Source: a bacterium | GTDB taxonomy: Bacteria; Sysuimicrobiota; Sysuimicrobiia; Sysuimicrobiales; Kaftiobacteriaceae | DNA length: 64,000 bases | Direction: 5' to 3' | Assembly: GCA_044868695.1 (NCBI GenBank) | Contig: JBIOWP010000107.1 | Coordinates: 1-64,000 of the forward strand | In this document: in pieces, positions 1 to 64,000 of the stretch | Numbering within the stretch: the stretch's first letter is position 1 | How the letters are laid out: each line of letters begins with the position of its first letter | Translations under genes and position numbers: made by a program | The notes under the pieces: model-generated | Seen by the model: the letters and a program-made list of their open reading frames with translations, nothing else | Told to the model about the DNA's origin: nothing | The model's database searches: none

Positions 1-214
1 ATGTCGCGGGAAAGAGTAGAGGCCGTCGTGTTCCGTCGCATATTGGCAGGCGAGCATGCCAGGGAGCGTGAGGCCTGCACATCCAATCCGAAGCCGCCCG
101 ACTCGACGCGAGGGACCGCCCCCGAGCCGCCAGCCGCCCGTCCATTCAGACGACCCACTACCTAGAATAGGGTAGTGGTATTTTAAACTGACCCTTACCC
201 GGTTCTCTTTCTCG

Positions 215-244
215 TTGACTTGTCCCCCTTCCATGTGGTACTGT
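215..244 (+). promoter_or_regulatory. sigma70-type promoter
   Basis: TTGACT (215-220), 18-nt spacer, extended -10 TG-G-TACTGT (236-244). Confidence 0.55.
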
Positions 245-399
245 CGTCTGCGTTCGTCGAAAGCAGGTGGTGCCCGATGGTCATGACAGGGGTTATTCGA
301 AGAGCGAGTTCCGGTCCACGGACGGACCGGCCCTGCACCCATGGGCGCCGCGCACGAAGACGAGGGCGCATGCGGTAGATCCCGCACAAGACGGCGTTT

Positions 400-440
400 G
401 GGGCGCAGGGTTCAACCGAACTCTGCGCCTCTTTACTTTG
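400..440 (+). terminator. Rho-independent terminator-like hairpin
   Basis: GGGGCGCAGGGTTC / AACC loop / GAACTCTGCGCCTC followed by TTTACTTTG. Confidence 0.55.
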
Positions 441-611
441 TGAACGACCTGTAGGTGGCGACCCACGCGCGTTGCCCGCGCAGCGGGCCGGCGGCGCACC
501 GAGGCCGAACCGCAAATAGTCGACCGGATGAGCCGCCCGCGGGTGTCTCCCGTGGGCAGGCGGTGAGGCCGGTAGATTAAGCTCGTTGCGATCTTAAATA
601 AGGAGCGAGCA

Positions 612-1601
612 ATGAGGACTGCACGGCAGGAACAGATGGAGATGGAGGTCGCGATCCGGCCGTTTGAGGAGCGCGATTATGACGCGGTGGTGGGCATCTC
701 CAATGCCATCTTCCCCGACCGGCTAACGACGGTCGAAGAGCAGCGGTATGAGGACGGGCTCCTGGACCGGACCCGCTACGTCTGGGAGCGGTACGTGGCC
801 GTCGATCGAGACACCGGTACGCCGGTCGGCTACGCGGGTCTCTGGCACACGCCCTGGAATTTCCATCCGCGCAAGTTTGCGATGACCATCCGGGTGCGCC
901 CAGATCTCTGGGAACGCGGGGTCGGGTCCCACCTGTGGGATCAACTCGCCCAGTCGCTGCACGCGCGCGGCGCGCTGTCCGTGCGGGCGGTGGTGAAGGA
1001 AGATCAACGCTCCTCCGTGCGGTTCGTCCAGGGGCGGGGGTTCGCCGAAGTGATGCGGACGTGGGAGTCGCATCTGAACGTTGGTTCGTGCGACCTCTCC
1101 CCCTTCGCCGGAGACGTCGAGCGCGCCCGGGCCGCCGGCGTGACCGTAGTGACGCTGGGGGAGGAGATGGCGAAAGACCCGGCGTGCCTGCCCCGGGTGC
1201 ATGCGCTGGACATGGAACTCGGGGCCGACGTGCCCTTCCCCGAGCCATTCACACCGGTGGAGTTTGAGACATGGCGGAAGCACGGCGTGGACGCCCCGTG
1301 GTTCATTCCCGACGCGTACTTCATTGCGGCCTGCGATGGGCGATACGTGGGAATCTCCACGCTCTGGCGACCCCAGGTGGGCTACTGGCTGCAGCAGGGC
1401 CTGACGGGTGTGGCGCGCGGCCACCGCGGGCGTGGGATCGCGCAGGCGCTCAAGGTCAGGACGGTCCAGTATGCCAAGGCGCACGGCTGCGCGCAGATCA
1501 GGACCGAGAATGAGATTCATAATGCGCGCATGATCGCCATCAACGACCGGTTCGGGTTCGTGCGCCAGCCGGCCTGGCTCACCTGCACGAAAACGTTCTA
1601 G
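612..1601 (+). CDS. tandem-domain GNAT family N-acetyltransferase
   Basis: AGGAG RBS; two acetyl-CoA motifs (VRPDLWERGVG; TGVARGHRGRGIA...NARMIAINDRFGF); start could be a few codons later. Confidence 0.85.
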   Translation: MRTARQEQMEMEVAIRPFEERDYDAVVGISNAIFPDRLTTVEEQRYEDGLLDRTRYVWERYVAVDRDTGTPVGYAGLWHTPWNFHPRKFAMTIRVRPDLWERGVGSHLWDQLAQSLHARGALSVRAVVKEDQRSSVRFVQGRGFAEVMRTWESHLNVGSCDLSPFAGDVERARAAGVTVVTLGEEMAKDPACLPRVHALDMELGADVPFPEPFTPVEFETWRKHGVDAPWFIPDAYFIAACDGRYVGISTLWRPQVGYWLQQGLTGVARGHRGRGIAQALKVRTVQYAKAHGCAQIRTENEIHNARMIAINDRFGFVRQPAWLTCTKTF

Positions 1602-1604
1602 GAG

Positions 1605-2591
1605 ATGCCGATGCGGACCGCCGCGAACGTCGAACTGCGTGGATTCCGCGACAGCGACTACGACGCGATCGCCCGGATCCACACGGCCGTGTACCCGGAT
1701 TCGCCGAGCACGGCTGAGGAGATGCGCCACTGGGTCAGCGAAGTGGCGCCGGAGGGCAACGTCAGCGAGTGGATGATCGCCGAGGACCGGCAGACCCATG
1801 AGGTCGCCGGGTATGCCTGGTACTTCCACACGGCCTGGTCGTTTCACCCGCACAAGTACCGGTTCCGGGGGTACGTGCACCCGGCGTGGGAGCATCGGGG
1901 CATCGGCCGGCTGCTCATGGACGCGGCGATGGCGGCGCTGCGCTCACGCGGGGCGCAGCGGGTGAAGGCCATCGCCCGTGAGGACCGGCCGCGGGGGATC
2001 GCCTTCCTGCAGCGGTATGGATTTGCCGAACAGGTGCGGGACTTCGAGTCGCGCCTGCCGGTGGCGGCCTGCGACCTGTCCCGGTTCGCCGCGGCGGCCG
2101 CCAAGCCGGCGACCTACGGCGTTGAGCTGGTGACCCTGGCCGAGGAGCTGGCCCGGGATCCGCACTGCCTGCCGGCGGTGTATCAGCTCCACTGCGCGCT
2201 CGACGTCAGCTCGCCGCAGGATGATCCCGAACCGCCGACCCCGCCGCCGTACAGCCGCTTCCTGGCGTTTGAGATCGAGCATCCCACGGTGCTCCCGGAC
2301 GCGTTCTTCCTGGCGAAGTACAAGGATTTCTACGTGGGCGAGAGCGCGATGAAACGCAGTGAGTCGGAGCCGGACGTGCTGCATCAGCAGCTCACCGGGG
2401 TGGTGCACGAGTACCGGGGCATGGGTGTGGCCACGGCGCTGAAGTTGAAGACGGTTGAGTACGCCCAGCGGCACGGCTTTCGAGAGATCCGGACGTCTAA
2501 CAGCAGCCGGAATGCGCCCATGCTGGCGGTCAACGAGAAGCTGGGCTTCGTCCGCCAGCCGGCCTGGATCAAGTTCTTGAAGACGTTCTAA
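1605..2591 (+). CDS. tandem-domain GNAT family N-acetyltransferase (paralog of 612-1601)
   Basis: VHPAWEHRGIG and TGVVHEYRGMGVA...NAPMLAVNEKLGF; same C-terminal GFVRQPAW..KTF. Confidence 0.85.
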   Translation: MPMRTAANVELRGFRDSDYDAIARIHTAVYPDSPSTAEEMRHWVSEVAPEGNVSEWMIAEDRQTHEVAGYAWYFHTAWSFHPHKYRFRGYVHPAWEHRGIGRLLMDAAMAALRSRGAQRVKAIAREDRPRGIAFLQRYGFAEQVRDFESRLPVAACDLSRFAAAAAKPATYGVELVTLAEELARDPHCLPAVYQLHCALDVSSPQDDPEPPTPPPYSRFLAFEIEHPTVLPDAFFLAKYKDFYVGESAMKRSESEPDVLHQQLTGVVHEYRGMGVATALKLKTVEYAQRHGFREIRTSNSSRNAPMLAVNEKLGFVRQPAWIKFLKTF

Positions 2592-2634
2592 CCTCGGCAA
2601 GGGTTGCCCTGGGTGGCAACGAAAGGGGAACGAG

Positions 2635-3747
2635 ATGCCGGAGCTGATGGTGCTGGAGCTGCCCGACGAGCCGGATGCCGCAGGCTACGAGCACGGCGCG
2701 CGGGCATCCGACCTCATCGCGTCCAACCTAGCGCTGTACTACGACCGGTTCCAGCGCGAGGCGCGCCTCGGCATGGACGAGGTCCGCGCCCGGGCGGGCC
2801 GCTACCTGCGGCTCATCGAGACCGTGGAGCCGGCGTACGCGGCGGCGATGCGCGGGGTCGCCGAAGGCAGCCGCGCGAGCCTGCTGGACATCGCCGTCCT
2901 CAACGCCCGCTATGAGCTGATCTACAGCCAGTATTCGTCCATCAACCAGGAGAAGGCCCCGCATGTGAGCGCGGGCGGCTGCACCGCATTCGCCGTGACG
3001 CCCGAGGCGTCGGCCGACGGGCACCTGTGGCTCGGTCAGAACTGGGACTGGTTCCCGCAGGCGCGCGGGCTCGTGCTGCGCACGCGGCGCGACGGCCTGT
3101 CGGTGGCCGCGTTCACGGAGGCCGGCATTGTGGGCGGCAAGATCGGGATGAACTCCGCCGGGGTGGGGCTGGTCATCAACGGTCTGCTGTCCAACCGCGA
3201 CGACTGGTCCCGGCTGCGCACGCCGTTTCACGTGCGGACGTGGAAGGTGCTGCGCTCGCACAGGCTCGCGGATGCGGTGGAGATCATCACCGGCGAGGAA
3301 CGGGCCTGCTCGGCGAACTTCCTGCTCGGTCAGGCCAACGGAAGCGCCGAGGTCGTGGACATCGAGGCGGCGCCGCACGCCACCTGCGCGCTGGCGCCGT
3401 CGGACGGTGTCCTGGCCCACGCCAACCACTTCGTCGATCCCGACGCGCTCGACCTCTGGCAGCCGCTGGCCGAGGAGAAGTCGACGACGTACCACCGCGC
3501 CGCCCGTATGCGCGCGCTGCTGGATGAGGGCCGCCGGGCCGGGACGCTGCACGCCTCCGGCTTGATGGCCATCCTGCGCGACCACGCCGGGCACCCCGAT
3601 TCCGTGTGCCGGCATCCCAATCCGGCACTGCCGGAAGAAGAGAGAGTCGAAACGGTCGTCTCGGTCCTGGAGGACCTCACCGCGCGCCGGATGTATGTCG
3701 CAGGCGGGACTCCCTGCCGGGCGGCATTTCAAGAGCTGCAGCTGTAG
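2635..3747 (+). CDS. peptidase C45 / acyl-CoA:6-APA acyltransferase-like Ntn hydrolase
   Basis: LNARYEL, GGCTAF (autoproteolytic Cys), GQNWDW, GMNSAG, HANHF motifs. Confidence 0.85.
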   Translation: MPELMVLELPDEPDAAGYEHGARASDLIASNLALYYDRFQREARLGMDEVRARAGRYLRLIETVEPAYAAAMRGVAEGSRASLLDIAVLNARYELIYSQYSSINQEKAPHVSAGGCTAFAVTPEASADGHLWLGQNWDWFPQARGLVLRTRRDGLSVAAFTEAGIVGGKIGMNSAGVGLVINGLLSNRDDWSRLRTPFHVRTWKVLRSHRLADAVEIITGEERACSANFLLGQANGSAEVVDIEAAPHATCALAPSDGVLAHANHFVDPDALDLWQPLAEEKSTTYHRAARMRALLDEGRRAGTLHASGLMAILRDHAGHPDSVCRHPNPALPEEERVETVVSVLEDLTARRMYVAGGTPCRAAFQELQL

Positions 3748-3770
3748 GATGCGCCCTCGCTGCGGGTAGC

Positions 3771-4526
3771 ATGGAACCGGGGCTCGCTCCGAACGCGGCG
3801 TTCGCGCTGGTGCTGGTCGTCGTCGCCTTCGCCTCAGCGGTCAAAGGCGCGCTGGGCTTCGGCTTTCCCCTCATCGCCGTGCCGCTGTCCGCGAATCTCA
3901 TCGGCGCACGCACCGCGGTCGTGTTGATCGCGGTGCCCGTGGTCTTCAGCAACCTGCTCATCCTGCTCCGCGGCGGGGGCACATCAGCCGAGCTGCGGCG
4001 CTTTGCCGGCATGCTGGTCGGGGTGGTCATCGGGACGGTGATCGGCGCGCAGCTGCTGCACCGGCTGGATCCGCGGGCGCTGTCCCTGATCGTGGGCGTG
4101 ACCGCGCTCCTGGTGGCGGCGCTGGGCCTGCTCAACAGGACGCCGGCGTTTTCGCCGGGCGCGGAGCAGTTCGCGGCGCCGGCGGTGGGTCTGGGCGCCG
4201 GGCTGATGGGCGGGACGACCGGCGTGTTCGCGCCGTTGATCGCAGCCTACGTGCAGGCCCTGCAGGTGGAGAAACGCGCGTTCGTGTTCTGGCTGACGGC
4301 GTCGTTTTTCATCGGAGCCGCGGTGCAGGTCCTGAGCTATCTGCAGCTGGGTTTGTATACCCGGCCGGTCCTCGTCTACGCGGTGGCGACGTTCGTGCCG
4401 GCGGCGCTCGGCACGCAGCTTGGGTTTTGGATCCAGGACCGCCTCCCGCCTGAGCGCTTCCGACGCCTGGTCCTCGCGCTGGTGTTCCTCAGCGGGCTCA
4501 ATCTGATCGCCCGGCAGCTGCTCTAG
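3771..4526 (+). CDS. TauE/SafE family sulfite-exporter-like membrane protein
   Basis: multi-TM protein, VKGALGFGFPLIAVP and internal repeat GLMGGTTG; ATG 3771 chosen as start. Confidence 0.75.
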   Translation: MEPGLAPNAAFALVLVVVAFASAVKGALGFGFPLIAVPLSANLIGARTAVVLIAVPVVFSNLLILLRGGGTSAELRRFAGMLVGVVIGTVIGAQLLHRLDPRALSLIVGVTALLVAALGLLNRTPAFSPGAEQFAAPAVGLGAGLMGGTTGVFAPLIAAYVQALQVEKRAFVFWLTASFFIGAAVQVLSYLQLGLYTRPVLVYAVATFVPAALGTQLGFWIQDRLPPERFRRLVLALVFLSGLNLIARQLL

Positions 4527-5352
4527 GCGCGATACTCCCCACACCCGTGCGCGCCGCGAGCGCGCGCAGTTCACTTTGCCGGGGCGGCGCCACGGCCAGC
4601 TTTGGTCTCCGCTGAAAAGGGACCACGGAAGGCGTGGCCAGCTGTTTGTTCAGGAGGATGCGGTCTCGCATCGGCTCGAGCCGGGGCCGCGCGCCCGGAA
4701 CGCTCACCCGGGACAGGTGGGTCAGCAGCGTCTCTACCGATTGGAATTCCCTCAGGAGCGCCGCCGCGGTCTTGGGTCCGATGCCGCGCACGCCGGGAAT
4801 GTCGTCGGACGGATCGCCCATGAGCGCCTTCAGATCCGGGATCTGCGACGGGGCGATCCCGTACAGAGTGTGGACGTCCGCCGGACCGACCTCCCGCATC
4901 TCGCTGACCCCGCGCACCGGCGCCAGGACCCGTACACGCGGGGAGACCAGTTGGTAGAAGTCCCGGTCACTGCTTACGATGCGGACGGACATGCGCCGGT
5001 TCTGCCGGAGCAGCGTGGCGAGGACGTCGTCGGCTTCATAGCCCGGTTCCAGGAACACCGGCACGCCCAGCGCACGGACGAACTGCATCGCATACGGCAT
5101 CTGTGCCTTGATCTCGTCCGGATGTTCGTAGTGGTTGATCTTGTAGTCGGGATCCAGGCGATGCTTGACGAGCGGCGGGTCGGCGGTGAACGCGACCGCC
5201 GCGTGCGAGGGGCGGGCCGACCGCAGCAGGCTCCACATCATTGACGCAAACCCGTGGAGGCCGTTCGTGGGGAGCCCGTCCGCATTGGTGAAATAGGGGA
5301 TGGCGTTGGCCGCGCGGTAGAGCAGGCCGTCCCCGTCGACAAGGTAGAGCAC
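4498..5352 (-). CDS. stand-alone 5'-3' exonuclease / flap endonuclease (PolA N-terminal-like)
   Basis: LYLVDGDGLLYRA, PTNG, YEADDVLATL, SSDRDFYQL, LMGDPSDDIPGVRGIGPKTA (H3TH); GTG 5352 just after upstream stop. Confidence 0.9.
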   Translation of the reverse strand: MLYLVDGDGLLYRAANAIPYFTNADGLPTNGLHGFASMMWSLLRSARPSHAAVAFTADPPLVKHRLDPDYKINHYEHPDEIKAQMPYAMQFVRALGVPVFLEPGYEADDVLATLLRQNRRMSVRIVSSDRDFYQLVSPRVRVLAPVRGVSEMREVGPADVHTLYGIAPSQIPDLKALMGDPSDDIPGVRGIGPKTAAALLREFQSVETLLTHLSRVSVPGARPRLEPMRDRILLNKQLATPSVVPFQRRPKLAVAPPRQSELRALAARTGVGSIAPRAAAGRSD

Positions 5353-5354
5353 GG

Positions 5355-6335
5355 TTACAACGCGACCGGTCGCCCCGACCGCGCCGACACGCGCAGCGCG
5401 TCCAGCGCCCGCATGTTCGCGACGGCCTCCTGTGGGGGAAACCGCGGGGACGCGCCGTCGAGAATGCACGTCCCCATGTGATCGATCATCAGCATGTACT
5501 GGTTCGTCCCGGGAATCTCCACGCGCTCCTCGCGATCGCCGCGCCGGAGCAGCATCACCGCCGGATCCTCTTCCGGCTGGAACGGCCGGGGCAGGGTGAT
5601 GGCGCCCTCGGCGCCGACCACTTCGCAGAACTGGCGGTATGGCGCCCGCACGCCGCAGTCGATCAACGCGGTGCCGGCCGGTGTGGTGAGCATCGCCGCC
5701 AGCCGGACGTCCACGTCCCGCTCGTACGTCCCCGACGCCCACACCGTGCGCGGTTCGCCCAGCAGGAGGCGGCTGATGTTCACGCAGTAACATCCGACGT
5801 CGAGCAGCCCGCCGCCGCCCAGCGCGGCGTTGAGGCGGATGTCGTCGTCACTGCGGACGGTGAACGTGAACGCCGATCGGACCAGCGCGGGCGCGCCGAC
5901 GGCGCCGGCGCGCACCAGCGCCCGCAGCTCGTCGATCTGTGGGTGGAAGCGGTACATGAACGCTTCCTGCAGCAGGATGCCCGCGCGGGCGCAAGTGTCC
6001 ACCATCTGCTGCGCCTGGGCCGCATCCGGCGCGAGCGGTTTCTCGCACAGCACGTGCTTACCGGCCTGGGCCGCGCGTGCCGTCCACTCCGGATGCAGGC
6101 TGTTGGGCAGCGGGTTGTAGACGGCATCGATCTCCGGGTCGGCCAGAAGCGCCTCGTAGGAGTCATACACCCGCGGGATACTGAACTGCGCGGCGACCTC
6201 GCGGGCCCGTGCCGCGTCACGGCTGGCAATGGCGGCGGCTGTCCCGGTGCGGCTGCGCAGGAGCGCGGGGATGACCCGCCGGACGCCGATGCGGGCGGCG
6301 CCCAGCATGCCCCACCGCAGCCGGCGGCCGGTCAT
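5355..6335 (-). CDS. Gfo/Idh/MocA family oxidoreductase
   Basis: LRWGMLGAARIG, AGKHVLCEKPLA, GGGGLLDVGCY; ATG 6335 overlaps exoD-like stop. Confidence 0.9.
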   Translation of the reverse strand: MTGRRLRWGMLGAARIGVRRVIPALLRSRTGTAAAIASRDAARAREVAAQFSIPRVYDSYEALLADPEIDAVYNPLPNSLHPEWTARAAQAGKHVLCEKPLAPDAAQAQQMVDTCARAGILLQEAFMYRFHPQIDELRALVRAGAVGAPALVRSAFTFTVRSDDDIRLNAALGGGGLLDVGCYCVNISRLLLGEPRTVWASGTYERDVDVRLAAMLTTPAGTALIDCGVRAPYRQFCEVVGAEGAITLPRPFQPEEDPAVMLLRRGDREERVEIPGTNQYMLMIDHMGTCILDGASPRFPPQEAVANMRALDALRVSARSGRPVAL

Positions 6336-6949
6336 GGCACCCGGCGGTTCAACCACTCGAGCAGACTCCGCACGAGGGCCGAGACCGCCGCACTTGCCAC
6401 GGCCAGAATGCCGGCGGTCAGCGCGAGCCCGCCCCCCAGGAAAATGGGATCGCGGTTGAGCAGGCCGATCCCCAGGATCAGCACGGTCAGCGCCGGAGGT
6501 GTGTTCAGAAACGGCAGCGGGCTGAGCAAGACGATCCCCAGCAACAGCATGGCGATCGCGACGACCCGCGTGAGGACGGCGTCCGGGATCCACAGCCGCC
6601 GCGGCTGCGTGAACTGTTCAATGCGCCGGAGAAACGGGATCCCCCGCTTCTGCAGCGCCTGCACCGCGCGTGCGCTTATCTGGTAGCGCCTGACCCGCGC
6701 CGGCAGCCACGGCCGCTGCAGACCGATCAACATCTGCGCCGCCAGGACAATGTACACCAGGCCGACGAAGGCTGCGGATCCGGGAGGCAGCACCGGGATC
6801 ATCGTGGGAAGCGCGAGGATGATCATGATGAGGCCGAAGCCGCGCTGTGCCACCCGGTCGGCCAGCTCGCCGACGGTAACGACGCGATCGCTCAGCGTTT
6901 CAGCGATGATCGTGGACAGTACCTCGCGCTCGGACGGGGTGGTCGCCAT
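6332..6949 (-). CDS. ExoD family membrane protein
   Basis: VTVGEL..RGFGLIMIILALP..IPVLPPG, QMLIG..RPWLP, PLPFLNTPPA. Confidence 0.8.
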   Translation of the reverse strand: MATTPSEREVLSTIIAETLSDRVVTVGELADRVAQRGFGLIMIILALPTMIPVLPPGSAAFVGLVYIVLAAQMLIGLQRPWLPARVRRYQISARAVQALQKRGIPFLRRIEQFTQPRRLWIPDAVLTRVVAIAMLLLGIVLLSPLPFLNTPPALTVLILGIGLLNRDPIFLGGGLALTAGILAVASAAVSALVRSLLEWLNRRVP

Positions 6950-7080
6950 GGCCTGTCGGGTCGCGCAGGTCGCGCACCGGCCACCGGAAAGGTTCACCGC
7001 CGTGCCAACGGCCCCTGTTCACCCCATGCGACAAGGAGAGTGCGCCGCGTGCGCGGAAATGGTTGCGCGTGACGACGCCC

Positions 7081-7506
7081 ATGCCCTTCACCCCCTATGA
7101 CCGCAAGTATCTCGCCGGCATCGTCCACCAGGTCTGGCGGGCGTGCCAGGTGTACGTCACGATGACGATGGAGCGCGGCCCCCGCGACGCGCGGCCCGCG
7201 CTGGATGAGCTCGCCAAGTGGGCGGCCGGCCAGCGCCGCGACCTGGGCCCGCGCACCGCCGCTCCGCGCAGCCTGAGTCTGCCTGCGCTGCGGGCGGGCC
7301 GGGAGCTGCTCGATGACGTGGAGACGATCAGCCGGCGCGTGATGGACATGGTGGCGGTGCTGGAACGGTCGTCGCTCCCGCCCGACCAGATCGAAGAGCA
7401 GACGCTGGGGATCATCGAGGGCGTCCTGCGGTGGACCAGCCTCATGGCGACCCAGCTGGGCATCACCCGGAACCTGCGCCCCCACATGCTCTGGTTTGAA
7501 CGCTGA
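7081..7506 (+). CDS. hypothetical helical protein
   Basis: GC3-biased ORF between divergent exoD-like gene and SDR; no family recognised; start uncertain (7063/7081). Confidence 0.6.
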   Translation: MPFTPYDRKYLAGIVHQVWRACQVYVTMTMERGPRDARPALDELAKWAAGQRRDLGPRTAAPRSLSLPALRAGRELLDDVETISRRVMDMVAVLERSSLPPDQIEEQTLGIIEGVLRWTSLMATQLGITRNLRPHMLWFER

Positions 7507-7547
7507 CACGAAGCACGCGTCAGTGATCACACGGTTTTCAACCTGAG

Positions 7548-8258
7548 ATGCTGCTTTCCGACACCGTCGCCATGATCACCGGCGCCGCCGGCGGCCTGGG
7601 CCGTGAGACCGTCCGGGTCTTCCTCGAGGAGGGCGCGTCCGTCGTCGGCACCGATGTCGCTGAGATGTCGATGGACGCGATGGGACTTGCCGCGGACGCG
7701 CGCGCGCGGTGCATGCTGGTGCGCTATGACGTGACGACCGAGCGCGGGGCGGCCGATCAGATGGCGGCGGCGCTGCGGCAGTTCGGGCGTGTCGACGCGC
7801 TGGTGAACATCGTCGGCGGATGGAAAGGCGGTGTTCCGCTGCACGAGACTCCCCTCGCGGAGTGGGAGGCGATGTTGTCCCTCAATCTGACGTCCGCCTT
7901 CCTGTGCTGCCGCGCGGCGCTGCCGCACATGCTGGAGCGCCAGTCGGGCCGCATCGTCAACATCTCATCGCGCACGGCCGTCCTGCCGGTGGGGCGCCAG
8001 GCGGCGTACAACGCGGCGAAGGCCGGCATCATCGCCCTGACGCAGACGCTCGCCGACGAGGTCAAGCACCAGGGGATCACCGTGAACTGTGTGTTGCCCA
8101 GCATCTTGGACACCGAGGCCAACCGGCGCGCGTTTCCCAAGGGCGACCCGGCGAAATGGGTGAAGCCGGCCGATCTGGCCCGGTTGCTGGCGTTTCTTGC
8201 GTCAGACGCCGCGTCGCAGGTGACCGGCGCCGCCATTCCCGTGTACGGCCGCTCCTAG
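7548..8258 (+). CDS. short-chain dehydrogenase/reductase
   Basis: ITGAAGGLG, IVNISS, YNAAK catalytic YxxxK. Confidence 0.9.
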   Translation: MLLSDTVAMITGAAGGLGRETVRVFLEEGASVVGTDVAEMSMDAMGLAADARARCMLVRYDVTTERGAADQMAAALRQFGRVDALVNIVGGWKGGVPLHETPLAEWEAMLSLNLTSAFLCCRAALPHMLERQSGRIVNISSRTAVLPVGRQAAYNAAKAGIIALTQTLADEVKHQGITVNCVLPSILDTEANRRAFPKGDPAKWVKPADLARLLAFLASDAASQVTGAAIPVYGRS

Positions 8259-8298
8259 CCCGCCCGCGGGCGCGCAGGAGAAAAACGGAGGTGCCCAG

Positions 8299-9108
8299 AT
8301 GCCTGGAAACGGCCCCGTGGTCGCGGCCGAGAAGGTCTTCCGAGTGTTCGTGACACGCGGGTCAGGCGGGCAGCGGGCCTTCCTCGCGCTGCGCGACGTT
8401 TCGCTGACCATCGAGCCGGGGCGTTTCATCAGTCTGGTGGGCCCGTCCGGCTGCGGCAAATCCACACTCCTGAACATGATCGCCGGGCTGGTGCGGCCGA
8501 CCGAAGGCGTGCTGCGCTACAAGGGCCGGGTGGTGGACGGTATCAACACCGACGTCGGCTACATCACCCAGGATGACAACCTGCTGCCCTGGCGGACGCT
8601 AGTGGAAAACGTCGAACTCGCGCTGGAGTTCCGCGGCGCGCCGTCCGCCCGCCGGCGCGAACTGTCCGCCCGGTTCATCGAGATGGTGGGTCTGGGCGGC
8701 TTCGAGCATCACTACCCGCACGAACTGTCCGGCGGCATGCGCAAGCGCGCGGCGCTCATCCGCACGCTGATCTACGATCCCGACGTCATCCTGATGGACG
8801 AACCCTTCGGCCCGCTCGACGCGCAGACGCGCGTCATCCTGCAGGACGAACTGCTCAAACTGTGGGGCGGCACGGGCAAGACCGTGGTGTTTGTCACGCA
8901 CGATCTGGTCGAAGCGATCGCGCTGTCTGACGAGATCGCGCTGTTCAGCCGCGCGCCGGGCACGATCAAGCGCGTCTACCGCGTGCCGCTGCCGCGGCCG
9001 CGCGACGTCTTCCGCATTCACGCGGATCCCAGCTTTCCAGAGTTCTACGACCGCCTGTGGCGGGACTTAAAAGAAGAGATCACCGACGTGGCACTGGAGG
9101 TGAGCTAG
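8299..9108 (+). CDS. ABC transporter ATP-binding protein (NitT/TauT type)
   Basis: GPSGCGKST, LSGGMRKR, LMDEPF, VTHD. Confidence 0.92.
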   Translation: MPGNGPVVAAEKVFRVFVTRGSGGQRAFLALRDVSLTIEPGRFISLVGPSGCGKSTLLNMIAGLVRPTEGVLRYKGRVVDGINTDVGYITQDDNLLPWRTLVENVELALEFRGAPSARRRELSARFIEMVGLGGFEHHYPHELSGGMRKRAALIRTLIYDPDVILMDEPFGPLDAQTRVILQDELLKLWGGTGKTVVFVTHDLVEAIALSDEIALFSRAPGTIKRVYRVPLPRPRDVFRIHADPSFPEFYDRLWRDLKEEITDVALEVS

Positions 9109-9110
9109 CC

Positions 9111-9980
9111 GTGGGAGTTCAGGAAGCCGCCGTCGGGCTGGCCGAGGGCCGCCACGCCGGGCTGGTCCGCGAGGTTGAGCGGTCCGAAGCGGCGCGCCGC
9201 CGCGCGGAGCGCCGGGCCACGACCCTCGGCCGCCTCGCGTTTGCCGCCGCCTTCCTGCTGGCGTGGGAAGCTGCGTCGGGCCGGATTGTCGACCAGTTCT
9301 TCGTCAGCCGGCCCAGCGCCATCGCCGCTTCGCTGTGGGCGATGGTGGTCCGCGAGCAGCTCTTCTACCACCTGCAGTTCACGATCACCGAGGCGCTGGT
9401 CGGCTATCTCATCGGTGCGGGCGCAGGCCTGATCCTCGGGTTCTCGCTGGGGCGGGCGGACCTCGTGTACCGGATCGTCGAGCCGTTCCTCGTGGCATTC
9501 TACGGCATCCCGCGGATCGCCCTGGCGCCGCTGTTCATCCTGTGGTTTGGGATTGGGATCACCTCGAAGATCGCGGTGGCCGCGGTGATGGTCTTCTTCA
9601 TCGTGTTCATCAACACGATCGCCGGCATCCGGGCCGCGCCGCCCCAGTTGCTGCAGGTGGCGCGGGTCATGGGGGCCACCGAATGGGATCTGACGCGCAA
9701 GGTCGTGTTTCCCGCGGCCACCCCCTTTATCGTGGCGGCGCTGCAGATCACCGTGCCTCAGGCGATGATCGGCGCGATCGTCGGCGAGTTCATCTCCAGC
9801 AACCGCGGCGTCGGCCATCTGATCAGCCGCGCGGCGGGGTGGCTGGATACGCCCGGGTTGTTCGCCGGGATCGTGGCGCTGCTGGTCGTGGTGCTGGTGA
9901 TGAACCTGGGGATCACAGCGCTGGGACGGTACTTGATGCGGTGGAATCCGCGGCAGACGAATCTGCGTGACGTGCCGTAG
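9111..9980 (+). CDS. ABC transporter permease (NitT/TauT type)
   Basis: IPRIALAPLFILWFGIG, EAA-like ARVMGA, GAIVGEF; GTG 9111. Confidence 0.88.
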   Translation: MGVQEAAVGLAEGRHAGLVREVERSEAARRRAERRATTLGRLAFAAAFLLAWEAASGRIVDQFFVSRPSAIAASLWAMVVREQLFYHLQFTITEALVGYLIGAGAGLILGFSLGRADLVYRIVEPFLVAFYGIPRIALAPLFILWFGIGITSKIAVAAVMVFFIVFINTIAGIRAAPPQLLQVARVMGATEWDLTRKVVFPAATPFIVAALQITVPQAMIGAIVGEFISSNRGVGHLISRAAGWLDTPGLFAGIVALLVVVLVMNLGITALGRYLMRWNPRQTNLRDVP

Positions 9981-9999
9981 GCACGGGGGGAGGGGGACG

Positions 10000-11019
10000 A
10001 TGAAGGAGCGATGGGTTGTGCGGGTCGTGCTGATCGCCGGCGCGTTGATGGTGGCCGCCGCTGGAGTGGCGGCGCAGGCGCCCCGGGTCAAGATCCGGGA
10101 AGCTCACACCGGCACTCTGTTCATGGCGCCGGTCTATATCGCCGAGGCCGCCGGTTACATGGGGGAGGAAGCGATCGACCTCGAGCTCATCGAGGTCGAG
10201 AGCGGCGCCCTTGGGATTGCCGCGCTAGTGTCCGGGCAGGTGCAGTTCTTCGACGCCGACCCGTTCCAGGCGGTGGAGCTGCGCCGGCAGGGGCGGCAGA
10301 TTCTGTTCATCTACAACCTGACCAAGCGGGTCACGCTCGACATGGTCATGCATCCCGAGGTGGCGCGCGCGAAGACTCTCAGCCGCACCACGCCCATTGG
10401 GCAGCGCTTCGCCGCGCTGCGGGGGATGAAGCTCGGCATCACCCGGCCGGGCGCGGCCACGGACGTCTACATGCGGTACTACCTCAAGCGCGCGGGCCTG
10501 AACCCCGACCGCGATGCGCAGCTCGTCGCCATCGGCGGCGGCGGTCCTCTCCTGGCCGCGCTGCGGACACGGCAGATCGATGCCTTCCACCTGTCCGCCC
10601 CCACGCCCTATCTGGCGGAGAAGGACGGCTACGGCGTCGTGGTGATCAAGGCCTCGGCCGGCGACGTCCCCGAGCTCGACAACTTCATGTACACCGGGAT
10701 CTCCGTCTACAACGTCTACGCCAACCAGAATCCCGACCTGCTGCGCCGCTGGGTCCGGGCGGTCAACCGCGCGAACCAGCTGATGCGCAGCGACCTGGCC
10801 GCGGCGGTGGGGCACCTGCGGAAGTACTTCCCGCGCACCGACCCGGAGGTGCTGACACTCGCCTTGCGCGAGATCATCCCGGCGCTGTCCGAAAACGGCA
10901 CCATCAGCGAGCAGATGATGGACAAGCATCTGCAGTTCATGCTCGACGACGGCCAGATCCCGTTCAAGCCGTCGGCGAAGGAAGGGATTCTCTGGACGAA
11001 CCGCTTTATCGGACGGTAG
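10000..11019 (+). CDS. ABC transporter substrate-binding protein (NMT1/TauA type)
   Basis: N-terminal signal peptide, PVYIAEAAGY, LRGMKLGITRPG; GGAGGGGG RBS. Confidence 0.85.
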   Translation: MKERWVVRVVLIAGALMVAAAGVAAQAPRVKIREAHTGTLFMAPVYIAEAAGYMGEEAIDLELIEVESGALGIAALVSGQVQFFDADPFQAVELRRQGRQILFIYNLTKRVTLDMVMHPEVARAKTLSRTTPIGQRFAALRGMKLGITRPGAATDVYMRYYLKRAGLNPDRDAQLVAIGGGGPLLAALRTRQIDAFHLSAPTPYLAEKDGYGVVVIKASAGDVPELDNFMYTGISVYNVYANQNPDLLRRWVRAVNRANQLMRSDLAAAVGHLRKYFPRTDPEVLTLALREIIPALSENGTISEQMMDKHLQFMLDDGQIPFKPSAKEGILWTNRFIGR

Positions 11020-11608
11020 CGGTGCGCGCTCGGAGGAGCTCCGTCCGGCGGAAGCAGCCGACGGTGTGGTCGTTGACGAGTCCCACGGCCTGCATGAACG
11101 CGTAGCAGATTGTGGGGCCGACGAAGCGGAATCCCCGCCGGCGGAGCTCCTTGCTCATCGCGACGGAGATCGCGGTCTGCGCCGGGATCTCGCCCAGCGT
11201 GCGGGGCCGGTTCGCCAGCGGCCGGCCGTCCACGAAGCGCCAGATGAACCGGTCAAACGACCCGAACTCCCGCTGGACGTCGAGGAATCGTCGCGCGTTC
11301 GCGATCGCCGCGAGGATCTTGGCGCGGTTGCGGATGATGCCCGCGTCCGCCATCAACCGCGTCACGCGTCGCGCGTCGTAGCGCGCCACGAGCCGGGGGT
11401 CGAATCGGGAGAAGGCGCGGCGAAAGTTCCGCCGCTTGCGCAGGATCGTGTCCCAGCTCAGCCCTGCCTGCATGCCCTCCAGGATGAGGAACTCGAAGAG
11501 GGTCCGGTCGCTGTGCTCCGGCTTCCCCCACTCTCGGTCGTGATACGCGCGCATCAACGGACTGCCGTCCGCCCACGCGCACCGCTTCTGTTGCTTTGGA
11601 CGCCTCAC
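11006..11608 (-). CDS. tag: DNA-3-methyladenine glycosylase I
   Basis: RCAWA, YHDREWG, LEGMQAGLSW, IIRNRAKI, FVGPTICYAFMQAVGLVNDH..C. Confidence 0.93.
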   Translation of the reverse strand: MRRPKQQKRCAWADGSPLMRAYHDREWGKPEHSDRTLFEFLILEGMQAGLSWDTILRKRRNFRRAFSRFDPRLVARYDARRVTRLMADAGIIRNRAKILAAIANARRFLDVQREFGSFDRFIWRFVDGRPLANRPRTLGEIPAQTAISVAMSKELRRRGFRFVGPTICYAFMQAVGLVNDHTVGCFRRTELLRARTATVR

Positions 11609-11648
11609 GTATCCTCGGCTCCCTAATCCCTGCTCCCTGATCCCGTCC

Positions 11649-12539
11649 TCAGGGTTTGGGCGCCGCCACATGGTTGCGCAGCACGCCGATCCCCTCCACC
11701 TCGGCCTCCACGATGTCCCCGACATGCAGCCACCTGGGCGGGTCGAACCCCATCCCCACGCCCTCCGGCGTGCCCGTGGCCATGATGTCGCCGGGCTCGA
11801 TGGTCATCCCGGCTGAGAGGGTTTCGATCAGCCGCGCCACGCTGAAGATCATGTTGGCGGTGGTGGAGTTCTGGCGCACCTCACCGTTGACGCGCATCCC
11901 CAGGCGCAGGCGCTGGGGATCGGGGATGGCCGATCGGGAGACGATCCACGGCCCCAGGGGAGCGAAGGTGTCCAGCGACTTGCCTTTGAACCACTGCTGG
12001 TGCCGGCGCTGGAGGTCGCGGGCGGTGACGTCGTTCATGATCGTGTACCCGAAGACGTAGTCCAACGCCTTGGCGGCGGGAATATCCCGGCCCCGCCGCC
12101 CGAACACCACCGCCAGCTCCACTTCGTAGTCCAGCGACTGGGTGGCCCGGTGGTAGGTCACGGGCGCGTTCGGTCCGATCACCGTGGTGGGCGGCTTGGT
12201 GAAGAAGACCGGCACGTCGGGCGGTGCCACGCCGCCCTCCCGGGCATGCTCCGCATAGTTGCGGCCCATGCACATGATGTTCTTGCGGGGCCGCTGGATC
12301 GGGGCCAGCAGTCTGGCCCGGGCGAGCGGGATCGACGCGCGCTTGGCTTTCACCCAGGCCTCCGCCTCGGCCGCCAGCGCGCGCAGCGACGCCGCCGGCA
12401 CCTCCGCGATCAGGCCGATCATGTCGCCCGGCACCCTAACTTTCTTTCGCCTGGCGACCGACTCCAGATCTACAACCCTGTCCTCCACGACAAACGCCAG
12501 GCGTGGCTCCCGTCCCGCCTGATAGGTGGCAACGCGCAC
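11649..12539 (-). CDS. fumarylacetoacetate hydrolase family protein
   Basis: CMGRNYAEH, FFTKP, DYEVEL, NDVTARDLQ, GKSLDTF, ATGTPEGVG; GGAGGAGG RBS before GTG 12539. Confidence 0.92.
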   Translation of the reverse strand: MRVATYQAGREPRLAFVVEDRVVDLESVARRKKVRVPGDMIGLIAEVPAASLRALAAEAEAWVKAKRASIPLARARLLAPIQRPRKNIMCMGRNYAEHAREGGVAPPDVPVFFTKPPTTVIGPNAPVTYHRATQSLDYEVELAVVFGRRGRDIPAAKALDYVFGYTIMNDVTARDLQRRHQQWFKGKSLDTFAPLGPWIVSRSAIPDPQRLRLGMRVNGEVRQNSTTANMIFSVARLIETLSAGMTIEPGDIMATGTPEGVGMGFDPPRWLHVGDIVEAEVEGIGVLRNHVAAPKP

Positions 12540-12650
12540 GTCTGCGACCTCCTCCATCCAGTCGGTGGTTCGTGTTCGGCAGGGTGTGCTTCTGCGCATC
12601 ACGAACGCTACCCTCTGGTTCCCCAGAACCGCGTTTTCAGGAGGCGAGGT

Positions 12651-13772
12651 ATGCCCAGGGTCCTGGTATTCGCCGGCACAACTGGTGGATTGTTTGTGTT
12701 CGAGAGCGACGCCAAGCGCGCGAAGTGGAAGAAACGCGGTCCGGTGCTCAAGGGCGTTTCGGTCAACCACTTTGCCTGGGATCCGAAGGCGAAGACGCTG
12801 TACGCGACGACGGCGACCGACGGGGTGCTCGCCAGCCGGTCCTTCGGCCGGACGTGGACGCCGCTCAACGACGGCCTGCCGATCCGCAAAGTGTGGTCGG
12901 TGGCCGTCAACCCCAAAGACTCAGACGAGCTGTGGGCCGGGACGCACTTCAGCTATCTGTTCCACAGCACCGACCGCGGCCGGACGTGGACGCTGCACCC
13001 CGGGTATCTTGAGGCCCCGGGGAAAGACAAGCGGTGGGGCGACTGGGCGTTCGGGACGATCGGCAACTCCCTGCATGGGATTCATATCGATCCGAAGGAC
13101 CCCAGACGGATGGTCATCGTCAGCAGCACCGATCACGGCGCCGTGCGGACCCAGGACGGCGGGCAGACCTGGGAGTATGCGCGAGCTGGCGTCTATGAAT
13201 CGTGTCCAATCGCGGGCACGTCGGACCACTCGAAACCGGTGAGCGACGACGAGCGGCAGAAGAGTGTCGAGCAGCACCTCTCCTCGGTCCATTCCTGCAC
13301 ACACCGCGTCGGCGTCTCGCCGGTGGACGCGAACGTGCTCTACCGGCAGCAGCACTGCGGCGTGTATCGCAGCGACGACTTCGGCGCGACCTGGCGCGAT
13401 ATCTCCGCCGGTCTGCCGGACCGCCACGGGTTTCCGCTGGCGGTGCACCCGAAGGACGTCAACACGGCGTATGTCGTGCCGGCCTACCAGGGGAAGTGCC
13501 GGAAGCACAACTCCTGCATCCAGGGAGCGCTGGACGTGTACCGCACCCGTAACGGCGGGCGGTCGTGGCAGAAGCTCAGCGACGGCCTCCCGCAGAAGGT
13601 GCATACCGTCGTCCTGCGGCATGGCATGCATGCCGATCCGCTGCAGCCCTCCGGCGTGTACTTCGGGACGACGGCGGGCGACGTGTACGCCAGTGCGAAC
13701 GAGGGCGATACCTGGGTGCGGCTGGCCAAAGGATTGCCGCGCGTCCAGGGTGTGGTGGCTGCGGTCGTCTAG
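12651..13772 (+). CDS. BNR/Asp-box beta-propeller protein (exo-alpha-sialidase-like/WD40-YVTN)
   Basis: repeated SxDxGxTW Asp-boxes; QQHCGVYRSDDFG; RBS before ATG 12651. Confidence 0.8.
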   Translation: MPRVLVFAGTTGGLFVFESDAKRAKWKKRGPVLKGVSVNHFAWDPKAKTLYATTATDGVLASRSFGRTWTPLNDGLPIRKVWSVAVNPKDSDELWAGTHFSYLFHSTDRGRTWTLHPGYLEAPGKDKRWGDWAFGTIGNSLHGIHIDPKDPRRMVIVSSTDHGAVRTQDGGQTWEYARAGVYESCPIAGTSDHSKPVSDDERQKSVEQHLSSVHSCTHRVGVSPVDANVLYRQQHCGVYRSDDFGATWRDISAGLPDRHGFPLAVHPKDVNTAYVVPAYQGKCRKHNSCIQGALDVYRTRNGGRSWQKLSDGLPQKVHTVVLRHGMHADPLQPSGVYFGTTAGDVYASANEGDTWVRLAKGLPRVQGVVAAVV

Positions 13773-14569
13773 GGGGTCGCGGGTTCGGGAGAGAGCAGCG
13801 ACGGATCGCGCTCGAGCACCTGCACCGTGTCGCCCGTGGCCTGTGCGACGGTCTTGACCCGGAAGTCGCGGTACAACGCCGGCGCCAGAGGTTGGGCGAC
13901 CTGCGTGAAGACCGTCACGGCCACTTCGCGCATCTCCGCGTCCACGTGGAGTTCCCCGCGCTTCTCGAAGAACTCCCGCCAGGCGCGGTGGTTGCCCGTG
14001 ATCACGATGTGGGTCTCGGTCATGTTGGGCAGCACGCAGCGGGCCGCCTCGCGCGCGCGCTTGCGCCGCAGCGTCTTGTCTTCCAGGCCCTTCAGCTTGC
14101 CGGCGCCGATCTCCGTCAGCGTCTGGTAAGCTTCTTGAATCTTCACGTAGAGATCCTCGAAGACCGCTATTGCCGCCGGATCCGCGCGGAACAGCGGGGG
14201 AATCACAAACGGCGCGTCGTCTTCGCTGACGAACCGCTGGCTGAGCTGAGAGTAGCTGAAGTGGCGGTGGCGTACCATCTCGTGGGTGAACGAACGCGTC
14301 ACGCCGGTGAGCATGACCGTGAACCCGGCGTGCTCGATGACGCTGTAGTGCTTCATCTCCAGGATGTGCGAGAGATAGCCTTCGTTCGTGGCCGTCGCGG
14401 GGTTGGGTTTCCGCCAGGACTGGTAGCACGCGCGACCGGCAAACTCCACGAGCTTCCCGGCGTCGGATTCCGAATCGGTGGTCCATACCGCCCAGGGCGT
14501 GCCCTCGGACTCCTCCAGGGAGAACCGCGTCTCGGCGACTTTGACGACTTTCAACTGGGCGGTACGCAC
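13769..14569 (-). CDS. thyX: FAD-dependent thymidylate synthase
   Basis: EFAGRACYQS, HYSVIEH, ThyX motif RHRHFSYSQLSQR, REAARCVLPN. Confidence 0.93.
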   Translation of the reverse strand: MRTAQLKVVKVAETRFSLEESEGTPWAVWTTDSESDAGKLVEFAGRACYQSWRKPNPATATNEGYLSHILEMKHYSVIEHAGFTVMLTGVTRSFTHEMVRHRHFSYSQLSQRFVSEDDAPFVIPPLFRADPAAIAVFEDLYVKIQEAYQTLTEIGAGKLKGLEDKTLRRKRAREAARCVLPNMTETHIVITGNHRAWREFFEKRGELHVDAEMREVAVTVFTQVAQPLAPALYRDFRVKTVAQATGDTVQVLERDPSLLSPEPATP

Positions 14570-14752
14570 CAGACCGACCTCGGTGAAACGATTTTGACCC
14601 CAGGGAGGAGGTGCGGGCGAAGGAGGAGTGGTGTCCGTCTGTTGCTTCGTGGGGAGCCTGTCGTGGAGGCGTCCAAGATCAGACTCGTAGGCTCCTCCCC
14701 CCTGCGGGTCTTTGATGGTATTCAGCGCCGGGAGCAGGATTCCTGCCTCAGA

Positions 14753-14768
14753 TATCAACATGTTGTGG
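14753..14768. promoter_or_regulatory. NrdR-box-like palindrome upstream of thyX
   Basis: tatCAAcATgTTGtgg fits the acaCwAtATaTwGtg core; only one copy seen. Confidence 0.5.
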
Positions 14769-14772
14769 ATAA
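14764..14772 (-). promoter_or_regulatory. perfect DnaA-box sequence
   Basis: TGTGGATAA = reverse complement of TTATCCACA; single copy. Confidence 0.35.
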
Positions 14773-14824
14773 GTTGGGGGTGGAGCCCCAGGGCCTGCGC
14801 CGAGCGGCCGTTCGCATCATCAAT

Positions 14825-14859
14825 GGGGTCAGACCCCTTTGACGAACGGGGTCAGACCC
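14825..14859. repeat. two GGGGTCAGACCC(C) palindromes (REP-like)
   Basis: copies at 14825-14837 and 14848-14859. Confidence 0.6.
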
Positions 14860-14911
14860 GTCCTCGGCTGGCGGCCGGAGGATGGCCCGGCGGGGTGTCA
14901 AACTCAGCGTC

Positions 14912-15490
14912 ATGACTGAGCTGGCCGATCTCATCCGCCGCCGGCTGGCCGGCAGGACCCGCCGCATGATCCGGGATCCGGCGTCGCGGCCGGCCGCCGT
15001 CCTCATTCCATTGCACGCCGACCGCGGAGAACCCGCCGTCCTGTTCACCAGGCGCACGGAAACCGTCGAGCACCACAAAGGTCAGATCTCTTTTCCCGGC
15101 GGCGCAGTGGACGACGCGGACCTCGACGCGCCGTCCACCGCGCTGCGGGAGACGGAAGAAGAGTTGGGAATCTCGCGGGACCGAGTCGAGATCCTGGGGC
15201 TGCTTGACGACGTTCTGGCCTCGGTCAGCGGATTTGTGATCACACCGGTCGTGGGGCTCATTCCCTCCTCCGCGCCGCTGCGCGTGAACGCGGCGGAGAT
15301 TGCCGAAGTGCTCACGGTGCCGCTGCGCGTGTTTCGCGATCCGTCCGCCATGCGGATTGAACGCCGGGAGCGCGATGGCCGCGCGTATGACGTGTACTTC
15401 TACACCCACGGCCCCTATGAGATCTGGGGAGTGACGGGGTACATCATGAAAGCCTTTATTGATGCGGTGTTTGGGGAGATGCGTGCATGA
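14912..15490 (+). CDS. CoA pyrophosphatase (Nudix)
   Basis: AAVLIPL, LFTRR, HKGQISFPGG, ALRETEEELG, IWGVTG. Confidence 0.9.
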   Translation: MTELADLIRRRLAGRTRRMIRDPASRPAAVLIPLHADRGEPAVLFTRRTETVEHHKGQISFPGGAVDDADLDAPSTALRETEEELGISRDRVEILGLLDDVLASVSGFVITPVVGLIPSSAPLRVNAAEIAEVLTVPLRVFRDPSAMRIERRERDGRAYDVYFYTHGPYEIWGVTGYIMKAFIDAVFGEMRA

Positions 15491-16173
15491 TCGCGGTGCT
15501 CGCTGACATCCACGGCAACCTATGGGCGCTGCAGGCCGTCCTGCAGGATCTGGACCGGCTGGGGCCCTCGCGGGTGATCGTGGCCGGTGACCTGGCGCTG
15601 GGCGGCCCGAGTCCCGCGGATTGTGTCGCGTTGATCCGCCGCCGCGGCTTTCCTGCGATTCGCGGCAACACCGATGAGTGGTTGACCAGGAAGCCGGGCG
15701 CGATCGCCGACGGGATCACATGGGCAGCGGCGCAGCTGTCCGACGCGGACCGGGCGTATCTCGCCGGGCTGCCGTTTCTGTGGCGGCTGTCCGATCCGGC
15801 GGGCGACCTCGTGGTCGTGCACGCAACGCCGTGGAGCATCGCCGATGTCGTGGCGCCCGACGCCCCCGCGCCGCTGGTCGACCGCGTGTTTACTGAAGCG
15901 GCGGCGTCAGCCGTCGTCTATGGGCACATCCACATCGCCTACATCCGCCAGGACGGTCGGCGACTGCTGGTCAATACCGGCAGCGTCGGGCTGCCCTTTG
16001 ACGGAGACCGGCGGGCGTCGTATGCGATCCTGACGACGGAGTCCGGAGCCTGGCGGGCAACCCTGCGCCGGGTGGACTATGACCTGTCCGAGGTGCTGCA
16101 GGCTTCACGGGGAATCGGCAACCCCGAGGGGGACCGGTTCGCAAAGCGCCTGGAAACCGCCTCATTTCGGTGA
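15487..16173 (+). CDS. calcineurin-like metallophosphoesterase
   Basis: DIHGN, GDL, RGNTD, GHIH, NTGSVG. Confidence 0.9.
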   Translation: MIAVLADIHGNLWALQAVLQDLDRLGPSRVIVAGDLALGGPSPADCVALIRRRGFPAIRGNTDEWLTRKPGAIADGITWAAAQLSDADRAYLAGLPFLWRLSDPAGDLVVVHATPWSIADVVAPDAPAPLVDRVFTEAAASAVVYGHIHIAYIRQDGRRLLVNTGSVGLPFDGDRRASYAILTTESGAWRATLRRVDYDLSEVLQASRGIGNPEGDRFAKRLETASFR

Positions 16174-16352
16174 ATTTCGAAGAGATACCTGGATTTGGGC
16201 AAAAATTGGCAAAATTTGAGGCTCACCTCACCATTTCTCTAAAAATCGCCGTATTATTCGCGATTCCATGACTATGCGCTCCTCCGTTTGGCTGTTCCGG
16301 ATGGGGGTGCCCCCTTGCTATACTGGGCATGACTCCCTCTGGAGGCTCCCAC

Positions 16353-16700
16353 ATGAAGCAGCAGGTCACCCCCAACCCGAACCCCAACCCCGTCTTCACC
16401 GTCAGCGTCGCCAGCAGCCTTGTGGGTGTCTCGCCCCAAACCCTGCGCAGGTGGGAGCGGTATGGCCTCGTGTGCCCCGTTCGGGAAGGTCGGTCGCGCC
16501 GGAGGCTCTACTCGTGGCCTGAGATCGAGCGGGCGCAGGAAATCCGCTACCTGGTGATCCGCAAGCGCGTGCCGCTCCGCGCCGTAAAGTTGCAGCTGCG
16601 TCCGGCGGTCGCGCGTAAAGCGACTGGGCTTCCCGCCAAGAGCGACGGCCGCACGGGCGCCCCGCTGATTCCCCGCCTCGCCCTGGGCATTCCGCGCTAG
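16353..16700 (+). CDS. MerR/HspR-like HTH transcriptional regulator
   Basis: FTVSVASSLVGVSPQTLRRWERYGLVCP..RRLYS; GGAGG RBS; TGC-TATACT -10 at 16316-16324. Confidence 0.8.
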   Translation: MKQQVTPNPNPNPVFTVSVASSLVGVSPQTLRRWERYGLVCPVREGRSRRRLYSWPEIERAQEIRYLVIRKRVPLRAVKLQLRPAVARKATGLPAKSDGRTGAPLIPRLALGIPR

Positions 16701-16718
16701 TACCCGGTCAACTGCGTA

Positions 16719-16815
16719 AATCGTGAATCGCGAATCGTGAATCGCGACTGCATCTCCACTTTTGGCTTGACCGTAGTATTCTAAGAGTAGTACCGAATAT
16801 CGATTCACGATTCAC
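16719..16815. repeat. inverted heptamer arrays (AATCGYG)x4 ... (CGATTCA)x2
   Basis: read directly; arrays enclose a TTGACC-containing AT-rich core upstream of iscS. Confidence 0.75.
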
Positions 16816-16833
16816 ATCTCCTGACGCACCGCG

Positions 16834-18003
16834 ATGAGTGCAGATCGCCGCATCTACCTGGACCACGGTGCCACCACGCCCACCGATCCGCGGGTGGTGG
16901 AGGCGATGCTGCCGTTCTTTGCCGAGAAGTTCGGGAACGCCGGCAGCGTCCACGCGTTCGGGCAGGAGGCACGCGAGGCGGTGGACCGTGCGCGAGCGCT
17001 CGTCGCCACCGCCGTCGGCGCGAGTCCGCAGGAGATCGTCTTCACCAGCGGCGCCACTGAAGCGGACAACTTCGCCATACTCGGCGCGGCGTGGGCCAAC
17101 GAGTCGCGCGGACGGCACATCATCACCTCCGCGGTCGAGCATCACGCCGTGCTTGAGCCCTGCCGGTTCCTTGAGTCGCGGGGGTGGGAAGTGAGTTACC
17201 TTTGTGTGGACGGCGACGGGCGCGTGGATCCGGACGATGTGCGCCGCGCCATCCGCGGCGACACGACCTTGATCTCAGTGATGCACGCCAACAACGAAAT
17301 CGGAACCCTGGAACCGGTCGCGGAAGTCGGACGGATCGCCCGCGAACGCGGCATCCTGATGCACAGCGACGCCACGCAGTCGGTGGGCATCCTCCCGGTC
17401 AACGTGGACGCGCTGTCTGTGGATCTGCTGTCGATGTCCGCGCACAAGCGCTATGGCCCGAAGGGCGTCGGCGCACTGTACATCCGGAAGGGATCGAAGC
17501 TGGCGCGGGTGCAGCACGGCGGTTCGCATGAGCGCAACCGCCGGGCCGGGACGGAGAACGTGCCGGCGATCGTGGGGTTCGGAACTGCACTGGCCATCGC
17601 GCTCCCCGGCATGGATGGTGAGGCCGCCCGGCTGCGCCGCCTGCGCGACCGTCTCATCGACGGGCTCACCAGCCATCCCGGCGCTCGCCTCAATGGCCAC
17701 CGCAGCGACCGGCTGCCGGGAAACGTGAACGTCTCATTCGAAGGGACCGACAGCGAGTCCATCCTGCTGGCGCTCGACCTGCGGGGCGTGGCGGCGAGCA
17801 GCGGGTCGGCCTGTACGTCGGGCAGCCTCGAGCCCTCGCACGTGCTCAGCGCCATCGGCCTGCCGCCCGAGGCCGCCGCCGGCACGGTCCGCCTGACGCT
17901 GGGACGCTGGAACACCGACCAGGAGGTCGACGACCTGCTGGCCATGGTTCCTGAGATTCTTCGCAGTCTCCGCGGAGTGCGTGCGGGCGCCCGTCCCAGC
18001 TGA
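16834..18003 (+). CDS. iscS: cysteine desulfurase (IscS/NifS type)
   Basis: IYLDHGATTP, FTSGATEADN, SAHKRYGPKG (PLP Lys), SSGSACTS (catalytic Cys). Confidence 0.93.
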   Translation: MSADRRIYLDHGATTPTDPRVVEAMLPFFAEKFGNAGSVHAFGQEAREAVDRARALVATAVGASPQEIVFTSGATEADNFAILGAAWANESRGRHIITSAVEHHAVLEPCRFLESRGWEVSYLCVDGDGRVDPDDVRRAIRGDTTLISVMHANNEIGTLEPVAEVGRIARERGILMHSDATQSVGILPVNVDALSVDLLSMSAHKRYGPKGVGALYIRKGSKLARVQHGGSHERNRRAGTENVPAIVGFGTALAIALPGMDGEAARLRRLRDRLIDGLTSHPGARLNGHRSDRLPGNVNVSFEGTDSESILLALDLRGVAASSGSACTSGSLEPSHVLSAIGLPPEAAAGTVRLTLGRWNTDQEVDDLLAMVPEILRSLRGVRAGARPS

Positions 18004-18072
18004 GCCTGCGCGCTCCGGTGCCGGGCGCGGTCTGCGGTAGCACGGGAGTTCCGAATCGCGCGGCGAAAGCAG

Positions 18073-18435
18073 ATGGTCGTGACCGATTACCTCCCGATTT
18101 TCGTGCACTTCGCCCTGGCCGTCCTGCTGACAGGCGGACTCCTGGCGGCGCATGCGGTCCTGGGCGCCCGGCGCTCTCCGCTGCCGGGTAAGGTCGAGCC
18201 TTATGAATCGGGCGTCTGGCCGATCGGGTCGGCGCGCGAGCGCGTGCCCATCCGCTACTACCTCATTGCGATGCTGTTCCTGCTGTTTGACGTCGAGGCG
18301 GTGTTCCTCTACCCGTGGGCAGTGGTCGCCCGCGAGCTGAAGGTGCTCGGGTTGATTGAGATGCTGGCGTTTGTGGGCGTGCTCGGCCTGGGGTTCCTCT
18401 ACGCGTGGAAACGGGGGGCGCTGGAGTGGCAGTAA
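18073..18435 (+). CDS. nuoA: NADH-quinone oxidoreductase subunit A
   Basis: [24 protein letters not shown]. Confidence 0.93.
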
Positions 18436-18968
18436 GAGAACCCCGCGGCACGCTCGTCTCCCGCGCGAAGTCGCCCGCCGAGGCAACGGAGGCCGATGTC
18501 CGCGCGCTGGAAGGCAGCCTCCTCACGACGACCGTGGAGCGCGTGGTGGGATGGGCGCGGAAGTCCTCGGTGTGGCCCACCCAGTTCGGGCTGGCCTGCT
18601 GCGCGATCGAGATGATGTCCACCGCCGCTGCGCGGTTCGACATCGCCCGCTTCGGCAGCGAGCTGTTCCGCGCGTCGCCGCGTCAGGCCGACCTGATGAT
18701 CGTCTCAGGCCGCGTCTCGCAGAAGATGGCGCCCGTCATCAAGCACATCTACGAGCAGATGCTGGAGCCGAAGTGGGTCATCGCGATGGGGGACTGCGCG
18801 AGCTGCGGCGGCGTGTTCAACAACTACGCGCTGGTGCAGGGCGTGGACAAGCTCATTCCCGTCGATGTCTACGTGGCCGGGTGCCCGCCGCGCCCGGAGG
18901 CGCTGCTGTACGGGTTCCTCAAACTGCAGGAGCTCATCGCCGCCTCGTCACGGCGGAGGGCGCGATGA
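18426..18968 (+). CDS. nuoB: NADH-quinone oxidoreductase subunit B
   Basis: [25 protein letters not shown]; start uncertain. Confidence 0.93.
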
Positions 18969-19477
18969 TGCATCCCGCAGAGGACCTGGTCCAACGGCTC
19001 GGCGAGGCCGTACTCGAGCGGGTGGCATTCCGTGACGAGCTCACCCTCGTGGTCGCGCGCGACCGCATCCTCCGTTCGCTTGAGGCCGCCCGGGATGCGG
19101 GCTTCCGCATGCTCACGGACCTAACGGCCGTCGACCGCCACCCCGCAGTCCCGCGGTTCGAGGTCGTGTACCTGCTGACATCGCTCGAACCGCGTGGCCG
19201 GGTGCGCCTGAAGGTGCAGGTCGCCGCCGACGACACGGTGGTTCCGTCGGCGACGGCGCTGTGGCCCGCCGCGAACTGGCTGGAGCGGGAAGTGTTCGAC
19301 CTGTTCGGCATCCGCTTTGAGGGCCACCCAGACCTGCGGCGGATCCTGCTGCCGGATGAGTGGGAAGGGTATCCGCTGCGCAAAGATGCTCCGCTGGTCG
19401 AAGAACCCGTGGAATTTGTCGGCCACACGCCGAAGGTCCCCAGCCAGATCATCCCGAAGTCGCCGCCCCGCTCGTAG
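18965..19477 (+). CDS. nuoC: NADH-quinone oxidoreductase subunit C
   Basis: [45 protein letters not shown]. Confidence 0.93.
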
Positions 19478-19489
19478 GCGAAGCCGCAG

Positions 19490-20668
19490 ATGAGCGAACC
19501 CGTCCGCGAGACCCTCGTGCTCAACATGGGACCGCAGCACCCCGCGACCCACGGAGTGCTGCGGCTCCTGCTCGAGCTGGAAGGCGAAGTCATCCTCGGG
19601 ACCGAGCCCGTCATCGGCTACCTGCACACCGGGTTCGAGAAAGAGATGGAGACCCGGACGTATCATCAGAATATCGTCTTCCCGCCCCGCATCGAGTACC
19701 TCGCGACCTTCATCGAGGAACAGGCCTACGTCCTGGCGGTGGAAAAGTTGCTCGGGATCACCGCGCCCAAGCGCGCCGAGGGGATCCGGCTCATCCTCGC
19801 CGAGCTCTCGCGGATCGCCAGCCACCTCGTGTACCTGGGGACCGCGGCCATCGACCTCAACGTCAGCAGCGTCTTTATGTACTGTTTCCGCGACCGCGAG
19901 CAGCTGCTAGACATCTTTGAGATGGTGTCGGGCCAGCGGATGATGCACGGCTACTTCCGCATCGGCGGGCTGCAGTGGGATCTTCCCGAGGGCTTTGAGG
20001 CGCGGGTCCGCGCATTTCTGGACGAGCTGCCCGCGCATCTCGACGAATACGAGACGCTGCTCACCGATAACCTCATCTGGCGGAAACGGACCGAGGGGGT
20101 CGGGGTGCTAAGCGCCGAGGACGCGGTGCGCTACGGCTGCACGGGACCGGTGCTGCGCGGCTCGGGCGTGGCCTACGACGTCCGCAAAGCCTTTCCGTAC
20201 GGCGGGTACGACGAAGTCGAGTTCGATGTGCCGCTCGGGACGAACGGCGACGCGTTCGACCGGTACCGGGTCCGCATGGACGAGATGCGGCAGAGCCGGC
20301 GCATCATTCTGCAGGTGCTCGACCGCCTGCCCGGCGGCCCGGTGCTCGTGGAGGACCGTAAGGTCGCCCTGCCCCCGCGGCGGGAACTGGTCCGCAGCAT
20401 GGAGGCGGTCATTCACCAGTTCAAACTGGTGAGCGAAGGGATTCACCCGCCCGTTGGCGAGGTCTACGCCGCGGTGGAGTCCCCCCGCGGCGAGAAAGGG
20501 TACTACCTGGTCAGCGACGGGAGCAATCGCCCGCTTCGGGCGCGCGTGCGGTCTGCCTCGTTTAATAACTTGCAGGCGCTGCCAGTCATGCTCTCCCGCG
20601 GCACGATTGCCGACGTCGTGGTGGCCATCGCGTCCATCGACATCGTGCTGGGGGACGTGGACCGATGA
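19490..20668 (+). CDS. nuoD: NADH-quinone oxidoreductase subunit D
   Basis: NMGPQHPATHGVLRL, GYLH, ESPRGE, C-terminal GDVDR. Confidence 0.95.
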   Translation: MSEPVRETLVLNMGPQHPATHGVLRLLLELEGEVILGTEPVIGYLHTGFEKEMETRTYHQNIVFPPRIEYLATFIEEQAYVLAVEKLLGITAPKRAEGIRLILAELSRIASHLVYLGTAAIDLNVSSVFMYCFRDREQLLDIFEMVSGQRMMHGYFRIGGLQWDLPEGFEARVRAFLDELPAHLDEYETLLTDNLIWRKRTEGVGVLSAEDAVRYGCTGPVLRGSGVAYDVRKAFPYGGYDEVEFDVPLGTNGDAFDRYRVRMDEMRQSRRIILQVLDRLPGGPVLVEDRKVALPPRRELVRSMEAVIHQFKLVSEGIHPPVGEVYAAVESPRGEKGYYLVSDGSNRPLRARVRSASFNNLQALPVMLSRGTIADVVVAIASIDIVLGDVDR

Positions 20669-22479
20669 CGAACGGGCTGTCAGAGAGCGCCAAAACGGAG
20701 ATCCGGCGTCTAGTGGCGCAGTTCCCGCAGGCGCAGTCGGCCCTGCTGGGCGCGCTGTTTGTGGCACAGCAGGAGGCCGGCTACCTGACGCCCGGCGCGC
20801 TCGCCGACGTAGCAGCGGTCATGGAGCTTCCGGTGAGCGAGGTCACCTCCGTCGCCTCGTTCTACCACCTCCTCCGGTTCACACCCGGCGGCCGGCACGT
20901 CGTCCAGGTCTGCACGAACGTTCCCTGCCTGCTCGCCGGATGCGGACGGATACTCGACCATCTGCGGAACACCCTCGGCGTCGACGTCGGGGAGACCACG
21001 CCCGACGGCGTGTTCACGCTGCGGACGGCGGAGTGCCTGGCCGCCTGCGATGCCGCCCCGATGATGATGGTCGGTGCTGAGCGGTTTGGCCCGTTGACCC
21101 CGGCACGAGTAGATGACGTCCTGAATGGCTACCGGCACGGTGCGGGGGGTCAGGTGTCAGGGGCCCCTCGCCCGACCCCCGAGCTCAGTTCCCCGGCCCC
21201 GCCGGCCGCAAGAGAGCCCTTCCTCCTCAAATACGTTCGCGAACCCGACCAGGCCGAGCTGGATGCCTACCGCGGGCGCGGCGGCTATGAAGGGCTGCGC
21301 CGCGCGCTCACGCTGAGCGCCGACGCGGTGACCGAGGAGGTGGACAAGTCCGGACTCCGCGGGCGGGGAGGCGCCGGCTTTGCGACGGGCAGGAAGTGGA
21401 AGTTCATCCCCAAGGATCCGGCAATCACCCGGTATGTGGTCATCAACGCCGACGAGGGCGAACCGGGAACGTTCAAGGACCGGACGCTACTGGAGGGCGA
21501 TCCACACCGGATGATCGAGGGCATCGCGATCGCCAGTTACGCCGTCGGCGCCCACTATGCGTTCATCTATCTCCGCAGGGAGTTCGATCAGGCGCGCGCG
21601 AAGCTGGAGCGCGCCCTGGCACAGGCGTATGCGGCGGGACTGCTGGGCCGGAATGTCCAGGGCAGCGGGTTCGACCTCGAGGTCGTGCTGGCCACCGGCG
21701 CCGGTGCCTACATCGCCGGTGAGGAGACCGCGCTGCTGGAATCGCTGGAGGGCCGGCGCGCGATGCCGCGGCTCAAGCCGCCGTATTATCCGGCCGTGAA
21801 GGGGCTGTACATGCAGCCGACCGTGGTCAACAACGTGGAGACCCTGTGCCACGTCGCGTGGATTCTCGCCAAGGGAGCCGAGTGGTACCGGCAGCAGGGG
21901 CCGCCGATCCTCATCTCGGTCAGCGGGCACGTGGCCCGCCCCGGCGTCTACGAAGTGCCGCTGGGCACGACCGTCCGGCAGGTGATCGACCGCGCCGGGG
22001 GCGTGCGGGATGGGCATCAGTTCAAAGCGTGCTTCCCCGGCGGCTCGTCGTCGGCCATCCTGCCGGCCGCATACCTGGACACGCCCATGGACTACGACGC
22101 GCTGGCCAAGCTCGACGTCTACGGCTCGATGCTGGGTTCGGGTGCGCTCATCGTGATGGACGACACGACCTGCATGGTAGAGGTCGTCGCCCGCACTGTG
22201 GAGTTCTACCGCGACGAGTCCTGCGGGAAGTGCACTCCCTGCCGCGAGGGGACGATGTGGCTGGGCCAGGCGCTGCGGCGTCTGCTCGCCGGAGGGGGCC
22301 GGCCGGAAGATCTGCAGCTGCTGGAGAGCATTGCACGCGGCATGACCGGAACGTGCTTCTGCCCGCTGGGCGAGAGCGTGCCGCCGGCCATTTACTCGAC
22401 GCTGCGGTTCTTCCGCCACGAGTACGAGCATCACGTGAAGACGGGACGGTGCGACGTGGGCGAGGCCATCCATGCCTAA
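20665..22479 (+). CDS. nuoEF: fused NADH-quinone oxidoreductase subunits E and F
   Basis: NuoE 2Fe-2S (CTNVPC...CLAAC), Pro/Ala/Gly linker, then NuoF SGLRGRGGAGF, NADEGEPG, YIAGEET, ESCGKCTPCREG, FCPLG in one frame. Confidence 0.9.
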   Translation: MTNGLSESAKTEIRRLVAQFPQAQSALLGALFVAQQEAGYLTPGALADVAAVMELPVSEVTSVASFYHLLRFTPGGRHVVQVCTNVPCLLAGCGRILDHLRNTLGVDVGETTPDGVFTLRTAECLAACDAAPMMMVGAERFGPLTPARVDDVLNGYRHGAGGQVSGAPRPTPELSSPAPPAAREPFLLKYVREPDQAELDAYRGRGGYEGLRRALTLSADAVTEEVDKSGLRGRGGAGFATGRKWKFIPKDPAITRYVVINADEGEPGTFKDRTLLEGDPHRMIEGIAIASYAVGAHYAFIYLRREFDQARAKLERALAQAYAAGLLGRNVQGSGFDLEVVLATGAGAYIAGEETALLESLEGRRAMPRLKPPYYPAVKGLYMQPTVVNNVETLCHVAWILAKGAEWYRQQGPPILISVSGHVARPGVYEVPLGTTVRQVIDRAGGVRDGHQFKACFPGGSSSAILPAAYLDTPMDYDALAKLDVYGSMLGSGALIVMDDTTCMVEVVARTVEFYRDESCGKCTPCREGTMWLGQALRRLLAGGGRPEDLQLLESIARGMTGTCFCPLGESVPPAIYSTLRFFRHEYEHHVKTGRCDVGEAIHA

Positions 22480-24964
22480 TCCGCCTCCGTCCGTCATGCT
22501 GACGATCGACGGCACGGCGGTCACCGTCCCCAAGGGAACGACCGTCTACCAGGCCGCGAAGCGGGCCGGGGTCGAGATCCCCATCTTCTGCTACCACGAC
22601 CGCATGCCGCCGCTGGGCGCGTGTCGCATGTGCCTGGTGAAGGTGGAGAAGATGGGGAAGCTGCAGACCTCCTGCACGCTGGAGGCAGCCGAGGGCATGG
22701 TCGTATCTACCACCACCCCCGAGGTCAAGGCCGGGCAGGAGGCCATTCTCGAGTTCCTGCTCATCAACCACCCGCTGGACTGTCCCATCTGCGACAAAGG
22801 CGGGGAGTGCCCGCTGCAGGATCAGACGTACAAGTATGGGCCGGGCCGCAGCCGCTTTGTCGAGATGAAGCGCGACTTTGCCAAGCCGGTGTCGCTGGGC
22901 CGGGTGCTGGTGCTGGACCGCGAGCGCTGCATCCTCTGCTGGCGGTGTGTGCGCTTCGGGGAGATCATCGCCGGCGACAATGCACTGAAGGGGTTCGAGC
23001 GCGGGTTCAGCAGCGAAATCAACACGCCGTTCACGCTGCCGGTGGAATCGAAGTTCATCGGGAACACCATCGCCATCTGTCCGGTGGGGGCGCTGACGGC
23101 GAAGACCTACCGGTTCGTCGCCCGGCCGTGGGACAATCAGTCTGTCCCCAGCGTCTGCACGCTGTGCGGGGTGGGCTGCGCCGTGGAGTTCGACGTCCGC
23201 GGCGGGGCGATCGCCCGGACCCGCGCCCGCGAGCAGCCGGCGATCAATGACATCTGGCTGTGCGACCTGGGTTTCTTCGGCCATGGGTACGTGGCCCATC
23301 CTGACCGGCTGCGCACGCCGCTGGTGCGCCGCGACGGGCGGCTGGTCGAGGCGACGTGGGACGAGGCGCTCGACCTGGTGGCGCGGCGCCTGCGGGCCGC
23401 CCCGCCGCCACGCGTGGCCATGCTGGGTGGCGCGCGGCTGACTAATGAGGACGCATACGTGGCCGGCCGTTTCTTCCGCGGCATCGTGGGGACCAACCAC
23501 CTGGACCACCGTGCCGATGCGTGGCCGGGGAGCGCGAGTCTGCTGGTCCCCTGGGGCATGACGGCGTCCATCGCCGATGTGGATGGAGCCGACGTCATCC
23601 TGCTGGCCGGCTGCGACATCACGGAAGAGTACCCCGTCCTCTGGCTTCGAATGAAGCGGGCCGCCGACCGCGGGGCGAAGATCGTGGTCGTCACGCCAAA
23701 GGCGCTGGAGATCGGCCGCGCCGTGGCGCACCACCTCGTGCACCGCTATGGGGAAGGCGCCGCGGTCATCCGGGCTCTCGCCCAACAGCGAACGGCTCAG
23801 GACGGCGCCGGCGGTGTGTCAGGGGAGGCCATCGCCGCCTCCGGGGCCGTGCTTGAGCATGCGGCGCGCCCGGTCGTCATGATCGGCCGCCTGGCTCTGG
23901 ATGCCCCCGACGGCGCTGAGACCTACGCCGCGGTGCGCGACATCGCCGCGACATTGGGGTCGTCTGTCAATGTCCTGCGCGGCAAGAGCAACGCCTTCGG
24001 GGCATCGCTCGCGGGACTGCTGCCGTCGACGGGTCCCGGCGGGCGCCCGATCGCGGAGATGGCGCAGGACCTCCACGCGCTGTGGGGGAGGGCGGTTCCC
24101 GGCGACGCCGGGATGAGTGCGCCTGAGATCATCGAGGCCGCGGGAGGGGGCAGGCTTGATGTGCTGTACGTGGTGGCCTCCGATCCGGCCACGGACGTGC
24201 CCGACCGCGCGCGCTGGACTGAGGCCCGCGCGCGCCTCCCGTTCCTCGTGGTGCAGGACGCCTTTCTCTCGCAGACTGCCCAGGCGGCGGACGTGGTGCT
24301 GCCGGCGCTCGTCGCGCCGGAAAAAGACGGCACCGTCAGTAATCTCGAAGGACGCATCCAGCGGCTGCATGCCGCCGTGGCCGGCCCCGGGGAGGCGTGG
24401 GCCGACACCGCGATCTTCACTGCGCTGGCCGCCCGCCTGGGCCGCGCGGCGGTGGCCTACAGCGGGTGGGACGAAATTTTTGACGAGATGCGCAGCCTCA
24501 TTCCTGGGCTCGCCATTGACGAACGCATCCAACTGCCGGGCCCCACCGGAGCCCGGAGCCCGGAGCCCGAAGCCCGTCCCGCCGGCGCTGCCGACGCCGA
24601 CTACCCATTCATCCTCATCACGGGTGACGTGCTGTTCGACCGCGGGGCGATGACCTCACGCAGCAAAGCGATTGCCGACCTGGCCGGCGAGCCGTCGGCG
24701 CTGATCCATCCCGACGACGCGGTGCGCGCGCACGTCGCCGACGGCGACCCGGTGGTCCTTCGGTCGCGGCGCGGAGCTGTGGCGGTCCGGGCCAGGCTGT
24801 CGTCTGCGCTCCTCCCGGGCCAGGTGTTCGTCCCCCGCGGGTACGACGCCGCGCCGGCGAATGCGCTGGTTGACCTGGCAGAGCCGTTCACCCGGGTGCG
24901 CGTAAGCACGCTGGTGCCGGTCGCGGGGGGCTCCACGTCCCCCGGAGAAGGCGGCGCGCCGTGA
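22472..24964 (+). CDS. nuoG: NADH-quinone oxidoreductase subunit G
   Basis: IPIFCYH, GACRMCLV, HPLDCPICDKGGECPLQ, CILCWRC, N7-type CTLCGVGC..C. Confidence 0.95.
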   Translation: MPNPPPSVMLTIDGTAVTVPKGTTVYQAAKRAGVEIPIFCYHDRMPPLGACRMCLVKVEKMGKLQTSCTLEAAEGMVVSTTTPEVKAGQEAILEFLLINHPLDCPICDKGGECPLQDQTYKYGPGRSRFVEMKRDFAKPVSLGRVLVLDRERCILCWRCVRFGEIIAGDNALKGFERGFSSEINTPFTLPVESKFIGNTIAICPVGALTAKTYRFVARPWDNQSVPSVCTLCGVGCAVEFDVRGGAIARTRAREQPAINDIWLCDLGFFGHGYVAHPDRLRTPLVRRDGRLVEATWDEALDLVARRLRAAPPPRVAMLGGARLTNEDAYVAGRFFRGIVGTNHLDHRADAWPGSASLLVPWGMTASIADVDGADVILLAGCDITEEYPVLWLRMKRAADRGAKIVVVTPKALEIGRAVAHHLVHRYGEGAAVIRALAQQRTAQDGAGGVSGEAIAASGAVLEHAARPVVMIGRLALDAPDGAETYAAVRDIAATLGSSVNVLRGKSNAFGASLAGLLPSTGPGGRPIAEMAQDLHALWGRAVPGDAGMSAPEIIEAAGGGRLDVLYVVASDPATDVPDRARWTEARARLPFLVVQDAFLSQTAQAADVVLPALVAPEKDGTVSNLEGRIQRLHAAVAGPGEAWADTAIFTALAARLGRAAVAYSGWDEIFDEMRSLIPGLAIDERIQLPGPTGARSPEPEARPAGAADADYPFILITGDVLFDRGAMTSRSKAIADLAGEPSALIHPDDAVRAHVADGDPVVLRSRRGAVAVRARLSSALLPGQVFVPRGYDAAPANALVDLAEPFTRVRVSTLVPVAGGSTSPGEGGAP

Positions 24965-25944
24965 CCGAGCTCGCCATCGCCGCCGTGAAGAGCGCCATCC
25001 TCTTATTCATCCTGCTGACGGCGTGTGCGTACATGACGCTGCTGGAACGGCGGCTGCTGGGCAAGTTTCAAGTCCGTTACGGCCCGAACCGCGTCGGTCC
25101 GTTCGGCCTGCTGCAGCCGCTGGCGGATGGGCTGAAACTCATCTTTAAGGAAAGTTTCATGCCCTCCGGAGTGGATGTCGTCGTCTACTGGCTGGCCCCC
25201 GCGCTCTCGATGATCACCGCGCTCTTTGTGTACTCGGTGATCCCGTTTGGTCCGGAGGTGACACTGTTCGGGACGCAAGTGCCGCTGCGGCTGGCCGATG
25301 TCAACGTGGGGATCCTGCTGATCCTCGCGACGTCGTCCATCGGCGTGTACGGTATCATCCTGGGCGGATGGTCATCGAATAACAAGTACTCGCTGTTGGG
25401 CAGCCTGCGCAGCAGCGCGCAGCTGATCAGTTACGAACTCGCCCTGGGGCTGGCGGTCATCTCGGTGGTGCTGACCGCCGGGTCGATGAGCCTGGTCGAC
25501 ATCGTACTCTCACAGCGCCGGATCTGGTTCGCCGCGGTGCAGCCGCTGGGGTTCGTCATCTTCATGATCGCGGCGGTGGCGGAGACCAACCGCGCGCCGT
25601 TCGACCTGCCGGAGGCCGAGCAGGAGCTGATCGCCGGCTACCAGACCGAGTACGGAGGGTTCAAGTTCGCCATGTTCTACATCGGCGAATACATCGCCAT
25701 CGTCACGATGAGCGCGCTGGCCACCACGCTCTTCTGGGGCGGGTGGCTGGGGCCGGTGCTGCCCGGTGTGGTGTGGTTTGCGCTGAAGACGTTCGTCTTC
25801 ATCTTCATCTTCATCTGGCTGCGGGCCACGCTACCCCGGGTGAGGCACGACCAGCTGATGGCCCTGGGCTGGAAGGTCCTCATCCCCCTCGGCCTGCTCA
25901 ACGTTGTCGCCACATCGGTCATTGTGATCGTGGGGCAGATCTGA
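24961..25944 (+). CDS. nuoH: NADH-quinone oxidoreductase subunit H
   Basis: RYGPNRVGPFGLLQPLADGLKL, ETNRAPFDLPEAE. Confidence 0.95.
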   Translation: MTELAIAAVKSAILLFILLTACAYMTLLERRLLGKFQVRYGPNRVGPFGLLQPLADGLKLIFKESFMPSGVDVVVYWLAPALSMITALFVYSVIPFGPEVTLFGTQVPLRLADVNVGILLILATSSIGVYGIILGGWSSNNKYSLLGSLRSSAQLISYELALGLAVISVVLTAGSMSLVDIVLSQRRIWFAAVQPLGFVIFMIAAVAETNRAPFDLPEAEQELIAGYQTEYGGFKFAMFYIGEYIAIVTMSALATTLFWGGWLGPVLPGVVWFALKTFVFIFIFIWLRATLPRVRHDQLMALGWKVLIPLGLLNVVATSVIVIVGQI

Positions 25945-26429
25945 TGGCGACGCTTGGACGGCAGGTCCGGCAAGGGCTGGCCATGCTGCGGGGCATGGCC
26001 ATCACGTTCCGGTACTTGTTCCGCCCGCCGATCACCGTGCGCTATCCGGAGGAGAAGCGCGCCGCCGTCCAGCCGCGCTTCAAGGGCCGGCACTGGCTCA
26101 CGCTGTACCAGGACGGCATGGAGCGGTGCGTGGGGTGCGAGCTGTGCGTGATCGTCTGCCCCTCGCAGGCCATCTACGTTCGCGCCGCGGAGAACACGCC
26201 GGAACACCAGGTCAGCAAGGGCGAACGCTACGCTGCCGACTTCCAGATCAACGAGCTGCGCTGCATCTTCTGCGGGTTCTGTGAGGAGGCGTGTCCCACC
26301 GGCGCCATCGTGCTGGGGCGGGAGTACGAGCTGGCCAGCTACACCCGTCGGGAGATGGTCTACACCAAGCCGACCCTCACGGAACCCTATCCGGGGGCGT
26401 CGGGGCGCGATCCGGCTCGAGAAGTCTGA
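25944..26429 (+). CDS. nuoI: NADH-quinone oxidoreductase subunit I
   Basis: two CxxCxxCxxxCP motifs. Confidence 0.95.
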
Positions 26430-26944
26430 TGGAAGTCATCGTCTTCGTCGTTGCGGCCATCGGCGCGCTCGCCGGCGGGCTCGGGGTCATCGGCAACCGC
26501 CTGCCGGTGCGCAGCGCCCTGTCGCTCCTGCTGGTGCTGGGCAGCCTGGCGGTGATGTATCTCCTGCTGGCCGCGCAGTTCATCGCCGTACTGCAGGTCA
26601 TCGTGTATGCCGGCGCCATCGTCGTGCTGTTTCTCTTCGTCATCATGCTCCTGCACGGACAACTGGGGAAGCGATCGCCCGACAAGCTGCGCTGGCAGCT
26701 GCCGGCCGGGATTGTGCTGGCCGCCGTCTTCCTGTCCATCCTGCTGTTCACCATCCGGTACGGCACCGGCCCGGCCGCGGCGCCCCTCCCTCCGGAGTTC
26801 GGGACCGCCCAGTCGGTGGGCCGCACCTTGTTCACATCGTTCCTGCTCCCGTTCGAAGCGGCGTCCGTGATTCTCATCGTGGGGATCATCGCCGCCGTCG
26901 TCATCGGCCGTCCCGTGGCGTCCTCGCAGGCGGACCGGCGATGA
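26429..26944 (+). CDS. nuoJ: NADH-quinone oxidoreductase subunit J
   Basis: [25 protein letters not shown]. Confidence 0.93.
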
Positions 26945-27246
26945 CCGTGCCCATCTCAGCATATCTCGCCCTGAGCGCGCTGCTGTTCACGCTGGGCACC
27001 GCCGGCGTGCTGCTGCGCCGGAATGCGCTCGTGGTGTTCATGTCCATCGAGCTGATGCTCAACGCGGTCAACCTCACGTTCGTCGCCTTCGCCCGCCAGC
27101 TCGCCGCCATGGGCGGCCAGGTTGCGGTGTTCTTCGTGGTCGTCGTGGCGGCCGTAGAAGTGGTCGTGGGGCTGGCGATCATCATCGCCATCTTCCGGAC
27201 GCGCGACACCGTCGACGTCGACAACGTGGACCTTCTGCGCGGATAG
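26941..27246 (+). CDS. nuoK: NADH-quinone oxidoreductase subunit K
   Basis: [28 protein letters not shown]. Confidence 0.93.
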
Positions 27247-27254
27247 GAGGGCCG

Positions 27255-29102
27255 GTGGAACTCGCGCTGATCATCACATTCCCGCTCGCCGGCTGGCTGA
27301 TCAACGGGCTGGTTGGCGGCCGTCTCCCCCGGTGGCTGGTGAGCACAGTCGCCAGCGGGACGGTGGCCCTGGCCTTTGCGGCCACCGTGGTCGCGGCGCG
27401 CGACCCGCGCGTCGCCGGCGACGGGCTCCGCGTGACGCTGGTGAACTGGATGGCGGCGGGGGACTTTGCCGTGACCGCCGGATTGCTCCTGGACCGGCTG
27501 TCCGCCATGATGGCGCTGGTCGTCACCGGCGTGGGATTCGTGATCCACGTCTATTCCACCGGGTACATGGCGGGCGACCCCGCCTACGCGCGCTACTTTG
27601 CATACCTGAACCTCTTCATTGCGTCGATGCTGCTCCTCGTGCTGGGCAGCAACCTCCTGGTGTTGTTCGTCGGATGGGAACTGGTCGGATTGTGCTCGTT
27701 TCTGCTGATCGGGTTCTGGTTCGACCGGGAGCGCGCCGCGAATGCCGGCCGCAAAGCGTTCGTCGTCAATCGGATCGGCGATGCGGGGTTCCTGCTGGGC
27801 ATCCTGCTGCTTGCGACCACCGCGGGCACACTGGAGTTTTCCGCCCTCGCGCAGGCCGCGGGCGGGCTGGCCCCGCCCGTGCTCACCGGGGCCACGCTGC
27901 TCCTGTTTGTCGGGGCCACCGGCAAATCGGCGCAGCTGCCGCTGTACGTGTGGCTGCCGGACGCCATGGAAGGGCCGACGCCTGTGTCGGCGCTGATCCA
28001 CGCCGCCACCATGGTCACCGCGGGCGTCTACATGATCGCCCGCCTTCACCCGCTGTTTCTCCGTGCCGACCTGACGCTGTCCGTGGTGGCGGCCGTCGGC
28101 GCCGCGACCGCGGTCTTTGCCGCGACCGCGGCGCTGGTGGAGTGGGATCTGAAGCGTGTGCTGGCCTACTCTACCATCAGTCAGCTGGGCTACATGTTCC
28201 TGGCGATGGGCGTCGGGGCGATGCCCGCCGGCCTGTTCCACCTGACGACCCACGCCTTCTTCAAGGCCCTGCTGTTCCTCGCGGCCGGCAGCGTCATGCA
28301 TGCGATGCACGGGGTCGTCGACCTGCGCGCGCTGGGCGGGCTGGCCGGGCCGATGCGCTGGACGGCGCTGGGGTTCATCGTGGGTGCGCTCGCGCTGGCA
28401 GGGATCCCGCCGTTCGCCGGCTTCTTCAGCAAGGACCTGATCCTTGAACACGTCTTTGCCGCCGCGCAGCACGGCGGGGCGCCAGTGCTCTGGCTGGTCG
28501 GTCTGGCCACCGCGTATGTCACCGCGGTGTACATCACGCGCGCCGTGGTGCTGGCGTTCCTGCCGCCGGCGGCGCACCACGGTCAGCCCCACGAGGCTCC
28601 GCTGTCTATGGGCTGGCCGATGGCGGTGCTCGCCGCCCTCTCGGTCGCCGGGGGCGCCCTGGGCGGCCGGTTCGCCGGCGCACCGCTGCTCGGCAGCCTC
28701 GACGCGTTTTTTGGGATCGGGCCCGCGGGGGAATCTGTGCCCGCCCCGCTGCTGACTGGGCTTTCGGTCGCCGCCGGTGCGCTGGGCGTCGTCACCGGAC
28801 TGTTCCTGTACCGCGGACGGCGCGGCGTGACCCTCGGTGCCGCCGGCCGCCTCCTCGAGCGACGGTGGTACGTCGAGGCGTTCTACGACGCCGCGATCGT
28901 CGCACCGGCGACCTCCCTGGCGCGCGCGCTCGCCGATGTCGTGGAAACCCGTGGCATCGATGGCGCGGTGAATGGGGTGGCCGCGCTGGTGGGCCGCGCA
29001 GGCCTCGCGCTGCGCCGGGCGCAGACGGGCTACGTGAGGAATTACGCGGCCGCCATTCTGGCGGGGACGATTCTCATGCTCGGGTACTGGCTGCTCAGGT
29101 GA
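27255..29102 (+). CDS. nuoL: NADH-quinone oxidoreductase subunit L
   Basis: GWELVGLCSFLLIGFW, GKSAQLPLYVWLPDAMEGPTPVSALIHAATMV, HAFFKALLF. Confidence 0.95.
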   Translation: MELALIITFPLAGWLINGLVGGRLPRWLVSTVASGTVALAFAATVVAARDPRVAGDGLRVTLVNWMAAGDFAVTAGLLLDRLSAMMALVVTGVGFVIHVYSTGYMAGDPAYARYFAYLNLFIASMLLLVLGSNLLVLFVGWELVGLCSFLLIGFWFDRERAANAGRKAFVVNRIGDAGFLLGILLLATTAGTLEFSALAQAAGGLAPPVLTGATLLLFVGATGKSAQLPLYVWLPDAMEGPTPVSALIHAATMVTAGVYMIARLHPLFLRADLTLSVVAAVGAATAVFAATAALVEWDLKRVLAYSTISQLGYMFLAMGVGAMPAGLFHLTTHAFFKALLFLAAGSVMHAMHGVVDLRALGGLAGPMRWTALGFIVGALALAGIPPFAGFFSKDLILEHVFAAAQHGGAPVLWLVGLATAYVTAVYITRAVVLAFLPPAAHHGQPHEAPLSMGWPMAVLAALSVAGGALGGRFAGAPLLGSLDAFFGIGPAGESVPAPLLTGLSVAAGALGVVTGLFLYRGRRGVTLGAAGRLLERRWYVEAFYDAAIVAPATSLARALADVVETRGIDGAVNGVAALVGRAGLALRRAQTGYVRNYAAAILAGTILMLGYWLLR

Positions 29103-29130
29103 TGCGGGAACCCGCAGGCGCGATCTTTAT

Positions 29131-29208
29131 GTCATTGCGAGGAGCGAAGCGACGAAGCAATCTCCTCGTACGAGGGGATCGCCACGGCCCTACGGGCCTC
29201 GCGATGAC
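29131..29208. repeat. REP/RPE-like palindromic element between nuoL and nuoM
   Basis: arms GTCATTGCGAGG ... CCTCGCGATGAC with internal GAAGCAATCTC. Confidence 0.75.
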
Positions 29209-29220
29209 TGCCGGTGATCC

Positions 29221-30732
29221 ATGGTAGGCGTGCCGTTGCTCACGATCCTGATATTTCTACCGCTGGCGGTGGCCGGCATCGTGGCATTGCTGGATCGGCG
29301 GCACACTCACGCGCTGTACGGCGTGGGCATGGCCGGCATGGCCGGCGCGTTCGCGGTTTCGGCCGTCCTGTTCGCGCGCTTTGATCCCGCGTCCGCGGCG
29401 CTGCAGTTTGTGGAGCGCTCCGCGTGGATTCCCTCCGCGGGGATCAGCTATCAGGTCGGCATCGACGGCATCTCGCTGCCGCTGGTGATGCTCACGACCG
29501 TCATCCTGCCGCTCGCGCTGCTGTCGGCGTGGGGATCGATCACCGACCGGGTCAAGGAGTTCGTCGTGAGCATGCTGGTGCTGGAGACGGCGCTGCTGGG
29601 GACCTTTCTCGCCGCGGACCTGGTGCTGTTCTACGTCTTCTGGGAGGCCGTCCTCATCCCGATGTACTTCATCATCGGGGTGTGGGGCGGCCCGCGGCGC
29701 TCCTACGCCGCGATCAAGTTCATTCTCTATACCATGGCCGGCAGCGCGCTCATGCTGGTGGCGATCCTGGTCCTCTACCTGCACAGCGGGCCGGCCGGGG
29801 AGCGGACATTTGACCTGGCCGTCCTGCGCGCGGTCCGGGTCGCGATGCCCCTGCAGGCGTGGTTGTTCGGCGCGTTCGCGCTGGCGTTCGCGATCAAGGT
29901 GCCGGTCTGGCCGCTGCACACCTGGCTCCCCGACGCGCACGTGGAGGCGCCCACCGCCGGCAGTGTGGTGCTCGCGGCGGTGCTGCTGAAGATGGGGACG
30001 TACGGATTCCTGCGCTTCCTCCTGCCGCTGTTCCCGCAGGCCTCTCATCAGTTTGCGCCGCTGCTCTCGACCCTGGCGATCATCGGCATCGTGTACGGCG
30101 GGATCGTCTCGTGGGCGCAGCGCGACGTGAAGCGGTTGGTTGCGATGAGCAGCGTGAGCCACCTCGGGCTGGTGACGCTGGGCGTGTTTGCGTTCACCGT
30201 CGAGGCCGTGCAGGGCAGCCTGCTGCAGATGGTCAATCACGGGCTCAGCACCGGCGGATTATTCTTGATCGTCGGCGTGCTGTACGATCGCACGCATTCT
30301 CGGCTCCTGGACGACTACGGCGGCGTAGCGGCGTTGATGCCGCGCTTCATGCCGCTGGCGCTGATCGTGACGCTGTCGTCGATGGCGCTGCCGGGGACCA
30401 ACGGGTTCGTCGGTGAGTTCCTCGTCCTGCTGGGAACGTTTACGGTGCGCCCCGCCTATGCCGCTGCGGCGGTGACCGGCGTGATCCTGTCGGCGATCTA
30501 CCTGCTGTGGATGTACCAGCGCGTGATGCAGGGCCCGGTCGCGGTCCGGGACCCCGCGCGCATGGTGGACGTCTCCCGGCGCGAGCAGTGGCTGTTCATC
30601 CCGCTCGTCGCCCTGATCTTCTGGATCGGTCTGCACCCGGCCCCGCTGCTGTCGCGCAGCGAAGCGACGGTGAGAGCGTTGGTTGAAGACCTGCGGGAAC
30701 GCGAGAGCGCGGGCGCGGTCACGGTACGATGA
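29221..30732 (+). CDS. nuoM: NADH-quinone oxidoreductase subunit M
   Basis: GIDGIS, FYVFWE, IKVPVWPLHTWLPDAHVEAPT, LLKMGTYG. Confidence 0.95.
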   Translation: MVGVPLLTILIFLPLAVAGIVALLDRRHTHALYGVGMAGMAGAFAVSAVLFARFDPASAALQFVERSAWIPSAGISYQVGIDGISLPLVMLTTVILPLALLSAWGSITDRVKEFVVSMLVLETALLGTFLAADLVLFYVFWEAVLIPMYFIIGVWGGPRRSYAAIKFILYTMAGSALMLVAILVLYLHSGPAGERTFDLAVLRAVRVAMPLQAWLFGAFALAFAIKVPVWPLHTWLPDAHVEAPTAGSVVLAAVLLKMGTYGFLRFLLPLFPQASHQFAPLLSTLAIIGIVYGGIVSWAQRDVKRLVAMSSVSHLGLVTLGVFAFTVEAVQGSLLQMVNHGLSTGGLFLIVGVLYDRTHSRLLDDYGGVAALMPRFMPLALIVTLSSMALPGTNGFVGEFLVLLGTFTVRPAYAAAAVTGVILSAIYLLWMYQRVMQGPVAVRDPARMVDVSRREQWLFIPLVALIFWIGLHPAPLLSRSEATVRALVEDLRERESAGAVTVR

Positions 30733-32159
30733 CCCTCCCCACCGTCGATCTTGCCCTGATCGCCCCCGAGCTGATCGTGACGGCCACGGCGCTGATGCTG
30801 ATGGCGCTGGCGGCGGTCCTGCCCGCCGGTCACCGGAACGCGCTGCGCTGGCTGGCCGTCGCCGGGACCGGGGCGGCACTGGGAGCGGTGCTCGCGCTCG
30901 GTCCCGCGCGCGCGGACGCATTCGCCGGGATGTACACGCGCGATGCGCTGACCGAGGTGCTCCAGGTCACGGCACTGGTGACGGTGCTGCTCGCCGTGTG
31001 CCTGTCGGGGGAGTACGTCGAGCGCACGCAGTTCGCCGGCGAGTACTACGCGCTCGTCCTGGCAGCCGCGCTCGGCGCGATGCTGATGGCCGCCAGTGCG
31101 GACCTCCTCATGCTGTTCCTGGGGCTGGAGACGTTATCGATTCCCCTGTACGTGCTGGCGGCGTTCGCCCGCACGGATCGCCGCTCGCAGGAGGCCGGTC
31201 TCAAGTACTTCCTCCTGGGCGCGTTCAGCACGTCGTTCTTCCTGTACGGTATCGCGCTGCTCTTCGGCGCCTCCGGGTCGACCCAGCTGAGCACGCTGGC
31301 GGAGCACGCGCGGGCGCCCAAGATGATCTTTCAGGCCGGCGTGGCGCTGCTGACGATCGGCCTGGCGTTCAAAGCCGCGGTGGTCCCGTTTCACTCCTGG
31401 GCTCCGGATGTCTACGAAGGGGCGCCGCTGCCGGTGACGGCGTACATGGCCGTCATCGCCAAGGTCGGAGCGTTTGCCGCGCTGCTGCGCGTGTTCGTGG
31501 CCGCGCTAGCCCCCCAGGCGGCGCAGTGGACTCCGGTGCTGGCCGCCGTGAGCGTGCTGACGATGATCGTGGGCAACGTGGCCGCCCTGCGACAGACCAG
31601 CATCAAGCGGATGCTCGCCTACTCGAGCATCGCACACGCCGGCTTCATCCTGACCGGCATCGTCGCCCGCACCGGAGCCGGCGCCGCCGCCGTGGCGTTC
31701 TATCTGCTGGCCTACGCGTTCATGACGCTCGGGGCGTTCGGGGTCGTGCTGATGCTGCAGCGGCGGGGGGAAGAGGCGGACCAGATTGCGCACCTGTCCG
31801 GAGTCGCGCAGCGCTCGCCGGCGCTGGGCGCGGCAATGGCGTTGTTCATGACGTCCCTGGCCGGACTGCCTCCGACCGCCGGATTTCTGGCGAAATTCTA
31901 CGTGTTCACGGCCGTGCTGGACGCCGGGCAGGTCGGCGTGGCGATCGCCGGCGTGCTGGCCAGTGTCGTGTCCGCGTATTACTACTTCCGGGTGGTGTAC
32001 ACGATGTTTACCGGGGAGCCCGACGCCGAGGTCGGGGCCGCGGGCGGGCGGTGGGTGGCGGCGGCTGTGGCCGTCACGGCGGCCGGCGTGGTCGCGCTGG
32101 GTATCGTGCCCGCGCGGGTCACCGCGTTCGTTCAACAGGTAGCGCAGGCCCTTAAGTGA
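30729..32159 (+). CDS. nuoN: NADH-quinone oxidoreductase subunit N
   Basis: EAGLKYFLLG, FKAAVVPFHSWAPDVYEGAP, KRMLAYSSIAH, GLPPTAGFLAK. Confidence 0.95.
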   Translation: MTLPTVDLALIAPELIVTATALMLMALAAVLPAGHRNALRWLAVAGTGAALGAVLALGPARADAFAGMYTRDALTEVLQVTALVTVLLAVCLSGEYVERTQFAGEYYALVLAAALGAMLMAASADLLMLFLGLETLSIPLYVLAAFARTDRRSQEAGLKYFLLGAFSTSFFLYGIALLFGASGSTQLSTLAEHARAPKMIFQAGVALLTIGLAFKAAVVPFHSWAPDVYEGAPLPVTAYMAVIAKVGAFAALLRVFVAALAPQAAQWTPVLAAVSVLTMIVGNVAALRQTSIKRMLAYSSIAHAGFILTGIVARTGAGAAAVAFYLLAYAFMTLGAFGVVLMLQRRGEEADQIAHLSGVAQRSPALGAAMALFMTSLAGLPPTAGFLAKFYVFTAVLDAGQVGVAIAGVLASVVSAYYYFRVVYTMFTGEPDAEVGAAGGRWVAAAVAVTAAGVVALGIVPARVTAFVQQVAQALK

Positions 32160-32160
32160 C

Positions 32161-32283
32161 GGGACCAGGGACCTGGGACCGGGGACCGGAATCAAAGATC
32201 AATATGACTCCGCGGTTCAGTTTCTGTCGGTAGGTTCGACGTGAGCATCCACATCTGGTCCCTGGTCCCCGGTCCCCGGTCCC
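32161..32283. repeat. inverted heptamer cassette (GGGACCN)x4 - 67 bp core - (NGGTCCC)x4
   Basis: read directly; between nuoN and fixC. Confidence 0.85.
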
Positions 32284-32314
32284 GAAGTGTCGAAGCGCGG
32301 GGTACTCTCTCTCG

Positions 32315-33613
32315 ATGAGCACGGAGAGGTTCGACGCGATCGTCGTCGGGGCAGGGCCGGCCGGCAGCGCCGCGGCGTACACGATGGCCAAGGCTGGGCT
32401 CAGCGTGGTGCTGATCGAGCGCGGCGAATATCCCGGCGCGAAAAACGTGATGGGCGGCGTGATGTACGGCCGCATGCTCGCCGACCTGATCCCCACCTTT
32501 GCGTCTGAAGCTCCGGTCGAACGGGTCGTAGTCGAAGAGCGGCTCTGGATCACCACCGATACCTCCGCGGTTTCCATCGGGCACAAGACTGCCTCCACCG
32601 GCGGTCTCCCGAACGCGTTCACCGTCCTCCGCGCGAAGTTCGATCGATGGTTTGCGTCCAAGGCCGAGGAAGCCGGCGCGTTCCTGGTGCCCGCCACCGT
32701 TGTCGACGACGTCCTTGTGGAGGACGGCAAGATCACAGGGGTGCGCACCGGCCGGGAAGACGGCGACCTGCACGCCGACGTCGTGGTGCTGTGCGACGGG
32801 GTGCACTCCTTCCTGGCAAAGAAGGCCGGCCTACTGACCCGCGAGATCGCACCGCACGAGGTGGCGCTGGCGGTGAAGGAAATCATCGCCCTCCCTCCCG
32901 AGGTCATCCAGGAGCGGTTCAACGTAGGCGAAGGGGAGGGCGTCACCATCGAGCTGTACGGGGCCGTGACGCGGGGGATGGGCGGCTATGGGTTCATCTA
33001 CACCAACCGGGATAGCCTCTCGGTCGGCATCGGGGCGCTGATGGCCCACTTCATGCGCACGAAGATCACGCCCCATGCACTGCTGGAGGGCCTCAAGCAG
33101 CATCCGCTCGTGCGCCCGCTGCTGGCGGGCGGGCAGGTCGTTGAGTACCTGGCCCACGCCATCCCCGAAGGCGGCTACAAGGCGATGCCGAGGCTGTACG
33201 GCGACGGCGTGCTGATCGCCGGCGACGCGGCGATGATGGTCAACGGGCTGCACCGGGAGGGCAGCAACCTGGCCATGACCGCCGGCCGCCTGGCGGCAGA
33301 AACGGTCATCGACGCGAGGGCGCGCGGCGATTTCTCCGCCGCCTCGCTGGCATCCTACCGCCGCCGCCTGGAAGAGAGTTTCGTCCTCAAAGACCTCAGG
33401 AAGTACCAGCACCTGCCCGAGTTTGTGGACGCGCATCCCGAGCTCTTGCAGATCTACCCGGACCTCGTCACCCACGCGGTCCACGAGATGCTGACGGTGG
33501 ACGGGACGCCGAAGCGGGACAAGCAGCGTAAGATCTGGAAGGATATCAGAGCGCGGCGCTCGGTGTGGCGGCTCGTGCGGGACGCGTATCAGGCGTGGAA
33601 AGCGATCAGGTGA
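32315..33613 (+). CDS. fixC: FixC-type FAD-dependent ETF:quinone oxidoreductase
   Basis: VGAGPAG, ERGEYPGAKNVMGG, GFIYTNRDSLSVG, IPEGG, GDAA. Confidence 0.88.
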   Translation: MSTERFDAIVVGAGPAGSAAAYTMAKAGLSVVLIERGEYPGAKNVMGGVMYGRMLADLIPTFASEAPVERVVVEERLWITTDTSAVSIGHKTASTGGLPNAFTVLRAKFDRWFASKAEEAGAFLVPATVVDDVLVEDGKITGVRTGREDGDLHADVVVLCDGVHSFLAKKAGLLTREIAPHEVALAVKEIIALPPEVIQERFNVGEGEGVTIELYGAVTRGMGGYGFIYTNRDSLSVGIGALMAHFMRTKITPHALLEGLKQHPLVRPLLAGGQVVEYLAHAIPEGGYKAMPRLYGDGVLIAGDAAMMVNGLHREGSNLAMTAGRLAAETVIDARARGDFSAASLASYRRRLEESFVLKDLRKYQHLPEFVDAHPELLQIYPDLVTHAVHEMLTVDGTPKRDKQRKIWKDIRARRSVWRLVRDAYQAWKAIR

Positions 33614-33617
33614 GCCG

Positions 33618-33926
33618 ATGCCCTCTGGACCGGTCCCCGCTTTGAAGCTCGAGGAGAAGCTCTTTCTCCTCACCTACAAGCACGACAAGCAGAGCCACAT
33701 TACCATCCGCGACAACACCGTGTGCGCCGCGACCTGCGGCCCGCAGTGGAACCGGCCGTGCACGACGTTCTGTCCCGCGAGCGTGTACAACTGGGATGGA
33801 GAGAAGATCACGGCCTCCTACGAGAACTGCGTTGAGTGCACATCCTGCCTCACCGGCTGCCCGTACCGCAACATCGATTGGCGCCTCCCCCGCGGCGGCT
33901 ACGGGGTCCAGTATCGAAACGGGTAG
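33618..33926 (+). CDS. fixX: FixX-type ferredoxin-like protein
   Basis: PCTTFCPASVY, ENCVECTSC...CP, W.LPRGGYGVQYRNG. Confidence 0.88.
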   Translation: MPSGPVPALKLEEKLFLLTYKHDKQSHITIRDNTVCAATCGPQWNRPCTTFCPASVYNWDGEKITASYENCVECTSCLTGCPYRNIDWRLPRGGYGVQYRNG

Positions 33927-33943
33927 CCGGTAACGGGAAACCG

Positions 33944-34672
33944 TCACACGTTGTCATTGCGGCGGAGAAGAAACCATGCCCCGAGGAAGAGGAGGAGCGT
34001 CGCGGGAATCTGCCCCATGGTGACCACCCAGAAGATGCGGTCCTCGCTGCGGAGCAGATCGAGGGCGATCCGGCCAGCGGACGTCAGCACGACCACCGTC
34101 CAGAACAGCTCTCCGGGGAACCGCCGCCGGCGCACGAGCGGGACGGTGACGGCGAGGATGCAGGCGGCGAAGATCATCTCGTAGATCTGGAGCGGGTGCC
34201 GCGGGCCGGGCACGCCGGGAAACGTGACCGCCCACGGCAGCGACGTCACGTCGCCATACAGTTCCCCGTTCATGAAGTTGCCAAAACGCACGAGGATGTT
34301 GCCCAGCGGCACGCTCCACACTGTCGCATCGGCCAGGCTCCACAGCGGCAACCCGCGGCGCTGCGACGCCCACCACATCGCCGCGAATCCCCCGAGAATC
34401 GCTCCGTGCGAGGTCAGCCCGCCGTGGTCGATGCGCAGCGCCTCGACCAGTGAGCTGAACTGCGCGGGATGGGACAGGACGTAGCCGAGTCGCGCCCCGA
34501 CGAACGCCATGATCACAAACGGGAGCGCCAGCCGGTCGATCTCCTCTGGCGGCACACCCACCTTTGGGGCGACCCGCATCGCGGCGACCGCCCCGCTGAT
34601 GATCGTGGCGGCCATCATCACCCCGTACCACCGGATGGTCAGCGGGCCCAGTTCAAACAAGACGGGATCCAT
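33944..34672 (-). CDS. lgt: prolipoprotein diacylglyceryl transferase
   Basis: GPLTIRWYG, GARLGYV, GGLTSHG, RFGNFMNGELYG, HPLQIYE. Confidence 0.93.
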   Translation of the reverse strand: MDPVLFELGPLTIRWYGVMMAATIISGAVAAMRVAPKVGVPPEEIDRLALPFVIMAFVGARLGYVLSHPAQFSSLVEALRIDHGGLTSHGAILGGFAAMWWASQRRGLPLWSLADATVWSVPLGNILVRFGNFMNGELYGDVTSLPWAVTFPGVPGPRHPLQIYEMIFAACILAVTVPLVRRRRFPGELFWTVVVLTSAGRIALDLLRSEDRIFWVVTMGQIPATLLLFLGAWFLLRRNDNV

Positions 34673-34698
34673 GGCGGCCCGTAGTATACCATCTTCGA

Positions 34699-34755
34699 AA
34701 AGAAGGAGGGGACTGTCCCCTCCTGTCAATAGCTCACATGGGTCATCTTCGGGTG
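34699..34755. repeat. 57-bp dispersed repeat, copy 1 (AGGAGGGGAC-T-GTCCCCTCCT palindrome)
   Basis: 48/57 identical to 48351-48407 by manual alignment. Confidence 0.8.
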
Positions 34756-34802
34756 GCTCAAGCGAGTCGAACGGGCTGTGGGGCACGCGTTCTGTTGCGC
34801 AC

Positions 34803-35321
34803 ATGAAAATTGCTATTGGGTCCACCACCAGTGGGTCAAAGATCCGCGCCACCGAAACGGTGTGCGCGCGGGCGTACCCTGACGCCGTCGTCGTCGCGGT
34901 GCCGGTGACCTCGACCGTGCCCGCTCAGCCCACAAGCGACGAAGAAACCATCCGCGGTGCTCTCCACCGGGCGCAGGAGGCGCGACGACTGGCCGATGCC
35001 GACCTCGGGATTGGTATCGAGGGCGGCGTGCATCGCGATCAGTGGGGGGTCTGGATGTGCGCCTGGGTGGCCGCAGTGGATCGGAACGGGCGCGAGGGCC
35101 TCAGCTGCGGCGTGCGCTTCCGGCTGCCGGACTGGATGGCGTCCCGGGCCCTGGCCGGAGAAGAGTTGGGCGCCATGGTCGACACGATGCTTGGGCACGG
35201 GGGCGCGCACGAGGAGCTGGGTGCGATCGGCCTGCTGACCCGGGGCCTCGTGGACCGGCAGGCGGCTCTCGAGCAGGCCGTCGCGGCGGCTTTGATCCCC
35301 TTTCTCCCGGGCGAGACGTGA
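34803..35321 (+). CDS. yjjX: inosine/xanthosine triphosphatase (YjjX/DUF84)
   Basis: IAIGST..K, VPAQP..EETIRGA, GIEGG, GEELG, GAIGLLT. Confidence 0.85.
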   Translation: MKIAIGSTTSGSKIRATETVCARAYPDAVVVAVPVTSTVPAQPTSDEETIRGALHRAQEARRLADADLGIGIEGGVHRDQWGVWMCAWVAAVDRNGREGLSCGVRFRLPDWMASRALAGEELGAMVDTMLGHGGAHEELGAIGLLTRGLVDRQAALEQAVAAALIPFLPGET

Positions 35322-36496
35322 CCGAGCGCCTCTATCGCGACGATAGCTACCGCACGGAGTTCGAGGCCGGGACCGTAGAAGTGCGCCCCCGCGGTGACTC
35401 GTTCGGCATCATCTTGGACCGCACGGCCTTCTATCCCACCTCCGGCGGGCAGCCGCACGACACAGGAACCCTCAACGGCGTCCGGGTGGTCGACGTGATT
35501 GAAGACGACGAGGATCAAATCCTCCACATCGTCGATCAGCGAGTCGAGGGCAAGGTGACCGGGACCATCGATTGGCCCAGGCGGTTTGATCACATGCAGC
35601 AGCACACCGGCCAGCACATCCTCTCCCAGGCGTTCCTTGCGGATCACGCGGGGCAAACGCGCGCCGTGCACCTCGGCGCCGATGTCTCGACCCTCGATCT
35701 GGACCTCATCGAGCTGAGCGCGGACGCTGCGGGACGCGCGGAGGATCTGGCCAACCGCGTGGTCCTCGAAGACCGGCCGGTGATCATCCGGGAGGTGGAT
35801 GAGTCCGACCTCACCGGGCTGGGCCTGCGCCGTCCCGCCAAGAAGCGCGGCCGCATCCGCGTCGTCGAGGTGGAGGGATTCGACCGTTCGGCCTGCGGAG
35901 GGACGCACGTGCGGCGCACAGGGGAGATCGGCCTGATTACGATCCGCCGCTGGGAGCGGTTCAAAGGCGGGGTGCGCGTCGAGTTCCTCTGCGGCTGGCG
36001 CGCCCTGCGGGACTACCGTTGGAAGAACGCCCTCGTGCGCGATCTGGCGGGCTGGTTCTCGGTGAAAGACCAGGAGGTTCTCGAGGCGGTCGAGCGGCAG
36101 GGGGCGCAGCTGCGCGATCGGGACCGGCAGATCACGGAGCTGCGCGACCGCGTGATCGAGTTCGAGGCGCACCGGAGGCTGACGGAGGCGCGGGGCGGCA
36201 CGCCGCATGTTGTGGCGGAAGTGGTCGCAGGGTGGACGTCCGAGATGGTCTCGGCGCTCGCCGGCCGGCTCGTTGCCACCTCATCCACCGTGGCCGTGCT
36301 GGGGACTGATGACGGCCGGCTGGTCATCGCCCGGTCGGCCGATCTCGATCTCGACGCCGCGAAGGTGCTTCGCCGCGTCGTCGAACGGCTGGGCGGCCGC
36401 GGCGGAGGGCGCCCGGCCTACGCGCAGGGCGCGGTGCCCCCCGGACAGGTCGCCGCCGCCGTCGACGCGGCGCGTGCCGAGGTCGGGGATGCCTGA
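35318..36496 (+). CDS. alanyl-tRNA editing protein (AlaX type) with DHHA1 tail
   Basis: TAFYPTSGGQPHDTG, HMQQHTGQH, ACGGTHV, GGRGGG. Confidence 0.88.
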   Translation: MTERLYRDDSYRTEFEAGTVEVRPRGDSFGIILDRTAFYPTSGGQPHDTGTLNGVRVVDVIEDDEDQILHIVDQRVEGKVTGTIDWPRRFDHMQQHTGQHILSQAFLADHAGQTRAVHLGADVSTLDLDLIELSADAAGRAEDLANRVVLEDRPVIIREVDESDLTGLGLRRPAKKRGRIRVVEVEGFDRSACGGTHVRRTGEIGLITIRRWERFKGGVRVEFLCGWRALRDYRWKNALVRDLAGWFSVKDQEVLEAVERQGAQLRDRDRQITELRDRVIEFEAHRRLTEARGGTPHVVAEVVAGWTSEMVSALAGRLVATSSTVAVLGTDDGRLVIARSADLDLDAAKVLRRVVERLGGRGGGRPAYAQGAVPPGQVAAAVDAARAEVGDA

Positions 36497-37370
36497 ATTG
36501 CCGTTCATTCAAGTGCTGGTCGAAAACCTCGCCCGCGAGGTCGAAGGGCGCACGATCGTCTCGCTGCGCGTCAGCAGCCCCGCCATCGTCAAAACATTCG
36601 ATCCCCCACTCACCGCGGTCGCCGGCCGCCGCATCGAGCGGATCCGGCGGACGGGCAAATTGATCGTCTGTGACCTCTCAGGAGACCTGCTCTTGACCAT
36701 CCACCTGATGAGGGACGGCCGGCTGCAGCTGGGATCGCCGCGGCCCCGCGCTCCCGGCGGCCGCAGGGGGCCGGCGCCCAAGCCGATGGCACTCGGGCTG
36801 ACGCTGGACGACGGACGCGAACTGCGTCTCAATGAGGCCGGCCCGAAGAAGCGCGCAGGCGTCTACGTGCTGCGGGCCCAGCACGCGGCATCCGCCGAGC
36901 CGCTGGCCGGCCTCGGGCCTGATCCGCTTGGAGAGGAGTTCACCATCGAGGTTCTGGCGAAGGCCCTGGTGGGCCAGAGCCTCCAGGTGAAGCGCGCGAT
37001 CACCCAGCAGCGCATCGTGGCCGGCATCGGCAACGCGTTCGGAGACGAAATCCTCTGGGAGGCCAGGCTGTCTCCGTTTGCCGCGGCGGGACGCCTCTCG
37101 CGGGGCGAGGTCGAGCGGCTGCACGGCGCAATCCGCAGCGTCTTCGCCGGGGCGCTGGAGCAGCACCGGCGTCATTTCGGGACTGGCCTGCCCACGCGCG
37201 AACCGGTCGACCTGCTCCGGGTGCACCGGCACGGGGGCGAGCCGTGCCCCCGCTGCGGGACCCGGATCGAGACAGTCTACTATGCGGAAAAGGAAACCTA
37301 CTACTGCCCGGCCTGCCAGACTGGGGGAAAGGTCTATGCGGACCGCAGACTTTCCCGGCTGCTGAAGTGA
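36489..37370 (+). CDS. Fpg/Nei family DNA glycosylase
   Basis: MPELP, RTGK, IHLM, H2TH GIGNAFGDEILW, Zn finger CPRC..CPACQ. Confidence 0.9.
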   Translation: MPELPFIQVLVENLAREVEGRTIVSLRVSSPAIVKTFDPPLTAVAGRRIERIRRTGKLIVCDLSGDLLLTIHLMRDGRLQLGSPRPRAPGGRRGPAPKPMALGLTLDDGRELRLNEAGPKKRAGVYVLRAQHAASAEPLAGLGPDPLGEEFTIEVLAKALVGQSLQVKRAITQQRIVAGIGNAFGDEILWEARLSPFAAAGRLSRGEVERLHGAIRSVFAGALEQHRRHFGTGLPTREPVDLLRVHRHGGEPCPRCGTRIETVYYAEKETYYCPACQTGGKVYADRRLSRLLK

Positions 37371-37380
37371 GAACGTACGC

Positions 37381-38163
37381 ATGATCACGCTGCTCAGCGA
37401 TTTCGGAAGTGCGAGTCCATACCCCGCGCAGATGAAGGCGGTGCTGGCCTCCTCCTGCAACGCCGTCATCATTGACATCACGCATGACGTCCCGCGCCAC
37501 GACGTCCGCGCCGGTGCGTACCTGCTGTCTGCTGTCGTCCGCACGGCGCCGGCGGGAACGGTGCACCTCGCGGTCGTCGACCCCGGCGTGGGCACGGCGC
37601 GGAAGCCGCTCATCATTTCCTCAGGCGGCCAGTGGTTCGTGGGGCCGGACAACGGGCTCCTGTTACCGGCGGCAAAGCGCCTGGGCGCTCCACGGGTCTA
37701 CGAGATAACCGCGGATGCTCCGGATGCGGTGTCCCCCACATTTCACGGCCGCGATCTCTTCGCGCCGGCGGCGGCGGCTCTGGCGCGCGGGGCCCCCGCG
37801 GACGCGCTCGGCCGCCCGCTCGCGCAGTTCGTTCATCTGGATCTGGGGACCGGGCGCCGAGAGGGCGGTGCGCTGGTCGGCGAAGTGATTTATGTGGATG
37901 CGTTCGGCAACCTCATCACGAACATCCCGGCGGGGGCGCTGGATGCCGGCGGCGGGACGCTCACGCTGGTTGCGGGCCGCCGCCGTGTCAGAGCGGCCGT
38001 GGCCCGGACGTATGGCGATGTCGCTCCCGGCCGTTTCGCCGTCGTGGCGGGCAGCGACGGCCTGCTGGAGGTGGCGGTGCGGAACGGCAGCGCGGCGGAC
38101 CATCTTGCTGCCGGAAGCGGCGTGACGCTTCGAATTATCCCGAGCATTCCGCGCAGACGGTAG
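37381..38163 (+). CDS. SAM hydroxide adenosyltransferase (DUF62; chlorinase/fluorinase family)
   Basis: ITLLSDFG, DITH, VVDPGVGT, GPDNG, TFHGRD, YVDAFGN. Confidence 0.9.
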   Translation: MITLLSDFGSASPYPAQMKAVLASSCNAVIIDITHDVPRHDVRAGAYLLSAVVRTAPAGTVHLAVVDPGVGTARKPLIISSGGQWFVGPDNGLLLPAAKRLGAPRVYEITADAPDAVSPTFHGRDLFAPAAAALARGAPADALGRPLAQFVHLDLGTGRREGGALVGEVIYVDAFGNLITNIPAGALDAGGGTLTLVAGRRRVRAAVARTYGDVAPGRFAVVAGSDGLLEVAVRNGSAADHLAAGSGVTLRIIPSIPRRR

Positions 38164-38188
38164 GAACATCTCCGACCCCGAACACGTT
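38163..38188 (+). promoter_or_regulatory. SigH/SigR-type ECF promoter upstream of ccdA
   Basis: GGAAC-N18-GTT (cGTT). Confidence 0.55.
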
Positions 38189-38248
38189 ATCGCTAGTGTA
38201 AACTGTCTGACGGCGGGAATAGAGCAGGAGGAAGGACGAGGAGTCGCG

Positions 38249-38977
38249 ATGCCTGAGGTCAATGTCCCGCTCGCATTCGCCGCCGGTTTGTTGGGCTTTC
38301 TCTCTCCCTGCATCGTCCCGCTGATTCCCGGCTACCTCTCCTTCGTGTCCGGGGTGTCGCTGTCTGGGATGGCCGGCACCACGCGAGGCGAGCACCGCGC
38401 ACGGGTGCTGAGCTCGACGCTCAGCTTCGTGCTCGGATTCGCGGCGATTTTTGCGGCGCTGGGAGCGTCGGCGAGCTACCTAGGGAGTTTCATCCTTGTG
38501 AACCGGATCTGGCTGGGGCGGGCGGGCGGGATCATCGTCGTCCTGCTCGGGCTGTCTGTGCTGGGGATCCTCAAGATTCCCTGGCTCTCACGCGAACGGC
38601 GGCTGCACCTTCCCCAGGGACGCGGCGGCGTGCTGGGGGCGTTCCCGGTCGGGATGGCGTTCGCCTTCGCATGGACGCCCTGCATCGGCCCGGTGCTGGC
38701 GGCAATCCTGACGCTGGCGGCGACGACGCAGCGGACGCTGGACGGAGCCGTGCTGCTGCTCGCCTACGCGCTGGGTCTGGGAATCCCGTTTCTCATCACG
38801 GCAGTGCTGATGACCGGCGCCGTCGACGCCCTGGGCTGGGTCCGCGCACACGGCCGTGCGATCGAAGTCAGCAGCGGCGTGTTCCTGGTCGCCATGGGGG
38901 CCGCTTTGGCATTGGACTTGATCTTTCGTTTCAATACCTGGATCCTCCGGCTGTTTCCGTTCCGGCCGGTGATCTGA
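38249..38977 (+). CDS. ccdA: cytochrome c biogenesis / thiol-disulfide transporter CcdA
   Basis: AFAAGLLGFLSPCIVPLIPGY, AWTPCIGPVL, YALGLGIPF. Confidence 0.9.
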   Translation: MPEVNVPLAFAAGLLGFLSPCIVPLIPGYLSFVSGVSLSGMAGTTRGEHRARVLSSTLSFVLGFAAIFAALGASASYLGSFILVNRIWLGRAGGIIVVLLGLSVLGILKIPWLSRERRLHLPQGRGGVLGAFPVGMAFAFAWTPCIGPVLAAILTLAATTQRTLDGAVLLLAYALGLGIPFLITAVLMTGAVDALGWVRAHGRAIEVSSGVFLVAMGAALALDLIFRFNTWILRLFPFRPVI

Positions 38978-38992
38978 CCACTGGAGCGTGAC

Positions 38993-40315
38993 ATGCGAGC
39001 CATTCTGACGGCGATTCTGCTTCTCGCGCTGGCGGTTGCACCCGCGGCGAGCCCGGCCCAGTCGACCGACTCCTCGCTGGTGCTTGAGGCTCTGCAGGCC
39101 CTGGAGTCGCATTACGTCGATGCGGTCGACACCATCAAGACGCTGAACGCCGCGATCGTCGGGCTGCGCGCGGAGCTCTCCGCGGTGGGGATCCCGGCGG
39201 ACCTGCCGGCGATTCCCTCCTACGCCACCGATACTGACGCGCGCCGCCAGTTCGGCGAACGGTTCACCGCCGCCGTGGCGGCCGCCGCCGGCCAGCGAAC
39301 CCGGACCCAGCTGGCCTACGCGGCGATCCGCGGCATGACGGATGCGTTCAGCGATTCGCACACCGGCTTTTTGACGCCCGACCAGAACCTCGAGCGCCGG
39401 CAGCGCCAGCGCGGCCAGGCCGGATTTACCGGTGTCGGCGTCGTGCTGATGCCCAAGGACGACAAGTTCTTCGTGTGGACCCTCATCCCGGGAGGGCCGG
39501 CCGAAGCCGCCGGCGTGCACGAGTTTGACCGCATTCAGCGGATCAACGATATTTCCACCGGCGGAATGAGCGTGGATCAGGTCTCCGGGATGATCAGAGG
39601 CCCGGCCGGAACGCCCGTGACGCTGACCCTGCAGCGCGCGGGGGTCGCGGAGCCGCTGGTCGTCACCATTGTGCGCGCCCCCATCCTGGTGCCGTCCATT
39701 TTCAAGACCGAGCTCCTCGACGGCGGGGTCGGCTACATCCGCCTGTATCAGTTCGTAGAGCGCACCGGCCGCGACATGCGCGCGGCCCTGACCGGGCTGC
39801 AGGCCCAGGGCATGCGGGCGCTGGTCCTCGACCTGCGCGGCAACAGCGGGGGCTACCTCCATGAACTTAACACGGTGCTCAACACGCTGCTCCCGTTTGG
39901 GGTGCCGGTGTACACGGAGATGCGGCAGGGCGGGTCGGTGCGGGTCGTGCGCACGGTGCAGACCCCCCTGGTGTCGCCTACCCTTCCGGTGGTCGTGCTG
40001 GTTGACGAAGGCAGCGCGTCGGCCGCTGAGCTGCTGGCCGCGGCGATCAAGGAGAACCACCGCGGCTCGCTGGTCGGCGTAAAGACGTCCGGCGCCGTCG
40101 AGGCGAGCGTGATGATCGATCTGTCCGACGGATCGTCGTTGAGCATCACCACCTTCCGCCTGGCCACCGGACGCGGCGTGCGGCTAGAAGGGGCGGGGGT
40201 GGAACCCGATGTGGCGGCCGCGCTCACGACGGCCGACCTCGAGGGCGGCACGGACCGCCAGCTGCTGGCGGCGGTCCGACTGGCGCGGCAGGTGATCGCA
40301 GAACCGGCGCAGTGA
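38993..40315 (+). CDS. secreted S41 family peptidase with PDZ domain
   Basis: signal peptide, PDZ (GVGV..GPAEAAG), GYIRL, LDLRGNSGG, SASAAE. Confidence 0.88.
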   Translation: MRAILTAILLLALAVAPAASPAQSTDSSLVLEALQALESHYVDAVDTIKTLNAAIVGLRAELSAVGIPADLPAIPSYATDTDARRQFGERFTAAVAAAAGQRTRTQLAYAAIRGMTDAFSDSHTGFLTPDQNLERRQRQRGQAGFTGVGVVLMPKDDKFFVWTLIPGGPAEAAGVHEFDRIQRINDISTGGMSVDQVSGMIRGPAGTPVTLTLQRAGVAEPLVVTIVRAPILVPSIFKTELLDGGVGYIRLYQFVERTGRDMRAALTGLQAQGMRALVLDLRGNSGGYLHELNTVLNTLLPFGVPVYTEMRQGGSVRVVRTVQTPLVSPTLPVVVLVDEGSASAAELLAAAIKENHRGSLVGVKTSGAVEASVMIDLSDGSSLSITTFRLATGRGVRLEGAGVEPDVAAALTTADLEGGTDRQLLAAVRLARQVIAEPAQ

Positions 40316-40340
40316 CGCAGGGAAACGGAAAATACGACCG

Positions 40341-40387
40341 CGAAGAAGGAAGAGGGTAAGGGGCAGGTCCTCCTATCCTCTTCCTTC
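40341..40387. repeat. purine/pyrimidine-tract inverted repeat
   Basis: GAAGGAAGAGGGTA ... TATCCTCTTCCTTC. Confidence 0.5.
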
Positions 40388-40396
40388 GTTGTTCTT

Positions 40397-41572
40397 ATGG
40401 ACACCGTGGCGTCCCAGATTGAACACCGGCGCGCGACCATCGTCGGCATGCTGGCGAGCCTCGTGCGTGCACCCAGCCCCAATCCGCCCGGCGACACCCG
40501 CCAGGTGGCGGAGTTGATCGCCGCGCGGCTGCGAGAGGCCGCGGTCGATTTCCAGGTCCTGGCCGATGAGCCGCGCAAGCCCAATGTCATCGCGCGGATC
40601 GGGCGGGGGCGGCCCGAGCTGCTTTTCACGTCTCACATGGACACGGTGCCGCCGGGCGACCGCCGCGCCTGGCGCTACGACCCGCACGGGGCGGAGATCG
40701 TGGGGACGCGCATGTACGGCCGCGGGGCGGCGGACGCGAAGGCATCGCTGGTCGCTATGCTGGCGGCCGTGGAAGCAATGGTCGACGTGGTGCCGATGCG
40801 CGGGACGCTGGTGTTCACCGCCGTCAGCGACGAAGAAGTCGGCGGCGTGAAAGGAACCGAATTCCTAGTGGACCGGGGTCTGCTCCATCCCGACCAGGTC
40901 GTCGTCGGCGAGATCACCTGCAACCGGCTGGCCGTGGCTGAGAAAGGGCTGCTGTGGGTGCGGATCGTCACCCACGGCCGGGCGGCGCACGCCAGCACCC
41001 CCTGGGAAGGCAGCAGCGCCATCGACCATATGCTGCGAGTGCTCCTGGCCATCGAGGAGCGCGTCGGCGCGCGGCTGCGCGCGCTGGACCACCCGCTGGT
41101 CCCGCCGCCGTCGCTGAGCATCGGGACGATCCGGGGCGGGGTGGCAACCAATATCGTCCCGGACTGGTGTGAGGCGACCATCGACCGGCGGACCCTGCCG
41201 AACGAGAACATCCAGGCGGCCCTGGCGGAGATCGAACACGTGGTGGCAGACCTGCGCGAGGGAGAGCCGGCGCTGCAGGCGGACGTTGAAATGATCCAGT
41301 CCGGCGCGCCCATTGAGACGCCCGCGGACGCGCCGATCGTCCGGGTCGCCCAGGACGTGGCGCGCGCGCTGAAGCTGCCGGCGGATCCCGTCGGGTATCA
41401 GCAGTCCAGCGATGGCCGGTTCTTCGCAGAGCGGGGCACGCCCACGATCATCTTCGGACCCGGGGATCCCGGAATCGCGCACACCCCCAACGAGTCGATC
41501 GATCTCGACGACGTGATGACGGCGGCGAAGTTCTACACGCTGCTGGGACAGCAGCTGCTGACGAGTCCGTAA
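40397..41572 (+). CDS. M20 family metallopeptidase (ArgE/DapE-like)
   Basis: SHMDTVP, YGRGAADAK, DEEVGG, HAS, GPG..AHTPNE. Confidence 0.9.
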   Translation: MDTVASQIEHRRATIVGMLASLVRAPSPNPPGDTRQVAELIAARLREAAVDFQVLADEPRKPNVIARIGRGRPELLFTSHMDTVPPGDRRAWRYDPHGAEIVGTRMYGRGAADAKASLVAMLAAVEAMVDVVPMRGTLVFTAVSDEEVGGVKGTEFLVDRGLLHPDQVVVGEITCNRLAVAEKGLLWVRIVTHGRAAHASTPWEGSSAIDHMLRVLLAIEERVGARLRALDHPLVPPPSLSIGTIRGGVATNIVPDWCEATIDRRTLPNENIQAALAEIEHVVADLREGEPALQADVEMIQSGAPIETPADAPIVRVAQDVARALKLPADPVGYQQSSDGRFFAERGTPTIIFGPGDPGIAHTPNESIDLDDVMTAAKFYTLLGQQLLTSP

Positions 41573-41598
41573 CCGGTTCGTCCCGGAAAGGGCAGGCG

Positions 41599-42807
41599 AT
41601 GGAGTTCGACCTGGCAGATCACCAGATCGCCGCGCAGCGTCTCGTGCGCGAGTTTGCGCACGGCGAGGTTGCCCCGCGGATCCGCGAGCTCGACCGCGCG
41701 CAGCAGTTCGACCGCTCGATCCTTCGCACGATGGGCGACCTGGGCATCCTCGGCCTGTGCGTCCCTGAGCGGTACGGCGGGGCAGGGATGGACTACGTGA
41801 GCCTCGGGCTGGCGTGCGAAGAGCTGGAATACGTCGATACCTCCCTGCGCGTGATCATGTCGGTGCACCTGGGGCTCAACAGCCTCAGCCTGCTATCGTG
41901 GGGGACGGAGGAGCAGCGGCGGCGGTTCCTCGTCCCGCAGGCGCGCGGGGAGAAGATTGCCGCCTATGGGCTGACTGAGCCCGCGGCCGGCAGCGATGCC
42001 GTGGGGATTCAGGCGACGGCCGTGCGCGACGGCCGCCAGTACGTGCTCAACGGCGAGAAGACCTGGATGTCCCTGGCCGACATCGCCGATCACTTCCTGG
42101 TCTTCGCCTGGACCGACCCCGTCAAGCAGAAGCAGCGGGACCACGCCGGGCTCTCGGCGTTCGTCGTCACCCGCGACCTGAAAGGCGTCACCACCTCCAC
42201 GCTTCACGGCAAGTTGGGCATCCGCGCCGGCAACACCGGATCCATCGTGATGGACGGCGTCCGCGTGAGCGAAGACCACCGCCTCGGTCAGGAGGGAGAA
42301 GGGTTCCGCATCGCCATGTTCGCGCTGGACCAGGGCCGGTACACGGTGGCGTCGGGCGCCGCGGGATTGATCCGCGCCTGCCTGGACAGCAGCGTCCGCT
42401 ACGCGCGGGACCGGCGTACGTTCGGGAAGCCGATCGGAGAGCACCAGCTGGTCAAGGAGATGATCGCCCGGATGACCCGGGACTATGAGGTCAGCCGCCT
42501 GCTGTACCTGCGCGCCGGGTGGATGAAGAACCGGGGTCTGCGCAACACGCGTGAGACGTCACTGGCCAAGTGGTACGCGACGGTAGCGTCGGAGCAGGCG
42601 GCCGGGGACGCGGTGGAAGTCCACGGTGCGTATGGCTATTCGGACGAATACCCGGTCGAACGGTTCTACCGCAATGCGAAGGGCGCGGTCATTTATGAGG
42701 GCACTCGCGAAATCCACACCCTGCTGCAGGCCGACTACGCGCTGGGACTCCGGGAGGACCGGTCCACCCGCGTGACGCTGCCCGCATGGCCGTTTGAATC
42801 CAAATGA
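41599..42807 (+). CDS. acyl-CoA dehydrogenase
   Basis: GLTEPAAGSD, LNGEKTW, RRTFGKPI, HGAYGY, IYEGTREI. Confidence 0.93.
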   Translation: MEFDLADHQIAAQRLVREFAHGEVAPRIRELDRAQQFDRSILRTMGDLGILGLCVPERYGGAGMDYVSLGLACEELEYVDTSLRVIMSVHLGLNSLSLLSWGTEEQRRRFLVPQARGEKIAAYGLTEPAAGSDAVGIQATAVRDGRQYVLNGEKTWMSLADIADHFLVFAWTDPVKQKQRDHAGLSAFVVTRDLKGVTTSTLHGKLGIRAGNTGSIVMDGVRVSEDHRLGQEGEGFRIAMFALDQGRYTVASGAAGLIRACLDSSVRYARDRRTFGKPIGEHQLVKEMIARMTRDYEVSRLLYLRAGWMKNRGLRNTRETSLAKWYATVASEQAAGDAVEVHGAYGYSDEYPVERFYRNAKGAVIYEGTREIHTLLQADYALGLREDRSTRVTLPAWPFESK

Positions 42808-43847
42808 CGGCGCCCTTCGAATGCGAAGTCCGGTTTCTCATCGACGACATTCACGCGTTTCGCCAGCGCATCGCCGCACTCGGCGGCCGCGCGCGTTTTG
42901 AGTACGCGTTCACCGATCACTACTTCCGCGCCGGCGGCGGCGCGTCCGATCCCCGAGCGCGGGCCCTGCGCATCCGGGAACACCACCGGCCGGCCCAGCC
43001 GTGCGAGATCCTGCTCACCTGGATCGACCTCGTGCAGGTCAGCGGGATGTCGTTCAAGCGCTCGAGATTTCCGGAGGGGAAGGTCCGCCTGTACACCGGT
43101 ACGCTAGAGGAATGCCGGGCCGTGATGGGCGGGCTGGGCTACGAATCCTGGCTGGTGGTGCACAAGACCGCGGGTGCGCTCTATGAGATCCCAGGTCTCG
43201 GCGAGCTGGTGGCCGAGCAGGTGGACGGCGTGGGCTGGATGTGCGAGGTCGAAGTCGCGGGGGAGGACCCGGCGGCTGCCGCCCGGGCGATCCGGCGGAA
43301 GCTGGAGGCACTGGCGGTGCCCCCGGAAACGGTCATGTCCGAACCGCTGGCCGCGGTCGTGGCCGCGCGCGCCCGGCCGGCGGCGCAGCGGGTGTACTTC
43401 TGCGGGGCAATCCGCGGCGGCCGGTCGCTGCAGCCCCTCTACGCCTCGCTTGTCGGTGCCCTCCAGCGGTGGGGCTACCTGGTATTGACCACGCACGTGG
43501 CCGCGCCCGATGTGCTCGAGCAGGAGTGGCGCCCGGATGTGCGCGCGTCGGATATCTATGAACGCGACATGCAGTGGCTGTCGGAGTGCGACTTCGTCGT
43601 CGCGGAAGTCTCCGTCCCGTCGCTGGGGGTCGGCGTCGAGATCGCCACCGCGCAGCAGTTGGGGAAGCCGGTCTTCTGTCTGTGCCGGACCGATGTGGCC
43701 CTGTCGGCGCTGATCGAGGGCAACACTGCGCTGCGGGTGATCCGCTATGGAGATGAAGCAGAGTTGATGGATCTTCTCGAGAGGGAACTCCGGGACCGGG
43801 GACCGGGGACCGGGGACCAGAACTTGGCACGGAGATCGGCGCGCTGA
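42804..43847 (+). CDS. CYTH-like domain fused to 2'-deoxynucleoside 5'-phosphate N-hydrolase (Rcl/DNPH1-like)
   Basis: N-term ECEVR..DHYF..LRIR..CEVE; C-term VYFCGAIRGGR, IYERDMQWL, VVAEVSVPSLGVGVE. Confidence 0.75.
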   Translation: MTAPFECEVRFLIDDIHAFRQRIAALGGRARFEYAFTDHYFRAGGGASDPRARALRIREHHRPAQPCEILLTWIDLVQVSGMSFKRSRFPEGKVRLYTGTLEECRAVMGGLGYESWLVVHKTAGALYEIPGLGELVAEQVDGVGWMCEVEVAGEDPAAAARAIRRKLEALAVPPETVMSEPLAAVVAARARPAAQRVYFCGAIRGGRSLQPLYASLVGALQRWGYLVLTTHVAAPDVLEQEWRPDVRASDIYERDMQWLSECDFVVAEVSVPSLGVGVEIATAQQLGKPVFCLCRTDVALSALIEGNTALRVIRYGDEAELMDLLERELRDRGPGTGDQNLARRSAR

Positions 43848-43896
43848 GGGGAAAATCGATGCACTCACGGGTCCCTGGTCCCTGGTCCCAGGTCCC
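43792..43896. repeat. inverted heptamer cassette (GGGACCN)x4 - 49 bp core - (NGGTCCC)x4
   Basis: read directly; overlaps 3' end of 42804-43847. Confidence 0.85.
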
Positions 43897-43913
43897 GTAG
43901 CTGGAGGTTGTGC

Positions 43914-45620
43914 GTGCTGCCGTGGGAGCGTCTGCGCGACAAGCTCCTCGCCCTGGAGGGCAAACCATTTCAGGCGTACCAGGGACTCGAGGGCGCCTAC
44001 CGCTTCGACCGTTTCACACTGCACCTGGAACGCATCACCGTTGAGCCCCCGGGTGTCCCGTCGCCGCTGCGCGTGCGCGTCGATCAGGCTGAAGCGCGGT
44101 TCCCGCCCTCGATGTGGGCGACGCCGGCGGGGAAGATCGCCTTGGAAGATTTCGCGGCCCGGCGGTGGCTGGATGCCATCCGCAAAGTTGCCCGCGCCCG
44201 CGGCGGCCGGCCGGGGTTCACCATCGATGTCGGCGGCCAGCAGATTCTGGAGCGCACGGCGTGCCGGATCGGCGAGGAGTACGTGGAGATCCGCGGCGCG
44301 CTGTTCCTTCCCTCTGAGGGCCGCAAGGTCGCGGCGAAAGCCGCGCAGACGGTCTTCTTCGAAGACCTCCCCCAGCTGGTCGATGCCGCGCTGATCTTCC
44401 CGAACCTCAACCCCGCGGCTGCGCAGCGCCAGCAGGAAGTGGCCGAAGATGCCGACGCCCTGCGCGTCGCCCTGACCTCCCGGTCTCTGGTGACCTTCCT
44501 CGCCGATGGGGCCGTGCTGCCGCGCGAGGGCGGTTCTGACCGGCCGGTGCTGTCCCGGTTGGTGCCGCTGCAGGCGCCGCCCGAGCTGAAGGTGACGGTG
44601 GACCTCCCTCACCGCGGGGCCGTGGCCGGCATGGGGATTCCCCGCGGGGTCACGGTCATCATCGGGAACACGTTTTCCGGGCGCAGCACCCTGCTGCGCG
44701 CGATCGCGTCCTCCGTCTACATGCACGTCCCCGGCGATGGGCGCGAATTCTGCGCGACGGTCCCGGATGCGGTCCTGGTACGGGTCGAGGAAGGCCGGCG
44801 TGTGGAAGCGGTAAATCTCGCCCCGTTCCTCCACGAACTGCCCGGCGGGGAAGATCCCGCCCGCTGCAGGCAGGAGCATGCCGGCGACGTCGTGTCGCAG
44901 GCCGCCGGCATCATTGAGGCGCTGGAGGCGGGGTGCTCGCTCCTGCTGATTGACGAAGACACGTCGGCCCCAGGGCTGCTCGCCCGCGATCCGCTATGGC
45001 GGCAGCTTGCTCCGGAGGCGCGCCAGCCTGTGACCTCCCTCGCCGAGGCGGTGCGGCCGTTGTACGAGGAGCACGGCGTGTCGACCATCCTGGTGTCCAG
45101 CCGCGGCGCGGAGTATGTGCCCGTCGCCGACACGGTCATCGCCCTGGAGTCCTTCCGGCCCCGCGTCGCCACCGCTGAGGCCCGCCACGCGGTGGCACCG
45201 CACGCGGGCGTGCGCGCGGATGGGAAAGGCCGGTTCGGCGGAGTGCACCACCGCGTCCCGCTGCCGGAGAGCCTAGCGTCGTTGAGGGGCCGCAAGATGC
45301 GCAGTGAGCCGCACGGCGGTCACACCCCGCGCGGCATGATCCTTGGACGTGACGGCGTGGACCTGTCGGCCGCTGAACAGCTGATTGATCCCGCGCAGGC
45401 TCGGGCGATTGCCGCGGCGCTGGTCTTTGCCGCCGACCGCGGGCTCGCGGACGGGATGCGCACCCTCCGGGAGATCCTCGGGTCAATCGAGTTGGACATC
45501 GCCCAGCACGGCCTCGAGGTCCTGGTGCCCGACGCCGTGCCCGGCGACCTGGCCCTGCCTCGCCGGCAGGAACTCGCGGCGGCGTTCAACCGGCTGCGCA
45601 CCTTGCACGTGAAAACCTAA
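43914..45620 (+). CDS. ABC-ATPase-domain-containing protein (PF09818-like) with degenerate Walker A
   Basis: [48 protein letters not shown]-loop reads GNTFSGRST; start 43908 or 43914. Confidence 0.75.
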
Positions 45621-45705
45621 GTCCCGTCGTGTACCGCAGGCAGGAATTGCGTTGCTCGGCGCGAATCGCGCGAGAACCCAGCGAAGCTCGTGGAGGCGAC
45701 AGACC

Positions 45706-47064
45706 ATGGAGAGCGTGAAGTACCTGCTTGACGAATCGCAGATTCCCAAATCCTGGTACAACATCTGCTCGGATCTGCCCGTGCCGCTTCCGCCGGTGCT
45801 GCATCCGGGCACCAAGCAGCCGGTGGGCCCGGACGATCTCGCGCCGCTGTTCCCGATGGACCTGATCCTGCAGGAGGTCAGCACTGAGCGCGAGATCCCC
45901 ATCCCCGAGCCGGTGCGCGAGGTGTACAAGTTGTGGCGGCCCACGCCGCTGCATCGCGCACGGCGGCTCGAACGGGCGCTCGACACCCCGGCGCACATCT
46001 ACTACAAGTACGAAGGCACCAGCCCGGCCGGTAGTCATAAGCCGAACACCGCGGTCGCGCAGGCGTTCTACAACAAACAGGCGGGCGTGCGGCGGCTGAG
46101 CACGGAGACCGGAGCCGGACAGTGGGGCAGCGCGCTGGCGCTGGCCTGCCGGATGTTCGGGCTCGAGTGCACCGTGTACATGGTCAAGGTGAGCTACGAC
46201 CAGAAGCCGTACCGCAAGACCATGATGCAGACCTGGGGCGCTGAAGTCATCCCCAGCCCGAGTTCCCGTACCAACGCCGGCCGCGCCATCGCGGCCAAAG
46301 ACCCGCGCTCGCCGGGCAGCCTGGGCATCGCCATCAGCGAGGCCGTCGAGGACGCCGCGACGCACGATGACACGAAGTACTCTCTGGGCAGTGTCCTCAA
46401 CCACGTCCTCCTACACCAGACCGTCATCGGGGTGGAAGCCCGCAAGCAGATGGAGATGGCCGGCGAGTATCCCGATGTTGTCATCGGGTGCATCGGGGGC
46501 GGGAGCAACATGTCGGGGCTCACGTTCCCGTTCCTGGCCGACAAGTTCAAGGGCAAGAAAGTGCGGATCGTGGCGGTGGAGCCCGAGGCGTGCCCGTCGC
46601 TGACCCGCGGCCGGTACCTCTATGACTTTGGGGACACTGCGGCAACCACGCCACTCATCAAGATGTACACGCTCGGCCACAGTTTTGTGCCGCCGGCGAT
46701 CCACGCGGGTGGGCTGCGCTACCACGGCGATGCGCCCCTCGCCTGCCTGCTGTATCATCACAAGTACATCGAGGCCGCCGCCTACTCGCAGCGGTCCGTC
46801 TTTGAAGCCGCGGTGCAGTTCGCGCAGACCGAGGGGATCATTCCGGCGCCGGAATCCGCGCACGCGATCCGCAAGGCCGTCGATGAGGCGCTCCAGTGCA
46901 AGCGCGACGGCACGGCCCGGGTGATCCTGTTCAATCTCAGCGGACACGGGCACTTTGACCTGAAGGCCTACGAGGATTTCCTGGCCGGCAGGCTGGAGGA
47001 CTTCGTCTACCCGCAGCAGCAGGTGGAGCAGGCGATGAAGGAACTGGCGGCGATTCAGCCCTAG
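45706..47064 (+). CDS. trpB2: TrpB2 (tryptophan synthase beta type 2), stand-alone
   Basis: [53 protein letters not shown]. Confidence 0.92.
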
Positions 47065-47075
47065 CCGAATTCTTA

Positions 47076-47104
47076 TTGACGGAGGTCAAGAATTACGGTA
47101 GCCT
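47076..47104 (+). promoter_or_regulatory. sigma70 promoter with overlapping operator-like palindrome
   Basis: TTGACG-N17-TAGCCT; TTGAC-GGAG-GTCAA palindrome on the -35. Confidence 0.6.
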
Positions 47105-47145
47105 AGGGCGCGGGTTTCACTCCGCAACACCTTGGGGAGGGGCGC

Positions 47146-47976
47146 ATGGCGGCATCGTTGTTGATCACCCTGCGAGAGGGGCTCGAAGCCGCTCTCATCG
47201 TGGGGATCATTCTCGCGTATCTGGCAAAGACCGGGAACCGGGACAAGTCAAGGATGGTCTGGCTCGGCACCGGCCTCGCCGTCGTCATGAGCATCGTCGC
47301 CGGGGCCGGCATCTTCTTCAGTGCCGGTGGGCTCGCGGGCCGGGCGGAGGCGATGTTCGAGGGTACGGCGATGCTGACCGCCGCCGGGGTCCTGACCTAC
47401 ATGATCTTCTGGATGCGCCGGCAGGCGATCAACATCCGCGCCCACCTGCAGTCGCAGGTCAACATGGCGCTGGAGACTGGATCGCTCGGGGCGCTGGCGT
47501 TCCTGGCGTTCGTGGCGGTGGGGCGCGAAGGCATCGAGACGGCGCTGTTCATGTTCGCGGCCGTCCGGACCGCAACCCCGATGGCGGCCACAGTCGGTGG
47601 GCTGTTGGGTTTGTTGGCGGCGTTTGTGTTGGGATATCTCCTCTATCGAGGCACATACCGCCTCAACCTGCGCGCGTTCTTCAACGTCACCAGCATCCTG
47701 CTGCTGCTGTTCGCGGCGGGTCTGCTGGCCCACGGCACCCATGAGTTCCACGAGGCGGCTGTCATTCCGCCGATCATCGAGCACGTGTGGGACACGAACT
47801 CGGTACTCCACGAAGCCTCACCGCTCGGGAGCCTGCTGAAGGCCGTCTTCGGCTACAACGGCAACCCCTCGCTGGTGGAGGTTCTGGTCTACGCGGCCTA
47901 CCTGGTCCTCGTCGGCTGGGCATACTTCCGGCCGCCCACCCCAAAGGAGCTGGCTCCGGAACGCGCGAAAGCCTGA
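47146..47976 (+). CDS. FTR1/EfeU family iron permease
   Basis: two RExxE motifs (REGLE, REGIE), multi-TM. Confidence 0.9.
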   Translation: MAASLLITLREGLEAALIVGIILAYLAKTGNRDKSRMVWLGTGLAVVMSIVAGAGIFFSAGGLAGRAEAMFEGTAMLTAAGVLTYMIFWMRRQAINIRAHLQSQVNMALETGSLGALAFLAFVAVGREGIETALFMFAAVRTATPMAATVGGLLGLLAAFVLGYLLYRGTYRLNLRAFFNVTSILLLLFAAGLLAHGTHEFHEAAVIPPIIEHVWDTNSVLHEASPLGSLLKAVFGYNGNPSLVEVLVYAAYLVLVGWAYFRPPTPKELAPERAKA

Positions 47977-47982
47977 CACGGC

Positions 47983-48273
47983 ATGCGTACAGCTCACGGA
48001 CTGGACTTGAGGTCGCTCGCGCTCAGCCTCGTCGCCTCCTGGTGATGACTGGTCGCCCCCGTGGTGAGCCTCCTCGGGTTAGGAGGCGCGACGCTGCAGG
48101 TTTTCTTTGAGTCGGCCAGGCCGTATCTGCTGGTCCTGACCGGATTCTCGCTGGCCTATTCGTTCTACCTCGTGTATCGCCGGCCGTTTCGCCCCCGACC
48201 CGCCGTCGCGCGACTGTGGATCACGACTGTAGTATCCGTCATCCTCGTGTCCATTCCGTTCTTCCGGGACTGA
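47983..48273 (+). CDS. MerT-like membrane protein with tandem in-frame TGA-TGA (putative Sec-Sec)
   Basis: MRTAHGLDLRSLALSLVASW**LVAPVVSLLGLGGATLQVFFESARPYLLVLTGFSLAYSFYLVYRRP...; the two TGAs (48043-48048) sit at the MerT ASxCC position. Confidence 0.7.
48052..48092 (+). promoter_or_regulatory. bacterial SECIS-like hairpin
   Basis: stem GCCTCCT/AGGAGGC (48068-48087), loop CGGGTT; possible lower stem GTCGC/GCGAC; loop 26-29 nt after the TGAs. Confidence 0.6.
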
Positions 48274-48350
48274 CCCGCGGTCCACCCCTTCACAGTTTTC
48301 GCGGTTTCCACCAATGGCGTAAGACGAGCCTGACATAGGAGAGTACTGCC

Positions 48351-48407
48351 AAAGAAGGAGGGGACTGTCCCCTCCTTGCAATAGCCCATATTGGTCATTG
48401 ATGGGTG
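48351..48407. repeat. 57-bp dispersed repeat, copy 2
   Basis: 48/57 identical to 34699-34755. Confidence 0.8.
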
Positions 48408-48424
48408 ATTTGTTTGGGTCATCT

Positions 48425-49251
48425 GTGACGACTGAAGAGATCATGTCGCTCGCGCTGGAGATGTCCGGGTTTCTCCGGATTCCGGAGGATTCCGCCATTT
48501 TCGTCCCAGGCAAGGGCATCCAGAAGGTGCTCTTCGGTGTGGACGTCGGGGCGGCGGAGCTGCAGATGGCGAAAGCGCTGGGTGTCGACCTGGTGATCGC
48601 CCACCACCCGCCCGCCACGGGCACCGACACCTGGAAGATCTTCCTGCGGCACGTCGAGTTTATGACCGCTGCCGGGGTGCCCGAGGACGCGGCGCTGGCG
48701 GCCGTGGCGGAGAAAATCGAAGGGCTGAAGCTTCGCGGGCAGGTCGCCAACTACGACCACGTGCCCTCGGCCGCGAAATTGATTGGCATCCCGTTCATGA
48801 ACATCCACGCGCCGCTCGATGAACTGGGCCGGCGGCGCCTGCGCGAGCAGGTGGACGGCGTGCTGGCCCGGGGCCGGGCCACGGCCGGAGATCTGGTGGA
48901 CGCGCTCGCCGCGCTTCCCGAGATGCGCGCCGCGCCGACCACCGTCCAGGCGGTCCTCGGCGACGCGGCCGACCCCGTGCGCCGCGTCGTCGTGGGCCAC
49001 GGCGCCTATACGAACGGCGGCTATCCGGTCGCCCGGGCGTGCTTCGCGCACGGGGTAGACGCCGTCGTGTACATACACATCGACTTCGCGGAACTCCAGC
49101 ACCTCCGGGCCGAGCGCCGCGGTAACCTCATCGTTGCGGCCATCTGGCCGGCGATTCGCTGGGTTTTACCCCCTTTCTTCGCGAGCTCCGGAAGCGCGGA
49201 CTGGACGTGATGACCTTCAGCGGCGTGATTGAACCAGTCCCCAGTCCCTAG
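48425..49251 (+). pseudogene. NIF3/DUF34-like metal-binding protein with a 1-nt frameshift near 49138
   Basis: GVDV, IAHHP, MNIHAPLD; after GNLIVA the -1 frame continues GHLAGDSLGFTPFLRELRKRGLDV..* (stop 49249-49251). Confidence 0.65.
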
Positions 49252-49292
49252 TCCCAAGTCCCTGCCTGATGGTCCCGTCACTAGGCACTAGT
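49234..49292. repeat. heptamer array (CNAGTCC)x4 with degenerate inverted partner (CACTAG x2)
   Basis: CCAGTCC CCAGTCC CTAGTCC CAAGTCC ... GTCACTAG GCACTAG. Confidence 0.6.
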
Positions 49293-49318
49293 TGCCCGTC
49301 ACTGCTAGAATCGTTGTA

Positions 49319-50029
49319 ATGCCTCCCACAGGCTGGCTTCTCGACCTCCGCGACGGCCCCACGCCGTATCCGGACGCCTGGGCGCTGCAGAAGGCGCTGG
49401 TGACCGCGCGCCAGCTCGGACAAATCACCGACGGCCTTGTGCTCCTGGAGCACGAACCCGTGTTTACCGCTGGCCGCTCCGCGCGGGCCGAACACCTCCT
49501 GTTCCCCAGGGAGGCGCTGGCCGCGCGGGGTTTCGGGGTGTACGACATCGAACGCGGCGGCAGCGTCACCTACCACGGGCCGGGCCAGCTGGTCGGGTAT
49601 CCCATCCTCGATCTGCGCGCCTACAGCGATGACGTCGTACAGTACGTGCGGTCATTGGAAGACACGGTCATCCGGACCCTCGCGGGCTTCGGCATTGCCG
49701 CGCAGCGTGTCCGAGGGTACCCGGGAGTCTGGGTGGGCGATGAGAAGATCGGCGCGGTGGGCGTGGCCGTCAAGCGCAAGGTGACGATGCACGGGTTTGC
49801 GCTGAATGTAGATCCGGACCTGCAGCACTTTGCCTACATCAATCCCTGCGGCCTCGGGCGGCCGGTGACGTCGCTGGCGCGTGTCCTCGGGCGCCCGGTC
49901 ACGGTGGACGAGGTGCGGGAGGTCTACACGTGCCGGTTCACCGACGTCTTCGGTCTGTCCCTCGCCCCCATTTCCCGCGGCGAGCTCGAGCGGTCCCTGG
50001 CAATCTCCGCTGTTCCCGTGCGCGCGTGA
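49319..50029 (+). CDS. lipB: lipoyl(octanoyl) transferase
   Basis: LLEHEPVFTAG, RGGSVTYHGPGQLVGYPI, KIGAVGV, TMHGFALNV, INPCG; TGC-TAGAAT 7 nt before ATG. Confidence 0.93.
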   Translation: MPPTGWLLDLRDGPTPYPDAWALQKALVTARQLGQITDGLVLLEHEPVFTAGRSARAEHLLFPREALAARGFGVYDIERGGSVTYHGPGQLVGYPILDLRAYSDDVVQYVRSLEDTVIRTLAGFGIAAQRVRGYPGVWVGDEKIGAVGVAVKRKVTMHGFALNVDPDLQHFAYINPCGLGRPVTSLARVLGRPVTVDEVREVYTCRFTDVFGLSLAPISRGELERSLAISAVPVRA

Positions 50030-50031
50030 CC

Positions 50032-51177
50032 ATGAGCCGCCGGCGGTTCGAGACCCGCGCGATCCATGAGGGGCAGCCGCCGGATCCCGCGACCGGCGCG
50101 GTCATGACGCCGATCTATCAGACCGCGACATACGCGCAGTCCGAGCCCGCGGTCCACAAGGGATACGACTACAGCCGCACCGCGAATCCGACCCGCACCG
50201 CGCTGGAAACATGCCTGGCGTCGCTGGAAGAGGGGGCGCACGGGCTCGCGTTTGCCTCGGGGATGGCGGCGATCACCACAGCGTCATATCTGCTCAACCC
50301 CGGCGACCGGGTGCTGGCCCCGGACGACGTGTACGGCGGAACCTACCGGTTGTTCGTCCGCGTCCTCCAGCGCTACGGCATCGCGCCGTCGTTCGTGGAC
50401 ATGACCGACCTGACGCGGGTCGAGGCGGCGCTGGGCACCCACCCGCGCCTGGTGCTGGTCGAGACGCCGACCAACCCGTACCTCAAGATCCTCGACATTG
50501 CGCGCATCGCCGAGCTCGCGCATACCCACGACGCGCTCGTGCTCGTGGACAATACGTTTGCGTCTCCCTATTTCCAGCGGCCGCTGACCCTGAGTGCGGA
50601 TATCGTCGTCCACTCGACAACCAAGTACCTGGGCGGGCACAGCGACGTGATCGGCGGCGCCGCGGTGACCAACAGCAGGGAGATCGCTGAAACGCTGCGG
50701 TTCCACCAGAATGCCGCCGGCGCGGTGCCGGGACCGTTCGACTCCTGGCTCGTCCTGCGCGGGATCAAGACGCTGGCGGTGCGGATGGAACGCCACGCCG
50801 CCAACGCGATGCAGGTGGCGCAGTTCCTAAACGGCCATCCCGCCGTGGCCCGGACGTTCTACCCCGGTCTCCCCGGCCACCCCGGCTACGACCTCGCCCG
50901 GCGGCAGATGACGGGATTCGGCGGGATGGTGTCGTTCGTTCTGAAGGGGGGAGGCCGCGCGGCCAGGGCCGTGGCTTCCTCGACGCGGGTCTTCCTCCTG
51001 GCGGAGAGCCTGGGCGGCGTGGAATCGCTTCTCGACCATCCGGCCAGCATGACGCACGCCTCGCTCGCCGGCTCCCCGATGCAGGTTGACGAAGGGCTGA
51101 TCCGCCTCTCGGTGGGGATTGAGCACATCGACGACCTCATTGACGATTTGAAGCAGGCGCTCGACAACGCGAGATGA
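50032..51177 (+). CDS. cystathionine gamma-lyase/synthase (Cys/Met metabolism PLP enzyme)
   Basis: YDYSRTANPTR, FASGMAAI, ETPTNP, HSTTKYLGGHSD, AESLGGVESL. Confidence 0.92.
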   Translation: MSRRRFETRAIHEGQPPDPATGAVMTPIYQTATYAQSEPAVHKGYDYSRTANPTRTALETCLASLEEGAHGLAFASGMAAITTASYLLNPGDRVLAPDDVYGGTYRLFVRVLQRYGIAPSFVDMTDLTRVEAALGTHPRLVLVETPTNPYLKILDIARIAELAHTHDALVLVDNTFASPYFQRPLTLSADIVVHSTTKYLGGHSDVIGGAAVTNSREIAETLRFHQNAAGAVPGPFDSWLVLRGIKTLAVRMERHAANAMQVAQFLNGHPAVARTFYPGLPGHPGYDLARRQMTGFGGMVSFVLKGGGRAARAVASSTRVFLLAESLGGVESLLDHPASMTHASLAGSPMQVDEGLIRLSVGIEHIDDLIDDLKQALDNAR

Positions 51178-51449
51178 CGACCGTCTACGTCCCAACTCCG
51201 CTCCGCCGCACGACGGGCGGCCAGGGCAAGGTCCAGCTTGCCGGCCGCACCGTGCGGGAGTTGCTTGACGCGCTGGAGCGCCGCCATCCCGGCATCCGGC
51301 AGCAGGTGTTCGATGAGCGCGGCGAGGTACGCAGCTTCATCAATGTCTTCGTCAACGGCACCGAGATCCGGCAACTGCAGGGGCTGGCGACGCCCGTGAA
51401 AGAGACGGACGAGGTGTCGATCATCCCCGCGATGGCGGGCGGGTTGTGA
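51174..51449 (+). CDS. cysO: CysO/MoaD-like ubiquitin-fold sulfur carrier, ending ...AGG-L
   Basis: VPTPLR..TGG, TVRELL, FINVFVNG..IR, IIPAMAGGL*; context with cysM and mec. Confidence 0.8.
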   Translation: MTTVYVPTPLRRTTGGQGKVQLAGRTVRELLDALERRHPGIRQQVFDERGEVRSFINVFVNGTEIRQLQGLATPVKETDEVSIIPAMAGGL

Positions 51450-52882
51450 AGCGCACGGCGGGCAAGGTCAGGCCACGGCCCCGCCGCGCGGCGCCAACCG
51501 CCGCCAGGGACGAAATCTTCGACAGTGTCCTCGATGTGGTCGGCAAGACCTCGCTCGTGCGCCTGCACAAGGTCACCCGCGGCCTGCGCGCCGATGTCGT
51601 GGCGAAGCTCGAGTACCTCAATCCCGGCGGTTCGGTCAAAGACCGGATCGGCCCGACGATCCTCGATGATGCGGAGCAGCGCGGGCTACTGCGGCCCGGC
51701 GGAACGATCGTGGAAGCCACCTCCGGGAATACCGGCGTCGGCCTGGCCATCGCCGCGGCGGTCCGCGGGTACCGGACCATCTTCGTCATGCCGGACAAGA
51801 TGTCGGAGGAGAAGATCCGGCTGCTGCGCGCGTTCGGCGCCCGCGTCGTCATTACGCCGACCGCGGTGGCGCCCGACGATCCACGAAGCTACTACAGCGT
51901 GAGCCGGCGCATCGCCGAGGAGACCCCGAACAGCTTCTACGCCAACCAGTACGCCAATCCGGCGAACCCGCAGGCGCACTATCGCACGACCGGTCCGGAG
52001 ATCTGGCGCCAGACCGGCGGCCGGCTCGACCTCTTCATTGCCACGATGGGGACCGGCGGGACAATTTCCGGCGCCGGCAAGTTTCTCAAGGAGCGGCGCT
52101 CGGCGCTGCGCGTCATCGGGGTCGATCCGCTGGGGTCGGTCTTTTACGAATACTTCAAGACCGGAAAGCTCCCCGAGCCGCGGACATATAAGGTGGAGGG
52201 GATCGGTGAAGACTTTCTCCCCGAGACGATGGATTTCTCCGTCGTGGACGAGGTCGTGCAGATCTCCGACCGCGAGGCGTTCATGATGACGCGGCGGCTG
52301 GTGCGCGAAGAAGGACTGTTCTGCGGCGGCAGCAGCGGCGCGGCGGTGGCGGGCGCGATCAAGTATCTGCGCACTCTGCCCGACGGCGGCGCGGGCCTGC
52401 GGGCGGTCGTGGTGCTCCCCGATTCCGGATCGCGCTACCTCTCCAAGATCTTCTCCGACGACTGGATGCGGGAGCATGGATTCTTGGAGATCGAACTAGG
52501 CACCGTCGGGGAGCTGGTGCAGACCAAGTCCATCCCGCTGGTGTCGGCCAGCCGCACCGATGCGGTCAGCGACGTCGTCGCCAAGATGAAGCAGTACGAC
52601 GTGTCGCAGCTGCCGGTGCTGGAAGACGAGCGCCTGGTCGGTATGATCAGCGAAGTGGACCTGCTCACGCACCTGCTGGATGGCTCTCACCGCCCCTCGG
52701 ATCCAATCCAGCCCATCATTGATCCCGCGCCCCCGGTGGTGGCCCCCGACAGCCCGATCGACGTCCTGGCCGACGTCTTCCTCTCCGCCAACGCGGCGGT
52801 CGTTGTGGATCACGGCGCGGTGGTGGGGATCGTCACCAAGATCGACGTCATCGACCACCTGGCCAAACGCCTGGGCCGCTGA
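51446..52882 (+). CDS. cystathionine beta-synthase with C-terminal CBS pair
   Basis: NPGGSVKDRIG, ATSGNTG, GTGGT, YKVEGIGEDF, DSGSRYLSKIFSDDWM, CBS domains. Confidence 0.9.
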   Translation: MKRTAGKVRPRPRRAAPTAARDEIFDSVLDVVGKTSLVRLHKVTRGLRADVVAKLEYLNPGGSVKDRIGPTILDDAEQRGLLRPGGTIVEATSGNTGVGLAIAAAVRGYRTIFVMPDKMSEEKIRLLRAFGARVVITPTAVAPDDPRSYYSVSRRIAEETPNSFYANQYANPANPQAHYRTTGPEIWRQTGGRLDLFIATMGTGGTISGAGKFLKERRSALRVIGVDPLGSVFYEYFKTGKLPEPRTYKVEGIGEDFLPETMDFSVVDEVVQISDREAFMMTRRLVREEGLFCGGSSGAAVAGAIKYLRTLPDGGAGLRAVVVLPDSGSRYLSKIFSDDWMREHGFLEIELGTVGELVQTKSIPLVSASRTDAVSDVVAKMKQYDVSQLPVLEDERLVGMISEVDLLTHLLDGSHRPSDPIQPIIDPAPPVVAPDSPIDVLADVFLSANAAVVVDHGAVVGIVTKIDVIDHLAKRLGR

Positions 52883-52887
52883 CCGGG

Positions 52888-53742
52888 ATGAGAGACAACA
52901 CGCGCGCCGGCGGGGCGCTGCGGCTTTCAACCGGGCAGTCGTTGCCCGATTTGCGGATCGTCCCCCGCGCCGAGGTCCATTTGCACGAGGAGACCGATCC
53001 GGCCCGCGTGCAGCGGCTGGTCGCGCGCATGCGAGCGGACGGCATCCTGCGCAATCCGCCGATTGCCGCGCCGCTGCCGGAAGGCGGGTACGTCGTTCTC
53101 GACGGAGCCAACCGCAGCACTGCCCTGATGGCGTTTGAGGCGCCGCTGCTGCTCGTCCAGGTTGTCGACTATCATGATCCCGCGGTCAGGCTCGATGTCT
53201 GGCATCACCTGCTGACCGAGCCGGTGGACCTCGGGGCCCTGCTGCGGTCCAAGGGACTGATCTTGAAGGACATGAGTGTGTCTGAAGCGGCGCAGGCACT
53301 GGCCCAGCGCGCGATCGCATGCTACCTGCTGGGTCCTGCCGGAGCCCGGTCAGTGGCCGCCGCACCGGCCCAGCCGTCCGCGGCGGTTCTCTCGGCGGTT
53401 GTGGACGCCTACAAGGCGACAACCCGCATTTACCGCGTGATGGACACAGACTTGGATACGCTCGCCCGCGCGTATGGGTCCGTCTCGGCGGTGGTGGTCT
53501 TCCCGACCTTCACCAAACGCGACATTCTTGAGATTGCGCGGTCGCCAGTCAAGCTGCCCGCCGGCATTACGCGGCATCTCATCCCCGGGCGCGCGCTGCG
53601 CGTGAATCTGCCGCTCGAGGTCCTGACCTCGCCGGGCGACGCCGAGCAAAAGAACCGCTGGCTGGTCGAGGAGATTCACCAGCGGCTGCTCGAGAACCGC
53701 GTCCGGTACTACCCGGAAGACTCCTTCCTGTTTGATGAGTGA
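52888..53742 (+). CDS. SbnI/SerK-like free L-serine kinase (ParB/Srx fold)
   Basis: VHLHEET..R, LRNPP, YVVLDGANR, WHH, LPAGITRHLIPGRALRVNLPL, RYYPEDSFLFDE parallel recalled S. aureus SbnI motifs along the whole length. Confidence 0.75.
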   Translation: MRDNTRAGGALRLSTGQSLPDLRIVPRAEVHLHEETDPARVQRLVARMRADGILRNPPIAAPLPEGGYVVLDGANRSTALMAFEAPLLLVQVVDYHDPAVRLDVWHHLLTEPVDLGALLRSKGLILKDMSVSEAAQALAQRAIACYLLGPAGARSVAAAPAQPSAAVLSAVVDAYKATTRIYRVMDTDLDTLARAYGSVSAVVVFPTFTKRDILEIARSPVKLPAGITRHLIPGRALRVNLPLEVLTSPGDAEQKNRWLVEEIHQRLLENRVRYYPEDSFLFDE

Positions 53743-54631
53743 GCTGCTCAACGCCATCGGCAATACGCCGCTGCTGCGCCTAACCCGCGTCACGCGGGAT
53801 CTGCCGCTGGCGGTTGAAGTGCACGTCAAAGCCGAGTGGTTCAACCCCGGGGGATCGGTGAAGGACCGTCCGGTGCGCCGGATCATCCTCGACGCGGAGC
53901 GCGACGGCCGCCTGTCGCGCGACCGGACCATCCTCGATTCGTCATCCGGAAACGCCGGCATCGCCTACGCCATGATCGGAGCGGCCCGGGGCTATCGCGT
54001 GCGTCTGGTCGTGCCAGGCAACGTCAGCGAGGAACGCAAGCACATCCTGCGCGCGTACGGCGCGGAGGTGGAATACTCCGATCCGCTAGAAGGGTCGGAC
54101 GGCGCGATCGTCGTCGCCCGCCGCCTGCACGAGGAGGGCCGCGGCCAGTTCTTCTACGGCGACCAGTACAGCAATCCCAGCAATCCCCGCGCGCACTACG
54201 AGACGACCGGTCCTGAGGTGTTCGCGCAAACCGAGTCGCGCATCACCCATTTTGTGGCCGCGCTGGGCACCAGCGGGACGATCGTCGGGGCCGGGCGCCG
54301 GCTGCGGGAACTGCAGCCGGGCGTGCAGATTGTGGCGGTCGAGCCGGACACGGCCCTGCACGGCATCGAGGGATTGAAGCACATGGCCAGCGCGATCGTT
54401 CCGGGAATCTATGACCGCTCCGTCCACCACCGCACGATTCCGATGAGCACGGAGGCCGCCTACGAGATGGCCAGGCGCCTGGCGCGCGAGGAGGGGCTCC
54501 TGGTCGGCCAGTCATCCGGCGCCGCGGTGGCGGGCGCTCTGCAGGTGGCCCGTGAGCTTGAGGAGGGTGTAATCGTCGCGGTCTGCCCTGACGGCGGCGA
54601 CCGCTACTTGTCGACCGCCCTCTGGAGATAA
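53735..54631 (+). CDS. cysM: CysM-type cysteine synthase (likely O-phosphoserine sulfhydrylase)
   Basis: IGNTPL, NPGGSVKDRP, SSGNAG, QYSNPSN..AHY.TTGPE, LGTSGT, DGGDRYLST; adjacent to mec. Confidence 0.8.
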   Translation: MSELLNAIGNTPLLRLTRVTRDLPLAVEVHVKAEWFNPGGSVKDRPVRRIILDAERDGRLSRDRTILDSSSGNAGIAYAMIGAARGYRVRLVVPGNVSEERKHILRAYGAEVEYSDPLEGSDGAIVVARRLHEEGRGQFFYGDQYSNPSNPRAHYETTGPEVFAQTESRITHFVAALGTSGTIVGAGRRLRELQPGVQIVAVEPDTALHGIEGLKHMASAIVPGIYDRSVHHRTIPMSTEAAYEMARRLAREEGLLVGQSSGAAVAGALQVARELEEGVIVAVCPDGGDRYLSTALWR

Positions 54632-54667
54632 AATCGAGCGTTTTCTGTCGTATAATGGGGGACAACG

Positions 54668-55066
54668 GTGCTGGAACTGAGTCGGGACCAGGCTGCGGCG
54701 CTTGTTGCGCACGCCAACGAGGAGTTTCCCAACGAGTGCTGCGGTCTGCTGGCCGGGCGCAACGGCCGGGTGGAGCGGGTCTACCGGGGCACTAACGTCG
54801 ATTACAGCCCCTATACGTACCTGATGGATCCCAAAGAGCAACTGGCCGCGTTCAAGGACATGGAAGCGGCCGGGCTGGACCTGGTAGGGATCTATCACTC
54901 GCACACCCACACGGCTGCGTACCCGTCCAAGACCGACGTGGCGAAGGCGTTCTACCCAGATGTACTCTACATGATCGTATCGCTGGCGAGGCGGGAGACT
55001 CCAGAGATCCGGGCATTCCGGTTCTTGGACGCAGAGATCGTCGAAGAGGACGTGATCATTCGATGA
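54668..55066 (+). CDS. mec: JAB/MPN+ (Mov34) metallopeptidase, Mec-like
   Basis: PNECCGLL, IYHSHTHTAAYPSKTD (JAMM HSH-x7-S-x2-D); TATAAT at 54651-54656. Confidence 0.85.
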   Translation: MLELSRDQAAALVAHANEEFPNECCGLLAGRNGRVERVYRGTNVDYSPYTYLMDPKEQLAAFKDMEAAGLDLVGIYHSHTHTAAYPSKTDVAKAFYPDVLYMIVSLARRETPEIRAFRFLDAEIVEEDVIIR

Positions 55067-55488
55067 AAGTGTCCACCCGCGCGGAGTACGGACTGCGGGC
55101 GTTGATCGACCTCGCCAGCCACTACGGCGAAGGTCCGGTGCAGACGCATCAGATTGCGGCCCGCCAGGGGCTGCCGGAACCCTACCTCAATCAGCTGATG
55201 AGTTCCCTCCGGCGCGCAGGCCTGGTGGCCAGCAAGCGCGGACCCGCGGGCGGGCACGTGCTGGCGCGCGCCCCCGAGGCCATCACCCTCCGCGAGGCCT
55301 TCGACGTCCTGGAGGGGTCGACGGCGCCGTGGTGGTGCGTCGAGTCCGATGATCCCGACTGCGTGTATGCCCACGGCTGCGGGCTGCGGCCGGTGTGGCA
55401 GGCGATCAACCAGGCGGTGGAGCGCGTCCTGGGCGAGATGTCGCTCGCGGATATCTCACGCGTGAGGCAGCCTGCCGGACGCACCTGA
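55063..55488 (+). CDS. Rrf2 family regulator (IscR-like, 3 Cys)
   Basis: STRAEYGLRALIDLA, YLNQLM..LRRAGLV.SKRGPAGG, C-x7-C-x5-C. Confidence 0.9.
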   Translation: MKVSTRAEYGLRALIDLASHYGEGPVQTHQIAARQGLPEPYLNQLMSSLRRAGLVASKRGPAGGHVLARAPEAITLREAFDVLEGSTAPWWCVESDDPDCVYAHGCGLRPVWQAINQAVERVLGEMSLADISRVRQPAGRT

Positions 55489-55509
55489 CCTCGGCAGGCT
55501 GCACAGGGG

Positions 55510-55544
55510 CAGGCCAGGGGGCGCCCCTGGCCTGTGTTGTTTTT
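55510..55544 (+). terminator. Rho-independent terminator
   Basis: CAGGCCAGGGG/GCG/CCCCTGGCCTG then TGTTGTTTTT. Confidence 0.7.
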
Positions 55545-55560
55545 GGGCGGGTGGTTCAGG

Positions 55561-55587
55561 GGAATGCGGGCACGGCCCGGGAGCGTT
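55561..55587 (+). promoter_or_regulatory. SigH/SigR-type autoregulatory promoter
   Basis: GGAAT-N19-GTT (cGTT), ending 8 nt before the GTG of the sigma gene. Confidence 0.65.
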
Positions 55588-55595
55588 AAGTCGGG

Positions 55596-56243
55596 GTGTC
55601 CGCGATGGGAGCAACGACCGTGGTGCCTCTTGAGGCCTCTGTGGCCGCCGACGACCGGGAACGGTTCCAGGCGCTGGCCGAACAGCACCTCGATGGGCTG
55701 TTCAGGGCCGCCCTGCGCCTGACCCGCAACCGCACGAAGGCGGAAGATCTCCTGCAGGAAACCTTCCTCCGCGCGTGGCGCTCGTTCCACACCTTCAAAC
55801 CCGGCACCAACGCGCGCGCCTGGCTCTACAGAATTCTGATGAACGCGTACATCGATGGGTACCGGAAGACGACTCGCGAGCCGGAAGTCGTCGACCAGGA
55901 AGGCGTCGACGAGTTTTACCTGTACACGAAAGTGCAGGAGAGCGATGACTTCCGGCGCGCCGGGAATCCCGAGGAAGTGCTCTTGTCCCGGCTCATGGAC
56001 GCGGACGTCAAGGGTGCGCTCGACAACCTCCCCGACGCCTTCCGCGAGGTCGTCATCCTGGCCGACATCGAAGGCTTCTCCTACAAGGAAATCGCCGAGA
56101 TGCTCGCGATTCCCATCGGCACCGTGATGTCGAGGCTGCATCGTGGCCGGCGGCAGCTGCAGGTCAAACTCTGGGACTACGCCAAGCGGGCGCACTATGT
56201 CGGTGCCGACCAGGCGCCTCCGGCGGGGGGTGCCGGCCGATGA
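55596..56243 (+). CDS. ECF sigma factor (SigH/SigR-like)
   Basis: ALRLTRN..AEDLLQET..AWRSF.TF.PGTN.RAWLYRIL.N.YI, ADIEGFSYKEIA..PIGTVMSRLHRGR. Confidence 0.9.
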   Translation: MSAMGATTVVPLEASVAADDRERFQALAEQHLDGLFRAALRLTRNRTKAEDLLQETFLRAWRSFHTFKPGTNARAWLYRILMNAYIDGYRKTTREPEVVDQEGVDEFYLYTKVQESDDFRRAGNPEEVLLSRLMDADVKGALDNLPDAFREVVILADIEGFSYKEIAEMLAIPIGTVMSRLHRGRRQLQVKLWDYAKRAHYVGADQAPPAGGAGR

Positions 56244-56470
56244 CGGACATCGATTGCGAGCAGGTCCTCCAGATGGTCTGGCAGTTCCTCGACGGAGAGA
56301 TCGACGAGGCCCACTATGTGGAAATCGAAGCCCACATCGCGGGCTGCTCGCAGTGCGGGCCGCGCTATGAGTTCCAGCGCCGGCTGATGGTGCTGATCGA
56401 GCGCAAGTGCAGCGAGGGCCCGGTGCCTGTGGAGCTCAAACGCCGGCTGTTTCGGCTGCTCGAGGAATAG
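56240..56470 (+). CDS. zinc-binding anti-sigma factor (RsrA/RshA-like)
   Basis: N-terminal Cys, FLDGE, ZAS HIAGCSQC; ATGA-coupled to sigma gene. Confidence 0.85.
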   Translation: MTDIDCEQVLQMVWQFLDGEIDEAHYVEIEAHIAGCSQCGPRYEFQRRLMVLIERKCSEGPVPVELKRRLFRLLEE

Positions 56471-56508
56471 ATCAGCATCGCTAGGGTTGCGGAGGGCAGG
56501 AGGTCTCA

Positions 56509-57153
56509 ATGTCTGCCCTCCGCATCTTGCTCGTTGACGACCACCGCGTCGTGGCCGCCGCGCTGGTCCGCCTTCTGCACGACATCCCTGATGTCGAGGT
56601 CGTCGGCGTCGCCGCCACCGGTCCCGACGCGATCGCCCTCACCCGCACCCTCCACCCCTCCCTCGTGCTGATGGACATCGGGCTGCCCGGTATGGACGGG
56701 GTCGAAGCGACGTGGACCATCCGTCGCCAGTTCCCGGACGTGCAGGTCCTGATCCTCACAATGTTCGACCAGGACGCCTTCGCCATCGAGGCGCTGCGCG
56801 CCGGCGCCGCGGGCTACCTGCTGAAGACTGTGGCGCCGGAAGACCTGGCCCGCGCGATCCACACGGTCTGCAGCGGCGAGGGGCTGATCTACTCCGGCGG
56901 GCCCGCCGCCGGGCTGGGCCGGGCCGTTTCCGCCCGAGGCCGGCTGGGCGACCCCTACGCGCTGTCCCGCCGAGAACTGCAGATCCTGCAGCTCGTGGCG
57001 GCAGGATTTGATGCCGCGGATATTGCCCGCCAGCTGCTCCTCAGCCCCCACACCGTCCGGAACCACCTGAAATCCACCTATCGGAAGCTGGGCGTCCGCG
57101 GCCGCGTCGAGGCGGCCGCCTATGCCGTCAGGCGGGGCCTCATTAAGACGTAA
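56509..57153 (+). CDS. NarL/LuxR family response regulator
   Basis: LLVDDH, LMDIGLP, GYLLK, LSRRE..TVRNH HTH. Confidence 0.9.
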   Translation: MSALRILLVDDHRVVAAALVRLLHDIPDVEVVGVAATGPDAIALTRTLHPSLVLMDIGLPGMDGVEATWTIRRQFPDVQVLILTMFDQDAFAIEALRAGAAGYLLKTVAPEDLARAIHTVCSGEGLIYSGGPAAGLGRAVSARGRLGDPYALSRRELQILQLVAAGFDAADIARQLLLSPHTVRNHLKSTYRKLGVRGRVEAAAYAVRRGLIKT

Positions 57154-57253
57154 CTGCGGAACGTAGGATTGACTCGACTGAGTCATCCATGGCTAGCCCA
57201 TTCGGGTCTGGGCGAGTTTCCGGTGGATGGTCCATTCTCTAAAACGAGGCATC

Positions 57254-57643
57254 ATGCCTGAGGACCTGACGTTGATCACCGGAGTGGCCGAGCCGATCGC
57301 GGGTTCAGAGCCCGCCCTGGACCGCCTGCCGGTCCGCCTGGACGGGGAAATCCGCCTGCTGCCGGTAGGGAACGTCCTCTACTGCTACGCCGACGGCGAC
57401 CGGACGATGCTGGTCACCCGGGCCGGGGAACTGCGCAGCCACCTCTGCCTGACCCGGCTGGCGGAGCGGCTGGAGCCCTTTCGCTTCTTCCGCTGCCACC
57501 GGGCGTACCTTGTAAACCTCGACCACGTCTGCAGCGTCATCCCCTGGACCCGCAACGCCTTCAGCCTAACCCTGGAAGGTGGGAAGGAGATTCCGCTCAG
57601 CAAACACCGCCTTCCGGCTCTGAAAGAACTTCTTGGCTGGTAG
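57254..57643 (+). CDS. stand-alone LytTR DNA-binding protein
   Basis: FFRCHRAYLVNL, IPLSK; no receiver domain. Confidence 0.85.
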   Translation: MPEDLTLITGVAEPIAGSEPALDRLPVRLDGEIRLLPVGNVLYCYADGDRTMLVTRAGELRSHLCLTRLAERLEPFRFFRCHRAYLVNLDHVCSVIPWTRNAFSLTLEGGKEIPLSKHRLPALKELLGW

Positions 57644-57678
57644 ACTCGACAGACTCGACAGATCCGATAGACAGTCAG

Positions 57679-58698
57679 TTAGTGTGCCTTGGCTGCCGCC
57701 TTTTCTTTGTGTTCCATAATCGAGGAGGAGTGGCCGGGGAAGGCTGAGGCGCTGGGGTTGATGTAGGTGACCGCGTTGTTCACGGCGGTGGCGGCCTCGC
57801 CGAACCCTGTCACGATGAGCTTGAGCTTGCCGGGGTAGGTCGCGATGTCGCCCGCCGCGTACACGCCGGGGACGTTGGCCTCCATCTTGCTGTTGACCAC
57901 GATCGAGTCGTCCTTGATCTCCAGGCCCCACTCGCGGATCGGACCCAGGTTGCTGACCAGCCCCAGGAAGGCCAGGACGGCGTCGACGGGCAGCACCTCG
58001 TCGCCCTGGGTCTTGTTGTTGAAGACTACCGCCTCGCGGACCTGCGTGTCCCCGCGGATGCCGCGTAGCTCGTAAAACACCTTGACCTTGATCGGCGAGG
58101 CAAACAGCTTCTTCACGCTGTCCTCGTGGGCACGAAAGCCATCGCGGCGGTGAATCAAGGTGATCTGCTTCGCGTAGTCCACCAGGCCGAGCGCCCAGTC
58201 CAGCGCGGAGTCTCCGCCGCCGATGACCAGCAGCCGCTTCCCCCGGAAATCTTCCTTCTGGCGCACAGCGAAGTACAATCCCTTGCCGATCCACTGATCG
58301 AGTTCCGCCCGCTTGAACGTCTTGGGGGTAAAGGCGCCGATCCCGGCGGTGATGAGGGTCACCCGTGTTCGATGCTCGCCCAGGTCCGTGCCCAGCCGGA
58401 TCGTTCCGTCGGGCAGACGGTCGAGCGTGTGGACGTTCTCGTTCAACTGCACCGTTGGATGGTAGGTCATCCCCTGCTCGACCAGATTTGTCACGAGGTC
58501 CTTCCCCAGGATCTTGGGGAAGCCGGCGACGTCGTAGATGAACTTGTCGGGGTACAGAGCGGTTACCTGACCGCCCAGGTCCGGCTGGCTGTCGATCAGC
58601 TTGGTGCGCAGCCCCCGAAACCCCGCATAATACGCGGCGAACAGCCCGGTCGGTCCGGCGCCGATGATGGTGACGTCGTACAGATCTGCCTGTGTCAT
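57679..58698 (-). CDS. TrxR-type ferredoxin-NADP+ reductase (YumC-like)
   Basis: IGAGPTGLFAAYYAG, GGQVTALYPDKFIYDVAGF, GGGDSALDWA, no CxxC, PGHSS. Confidence 0.88.
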   Translation of the reverse strand: MTQADLYDVTIIGAGPTGLFAAYYAGFRGLRTKLIDSQPDLGGQVTALYPDKFIYDVAGFPKILGKDLVTNLVEQGMTYHPTVQLNENVHTLDRLPDGTIRLGTDLGEHRTRVTLITAGIGAFTPKTFKRAELDQWIGKGLYFAVRQKEDFRGKRLLVIGGGDSALDWALGLVDYAKQITLIHRRDGFRAHEDSVKKLFASPIKVKVFYELRGIRGDTQVREAVVFNNKTQGDEVLPVDAVLAFLGLVSNLGPIREWGLEIKDDSIVVNSKMEANVPGVYAAGDIATYPGKLKLIVTGFGEAATAVNNAVTYINPSASAFPGHSSSIMEHKEKAAAKAH

Positions 58699-58780
58699 CG
58701 CTCGGATTATATCATTCCCAAAATTCGGCCGGGCAGGGCGCCGGCGGTCTGGCGCGAAGATACCCCCGCTTCCGAGCGCA

Positions 58781-58806
58781 TGGTAAAATCGAATCTGTAG
58801 TCTACA
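58781..58806 (+). promoter_or_regulatory. extended -10 (TGG-TAAAAT) with downstream palindrome TGTAG-T-CTACA
   Basis: read directly upstream of moeZ. Confidence 0.45.
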
Positions 58807-58834
58807 AGTCAAGAATCGTGCGCAGGAGGCAGGC

Positions 58835-60028
58835 ATGACTCTGACAGCCCGCCCGGGCCCGCTTCTGGCCAAGGATCAGATCGAGCGGTACTCCCGCCAG
58901 ACGATCCTTGAAGAGATCGGCGTCGCGGGGCAGCGCAAACTCTTGGACAGCAGGGTGCTGATCGTCGGCGCCGGAGGACTGGGCAGCCCGTCGGCCATCT
59001 ACCTCGCCGCGGCCGGGATCGGCACGCTGGGTATCGTGGACGGCGACCGCGTCGATCTCTCCAACCTCCACCGCCAGGTGATGCACTTCACGCACGACAT
59101 CGGCAGGCCGAAGACCCAGTCCGCGCGGCGGACGCTGGAGGACATCAATCCCGACGTCACCGTCGTCCCGCACCAGACGGTCCTGACCAGCGAGAACGCG
59201 ATGGACATCATTTCAGACTATGACCTCGTCATCAACGGCAGCGACAACTTCCCGACGCGCTATCTGGTCAACGACGCGACCGTCATGTTGCGCAAGCCGC
59301 TCGTCGACGCCAGCATTCTGAAGTGGGAGGGGCAGGCCACCGTCTTCCTGCCGGGCCACGGCTGCTACCGCTGCCTGTTTCCCACGCCGCCGCCTCCGGG
59401 GACGGTGCCCAGCTGCGCCGAGGGCGGAATCGTCGGCGCGCTCGCGGGCTTCATGGGAACGCTGCAGGCGGTGGAGGCCATCAAGATCCTCGTCGGCAAG
59501 GGTGAGACGCTGGCCAACCGCCTGTTCATCTACGACGCGCTGATCGGCGAGATCCGCACGCTGCGCTGGAACCGGAATCCGGATTGCCCGGTGTGCGGCG
59601 ACCACCCGACGGTCACCCAGCTCATCGATTACGAGGCCTTCTGCGGCGTGCCCGGTCGCGAGCCGTCGCATGCGCCCGCGGTCGCCGTGGCGCGCACGCC
59701 GGAGGTGTCCGTGGCCGAGGCGAAGGCGATGCTGGACCGCGGCGAGGCCCAACTGGTTGATGTGCGGGAAGTCTGGGAGTGGGTGACCGCCCGCATTCCC
59801 GGCGCCGCGCTGATTCCGATGGGCGAGCTGGCCCAGCGCATCTCGGAAATCCCCAAGGATCGCACCGTGATCATTCACTGCGCCACCGGGCAGCGCAGCG
59901 CTACTGTGACGGATGCGCTGCGCGACGCCGGATATGCCCAGACGTTCAACCTGGCCGGTGGGATCGTGGCGTGGATGAACGAACAACTACCGGTGGAAGC
60001 GGGGCCGCCCGAGAAACACCAACCGTGA
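58835..60028 (+). CDS. moeZ: MoeB/ThiF adenylyltransferase fused to rhodanese (MoeZ/MoeR)
   Basis: RYSRQ, VGAGGLG, SNLHRQ, GSDNF, CYRC, SCAEGG, CPVC; rhodanese HCATGQRS. Confidence 0.9.
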   Translation: MTLTARPGPLLAKDQIERYSRQTILEEIGVAGQRKLLDSRVLIVGAGGLGSPSAIYLAAAGIGTLGIVDGDRVDLSNLHRQVMHFTHDIGRPKTQSARRTLEDINPDVTVVPHQTVLTSENAMDIISDYDLVINGSDNFPTRYLVNDATVMLRKPLVDASILKWEGQATVFLPGHGCYRCLFPTPPPPGTVPSCAEGGIVGALAGFMGTLQAVEAIKILVGKGETLANRLFIYDALIGEIRTLRWNRNPDCPVCGDHPTVTQLIDYEAFCGVPGREPSHAPAVAVARTPEVSVAEAKAMLDRGEAQLVDVREVWEWVTARIPGAALIPMGELAQRISEIPKDRTVIIHCATGQRSATVTDALRDAGYAQTFNLAGGIVAWMNEQLPVEAGPPEKHQP

Positions 60029-60171
60029 CCAGGGACCGGGCACCAGGGACCAGAAACCAGCCTCATACATTTCTCATGCGCGGCGAAGGAGTCGGCTCGT
60101 GACGTCTGACGGGCAAAGCGCCCAAACGACAGCTGTTTCCACCAGGTCTCGGGTCCCTGGTCCCCGGTCCC
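60025..60171. repeat. inverted heptamer cassette (GGGACCN-like x5) - 84 bp core - (NGGTCCC-like x4)
   Basis: read directly; between moeZ and first dehydrogenase. Confidence 0.8.
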
Positions 60172-60179
60172 AGTCAGTT

Positions 60180-61217
60180 ATGCGTCAGGCGATCCTGCGC
60201 GAGCCGCGGCAAATTGAGCTCATCACCCGTCCCGTTCCCATGCCGGGGCCGGGGGAAGTGCTGCTGCGCGTGCGCGCCGCGCTCACCTGCGGGACCGATC
60301 TGAAGACCTACCGCCGCGGGCATCCGAAGGTGCCGTTCGGCCCATTCGGCCATGAGTGCGCCGGCGACGTTGCCGCGGTGGGCCGCGGGGTCCATCACAT
60401 CCGTGAGGGCGACGCGGTGGCGCCGACGCCCACGGCACCCTGCGGCGTCTGCTCGTCCTGCCGGCGCGGCCGCGAGAACCTCTGCGAAAGCCAGTTTGAA
60501 GGCATCGTGCTCGGCGCGTACGCGGACTACCTCCTGGTGTCCGCGAGGGTCGCGGCCAGACACCTGCTCCGCAAGCCTGAGGGCCTGTCGTACATTGAGG
60601 CCGCGTTCCTGGAGCCGCTCTCGTGTGTCATCCACGCGTGGGAGCGCCTGCGCCCCCGTCCGGTCGAGCAGGTCGCCGTGGCCGGGCTGGGTGCAATCGG
60701 ACTGCTGCACATCAAAATGGCGAAAGCCGCGGGAGCGCGCGTCATTGCGGTCGGCCGCCGCCAGGAGCGCCTCGACCTCGCGGCGCGGCTGGGCGCCGAC
60801 GCGGTCGTGGACACGCAGCAGCCGGGGGTCGCCGAGCAAGTCCACGAGCTTACCGGCGGTCTCGGGCCCGATCTGGTCATCGAGTGCACGGGGAGCCCCG
60901 CGCTGTGGGTGGAGTCCCCGCGGTGGGCCGCTCCGGGCGGCCGCGTCGTCTTGTTCGCCGGCCTGGCGGCCGGCACGCAGGTCGCGTTCGACGCGACCCG
61001 GCTGCACTATGAGGAAGTGGATATCATCAACACGTTCCACTACAGGCCGCGTGACGTGGACGAGGCCCACCACCTGCTCGCGACCGGCGGCGTGGATGTG
61101 CGGCCGCTGGTGAGCGGGGTCAAGGAACTCACCAACATCATCGACGTGTTCGCTTCGCTCGACCGCGGCAACGGAGTGAAGTACGCTATTCTTCCCGAGG
61201 CGACGGCGTGGGCGTAG
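60180..61217 (+). CDS. zinc-dependent medium-chain dehydrogenase (polyol DH-like)
   Basis: TCGTD, GHECAG, CGVCSSCRRGRENLC, EPLSC, GLGAIG. Confidence 0.9.
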   Translation: MRQAILREPRQIELITRPVPMPGPGEVLLRVRAALTCGTDLKTYRRGHPKVPFGPFGHECAGDVAAVGRGVHHIREGDAVAPTPTAPCGVCSSCRRGRENLCESQFEGIVLGAYADYLLVSARVAARHLLRKPEGLSYIEAAFLEPLSCVIHAWERLRPRPVEQVAVAGLGAIGLLHIKMAKAAGARVIAVGRRQERLDLAARLGADAVVDTQQPGVAEQVHELTGGLGPDLVIECTGSPALWVESPRWAAPGGRVVLFAGLAAGTQVAFDATRLHYEEVDIINTFHYRPRDVDEAHHLLATGGVDVRPLVSGVKELTNIIDVFASLDRGNGVKYAILPEATAWA

Positions 61218-62266
61218 AAAGTCTGCGCGCGGCCGCGGCCACCAGCACCCGCGCCGTTGTCTATCACACCTCCGACGACCTCCGCCTGGAAGATGTGCCC
61301 CTGCCCGGCATCAAGGCAGGCGAGCTCCTTGTACGCATCCGGGCCTGCGGCCTGTGCCCCGGCGAGGCAATGGGCTGGTACATGGCGCGCAAGGCGCCGC
61401 TGGTTCCCGGCCACGAGCCGGTGGCCGAAGTCGTACAGGCCGGCGCGCAGGTGACCGGGTTTGCGCCCGGCGACCGTATCTTCGTCCATCACCACGCGCC
61501 CTGCCTGACCTGCCGGTCCTGCCGGCGCGGGGACTACGTGCACTGTCCCACTTTTCGCCGGACGAAGCTCGTGCCGGGCGGCCTGTCGGAGTTTGCAATC
61601 GTCCCGGAAGAGATCGTGCGCGGCGACGTGCTGCGAATTCCCGACGGGCTGTCCGATGAGGCCGCGACGTTTGTCGAGCCCCTGGCATGTGTGGTGAAGG
61701 CAGTCCGCCGCGCGGGCATGGCTCCCGGCGACCGGGTGCTGGTCATCGGTCTGGGCGTCATGGGGATGCTGCACGTGATGTTGGCCCGCAGGCTGGGAGT
61801 GGACCTCCTCATCGGCGCCGACCGCGTGCCGTCTAGGCTGGCCCGTGCCGCAGGCAGCGGCGCGCACGCCGTCGTTGATGTAACACGCGAGTCGCTGGAC
61901 GAAGCGGTGCGGGCCCGCACCGATGGGCAGGGCGCCGACGTTGTCATCGTCGGACCGGGAACGGTCGAGGCGATGGACCTCGGATTTCGCTGCGTCGCCC
62001 CCGGAGGCACGCTGGTGCTGTTTACGCCTACGCCGCCCGGCGTGGTCTGGCCGTTCAACGCTCACGATGCGTACTTCCGTGAAATCCAGATCGTGCCGAG
62101 CTACTCTGCGGGTCCGCCGCAGACGGAGGAAGCGCTGCAGTGGCTGGCGGACGGCCTGCCGGTAGAGACGCTTGTCACGCACCGGTACTCTCTGGATGGC
62201 GCCGCAGAGGGGTATCGCCTGGTGCGCGAAGCTACTGAGGCTCTGAAAGTCGTGGTCAGGCCGTGA
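61208..62266 (+). CDS. zinc-dependent medium-chain dehydrogenase (polyol DH-like)
   Basis: CGLCPGE, GHEP, HHHAPCLTCRSC..C, EPLAC, GLGVMG. Confidence 0.9.
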   Translation: MGVESLRAAAATSTRAVVYHTSDDLRLEDVPLPGIKAGELLVRIRACGLCPGEAMGWYMARKAPLVPGHEPVAEVVQAGAQVTGFAPGDRIFVHHHAPCLTCRSCRRGDYVHCPTFRRTKLVPGGLSEFAIVPEEIVRGDVLRIPDGLSDEAATFVEPLACVVKAVRRAGMAPGDRVLVIGLGVMGMLHVMLARRLGVDLLIGADRVPSRLARAAGSGAHAVVDVTRESLDEAVRARTDGQGADVVIVGPGTVEAMDLGFRCVAPGGTLVLFTPTPPGVVWPFNAHDAYFREIQIVPSYSAGPPQTEEALQWLADGLPVETLVTHRYSLDGAAEGYRLVREATEALKVVVRP

Positions 62267-62877
62267 ACGAGCACCCCGAGGACAGCAGCTGCGAATTGCC
62301 CGGCGCCGCGCCGCAGGACGGGCGTCGGCACCGGCGGTTCGACGGAGCGGCGTGGGACGGCGTCACGCCCCAGGTGTACAAGCTCGGCGGAGCCGCGGCC
62401 CCGGGGGCCGGCTGGCGGGACGTCATTCGCCACACGCTGCTCGGCGGTGCGGGCGAGCCCGCGGCGTTTCAGCTGCGCTACTTCGAGATCGCGCCCGGCG
62501 GATACTCGAGTCTGGAAAAGCATAGGCACGTGCACTCGATTGTCGTACTGCGCGGTGCCGGCACCGTGATCGTCGGCCGCGACGTGTTCGACGTGGGGCC
62601 GCTCGACCTGGTGTACGTTCCCCCGGAGGCACCCCACCAGTTCGTGAACGCGGGATCCGAGCCGTTCGGGTTCCTGTGCCCGGTGGACGCCGACCGCGAC
62701 CCGCCGCAACCCCTCACCGCAGAGGAACTGCGCGCCTTGCTGGACGATCCCAAGGTCCGCCAGGCCGTGCGGATTGGAGAAACTACGGGACCAGGGACCA
62801 GGGACCTGGGACCTGAGGCGGTTGCTGAGAAGAGTCGTTACTGGTCCCCGGTCCCGGGTCCCCGGTCCCGCATTTGA
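62263..62877 (+). CDS. cupin, resembling MTXu-5P methylsulfurylase family
   Basis: WDGV..YK, LRYFEIAPGGYSSLEKHRHVH, HQF, GFLCPVDADRDPPQ. Confidence 0.75.
   Translation: MNEHPEDSSCELPGAAPQDGRRHRRFDGAAWDGVTPQVYKLGGAAAPGAGWRDVIRHTLLGGAGEPAAFQLRYFEIAPGGYSSLEKHRHVHSIVVLRGAGTVIVGRDVFDVGPLDLVYVPPEAPHQFVNAGSEPFGFLCPVDADRDPPQPLTAEELRALLDDPKVRQAVRIGETTGPGTRDLGPEAVAEKSRYWSPVPGPRSRI
62787..62869. repeat. inverted heptamer cassette (GGGACCN)x4 - 27 bp core - (NGGTCCC)x4
   Basis: read directly; wholly inside the cupin ORF 3' end. Confidence 0.85.
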
Positions 62878-62884
62878 GGCGTGT

Positions 62885-62913
62885 TTGACTTGGCGTCTCA
62901 CGGCGCGTAGAAT
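62885..62913 (+). promoter_or_regulatory. sigma70 promoter
   Basis: TTGACT-N17-TAGAAT upstream of the IscA-type gene. Confidence 0.7.
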
Positions 62914-62934
62914 GTGCGTGGAGGTCTTCTCTCG

Positions 62935-63324
62935 ATGATCACCATCACCGATCAGGCCGCGACGAAACTCAAGGAGCTCCTGCTGACACAGGAGCAGCCC
63001 GACCTCTACCTCCGGCTGTTCATCCAGCCCGGCGGGTGCGAGGGGTTTTCGTACGGCATGGGGTTCGATGCCGAGCGTCGCGATGACGACCAGATCTTTG
63101 AGCGCGGCGGGGTGAAGGTGCTGGTGGACGCCACCAGCCTTCAGTACCTGAGCGGCGCGCAGATCGATTACGCGAAGTCGACCTTCGGCGAAGGCTTCAC
63201 TGTCCGCAACCCCAACGCGGTGTCCACGTGCGGGTGCGGGCACTCGTTCAAGACGCGCCATGCCGAGGGCCGGCCCGAGCCGTGCGACGACGCGACGGCG
63301 CAAACACAGACGACTCAAGCTTAG
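62935..63324 (+). CDS. A-type Fe-S carrier (IscA/HesB/ErpA family)
   Basis: GGCEGFSYGM, NPNAVSTCGCGHSF; GGAGG RBS. Confidence 0.92.
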   Translation: MITITDQAATKLKELLLTQEQPDLYLRLFIQPGGCEGFSYGMGFDAERRDDDQIFERGGVKVLVDATSLQYLSGAQIDYAKSTFGEGFTVRNPNAVSTCGCGHSFKTRHAEGRPEPCDDATAQTQTTQA

Positions 63325-63334
63325 GAGCGCAGCG

Positions 63335-63592
63335 ATGGCACAGCAGGTGCAGACCCAAGAGGGCGGTCTTCGGGAGCGGGTGGAGCAGGTGCTGGATTCC
63401 ATCCGGCCCTACATCCAGGGCGACGGCGGCGACATTGAGCTCCTCGACGTTACCGACGGGGTCGTCCAGATTCGCCTGGCCGGGGCCTGCGTCGGGTGCA
63501 TGCACTCGATGATGACCCTCCAGGTCGGCGTCGAGCGCATGCTCAAGGAAGCCCTGCCCGAGATCAAGGCCGTCGAAGCGATGCCCTTCTAA
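63335..63592 (+). CDS. NifU-C/Nfu Fe-S carrier
   Basis: IRPYIQGDGGDIEL, GACVGC. Confidence 0.92.
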   Translation: MAQQVQTQEGGLRERVEQVLDSIRPYIQGDGGDIELLDVTDGVVQIRLAGACVGCMHSMMTLQVGVERMLKEALPEIKAVEAMPF

Positions 63593-63603
63593 CACGAAAC
63601 AAC

Positions 63604-63763
63604 GGGACCTGGGACCTGGGACCAGGCAAGATCGAGAACCGACAGAAGATGGAGGCTTCCGCCGCACGGGCGGGAGCCTTTTGTTATCCTTGAAGACACA
63701 GGCGTGAGGCTGGGCGGAGGCTGTTAGTGCTGTTCCGGTCCCCGGTCCCGGGTCCCCGGTCCC
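63604..63763. repeat. inverted heptamer cassette (GGGACCN)x3 - 111 bp core - (NGGTCCC)x4
   Basis: read directly; core contains a terminator-like hairpin. Confidence 0.85.
63653..63685 (+). terminator. Rho-independent terminator-like hairpin
   Basis: AGGCTTCCGCC/GCACG/GGCGGGAGCCT then TTTGTT. Confidence 0.65.
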
Positions 63764-63778
63764 GCGGTTGAGCGTGCG

Positions 63779-64000
63779 ATGTCCGTCTCCTGGTCACATA
63801 TCCTAAGGAAGGTCGACGACTACCGGTGGGAGATCCCGACCTCCTACAAGCCCGGTATGCGCGTGCCGGGGCTCGTGTTCGCAGACGAGCGCATGCTGCG
63901 GCAGATCGCCGGAGAGCAGGCCCTCGACCAGGTCGCAAACGTCGCCATGCTGCCGGGCATCGTCGGACACTCGCTCGCGATGCCGGATATTCACTGGGGC
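63779..64000 (+). CDS. rtcB: RtcB RNA ligase, N-terminal part (runs off the window)
   Basis: MSVSWSHILRKVDDYRWEIP..GMRVPG..ALDQVANVAMLPGI..SLAMPDIHWG; not in the ORF track because it has no stop in the window. Confidence 0.88.
   Translation, partial: MSVSWSHILRKVDDYRWEIPTSYKPGMRVPGLVFADERMLRQIAGEQALDQVANVAMLPGIVGHSLAMPDIHWG

Follow-up and report, generated by a model that had tools for sequence, protein, structure and literature searches.

Two consecutive in-frame UGA codons in a bacterial MerT-like membrane protein gene suggest a Sec-Sec selenoprotein

The window, a stretch of 64,000 nucleotides from the genome of an uncultured soil bacterium, contains a small gene for a MerT-like membrane protein (47983..48273, + strand) behind the gene for an EfeU/FTR1 iron permease (47146..47976, +), which scores over the NF041756 cut-off and is likely co-transcribed with it. 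The permease gene stops at TGA 47974-47976, the ATG of the small gene follows six bases after it at 47983, and the terminal stop is TGA 48271-73. Two consecutive TGA codons (48043..48048, +), TGA 48043-45 and TGA 48046-48, are both in frame with this ATG and fall at the Cys-Cys column of MerT-like proteins; with TGATGA read through, the gene has 96 codons and the pair takes positions U21-U22 (referred to below as the UU gene). The list of open reading frames gives solely the part from 48061 to 48273 (70 aa), and 22 of the 24 first database matches are the C-terminal piece as annotated by gene callers. An earlier sequence-only reading of this DNA had described the frame, the position of TGATGA, and the coordinates and spacings of a downstream hairpin, all of which proved accurate. 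The Trp that it placed before the pair is present in the window, but this residue is Gly in 12 of the 13 distinct alleles discussed below.

Upstream of the permease gene, a promoter-like TTGACG-N17-TAGCCT (47076..47104, +) keeps its hexamers and spacing in four of the five relatives examined, and was not reported by a consensus promoter scan. An inverted repeat TTGAC ... GTCAA with AATTCTT/AAGAATT flanks (47068-47096) overlaps the -35-like hexamer 5' of FTR1 and is not kept in the relatives examined. Downstream of the UU gene lies a NIF3/DUF34-like gene (48398..49210, +), which directly follows FTR1 in relatives without the UU gene; its C-terminus (...SADWT) differs from that of the relatives, as if a base were missing near 49140. 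Further along the window, a sulfur cluster (50032-55488) includes genes for a Cys/Met PLP enzyme, a ThiS-like carrier, CBS-domain and plain cysteine synthases, a JAB-domain protease and an Rrf2 regulator, in an order conserved in relatives.

At the pair (48043-48048), contigs from four additional soil runs, which belong to two studies, agree with the window and no other letter is listed; the proposed look at the read letters thus gave neither TGC nor TGT in these contigs. Comparison of run X5 with the window sequence reveals three differences inside the gene, all of them synonymous. As TGA is the commonest stop in the genome, ending 849 of the 1,728 long ORFs, a reassigned code is not the explanation for the two codons. 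Among these 849 TGA-ended ORFs, 17 end in TGATGA.

The best HMM match of the read-through product is NF033560 (E 1.1e-9, residues 14-87), at 38.6 bits against a cut-off of 130, and the MerT cut-offs of PF02411 (10.2 versus 32.9 bits) and NF010314 (16.6 versus 150) are not reached. In the alignment, UU coincides with CC within the first hydrophobic stretch. The product can be called MerT-like in its predicted vicinal pair in the first helix, while by score it is not a member of the family. In MerT, the TM1 pair Cys24, Cys25 is the site required for Hg transport (PMC5715351). Helices at residues 6-38, 46-66 and 72-95 are predicted in a low-confidence AlphaFold model (the models are poor, with pTM 0.30 and 0.32), and the middle stretch is weakly hydrophobic. 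A Foldseek search returned no match at E 0.001, and a search by sequence found no solved relative. In agreement with the sequence-only reading, the second, cytoplasmic Cys pair is missing: the loop that would hold it is absent, the 96-aa product has no Cys besides the U21-U22 positions, and its one His is near the N-terminus. Because P0058, which has the TM1 pair alone, passes the NF033560 cut-off, the missing second pair is no argument against a MerT-like function.

Behind the two codons lies a SECIS-like upper stem-loop (48068..48087, +) of 7 bp with a 6-nt loop and G at loop position 2, consisting of GCCTCCT (48068-74), the loop CGGGTT (48075-80) and AGGAGGC (48081-87). Counted from the first and the second UGA, respectively, the loop lies 29 and 26 nt away and the 7-bp stem begins 22 and 19 nt downstream; the centroid energy is -12.6 kcal/mol. 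A published model of bacterial SECIS elements describes a 3-9 nt loop, a 4-16 bp stem, G in loop position 1-2, a distance of 16-37 nt from the UGA and an energy of at most -7.5 kcal/mol (PMC13188914), and the window hairpin agrees with it on each of these points, at both spacings. Taken alone, the hairpin is unremarkable. Its folding energy does not differ significantly from that of shuffles (z-scores -0.8 to +0.7), and in this genome of 67% GC such a stem occurs downstream of 754 of 64,160 TGAs (1.2%) and of 19 of 1,626 TGATGAs. A genome-wide hairpin scan without a coding filter gave 4,843 matches and was uninformative, and Rfam has no match within 46900-48500.

It is conservation, not the hairpin by itself, that raises the candidate above chance. 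Among the 13 alleles on a tree, synonymous changes in the codons of the hairpin (29-35) number 0.29 per codon compared with 1.6-1.7 elsewhere; the stem is invariant, and the sole change is T/C at one loop base. In addition, Leu33 is encoded by TTA or CTA, which make up 0.4% and 1.6% of Leu codons, and the use of such rare codons suggests that the stem is preserved. The covarying hairpin expected in homologues was not found: the upper stem is identical throughout the 13 alleles, and 150 of 500 shuffles reach the covariation score. A predicted lower stem (48061..48094, +) extends the hairpin, with one pair changed on both sides, which is not above shuffles.

The genome (95% complete) encodes selA, selB and tRNA-Sec clustered on contig C84, all over cut-off, and a selD that is also over cut-off and carries an in-frame TGA, so that all of selA/selB/selC/selD, which were to be looked for, have been found. 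The sole UCA-anticodon tRNA found is tRNA-Sec; two long 'tRNA-Trp' calls, with CCA anticodons, look spurious. Across the phylum, selA is over cut-off in 76 of 94 genomes (G033 is counted solely in this and in the FTR1 tally). In each of the other UGA-UGA carriers, which are draft assemblies, just part of the sel set was found, with no full selA in G005 and no selB in G015. In G180, a 97% complete draft, selA and selB were not found and the set consists solely of a selD with TGA, a gap that is presumably due to the assembly. G099 and G401 have selB, and G401 also has selA.

A coding-potential scan of the genome identified seven more candidate Sec genes, but did not pick up a Sec site in any formate dehydrogenase. 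The glutaredoxin-like and AhpC/TSA-like candidates have NCBIfam matches below cut-off, and there are two that we take from their motifs to be GrdB/PrdB-like, along with presumed AhpF-N-like, OsmC-like and Bcp-like genes. In-frame TGAs with hairpins, with motif-based labels, are located in the genome of the window (G000) at C52:19372(-), C142:6610(-), C96:1054(+), C63:23908(+) and C84:53135(-). Where clear, the hairpin loops of the candidates lie 18-27 nt past the UGA; for selD, either of two stems could serve, at 26-27 or at 31-33 nt. The spacing of 29 nt in the UU gene exceeds that of most other candidate Sec genes of the genome (18 to 27 nt).

Genome and metagenome scans revealed TGATGA in frame in all 20 close loci. 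The 20 full-length copies represent 13 distinct alleles, which are kin and derive from ~7 lineages, with 71-76% nucleotide identity to the window; L017 and L018 were dropped as chance matches, and L033, which ends at a contig end, was excluded from the codon counts. Of the 94 phylum genomes, 6 carry the gene, always with two TGAs; these carriers belong to 3 genera and 2 families. G077 (same contig as L016) is among both the six carriers and the 13 alleles, and its secG context is duplicated by G078. Neither TGA has changed in the 13 alleles, and the terminal stop is TGA in eight and TAG in five. On the tree, codons 5-20 have 26 synonymous versus 11 replacement changes, which shows purifying selection on the codons upstream of the pair, and 94 synonymous versus 74 replacement changes are counted downstream. 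Selection on both sides of the pair points to an intact, conserved gene and not a pseudogene. None of the findings that the sequence-only reading had named as refuting it (a lineage without Sec machinery, TGC or TGT in the reads, relatives without conservation upstream of the TGAs or in the hairpin, other lesions) came true.

Outside this group, the pair column is occupied mainly by cysteine. Two distant MerT-like loci in the close-relative scans have TGCTGC at the pair, and CC is found at this column in P0025, L034 and L035. When cluster representatives were searched with a profile, 51 matched, for the most part MerT-like proteins carrying CC. Short matches beginning after the pair were used as queries and retrieved 90 proteins. 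Of the 70 new ones, 40 begin downstream of the CC column, 29 carry CC and one carries WW. A second WW protein sits in the cluster of a shortened one, and one shortened member is named Terriglobia. We infer that WW at this column may reflect TGA read as Trp by the gene caller; some of the proteins that start after the pair may be contig-end truncations. Among 28 further loci, CC occurs in 27 and TGC-TGA in one. The latter (L091; G099:C264:2615-2968, minus strand) is a MerT-like CU gene with a downstream hairpin, which adjoins merA-like and CopZ/MerP-like genes in a genome with selB, and its G run is about equally far from the single UGA as in the UU genes.

TGATGA also occupies the pair column in G180 and G401, two genomes of another small phylum, in a gene of 29% identity. 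Their hairpin is different, with a G run that, as in the window, starts 28 nt after the second UGA and coincides with the conserved Gly codon. Of the homologues that the sequence-only reading called for, CC, CU and UU forms have been found, with UU in two phyla, and appear to form a series at one column. In a tree computed with a quick method, there are two UU-containing clades, with SH-aLRT of 100 and 99, which fits either one or two origins. The two WW proteins belong to the second UU clade, that of G180 and G401. A third well-supported clade (P0105, P0120, P0092, P0066, P0109, P0068) consists of proteins that all begin just after the CC column. In G180 and G401 (L067/L068; G180:C78, G401:C233), a metal cluster contains the UU gene, MerF and a CC MerT-like gene; its glutaredoxin-like frame starts right after a stop at the active-site position and is likely another Sec gene.

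The genomic context of the UU gene varies. In family f1 (four genomes), it is found 6-138 nt behind FTR1. The permease itself occurs in 35 of the 94 genomes of the phylum; the UU gene is present in four of those and has no match in the other 31. G077 and G078 (genus g29) have the UU gene behind secG and no close FTR1 match, while in five relatives the NIF3-like gene directly follows FTR1 (L110 was left out of this neighbour comparison). The UU gene looks inserted between FTR1 and the NIF3-like gene, or lost elsewhere. At the same locus, L019 has a ZupT/ZIP-like gene upstream of the UU gene. In G180 and G401, the neighbours are an HMA-like protein, MerF (over cut-off in the G401 copy scanned), a glutaredoxin-like gene and the CC MerT-like gene, with an ArsR regulator in G401. 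Judging from these neighbours, metal handling would account for three of the four contexts, none of which is obligatory. An FTR1-linked role in iron or copper handling or redox support, as suggested earlier, is poorly supported by these contexts. The FTR1 match of G006 (L111; G006:C258:2373-3197) has one internal TGA.

The sequence-only reading was right that no mer operon lies in the window, which is free of mer genes altogether; elsewhere in the genome, however, contig C16 carries merA (over cut-off) and a merB-like gene. Among five carriers searched, MerA is over cut-off in the genome of the window alone. On C16 (L043; G000:C16:7666-10338), merB-like, MerR-family and merA genes stand in a row, adjoining a copper-type P-ATPase and a permease with weak SO_0444/SaoE matches; neither merT nor merP was seen in the 14 kb of C16 covered. 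Two candidate Sec genes lie near this locus, with TGA at C16:1719 and 11337. In G078, which also carries the UU gene, a divergent CC MerT-like frame (L042/L044; G078:C214) has copper-related neighbours, namely cupredoxin-like, CcdA-like, CopZ-like and frameshifted merA-like genes.

The earlier proposal that both cysteines have been replaced by selenocysteine and are served by one SECIS receives strong support from the Sec machinery, the conservation of TGATGA and of the codons upstream, the CC of the outgroups and the CU intermediate, and both UGAs are very probably decoded as selenocysteine, giving Sec-Sec. In the proposed mechanism, SelB-Sec-tRNA bound to the hairpin loop would decode the first UGA in the A site at 29 nt and, after one translocation, a second SelB-Sec-tRNA complex would load on the same loop at 26 nt. 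With the stem 22 and 19 nt downstream, it would remain outside the ribosome at both steps. The product would be a small three-helix membrane protein with the Sec-Sec pair in its first helix. A selenolate pair has a higher affinity for soft metals than a Cys pair. If Sec-Sec is made, the pair likely plays the part of Cys24-Cys25 of MerT, and the protein would capture and import ions of soft metals such as Hg, Cu, Ag or Cd. Because there is no cytoplasmic Cys pair, the metal would be handed to cytoplasmic thiols or chaperones, as must be the case in short CC-only MerT forms. At low selenium, translation would halt after 20 codons, which would restrict production of the protein to conditions of ample selenium; in the window, the gene would use the FTR1 transcript.

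It is fairly likely that one in-frame SECIS reloads SelB at two spacings, and that the genes belong to a hidden multi-phylum group of loop-less MerT-like proteins with a selenium-dependent vicinal diselenolate for mercury or copper. Such a group would include at least two well-supported clades and dozens of database clusters that start just after the pair. As the full explanation, a soft-metal-binding uptake protein with a Sec-Sec pair is favored with moderate confidence.

Two alternatives accept Sec-Sec and differ in what the protein does. One is that it serves the neighboring permease, FTR1 or the ZIP-like protein of L019, in the uptake of iron, copper or zinc, for instance as a membrane reductant or metal relay. 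The position behind FTR1 in the four f1 genomes, under one conserved promoter-like site, and the ZupT/ZIP-like gene in L019 would fit such a partnership, but most FTR1 genomes (31 of 35) have no match to the UU gene, G077 and G078 carry it behind secG, five relatives pass from FTR1 directly to the NIF3-like gene, and in the second phylum it is found with MerF; a permease helper is thus unlikely. It is likewise improbable that the protein performs no transport and instead sequesters Hg or another soft metal within the membrane as a selenolate complex, or acts as a diselenide redox centre. This would agree with the lack of an exit Cys pair or any other Cys, with the single His near the N-terminus, and with the carriers of which most have no MerA over cut-off, where Hg uptake would be harmful. 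However, short CC-only forms such as P0058 are classed as MerT, and the second-phylum and CU copies are located among transport and mer-like genes.

The remaining alternatives concern decoding. The second UGA alone might give Sec, with the first read by a near-cognate Trp or Cys tRNA or mostly terminating, as a low-yield gate. The 26-nt spacing does fit the other candidate SECIS elements of the genome better than 29 nt, and the G run of the CU form is about equally far from its single UGA. Yet the first TGA is never TGC, TGT or TGG in the 13 alleles or the second phylum, the only UCA-anticodon tRNA found is tRNA-Sec, and 29 nt falls within the published range of 16-37 nt (PMC13188914), making a single Sec quite unlikely. 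A double stop, ending a 20-residue peptide ahead of a separately started protein of 70-74 residues or an overlapping frame of 21 codons, is more doubtful still. Gene callers annotate the C-terminal piece, CTG stands directly after the pair in 13 of 13 alleles, the frame from the ATG inside TGATGA runs for 21 codons without a stop in 12 of 13, and TGATGA does end some long ORFs of the genome. On the other hand, a single MerT-like protein aligns collinearly with both pieces, the stops stand precisely where CC would be and neither is ever TAA or TAG. In 7 of the 13 alleles, no in-frame ATG, GTG or TTG occurs from the pair to codon 50, which is evidence against independent initiation of a C-terminal gene. 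The frame from the overlapping ATG was discarded, as its peptide changes wherever synonymous substitutions are possible in the main frame and its stop is lost in L019. Finally, nothing beyond the stops themselves speaks for a pseudogene or an assembly error, and the recurrence of TGATGA in four other runs, in three genera within this phylum and in a second phylum, together with purifying selection and the purely synonymous X5 differences, refutes this explanation by conservation and leaves it a negligible probability.

If the Sec-Sec reading holds, the natural UGA-UGA with one hairpin offers a short, convenient system for probing the tolerance of SelB to a shifted distance and its reloading on the same hairpin, and Sec-Sec would be a motif not yet listed in a catalogue of 119 prokaryotic selenoprotein families. 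The CC, CU and UU forms at one site would allow measurement of what selenium adds to membrane metal capture. The case also shows that gene callers cut these genes, as in 22 of the 24 first matches. The reading also has a bearing on mercury-selenium antagonism in soils and on the recombinant production of proteins with multiple Sec residues.

A number of related systems have been described. Among MerT proteins, the RC607 type (NF033560, 97 positions) shares the short loop-less build with the TM1 pair only, as in P0058, whereas the window protein has UU instead of CC and reaches 38.6 bits against 130. The Tn21/Tn501-type MerT has a second Cys pair in a cytoplasmic loop, which the window protein is without, and belongs to a mer operon with merR, merP and merA, while the window gene is surrounded by trpB2-like, FTR1, NIF3-like and lipB-like genes. 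Selenoproteins of the MerT family are already known: a 'putative mercuric transport protein' with one Sec (PF02411, C/SxxU, ABB16073.1) is listed (PMC13188914 Table 1; PMC9312934), and there is a small CU MerT group, e.g., WP_250634603.1 (bioRxiv 10.1101/2022.07.06.499078). They have in common with the window gene a MerT-like membrane protein and Sec at the metal-binding Cys position, with G099 being CU at the same column. In contrast, the window gene has UGA at both TM1 positions, encodes no cytoplasmic loop, comes from a different lineage, and has no mer genes nearby in this phylum. The MerT/CopZ fusion-like heavy metal transport selenoprotein NF045683 shares the MerT-like N-terminal domain and, by its name, selenocysteine, but the window protein has 96 aa, is without the CopZ domain, and scores 21 bits against 375.

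Sec is rare in transporters, one case being the SaoP ABC permease, in which two Sec residues are proposed as joint ligands (bioRxiv 10.1101/2022.07.06.499078). In SaoP and other bacterial proteins with two Sec residues (UxxU, UxxxxU), these are non-adjacent, unlike the UU of the window. No UU motif is listed among the 119 families of PMC13188914 Table 1, in which some rows give no motif. The main texts of BSepDB (PMC13326102) and deep-Sep (PMC12013277) make no mention, as far as those texts go, of MerT or of consecutive or adjacent Sec, and in part of its text PMC10778597 has nothing on bacterial Sec-Sec. The literature searched contains no report of bacterial Sec-Sec, although supplements could hold a UU entry. 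The first consecutive Sec residues were described in the algal PDI_e, with a GUGUU motif (PMC7539508). The algal protein shares two consecutive Sec predicted from sequence, but is eukaryotic, has a thioredoxin fold, and depends on a 3'-UTR SECIS without a fixed distance. Because a bacterial SECIS is embedded in the coding sequence and acts at a defined distance from a single UGA, it faces a different problem from the algal one when two adjacent codons have to be served. Whereas MerT-like proteins with one Sec and an algal Sec-Sec are thus known, the predicted bacterial UU appears, within the literature searched, to be new.

What the first reader, a model, noticed from the sequence alone, without database searches (positions are those of the whole stretch)
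51174..55066. Cysteine pathway coupling an SbnI/SerK-like free-serine kinase to the CysO-CysM-Mec sulfur-carrier route
Seen: ORF 52888-53742 overlaps the cysM start and lies between cysO/CBS and cysM-mec; moeZ is about 4 kb downstream of mec. Its motifs ([29 protein letters not shown]) track S. aureus SbnI as I recall it. Known: SbnI (ATP) and Thermococcus SerK (ADP) make O-phosphoserine from free serine; M. tuberculosis CysM condenses O-phosphoserine with CysO-thiocarboxylate made by MoeZ, and Mec releases cysteine. Inference: a self-contained Ser -> O-phosphoserine -> CysO-Cys -> Cys route that needs neither SerA/SerC nor CysE. I know no description of this combination; automatic annotation would probably call the kinase ParB-like or hypothetical. 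CysM has a basic residue (GLKHM) near the recalled phosphate-binding Arg of mycobacterial CysM (ALRNM).
Basis: partly seen in the sequence, partly recalled or inferred. Interest (0 to 1): 0.8.

Follow-up and report, generated by a model that had tools for sequence, protein, structure and literature searches.

The report
Serine kinase feeding carrier-based cysteine synthesis
An unannotated gene related to the two known free-serine kinases sits directly in front of a cysteine synthase across almost a whole bacterial phylum that nearly always lacks the usual serine-acetylating enzyme, so these bacteria likely make cysteine by phosphorylating serine and adding sulfur from a small carrier protein, a wiring of known parts that nobody has yet tested.

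Summary
Observation confirmed. ORF 52888-53742 is a full-length SbnI/SerK-family protein (profile E 1e-39 to SbnI; model TM 0.68-0.71) with the catalytic Glu and Asp kept. It scores far below both family cut-offs, so it is a separate subfamily. It is found in 88 of 94 genomes of the phylum (probably CSP1-3) and lies directly upstream of cysM in 78 of 80 cysM-bearing genomes. cysE is found in 1 of 94. The same CysM lineage sits with cysO and moeZ in 18 of 20 Chloroflexota loci. Best reading (0.72): Ser -> O-phosphoserine -> CysO-Cys -> Cys.

Corrections: this genome has serA; moeZ lies outside the operon; CysO is a masked precursor that needs trimming; the GLKHM lysine is not diagnostic. The kinase may also feed TrpB2, CBS or serine assimilation: one genus keeps it without cysM, and Chloroflexota put it beside CBS. 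No activity was measured.

The logic is known in T. kodakarensis (SerK plus CysK) and the carrier route in mycobacteria. I found the combination in no paper (10 searches). The scan noted the same system earlier on other genomes. New variant of a known kind; interest 0.55.

The parts
52888..53742 (+). SbnI/SerK-family protein, predicted free L-serine kinase (284 aa; H33-E34, D72-G73-A74-N75-R76, W105, T228-R229-H230)
53735..54631 (+). CysM-type PLP cysteine synthase (short loop, KDRP, Y145, K215); start overlaps the kinase stop; only CysK/CysM-like gene of the genome besides CBS
51174..51449 (+). CysO-like sulfur carrier, 91 aa, ending Gly-Gly-Leu (one residue masks the Gly-Gly)
   Evidence: (best PDB hits 4n6e_B and 3dwg_C)
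54668..55066 (+). Mec-like JAMM protease; predicted to trim CysO and to release cysteine from CysO-Cys
   Evidence: JAMM motif in 60 of 60 orthologues
51446..52882 (+). Cystathionine beta-synthase with CBS domains; accessory (orthologue in 38 of 94 genomes)
   Evidence: (TIGR01137 508 bits, cut-off 510)
50032..51177 (+). Cystathionine gamma-lyase/synthase (MetB/CGL); accessory, travels with CBS
   Evidence: NF005871 569 bits, over cut-off; 21 of 60 loci
55063..55488 (+). Rrf2-family regulator with three Cys, last gene of the operon
   Evidence: 59 of 60 loci
55509..55545 (+). Intrinsic-terminator-like hairpin (12 pairs) after rrf2
   Evidence: consensus match only (6 found in the region, 5.0 expected in shuffles)
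58835..60028 (+). MoeZ/MoeB-rhodanese fusion (rhodanese Cys349); sole ThiF-family gene of the genome; outside the operon
45652..47064 (+). TrpB2, a second possible user of O-phosphoserine, 5.8 kb upstream of the kinase
   Evidence: (657 bits, over cut-off)

Best explanation
The ORF between CBS and cysM is an SbnI/SerK-fold protein with its catalytic residues intact that likely phosphorylates free serine, and the neighbouring CysM likely condenses that O-phosphoserine with thiocarboxylated CysO, after which Mec would release cysteine. Steps: (1) Mec is predicted to trim the residue(s) after CysO's Gly-Gly (masked end shown, cleavage inferred). (2) MoeZ would adenylate and sulfurate CysO from a reduced sulfur donor (by analogy; donor unknown). 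(3) The kinase would make O-phosphoserine from serine (fold and residues shown, activity inferred; ATP or ADP unknown). (4) CysM would form aminoacrylate from O-phosphoserine and accept CysO-COSH (inferred). (5) Mec would hydrolyse CysO-Cys. This replaces the CysE/O-acetylserine route. Where long-type serA is missing, the kinase is the only evident O-phosphoserine source; where serA is present, as here, it is a second source. The same pool probably also serves TrpB2.
For: Kinase: whole-chain SbnI/SerK match by sequence, profile and fold. E34 aligns with SerK E30, the residue mutated in PDB entries 5x0e/g/j/k. HE and LDGANR are present in 60 of 60 phylum orthologues; H, E, D, G, R are invariant in 79 distant homologues. 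Distant homologues are fused to a CysO-like ThiS domain (P0125), a Mec-like JAB domain (P0156) or SerA-like dehydrogenases.

Linkage: kinase in 88 of 94 genomes, 53 of 54 good ones. In 60 fetched loci: cysM next in 57, mec in 60, cysO in 55, CBS in 22. Kinase directly upstream in 78 of 80 cysM genomes, the other two broken at contig ends (my comparison).

Need: cysE in 1 of 94; long serA in 47 of 94. G009 (91% complete) and G060 (96%) keep kinase, cysM and cysO, with no long serA, cysE, CBS orthologue or TrpB2 found.

CysM: Tyr145 in 57 of 57, the residue said to mark O-phosphoserine users (PMC12800425, passage), against Phe in E. coli and Deinococcus CysM and CysK. The same lineage lies with cysO and moeZ in 18 of 20 Chloroflexota loci, with mec in 15, and with mec and moaD on an Aliarcobacter plasmid. 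cysM is lost in 8 of 8 genomes of genus g19, and no CysO-type carrier was found in the 3 tested. 32 of 36 outside kinase genomes carry this CysM elsewhere. CysM-CysO model: score 0.66, best control 0.20; mark reached by 116 of 157 solved and 2 of 215 mismatched pairs; runs agree in at least 73% of contacts, partner pLDDT at least 87; a like complex is solved (3DWG), so this shows likeness only.
Against: No activity measured. The protein reaches neither family cut-off (72 of 350 and 44 of 380 bits). It has Asn where SbnI and SerK have His in the G-x-H-R motif, so nucleotide or substrate could differ; one SerK-like protein bound CTP (PMC12704722, passage). Genus g19 keeps the kinase without cysM. 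In 80 outside loci (mostly Chloroflexota) the kinase never lies within the fetched flanks (up to 6 kb, many shorter) of cysM or cysO, but follows CBS in 22; 11 of 36 such genomes have cysE. CysM scores better against Salmonella CysM (246 bits) than M. tuberculosis CysM (183) and is outside the actinobacterial clade. K215 and Y145 are each shared with enzymes that use other substrates (E. coli CysM Arg210; CBS Tyr). Genus g16 keeps cysM with no cysO in the operon. Mec and MoeZ also serve other carriers. Short-type SerA is not excluded in 'serA-less' genomes. Related genomes are not independent observations.
Confidence: 0.72

Rival explanations
1. It is a serine kinase, but its main job is a general O-phosphoserine supply for other enzymes: an O-phosphoserine-using CBS (with homocysteine, then CGL to cysteine) and TrpB2. 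CysM is one customer or none.
For: CBS directly precedes the kinase here and in 22 of 80 outside loci. Two g19 genomes have a second, broken kinase copy behind CGL-CBS. TrpB2 uses O-phosphoserine (PMC11917138, passage citing Busch 2014). It is found in 53 of 94 genomes, in 6 of 8 of the cysM-less genus g19, and within 15 kb upstream of the kinase in 24 of 53 (my count).
Against: A CBS orthologue is found in only 38 of 94 genomes (my count) and TrpB2 in 1 of 23 of family f4, yet the kinase stays glued to cysM there. No sequence sign of O-phosphoserine use in the CBS was found. One paper search for such a CBS returned nothing.
Confidence: 0.12
2. The protein serves serine metabolism: it replaces SerB (O-phosphoserine to serine) or starts serine assimilation through SerC/SerA, as proposed for SerBK/DUF1015 and for T. 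kodakarensis SerK. In this operon it would supply serine to CBS.
For: At least 5 full-length and 7 partial homologues among 19 long ones scanned are fused to SerA-like dehydrogenases. No serB over cut-off in this genome. serA follows a class V aminotransferase in 20 of 20 loci. SerBK, a remote structural relative of SbnI, complements serB (PMC13759103, passages).
Against: The kinase is kept in genomes where long serA was not found (47 of 94). In 7 of 7 such genomes inspected, the aminotransferase has no serA beside it. The reverse kinase reaction is unfavourable (PMC13759103, passage). No serA lies beside the kinase in the 80 outside loci.
Confidence: 0.08
3. The kinase supplies O-phosphoserine, but CysM uses free sulfide or thiosulfate rather than CysO, like T. 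kodakarensis CysK or CysK2. CysO, Mec and MoeZ serve other sulfur transfers.
For: CysM is no closer to actinobacterial CysM than to enterobacterial CysM. K215 matches the thiosulfate-binding Arg210 (PMC9547175, passage). g16 lacks an operon cysO.
Against: cysM-mec-cysO-moeZ operons in Chloroflexota; CysM-Mec fusions in 7 loci; joint absence of cysM and cysO in g19; no sulfite reductase found in this genome; g16 keeps another CysO-type carrier; complex model passes by likeness.
Confidence: 0.05
4. The protein is not a serine kinase but a regulator (as SbnI also is, binding DNA and heme) or acts on another substrate such as homoserine or threonine.
For: SbnI has a regulatory role (PMC7139808, passage). 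His-to-Asn change in the nucleotide motif. About 20-26% identity to characterised enzymes.
Against: Catalytic Glu and Asp are invariant; the Trp and Thr-Arg-His positions align with SerK; fusions point to serine chemistry; the operon already has an Rrf2 regulator.
Confidence: 0.03

Closest known systems
SbnI (Staphylococcus; PDB 5UJE, 5UJD, 6NR6; NCBIfam NF033589)
   Same: Closest sequence and profile match; same two-domain fold; same catalytic Glu/Asp positions; makes O-phosphoserine for a PLP enzyme.
   Different: About 20-22% identity; far below the cut-off; Asn for His in the nucleotide motif; SbnI serves siderophore synthesis and is a heme-sensing regulator; here the setting is primary cysteine synthesis.
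T. kodakarensis SerK (TK0378) plus CysK (TK1687) (PMC5120207)
   Same: Same logic: Ser -> O-phosphoserine -> Cys without serine acetyltransferase; same fold (TMq 0.71); Thr-Arg-His motif shared.
   Different: Archaeal, ADP-dependent, not in an operon; the paper found no clear bacterial homologues and, in the passages seen, describes no sulfur-carrier protein. Here the gene is bacterial, coupled to cysM and embedded with cysO and mec.
Mycobacterial mec-cysO-cysM with MoeZR (PMC3227635; PDB 3DWG)
   Same: Same four components; CysO is a top PDB hit; CysM shares KDRP, QY and the basic residue with actinobacterial orthologues.
   Different: CysM belongs to another lineage (with Chloroflexota and Aliarcobacter); O-phosphoserine there is described as the serine-biosynthesis intermediate, with no kinase; M. 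tuberculosis CysO ends at Gly-Gly, whereas 50 of 54 here carry an extension; PMC9547175 calls the route actinobacteria-only.
SerBK / DUF1015 (PMC13759103)
   Same: Remote SbnI-like protein tied to phosphoserine metabolism; proposed serine kinase.
   Different: Different family (no Pfam hit of any kind here), linked to serA-serC rather than cysM.

Membership tests
SbnI/SerK free-serine kinase superfamily | Whole-chain two-domain SbnI/SerK fold, not just a ParB/Srx N-domain | tested here: met
   TMq 0.68-0.71 against 0.25 or less for ParB/Srx
SbnI/SerK free-serine kinase superfamily | Catalytic Glu (SerK E30, SbnI E20) and metal-binding Asp (SbnI D58) | tested here: met
   E34 and D72 by alignment, invariant. 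The E30 role is supported by PDB mutant titles; the roles of SbnI E20/D58 are recalled, the paper is not held
SbnI/SerK free-serine kinase superfamily | Phosphorylates free L-serine | not testable with these tools
   needs an assay
SbnI (NF033589 equivalog) | Score over the curated cut-off (350 bits) | tested here: not met
   71.9 bits; best E 1.4e-30 among 79 relatives
SbnI (NF033589 equivalog) | Located in a staphyloferrin B / IucA-IucC cluster | tested here: not met
   cysteine operon here; a Bacillus plasmid homologue shows the siderophore setting
SbnI (NF033589 equivalog) | Heme and DNA binding; ATP as donor | not testable with these tools
   needs assays
SerK (NF053625 equivalog) | Score over the curated cut-off (380 bits) | tested here: not met
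   43.8 bits
SerK (NF053625 equivalog) | ADP dependence | not testable with these tools
   needs an assay
CysO-CysM-Mec-MoeZ pathway | All four genes present with intact motifs | tested here: met
   (moeZ in 85 of 94)
CysO-CysM-Mec-MoeZ pathway | Carrier with a free C-terminal Gly-Gly | tested here: inconclusive
   Gly-Gly followed by Leu; needs trimming, which is inferred
CysO-CysM-Mec-MoeZ pathway | CysM belongs to the actinobacterial clade | tested here: not met
   tree of 21 sequences: separate 100/99 clade, three-way split unresolved
CysO-CysM-Mec-MoeZ pathway | O-phosphoserine-type active-site residues | tested here: inconclusive
   Y145 and K215 are present but not exclusive; alignment used Tsukamurella and Nonomuraea orthologues, not the M. 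tuberculosis sequence
CysO-CysM-Mec-MoeZ pathway | CysM binds CysO | tested here: inconclusive
   model passes (0.66, best control 0.20; 116 of 157 solved, 2 of 215 mismatched), but a like complex is solved
CysO-CysM-Mec-MoeZ pathway | Uses O-phosphoserine and CysO-COSH as substrates | not testable with these tools
   needs an assay
Canonical ParB | HTH and dimerisation domains; ParB family hit | tested here: not met
   no Pfam or NCBIfam ParB hit for this protein; fold match limited to about 80 residues

The most novel reading that the evidence does not exclude
A widespread, unannotated bacterial serine-kinase subfamily (at least 580 species genomes, CSP1-3 and Chloroflexota above all) makes O-phosphoserine the general activated serine of these phyla in place of O-acetylserine. 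It would feed carrier-dependent CysM, TrpB2 and an O-phosphoserine-using cystathionine beta-synthase (for which I found no paper). In some lineages the carrier is made as a ubiquitin-like head on CBS or on the kinase itself and cut free by Mec.
Probability: 0.3. Interest if true: 0.75.

Novelty: new variant of a known kind. Interest (0 to 1): 0.55.

Why it matters
If true, it fills the cysteine-synthesis gap of a whole soil and hot-spring phylum that lacks cysE, and probably of many Chloroflexota. It gives a function to a large family now labelled 'ParB-like' or 'hypothetical'. It would put a bacterial free-serine kinase in primary metabolism, whereas SbnI serves siderophore synthesis. It would extend the CysO route well beyond actinobacteria, through a different CysM lineage. 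All steps can be tested with five small soluble proteins. The surprise is moderate, because each part and the serine-kinase logic are known separately.

Tried and rejected
Canonical ParB or sulfiredoxin: rejected. Chance adjacency: rejected. 'No SerA in this genome': rejected; serA is present at a contig end, and the gene upstream of it is not on that contig. No close orthologue of the serA-linked aminotransferase was found in this genome. GLKHM as proof of O-phosphoserine use: rejected. Mec as proof of the CysO route: weak, since a MoaD-MoaE fusion and a second carrier also need it. A word-index search for longer fused forms found none, although the HMMER search did. The 79-sequence alignment was too diverged for the locus scan; a 20-sequence one was used, whose single pattern and ranking by an Anaerolineae sequence bias the 80 loci toward Chloroflexota. 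No RNA holder was listed. Promoter scan: one sigma-70-like site at 49282-49311 upstream of lipB, consensus only. Papers not held: the SbnI kinase paper, O'Leary 2008 and one further id. A kinase-CysM complex was not modelled. The second structure job was not used.


Full report
Anatomy. The + strand carries lipB, a CGL/MetB-like lyase (50032-51177), cysO (51174-51449), CBS (51446-52882), the ORF in question (52888-53742), cysM (53735-54631), mec (54668-55066) and rrf2 (55063-55488). Genes overlap or lie within 40 bases from CGL to rrf2. A terminator-like hairpin follows rrf2 (consensus only). moeZ (58835-60028) is 3.8 kb further on, behind a minus-strand gene, and is the genome's only ThiF-family gene. 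The genome is 95% complete. Homologue names and the rank structure (one order, 7 families) fit phylum CSP1-3 as described in PMC11962464 (passages); this is my inference.

The kinase-like protein. NCBIfam gives only SbnI (72 bits, cut-off 350) and SerK (44 bits, cut-off 380); Pfam gives nothing. The 7 PDB hits with E below 1e-5 (of 8 listed) are SbnI, SerK and the P. furiosus SerK homologue. A 79-sequence profile matches SbnI nearly end to end at E 1.1e-39 and SerK at 1.3e-16. All 79 members hit the SbnI model and 78 the SerK model, with best E 1.4e-30. The AF2 model (pLDDT 91) matches SbnI (TMq 0.68) and SerK (0.71, rmsd 2.5), but ParB and Srx only over about 80 residues. E34 aligns with SerK E30, which the PDB titles show was mutated to trap substrates; D72 aligns with SbnI D58 (role recalled). 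The motif reads GANR rather than G-x-H-R, in 60 of 60 phylum orthologues. It is thus a third subfamily: it works like SbnI/SerK by every structural test but is a member of neither curated family.

Linkage in the phylum. The gene is found in 88 of 94 genomes and 53 of 54 good ones. I fetched about 6 kb on each side for 60 of the 87 other carriers, chosen across families for contig length. cysM follows directly in 57, mec is present in 60, rrf2 in 59, cysO in 55, CBS in 22, CGL in 21 and moeZ within range in 6. A cysM orthologue is found in 80 of 94 genomes; comparing coordinates by hand, the kinase is directly upstream in 78 and the other two break at contig ends. The core is cysO-kinase-cysM-mec-rrf2, with CGL and CBS optional. 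These genomes are kin and not independent.

Is the kinase needed? cysE passes its cut-off in 1 of 94 genomes, while controls rang. Long serA is found in 47 of 94 and 35 of 54 good genomes (only 13 candidates were scored per genome there; five genomes were rescored in full with none over the cut-off). In relatives serA follows a class V aminotransferase in 20 of 20 loci. That aminotransferase persists in 62 of 94, without serA beside it in 7 of 7 serA-less genomes inspected. Short dehydrogenases remain, so a short SerA is not excluded. G009 (91%) and G060 (96%) keep kinase, cysM and cysO with no long serA, cysE, CBS orthologue or TrpB2 found; G060 has further cysteine-synthase-like genes. Serine can come from GlyA. 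No SerB and no sulfite reductase were found here, so the sulfur donor must be already reduced; it is unknown even for mycobacterial MoeZR (PMC3227635, passages).

CysM. By score it is nearer Salmonella CysM than M. tuberculosis CysM. In a 21-sequence tree it forms its own clade with an Aliarcobacter plasmid enzyme, in an unresolved split with actinobacterial and enterobacterial CysM. It shares KDRP, Tyr145 and a basic residue at 215 with actinobacterial CysM. Tyr is said to mark O-phosphoserine users (PMC12800425, passage) but CBS has it too, and K215 also matches E. coli Arg210, linked to thiosulfate (PMC9547175, passage). Context is stronger. In 20 Chloroflexota loci (20 of the 32 found), this CysM lies with cysO and moeZ in 18 and mec in 15; the one cysE seen sits behind a separate CysK; a second cysE near such a cysM (G097) was not inspected. 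The Aliarcobacter gene has mec and moaD nearby. Genus g19 lacks cysM in 8 of 8 genomes, and no CysO-type carrier was found in the 3 tested (13 of their 14 ThiS loci fetched). A CysM-CysO model scored 0.66 against a best control of 0.20 (mark reached by 116 of 157 solved and 2 of 215 mismatched pairs; runs agree in at least 73% of contacts; partner pLDDT at least 87). Because 3DWG is a like complex, this shows likeness only.

CysO is masked. The window's carrier ends Gly-Gly-Leu. Of 54 orthologues with the motif (a 55th is broken), 4 end at Gly-Gly, 16 have 1-3 extra residues, 27 have 4-30, and 7 run in frame into CBS; 7 loci fuse CysM to Mec. Distant kinases are fused to ThiS, JAB or SerA-like domains (19 long homologues scanned). 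Mec therefore probably both matures the carrier and frees cysteine (inference; JAMM maturation of other carriers is recalled, and one search returned no paper on it for this route).

Against a single-purpose reading. g19 keeps the kinase without cysM, without long serA and mostly without CBS. Earlier scan notes suggested TrpB2 as a user. TrpB2 is present in 6 of 8 g19 genomes and 53 of 94 overall and uses O-phosphoserine (PMC11917138, passage); a lone CysK-like gene is another candidate. Outside the phylum, the best 80 loci (mostly Anaerolineae; many short) show CBS directly upstream in 22, mec in 1, cysM and cysO in none. Yet 32 of 36 such genomes tested have the same CysM elsewhere, and 11 of 36 have cysE. 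The kinase is best seen as an O-phosphoserine supply whose most constant partner is this CysM.

Literature. Ten searches found no paper joining a serine kinase to the CysO route. Seen as passages: PMC5120207 (SerK plus CysK; no clear bacterial homologues), PMC13759103 (SerBK; no CysO mention in the text or its six supplements), PMC12704722, PMC3227635, PMC9547175, PMC12800425, PMC12910592, PMC11962464, PMC11917138, PMC7139808, PMC11354881. The primary SbnI and CysM enzymology papers were not held, and most subscription journals are not searched. Supplements of PMC12704722 and PMC11962464 were not read and could list this family. The scan's own earlier notes describe the same system on other genomes; they are not independent evidence.

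Verdict. Shown: genes, fold, residues, linkage, near-absence of cysE, masked carrier. Inferred: every catalytic step. New variant of a known kind; confidence 0.72; interest 0.55.

Noticed in passing
L054, L055, L057, L060, L065, L066, L084; P0125: CysO runs in frame into CBS in 7 loci and into the kinase in P0125: ubiquitin-like precursor fusions that would need cleavage after Gly-Gly. Six of these loci also fuse CysM to Mec.
   Followed up: partly
P0182, P0250, P0256, P0257, P0268 and partial P0225, P0236, P0249, P0251, P0253, P0255, P0267; P0156: Kinase homologues fused behind SerA-like 2-hydroxyacid dehydrogenase domains, and one behind a Mec-like JAB domain.
   Followed up: partly
G000:C31:7885-9431 (L015:221-1767): A threonine-synthase-like gene followed by a second CysO-type carrier ending Gly-Gly-Arg. 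It may be a MetM/MetO-type homocysteine route (names from PMC13759103; homology not tested).
   Followed up: partly
window 45652-47064; G000:C90:4486-5460: The genome has both a stand-alone TrpB2 and, by inspection, a canonical TrpB. TrpB2 is often 5-15 kb upstream of the kinase.
   Followed up: partly
L206:8433-8885 and 25 other loci: A conserved small ORF with no Pfam hit directly follows the kinase in 26 of 80 mostly Chloroflexota loci.
   Followed up: no
G028:C141 (L231), G029:C293 (L232): Two g19 genomes carry a second, broken kinase copy behind CGL-CBS besides an intact copy before mec.
   Followed up: partly
family f4 genomes: Most f4 moeZ matches contain one stop, suggesting the E1 and rhodanese parts are separate genes there.
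   Followed up: no
G000:C76:1875-2687: MoaD-MoaE fusion (by inspection) that would also need JAMM cleavage; it may explain why mec is kept without cysM.
   Followed up: no
window 48398-49210: Nif3-like gene (weak TIGR00486 hit) upstream of lipB; its last residues look as if they may be out of frame.
   Followed up: no
window 55063-55488: The Rrf2 regulator has three Cys and is closest to CymR among the equivalog models (below cut-off); an Fe-S-sensing regulator of the operon is possible. A TATAAT lies at 54650-54655, just before mec.
   Followed up: no
L223 (NZ_CP082364.1): Bacillus plasmids carry SbnI-like genes annotated as ParB; the one fetched ends an IucA/IucC siderophore cluster.
   Followed up: partly
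G011:C121:4415-4897: The only cysE of the phylum lies at the end of a short contig; transfer or binning error is possible.
   Followed up: no
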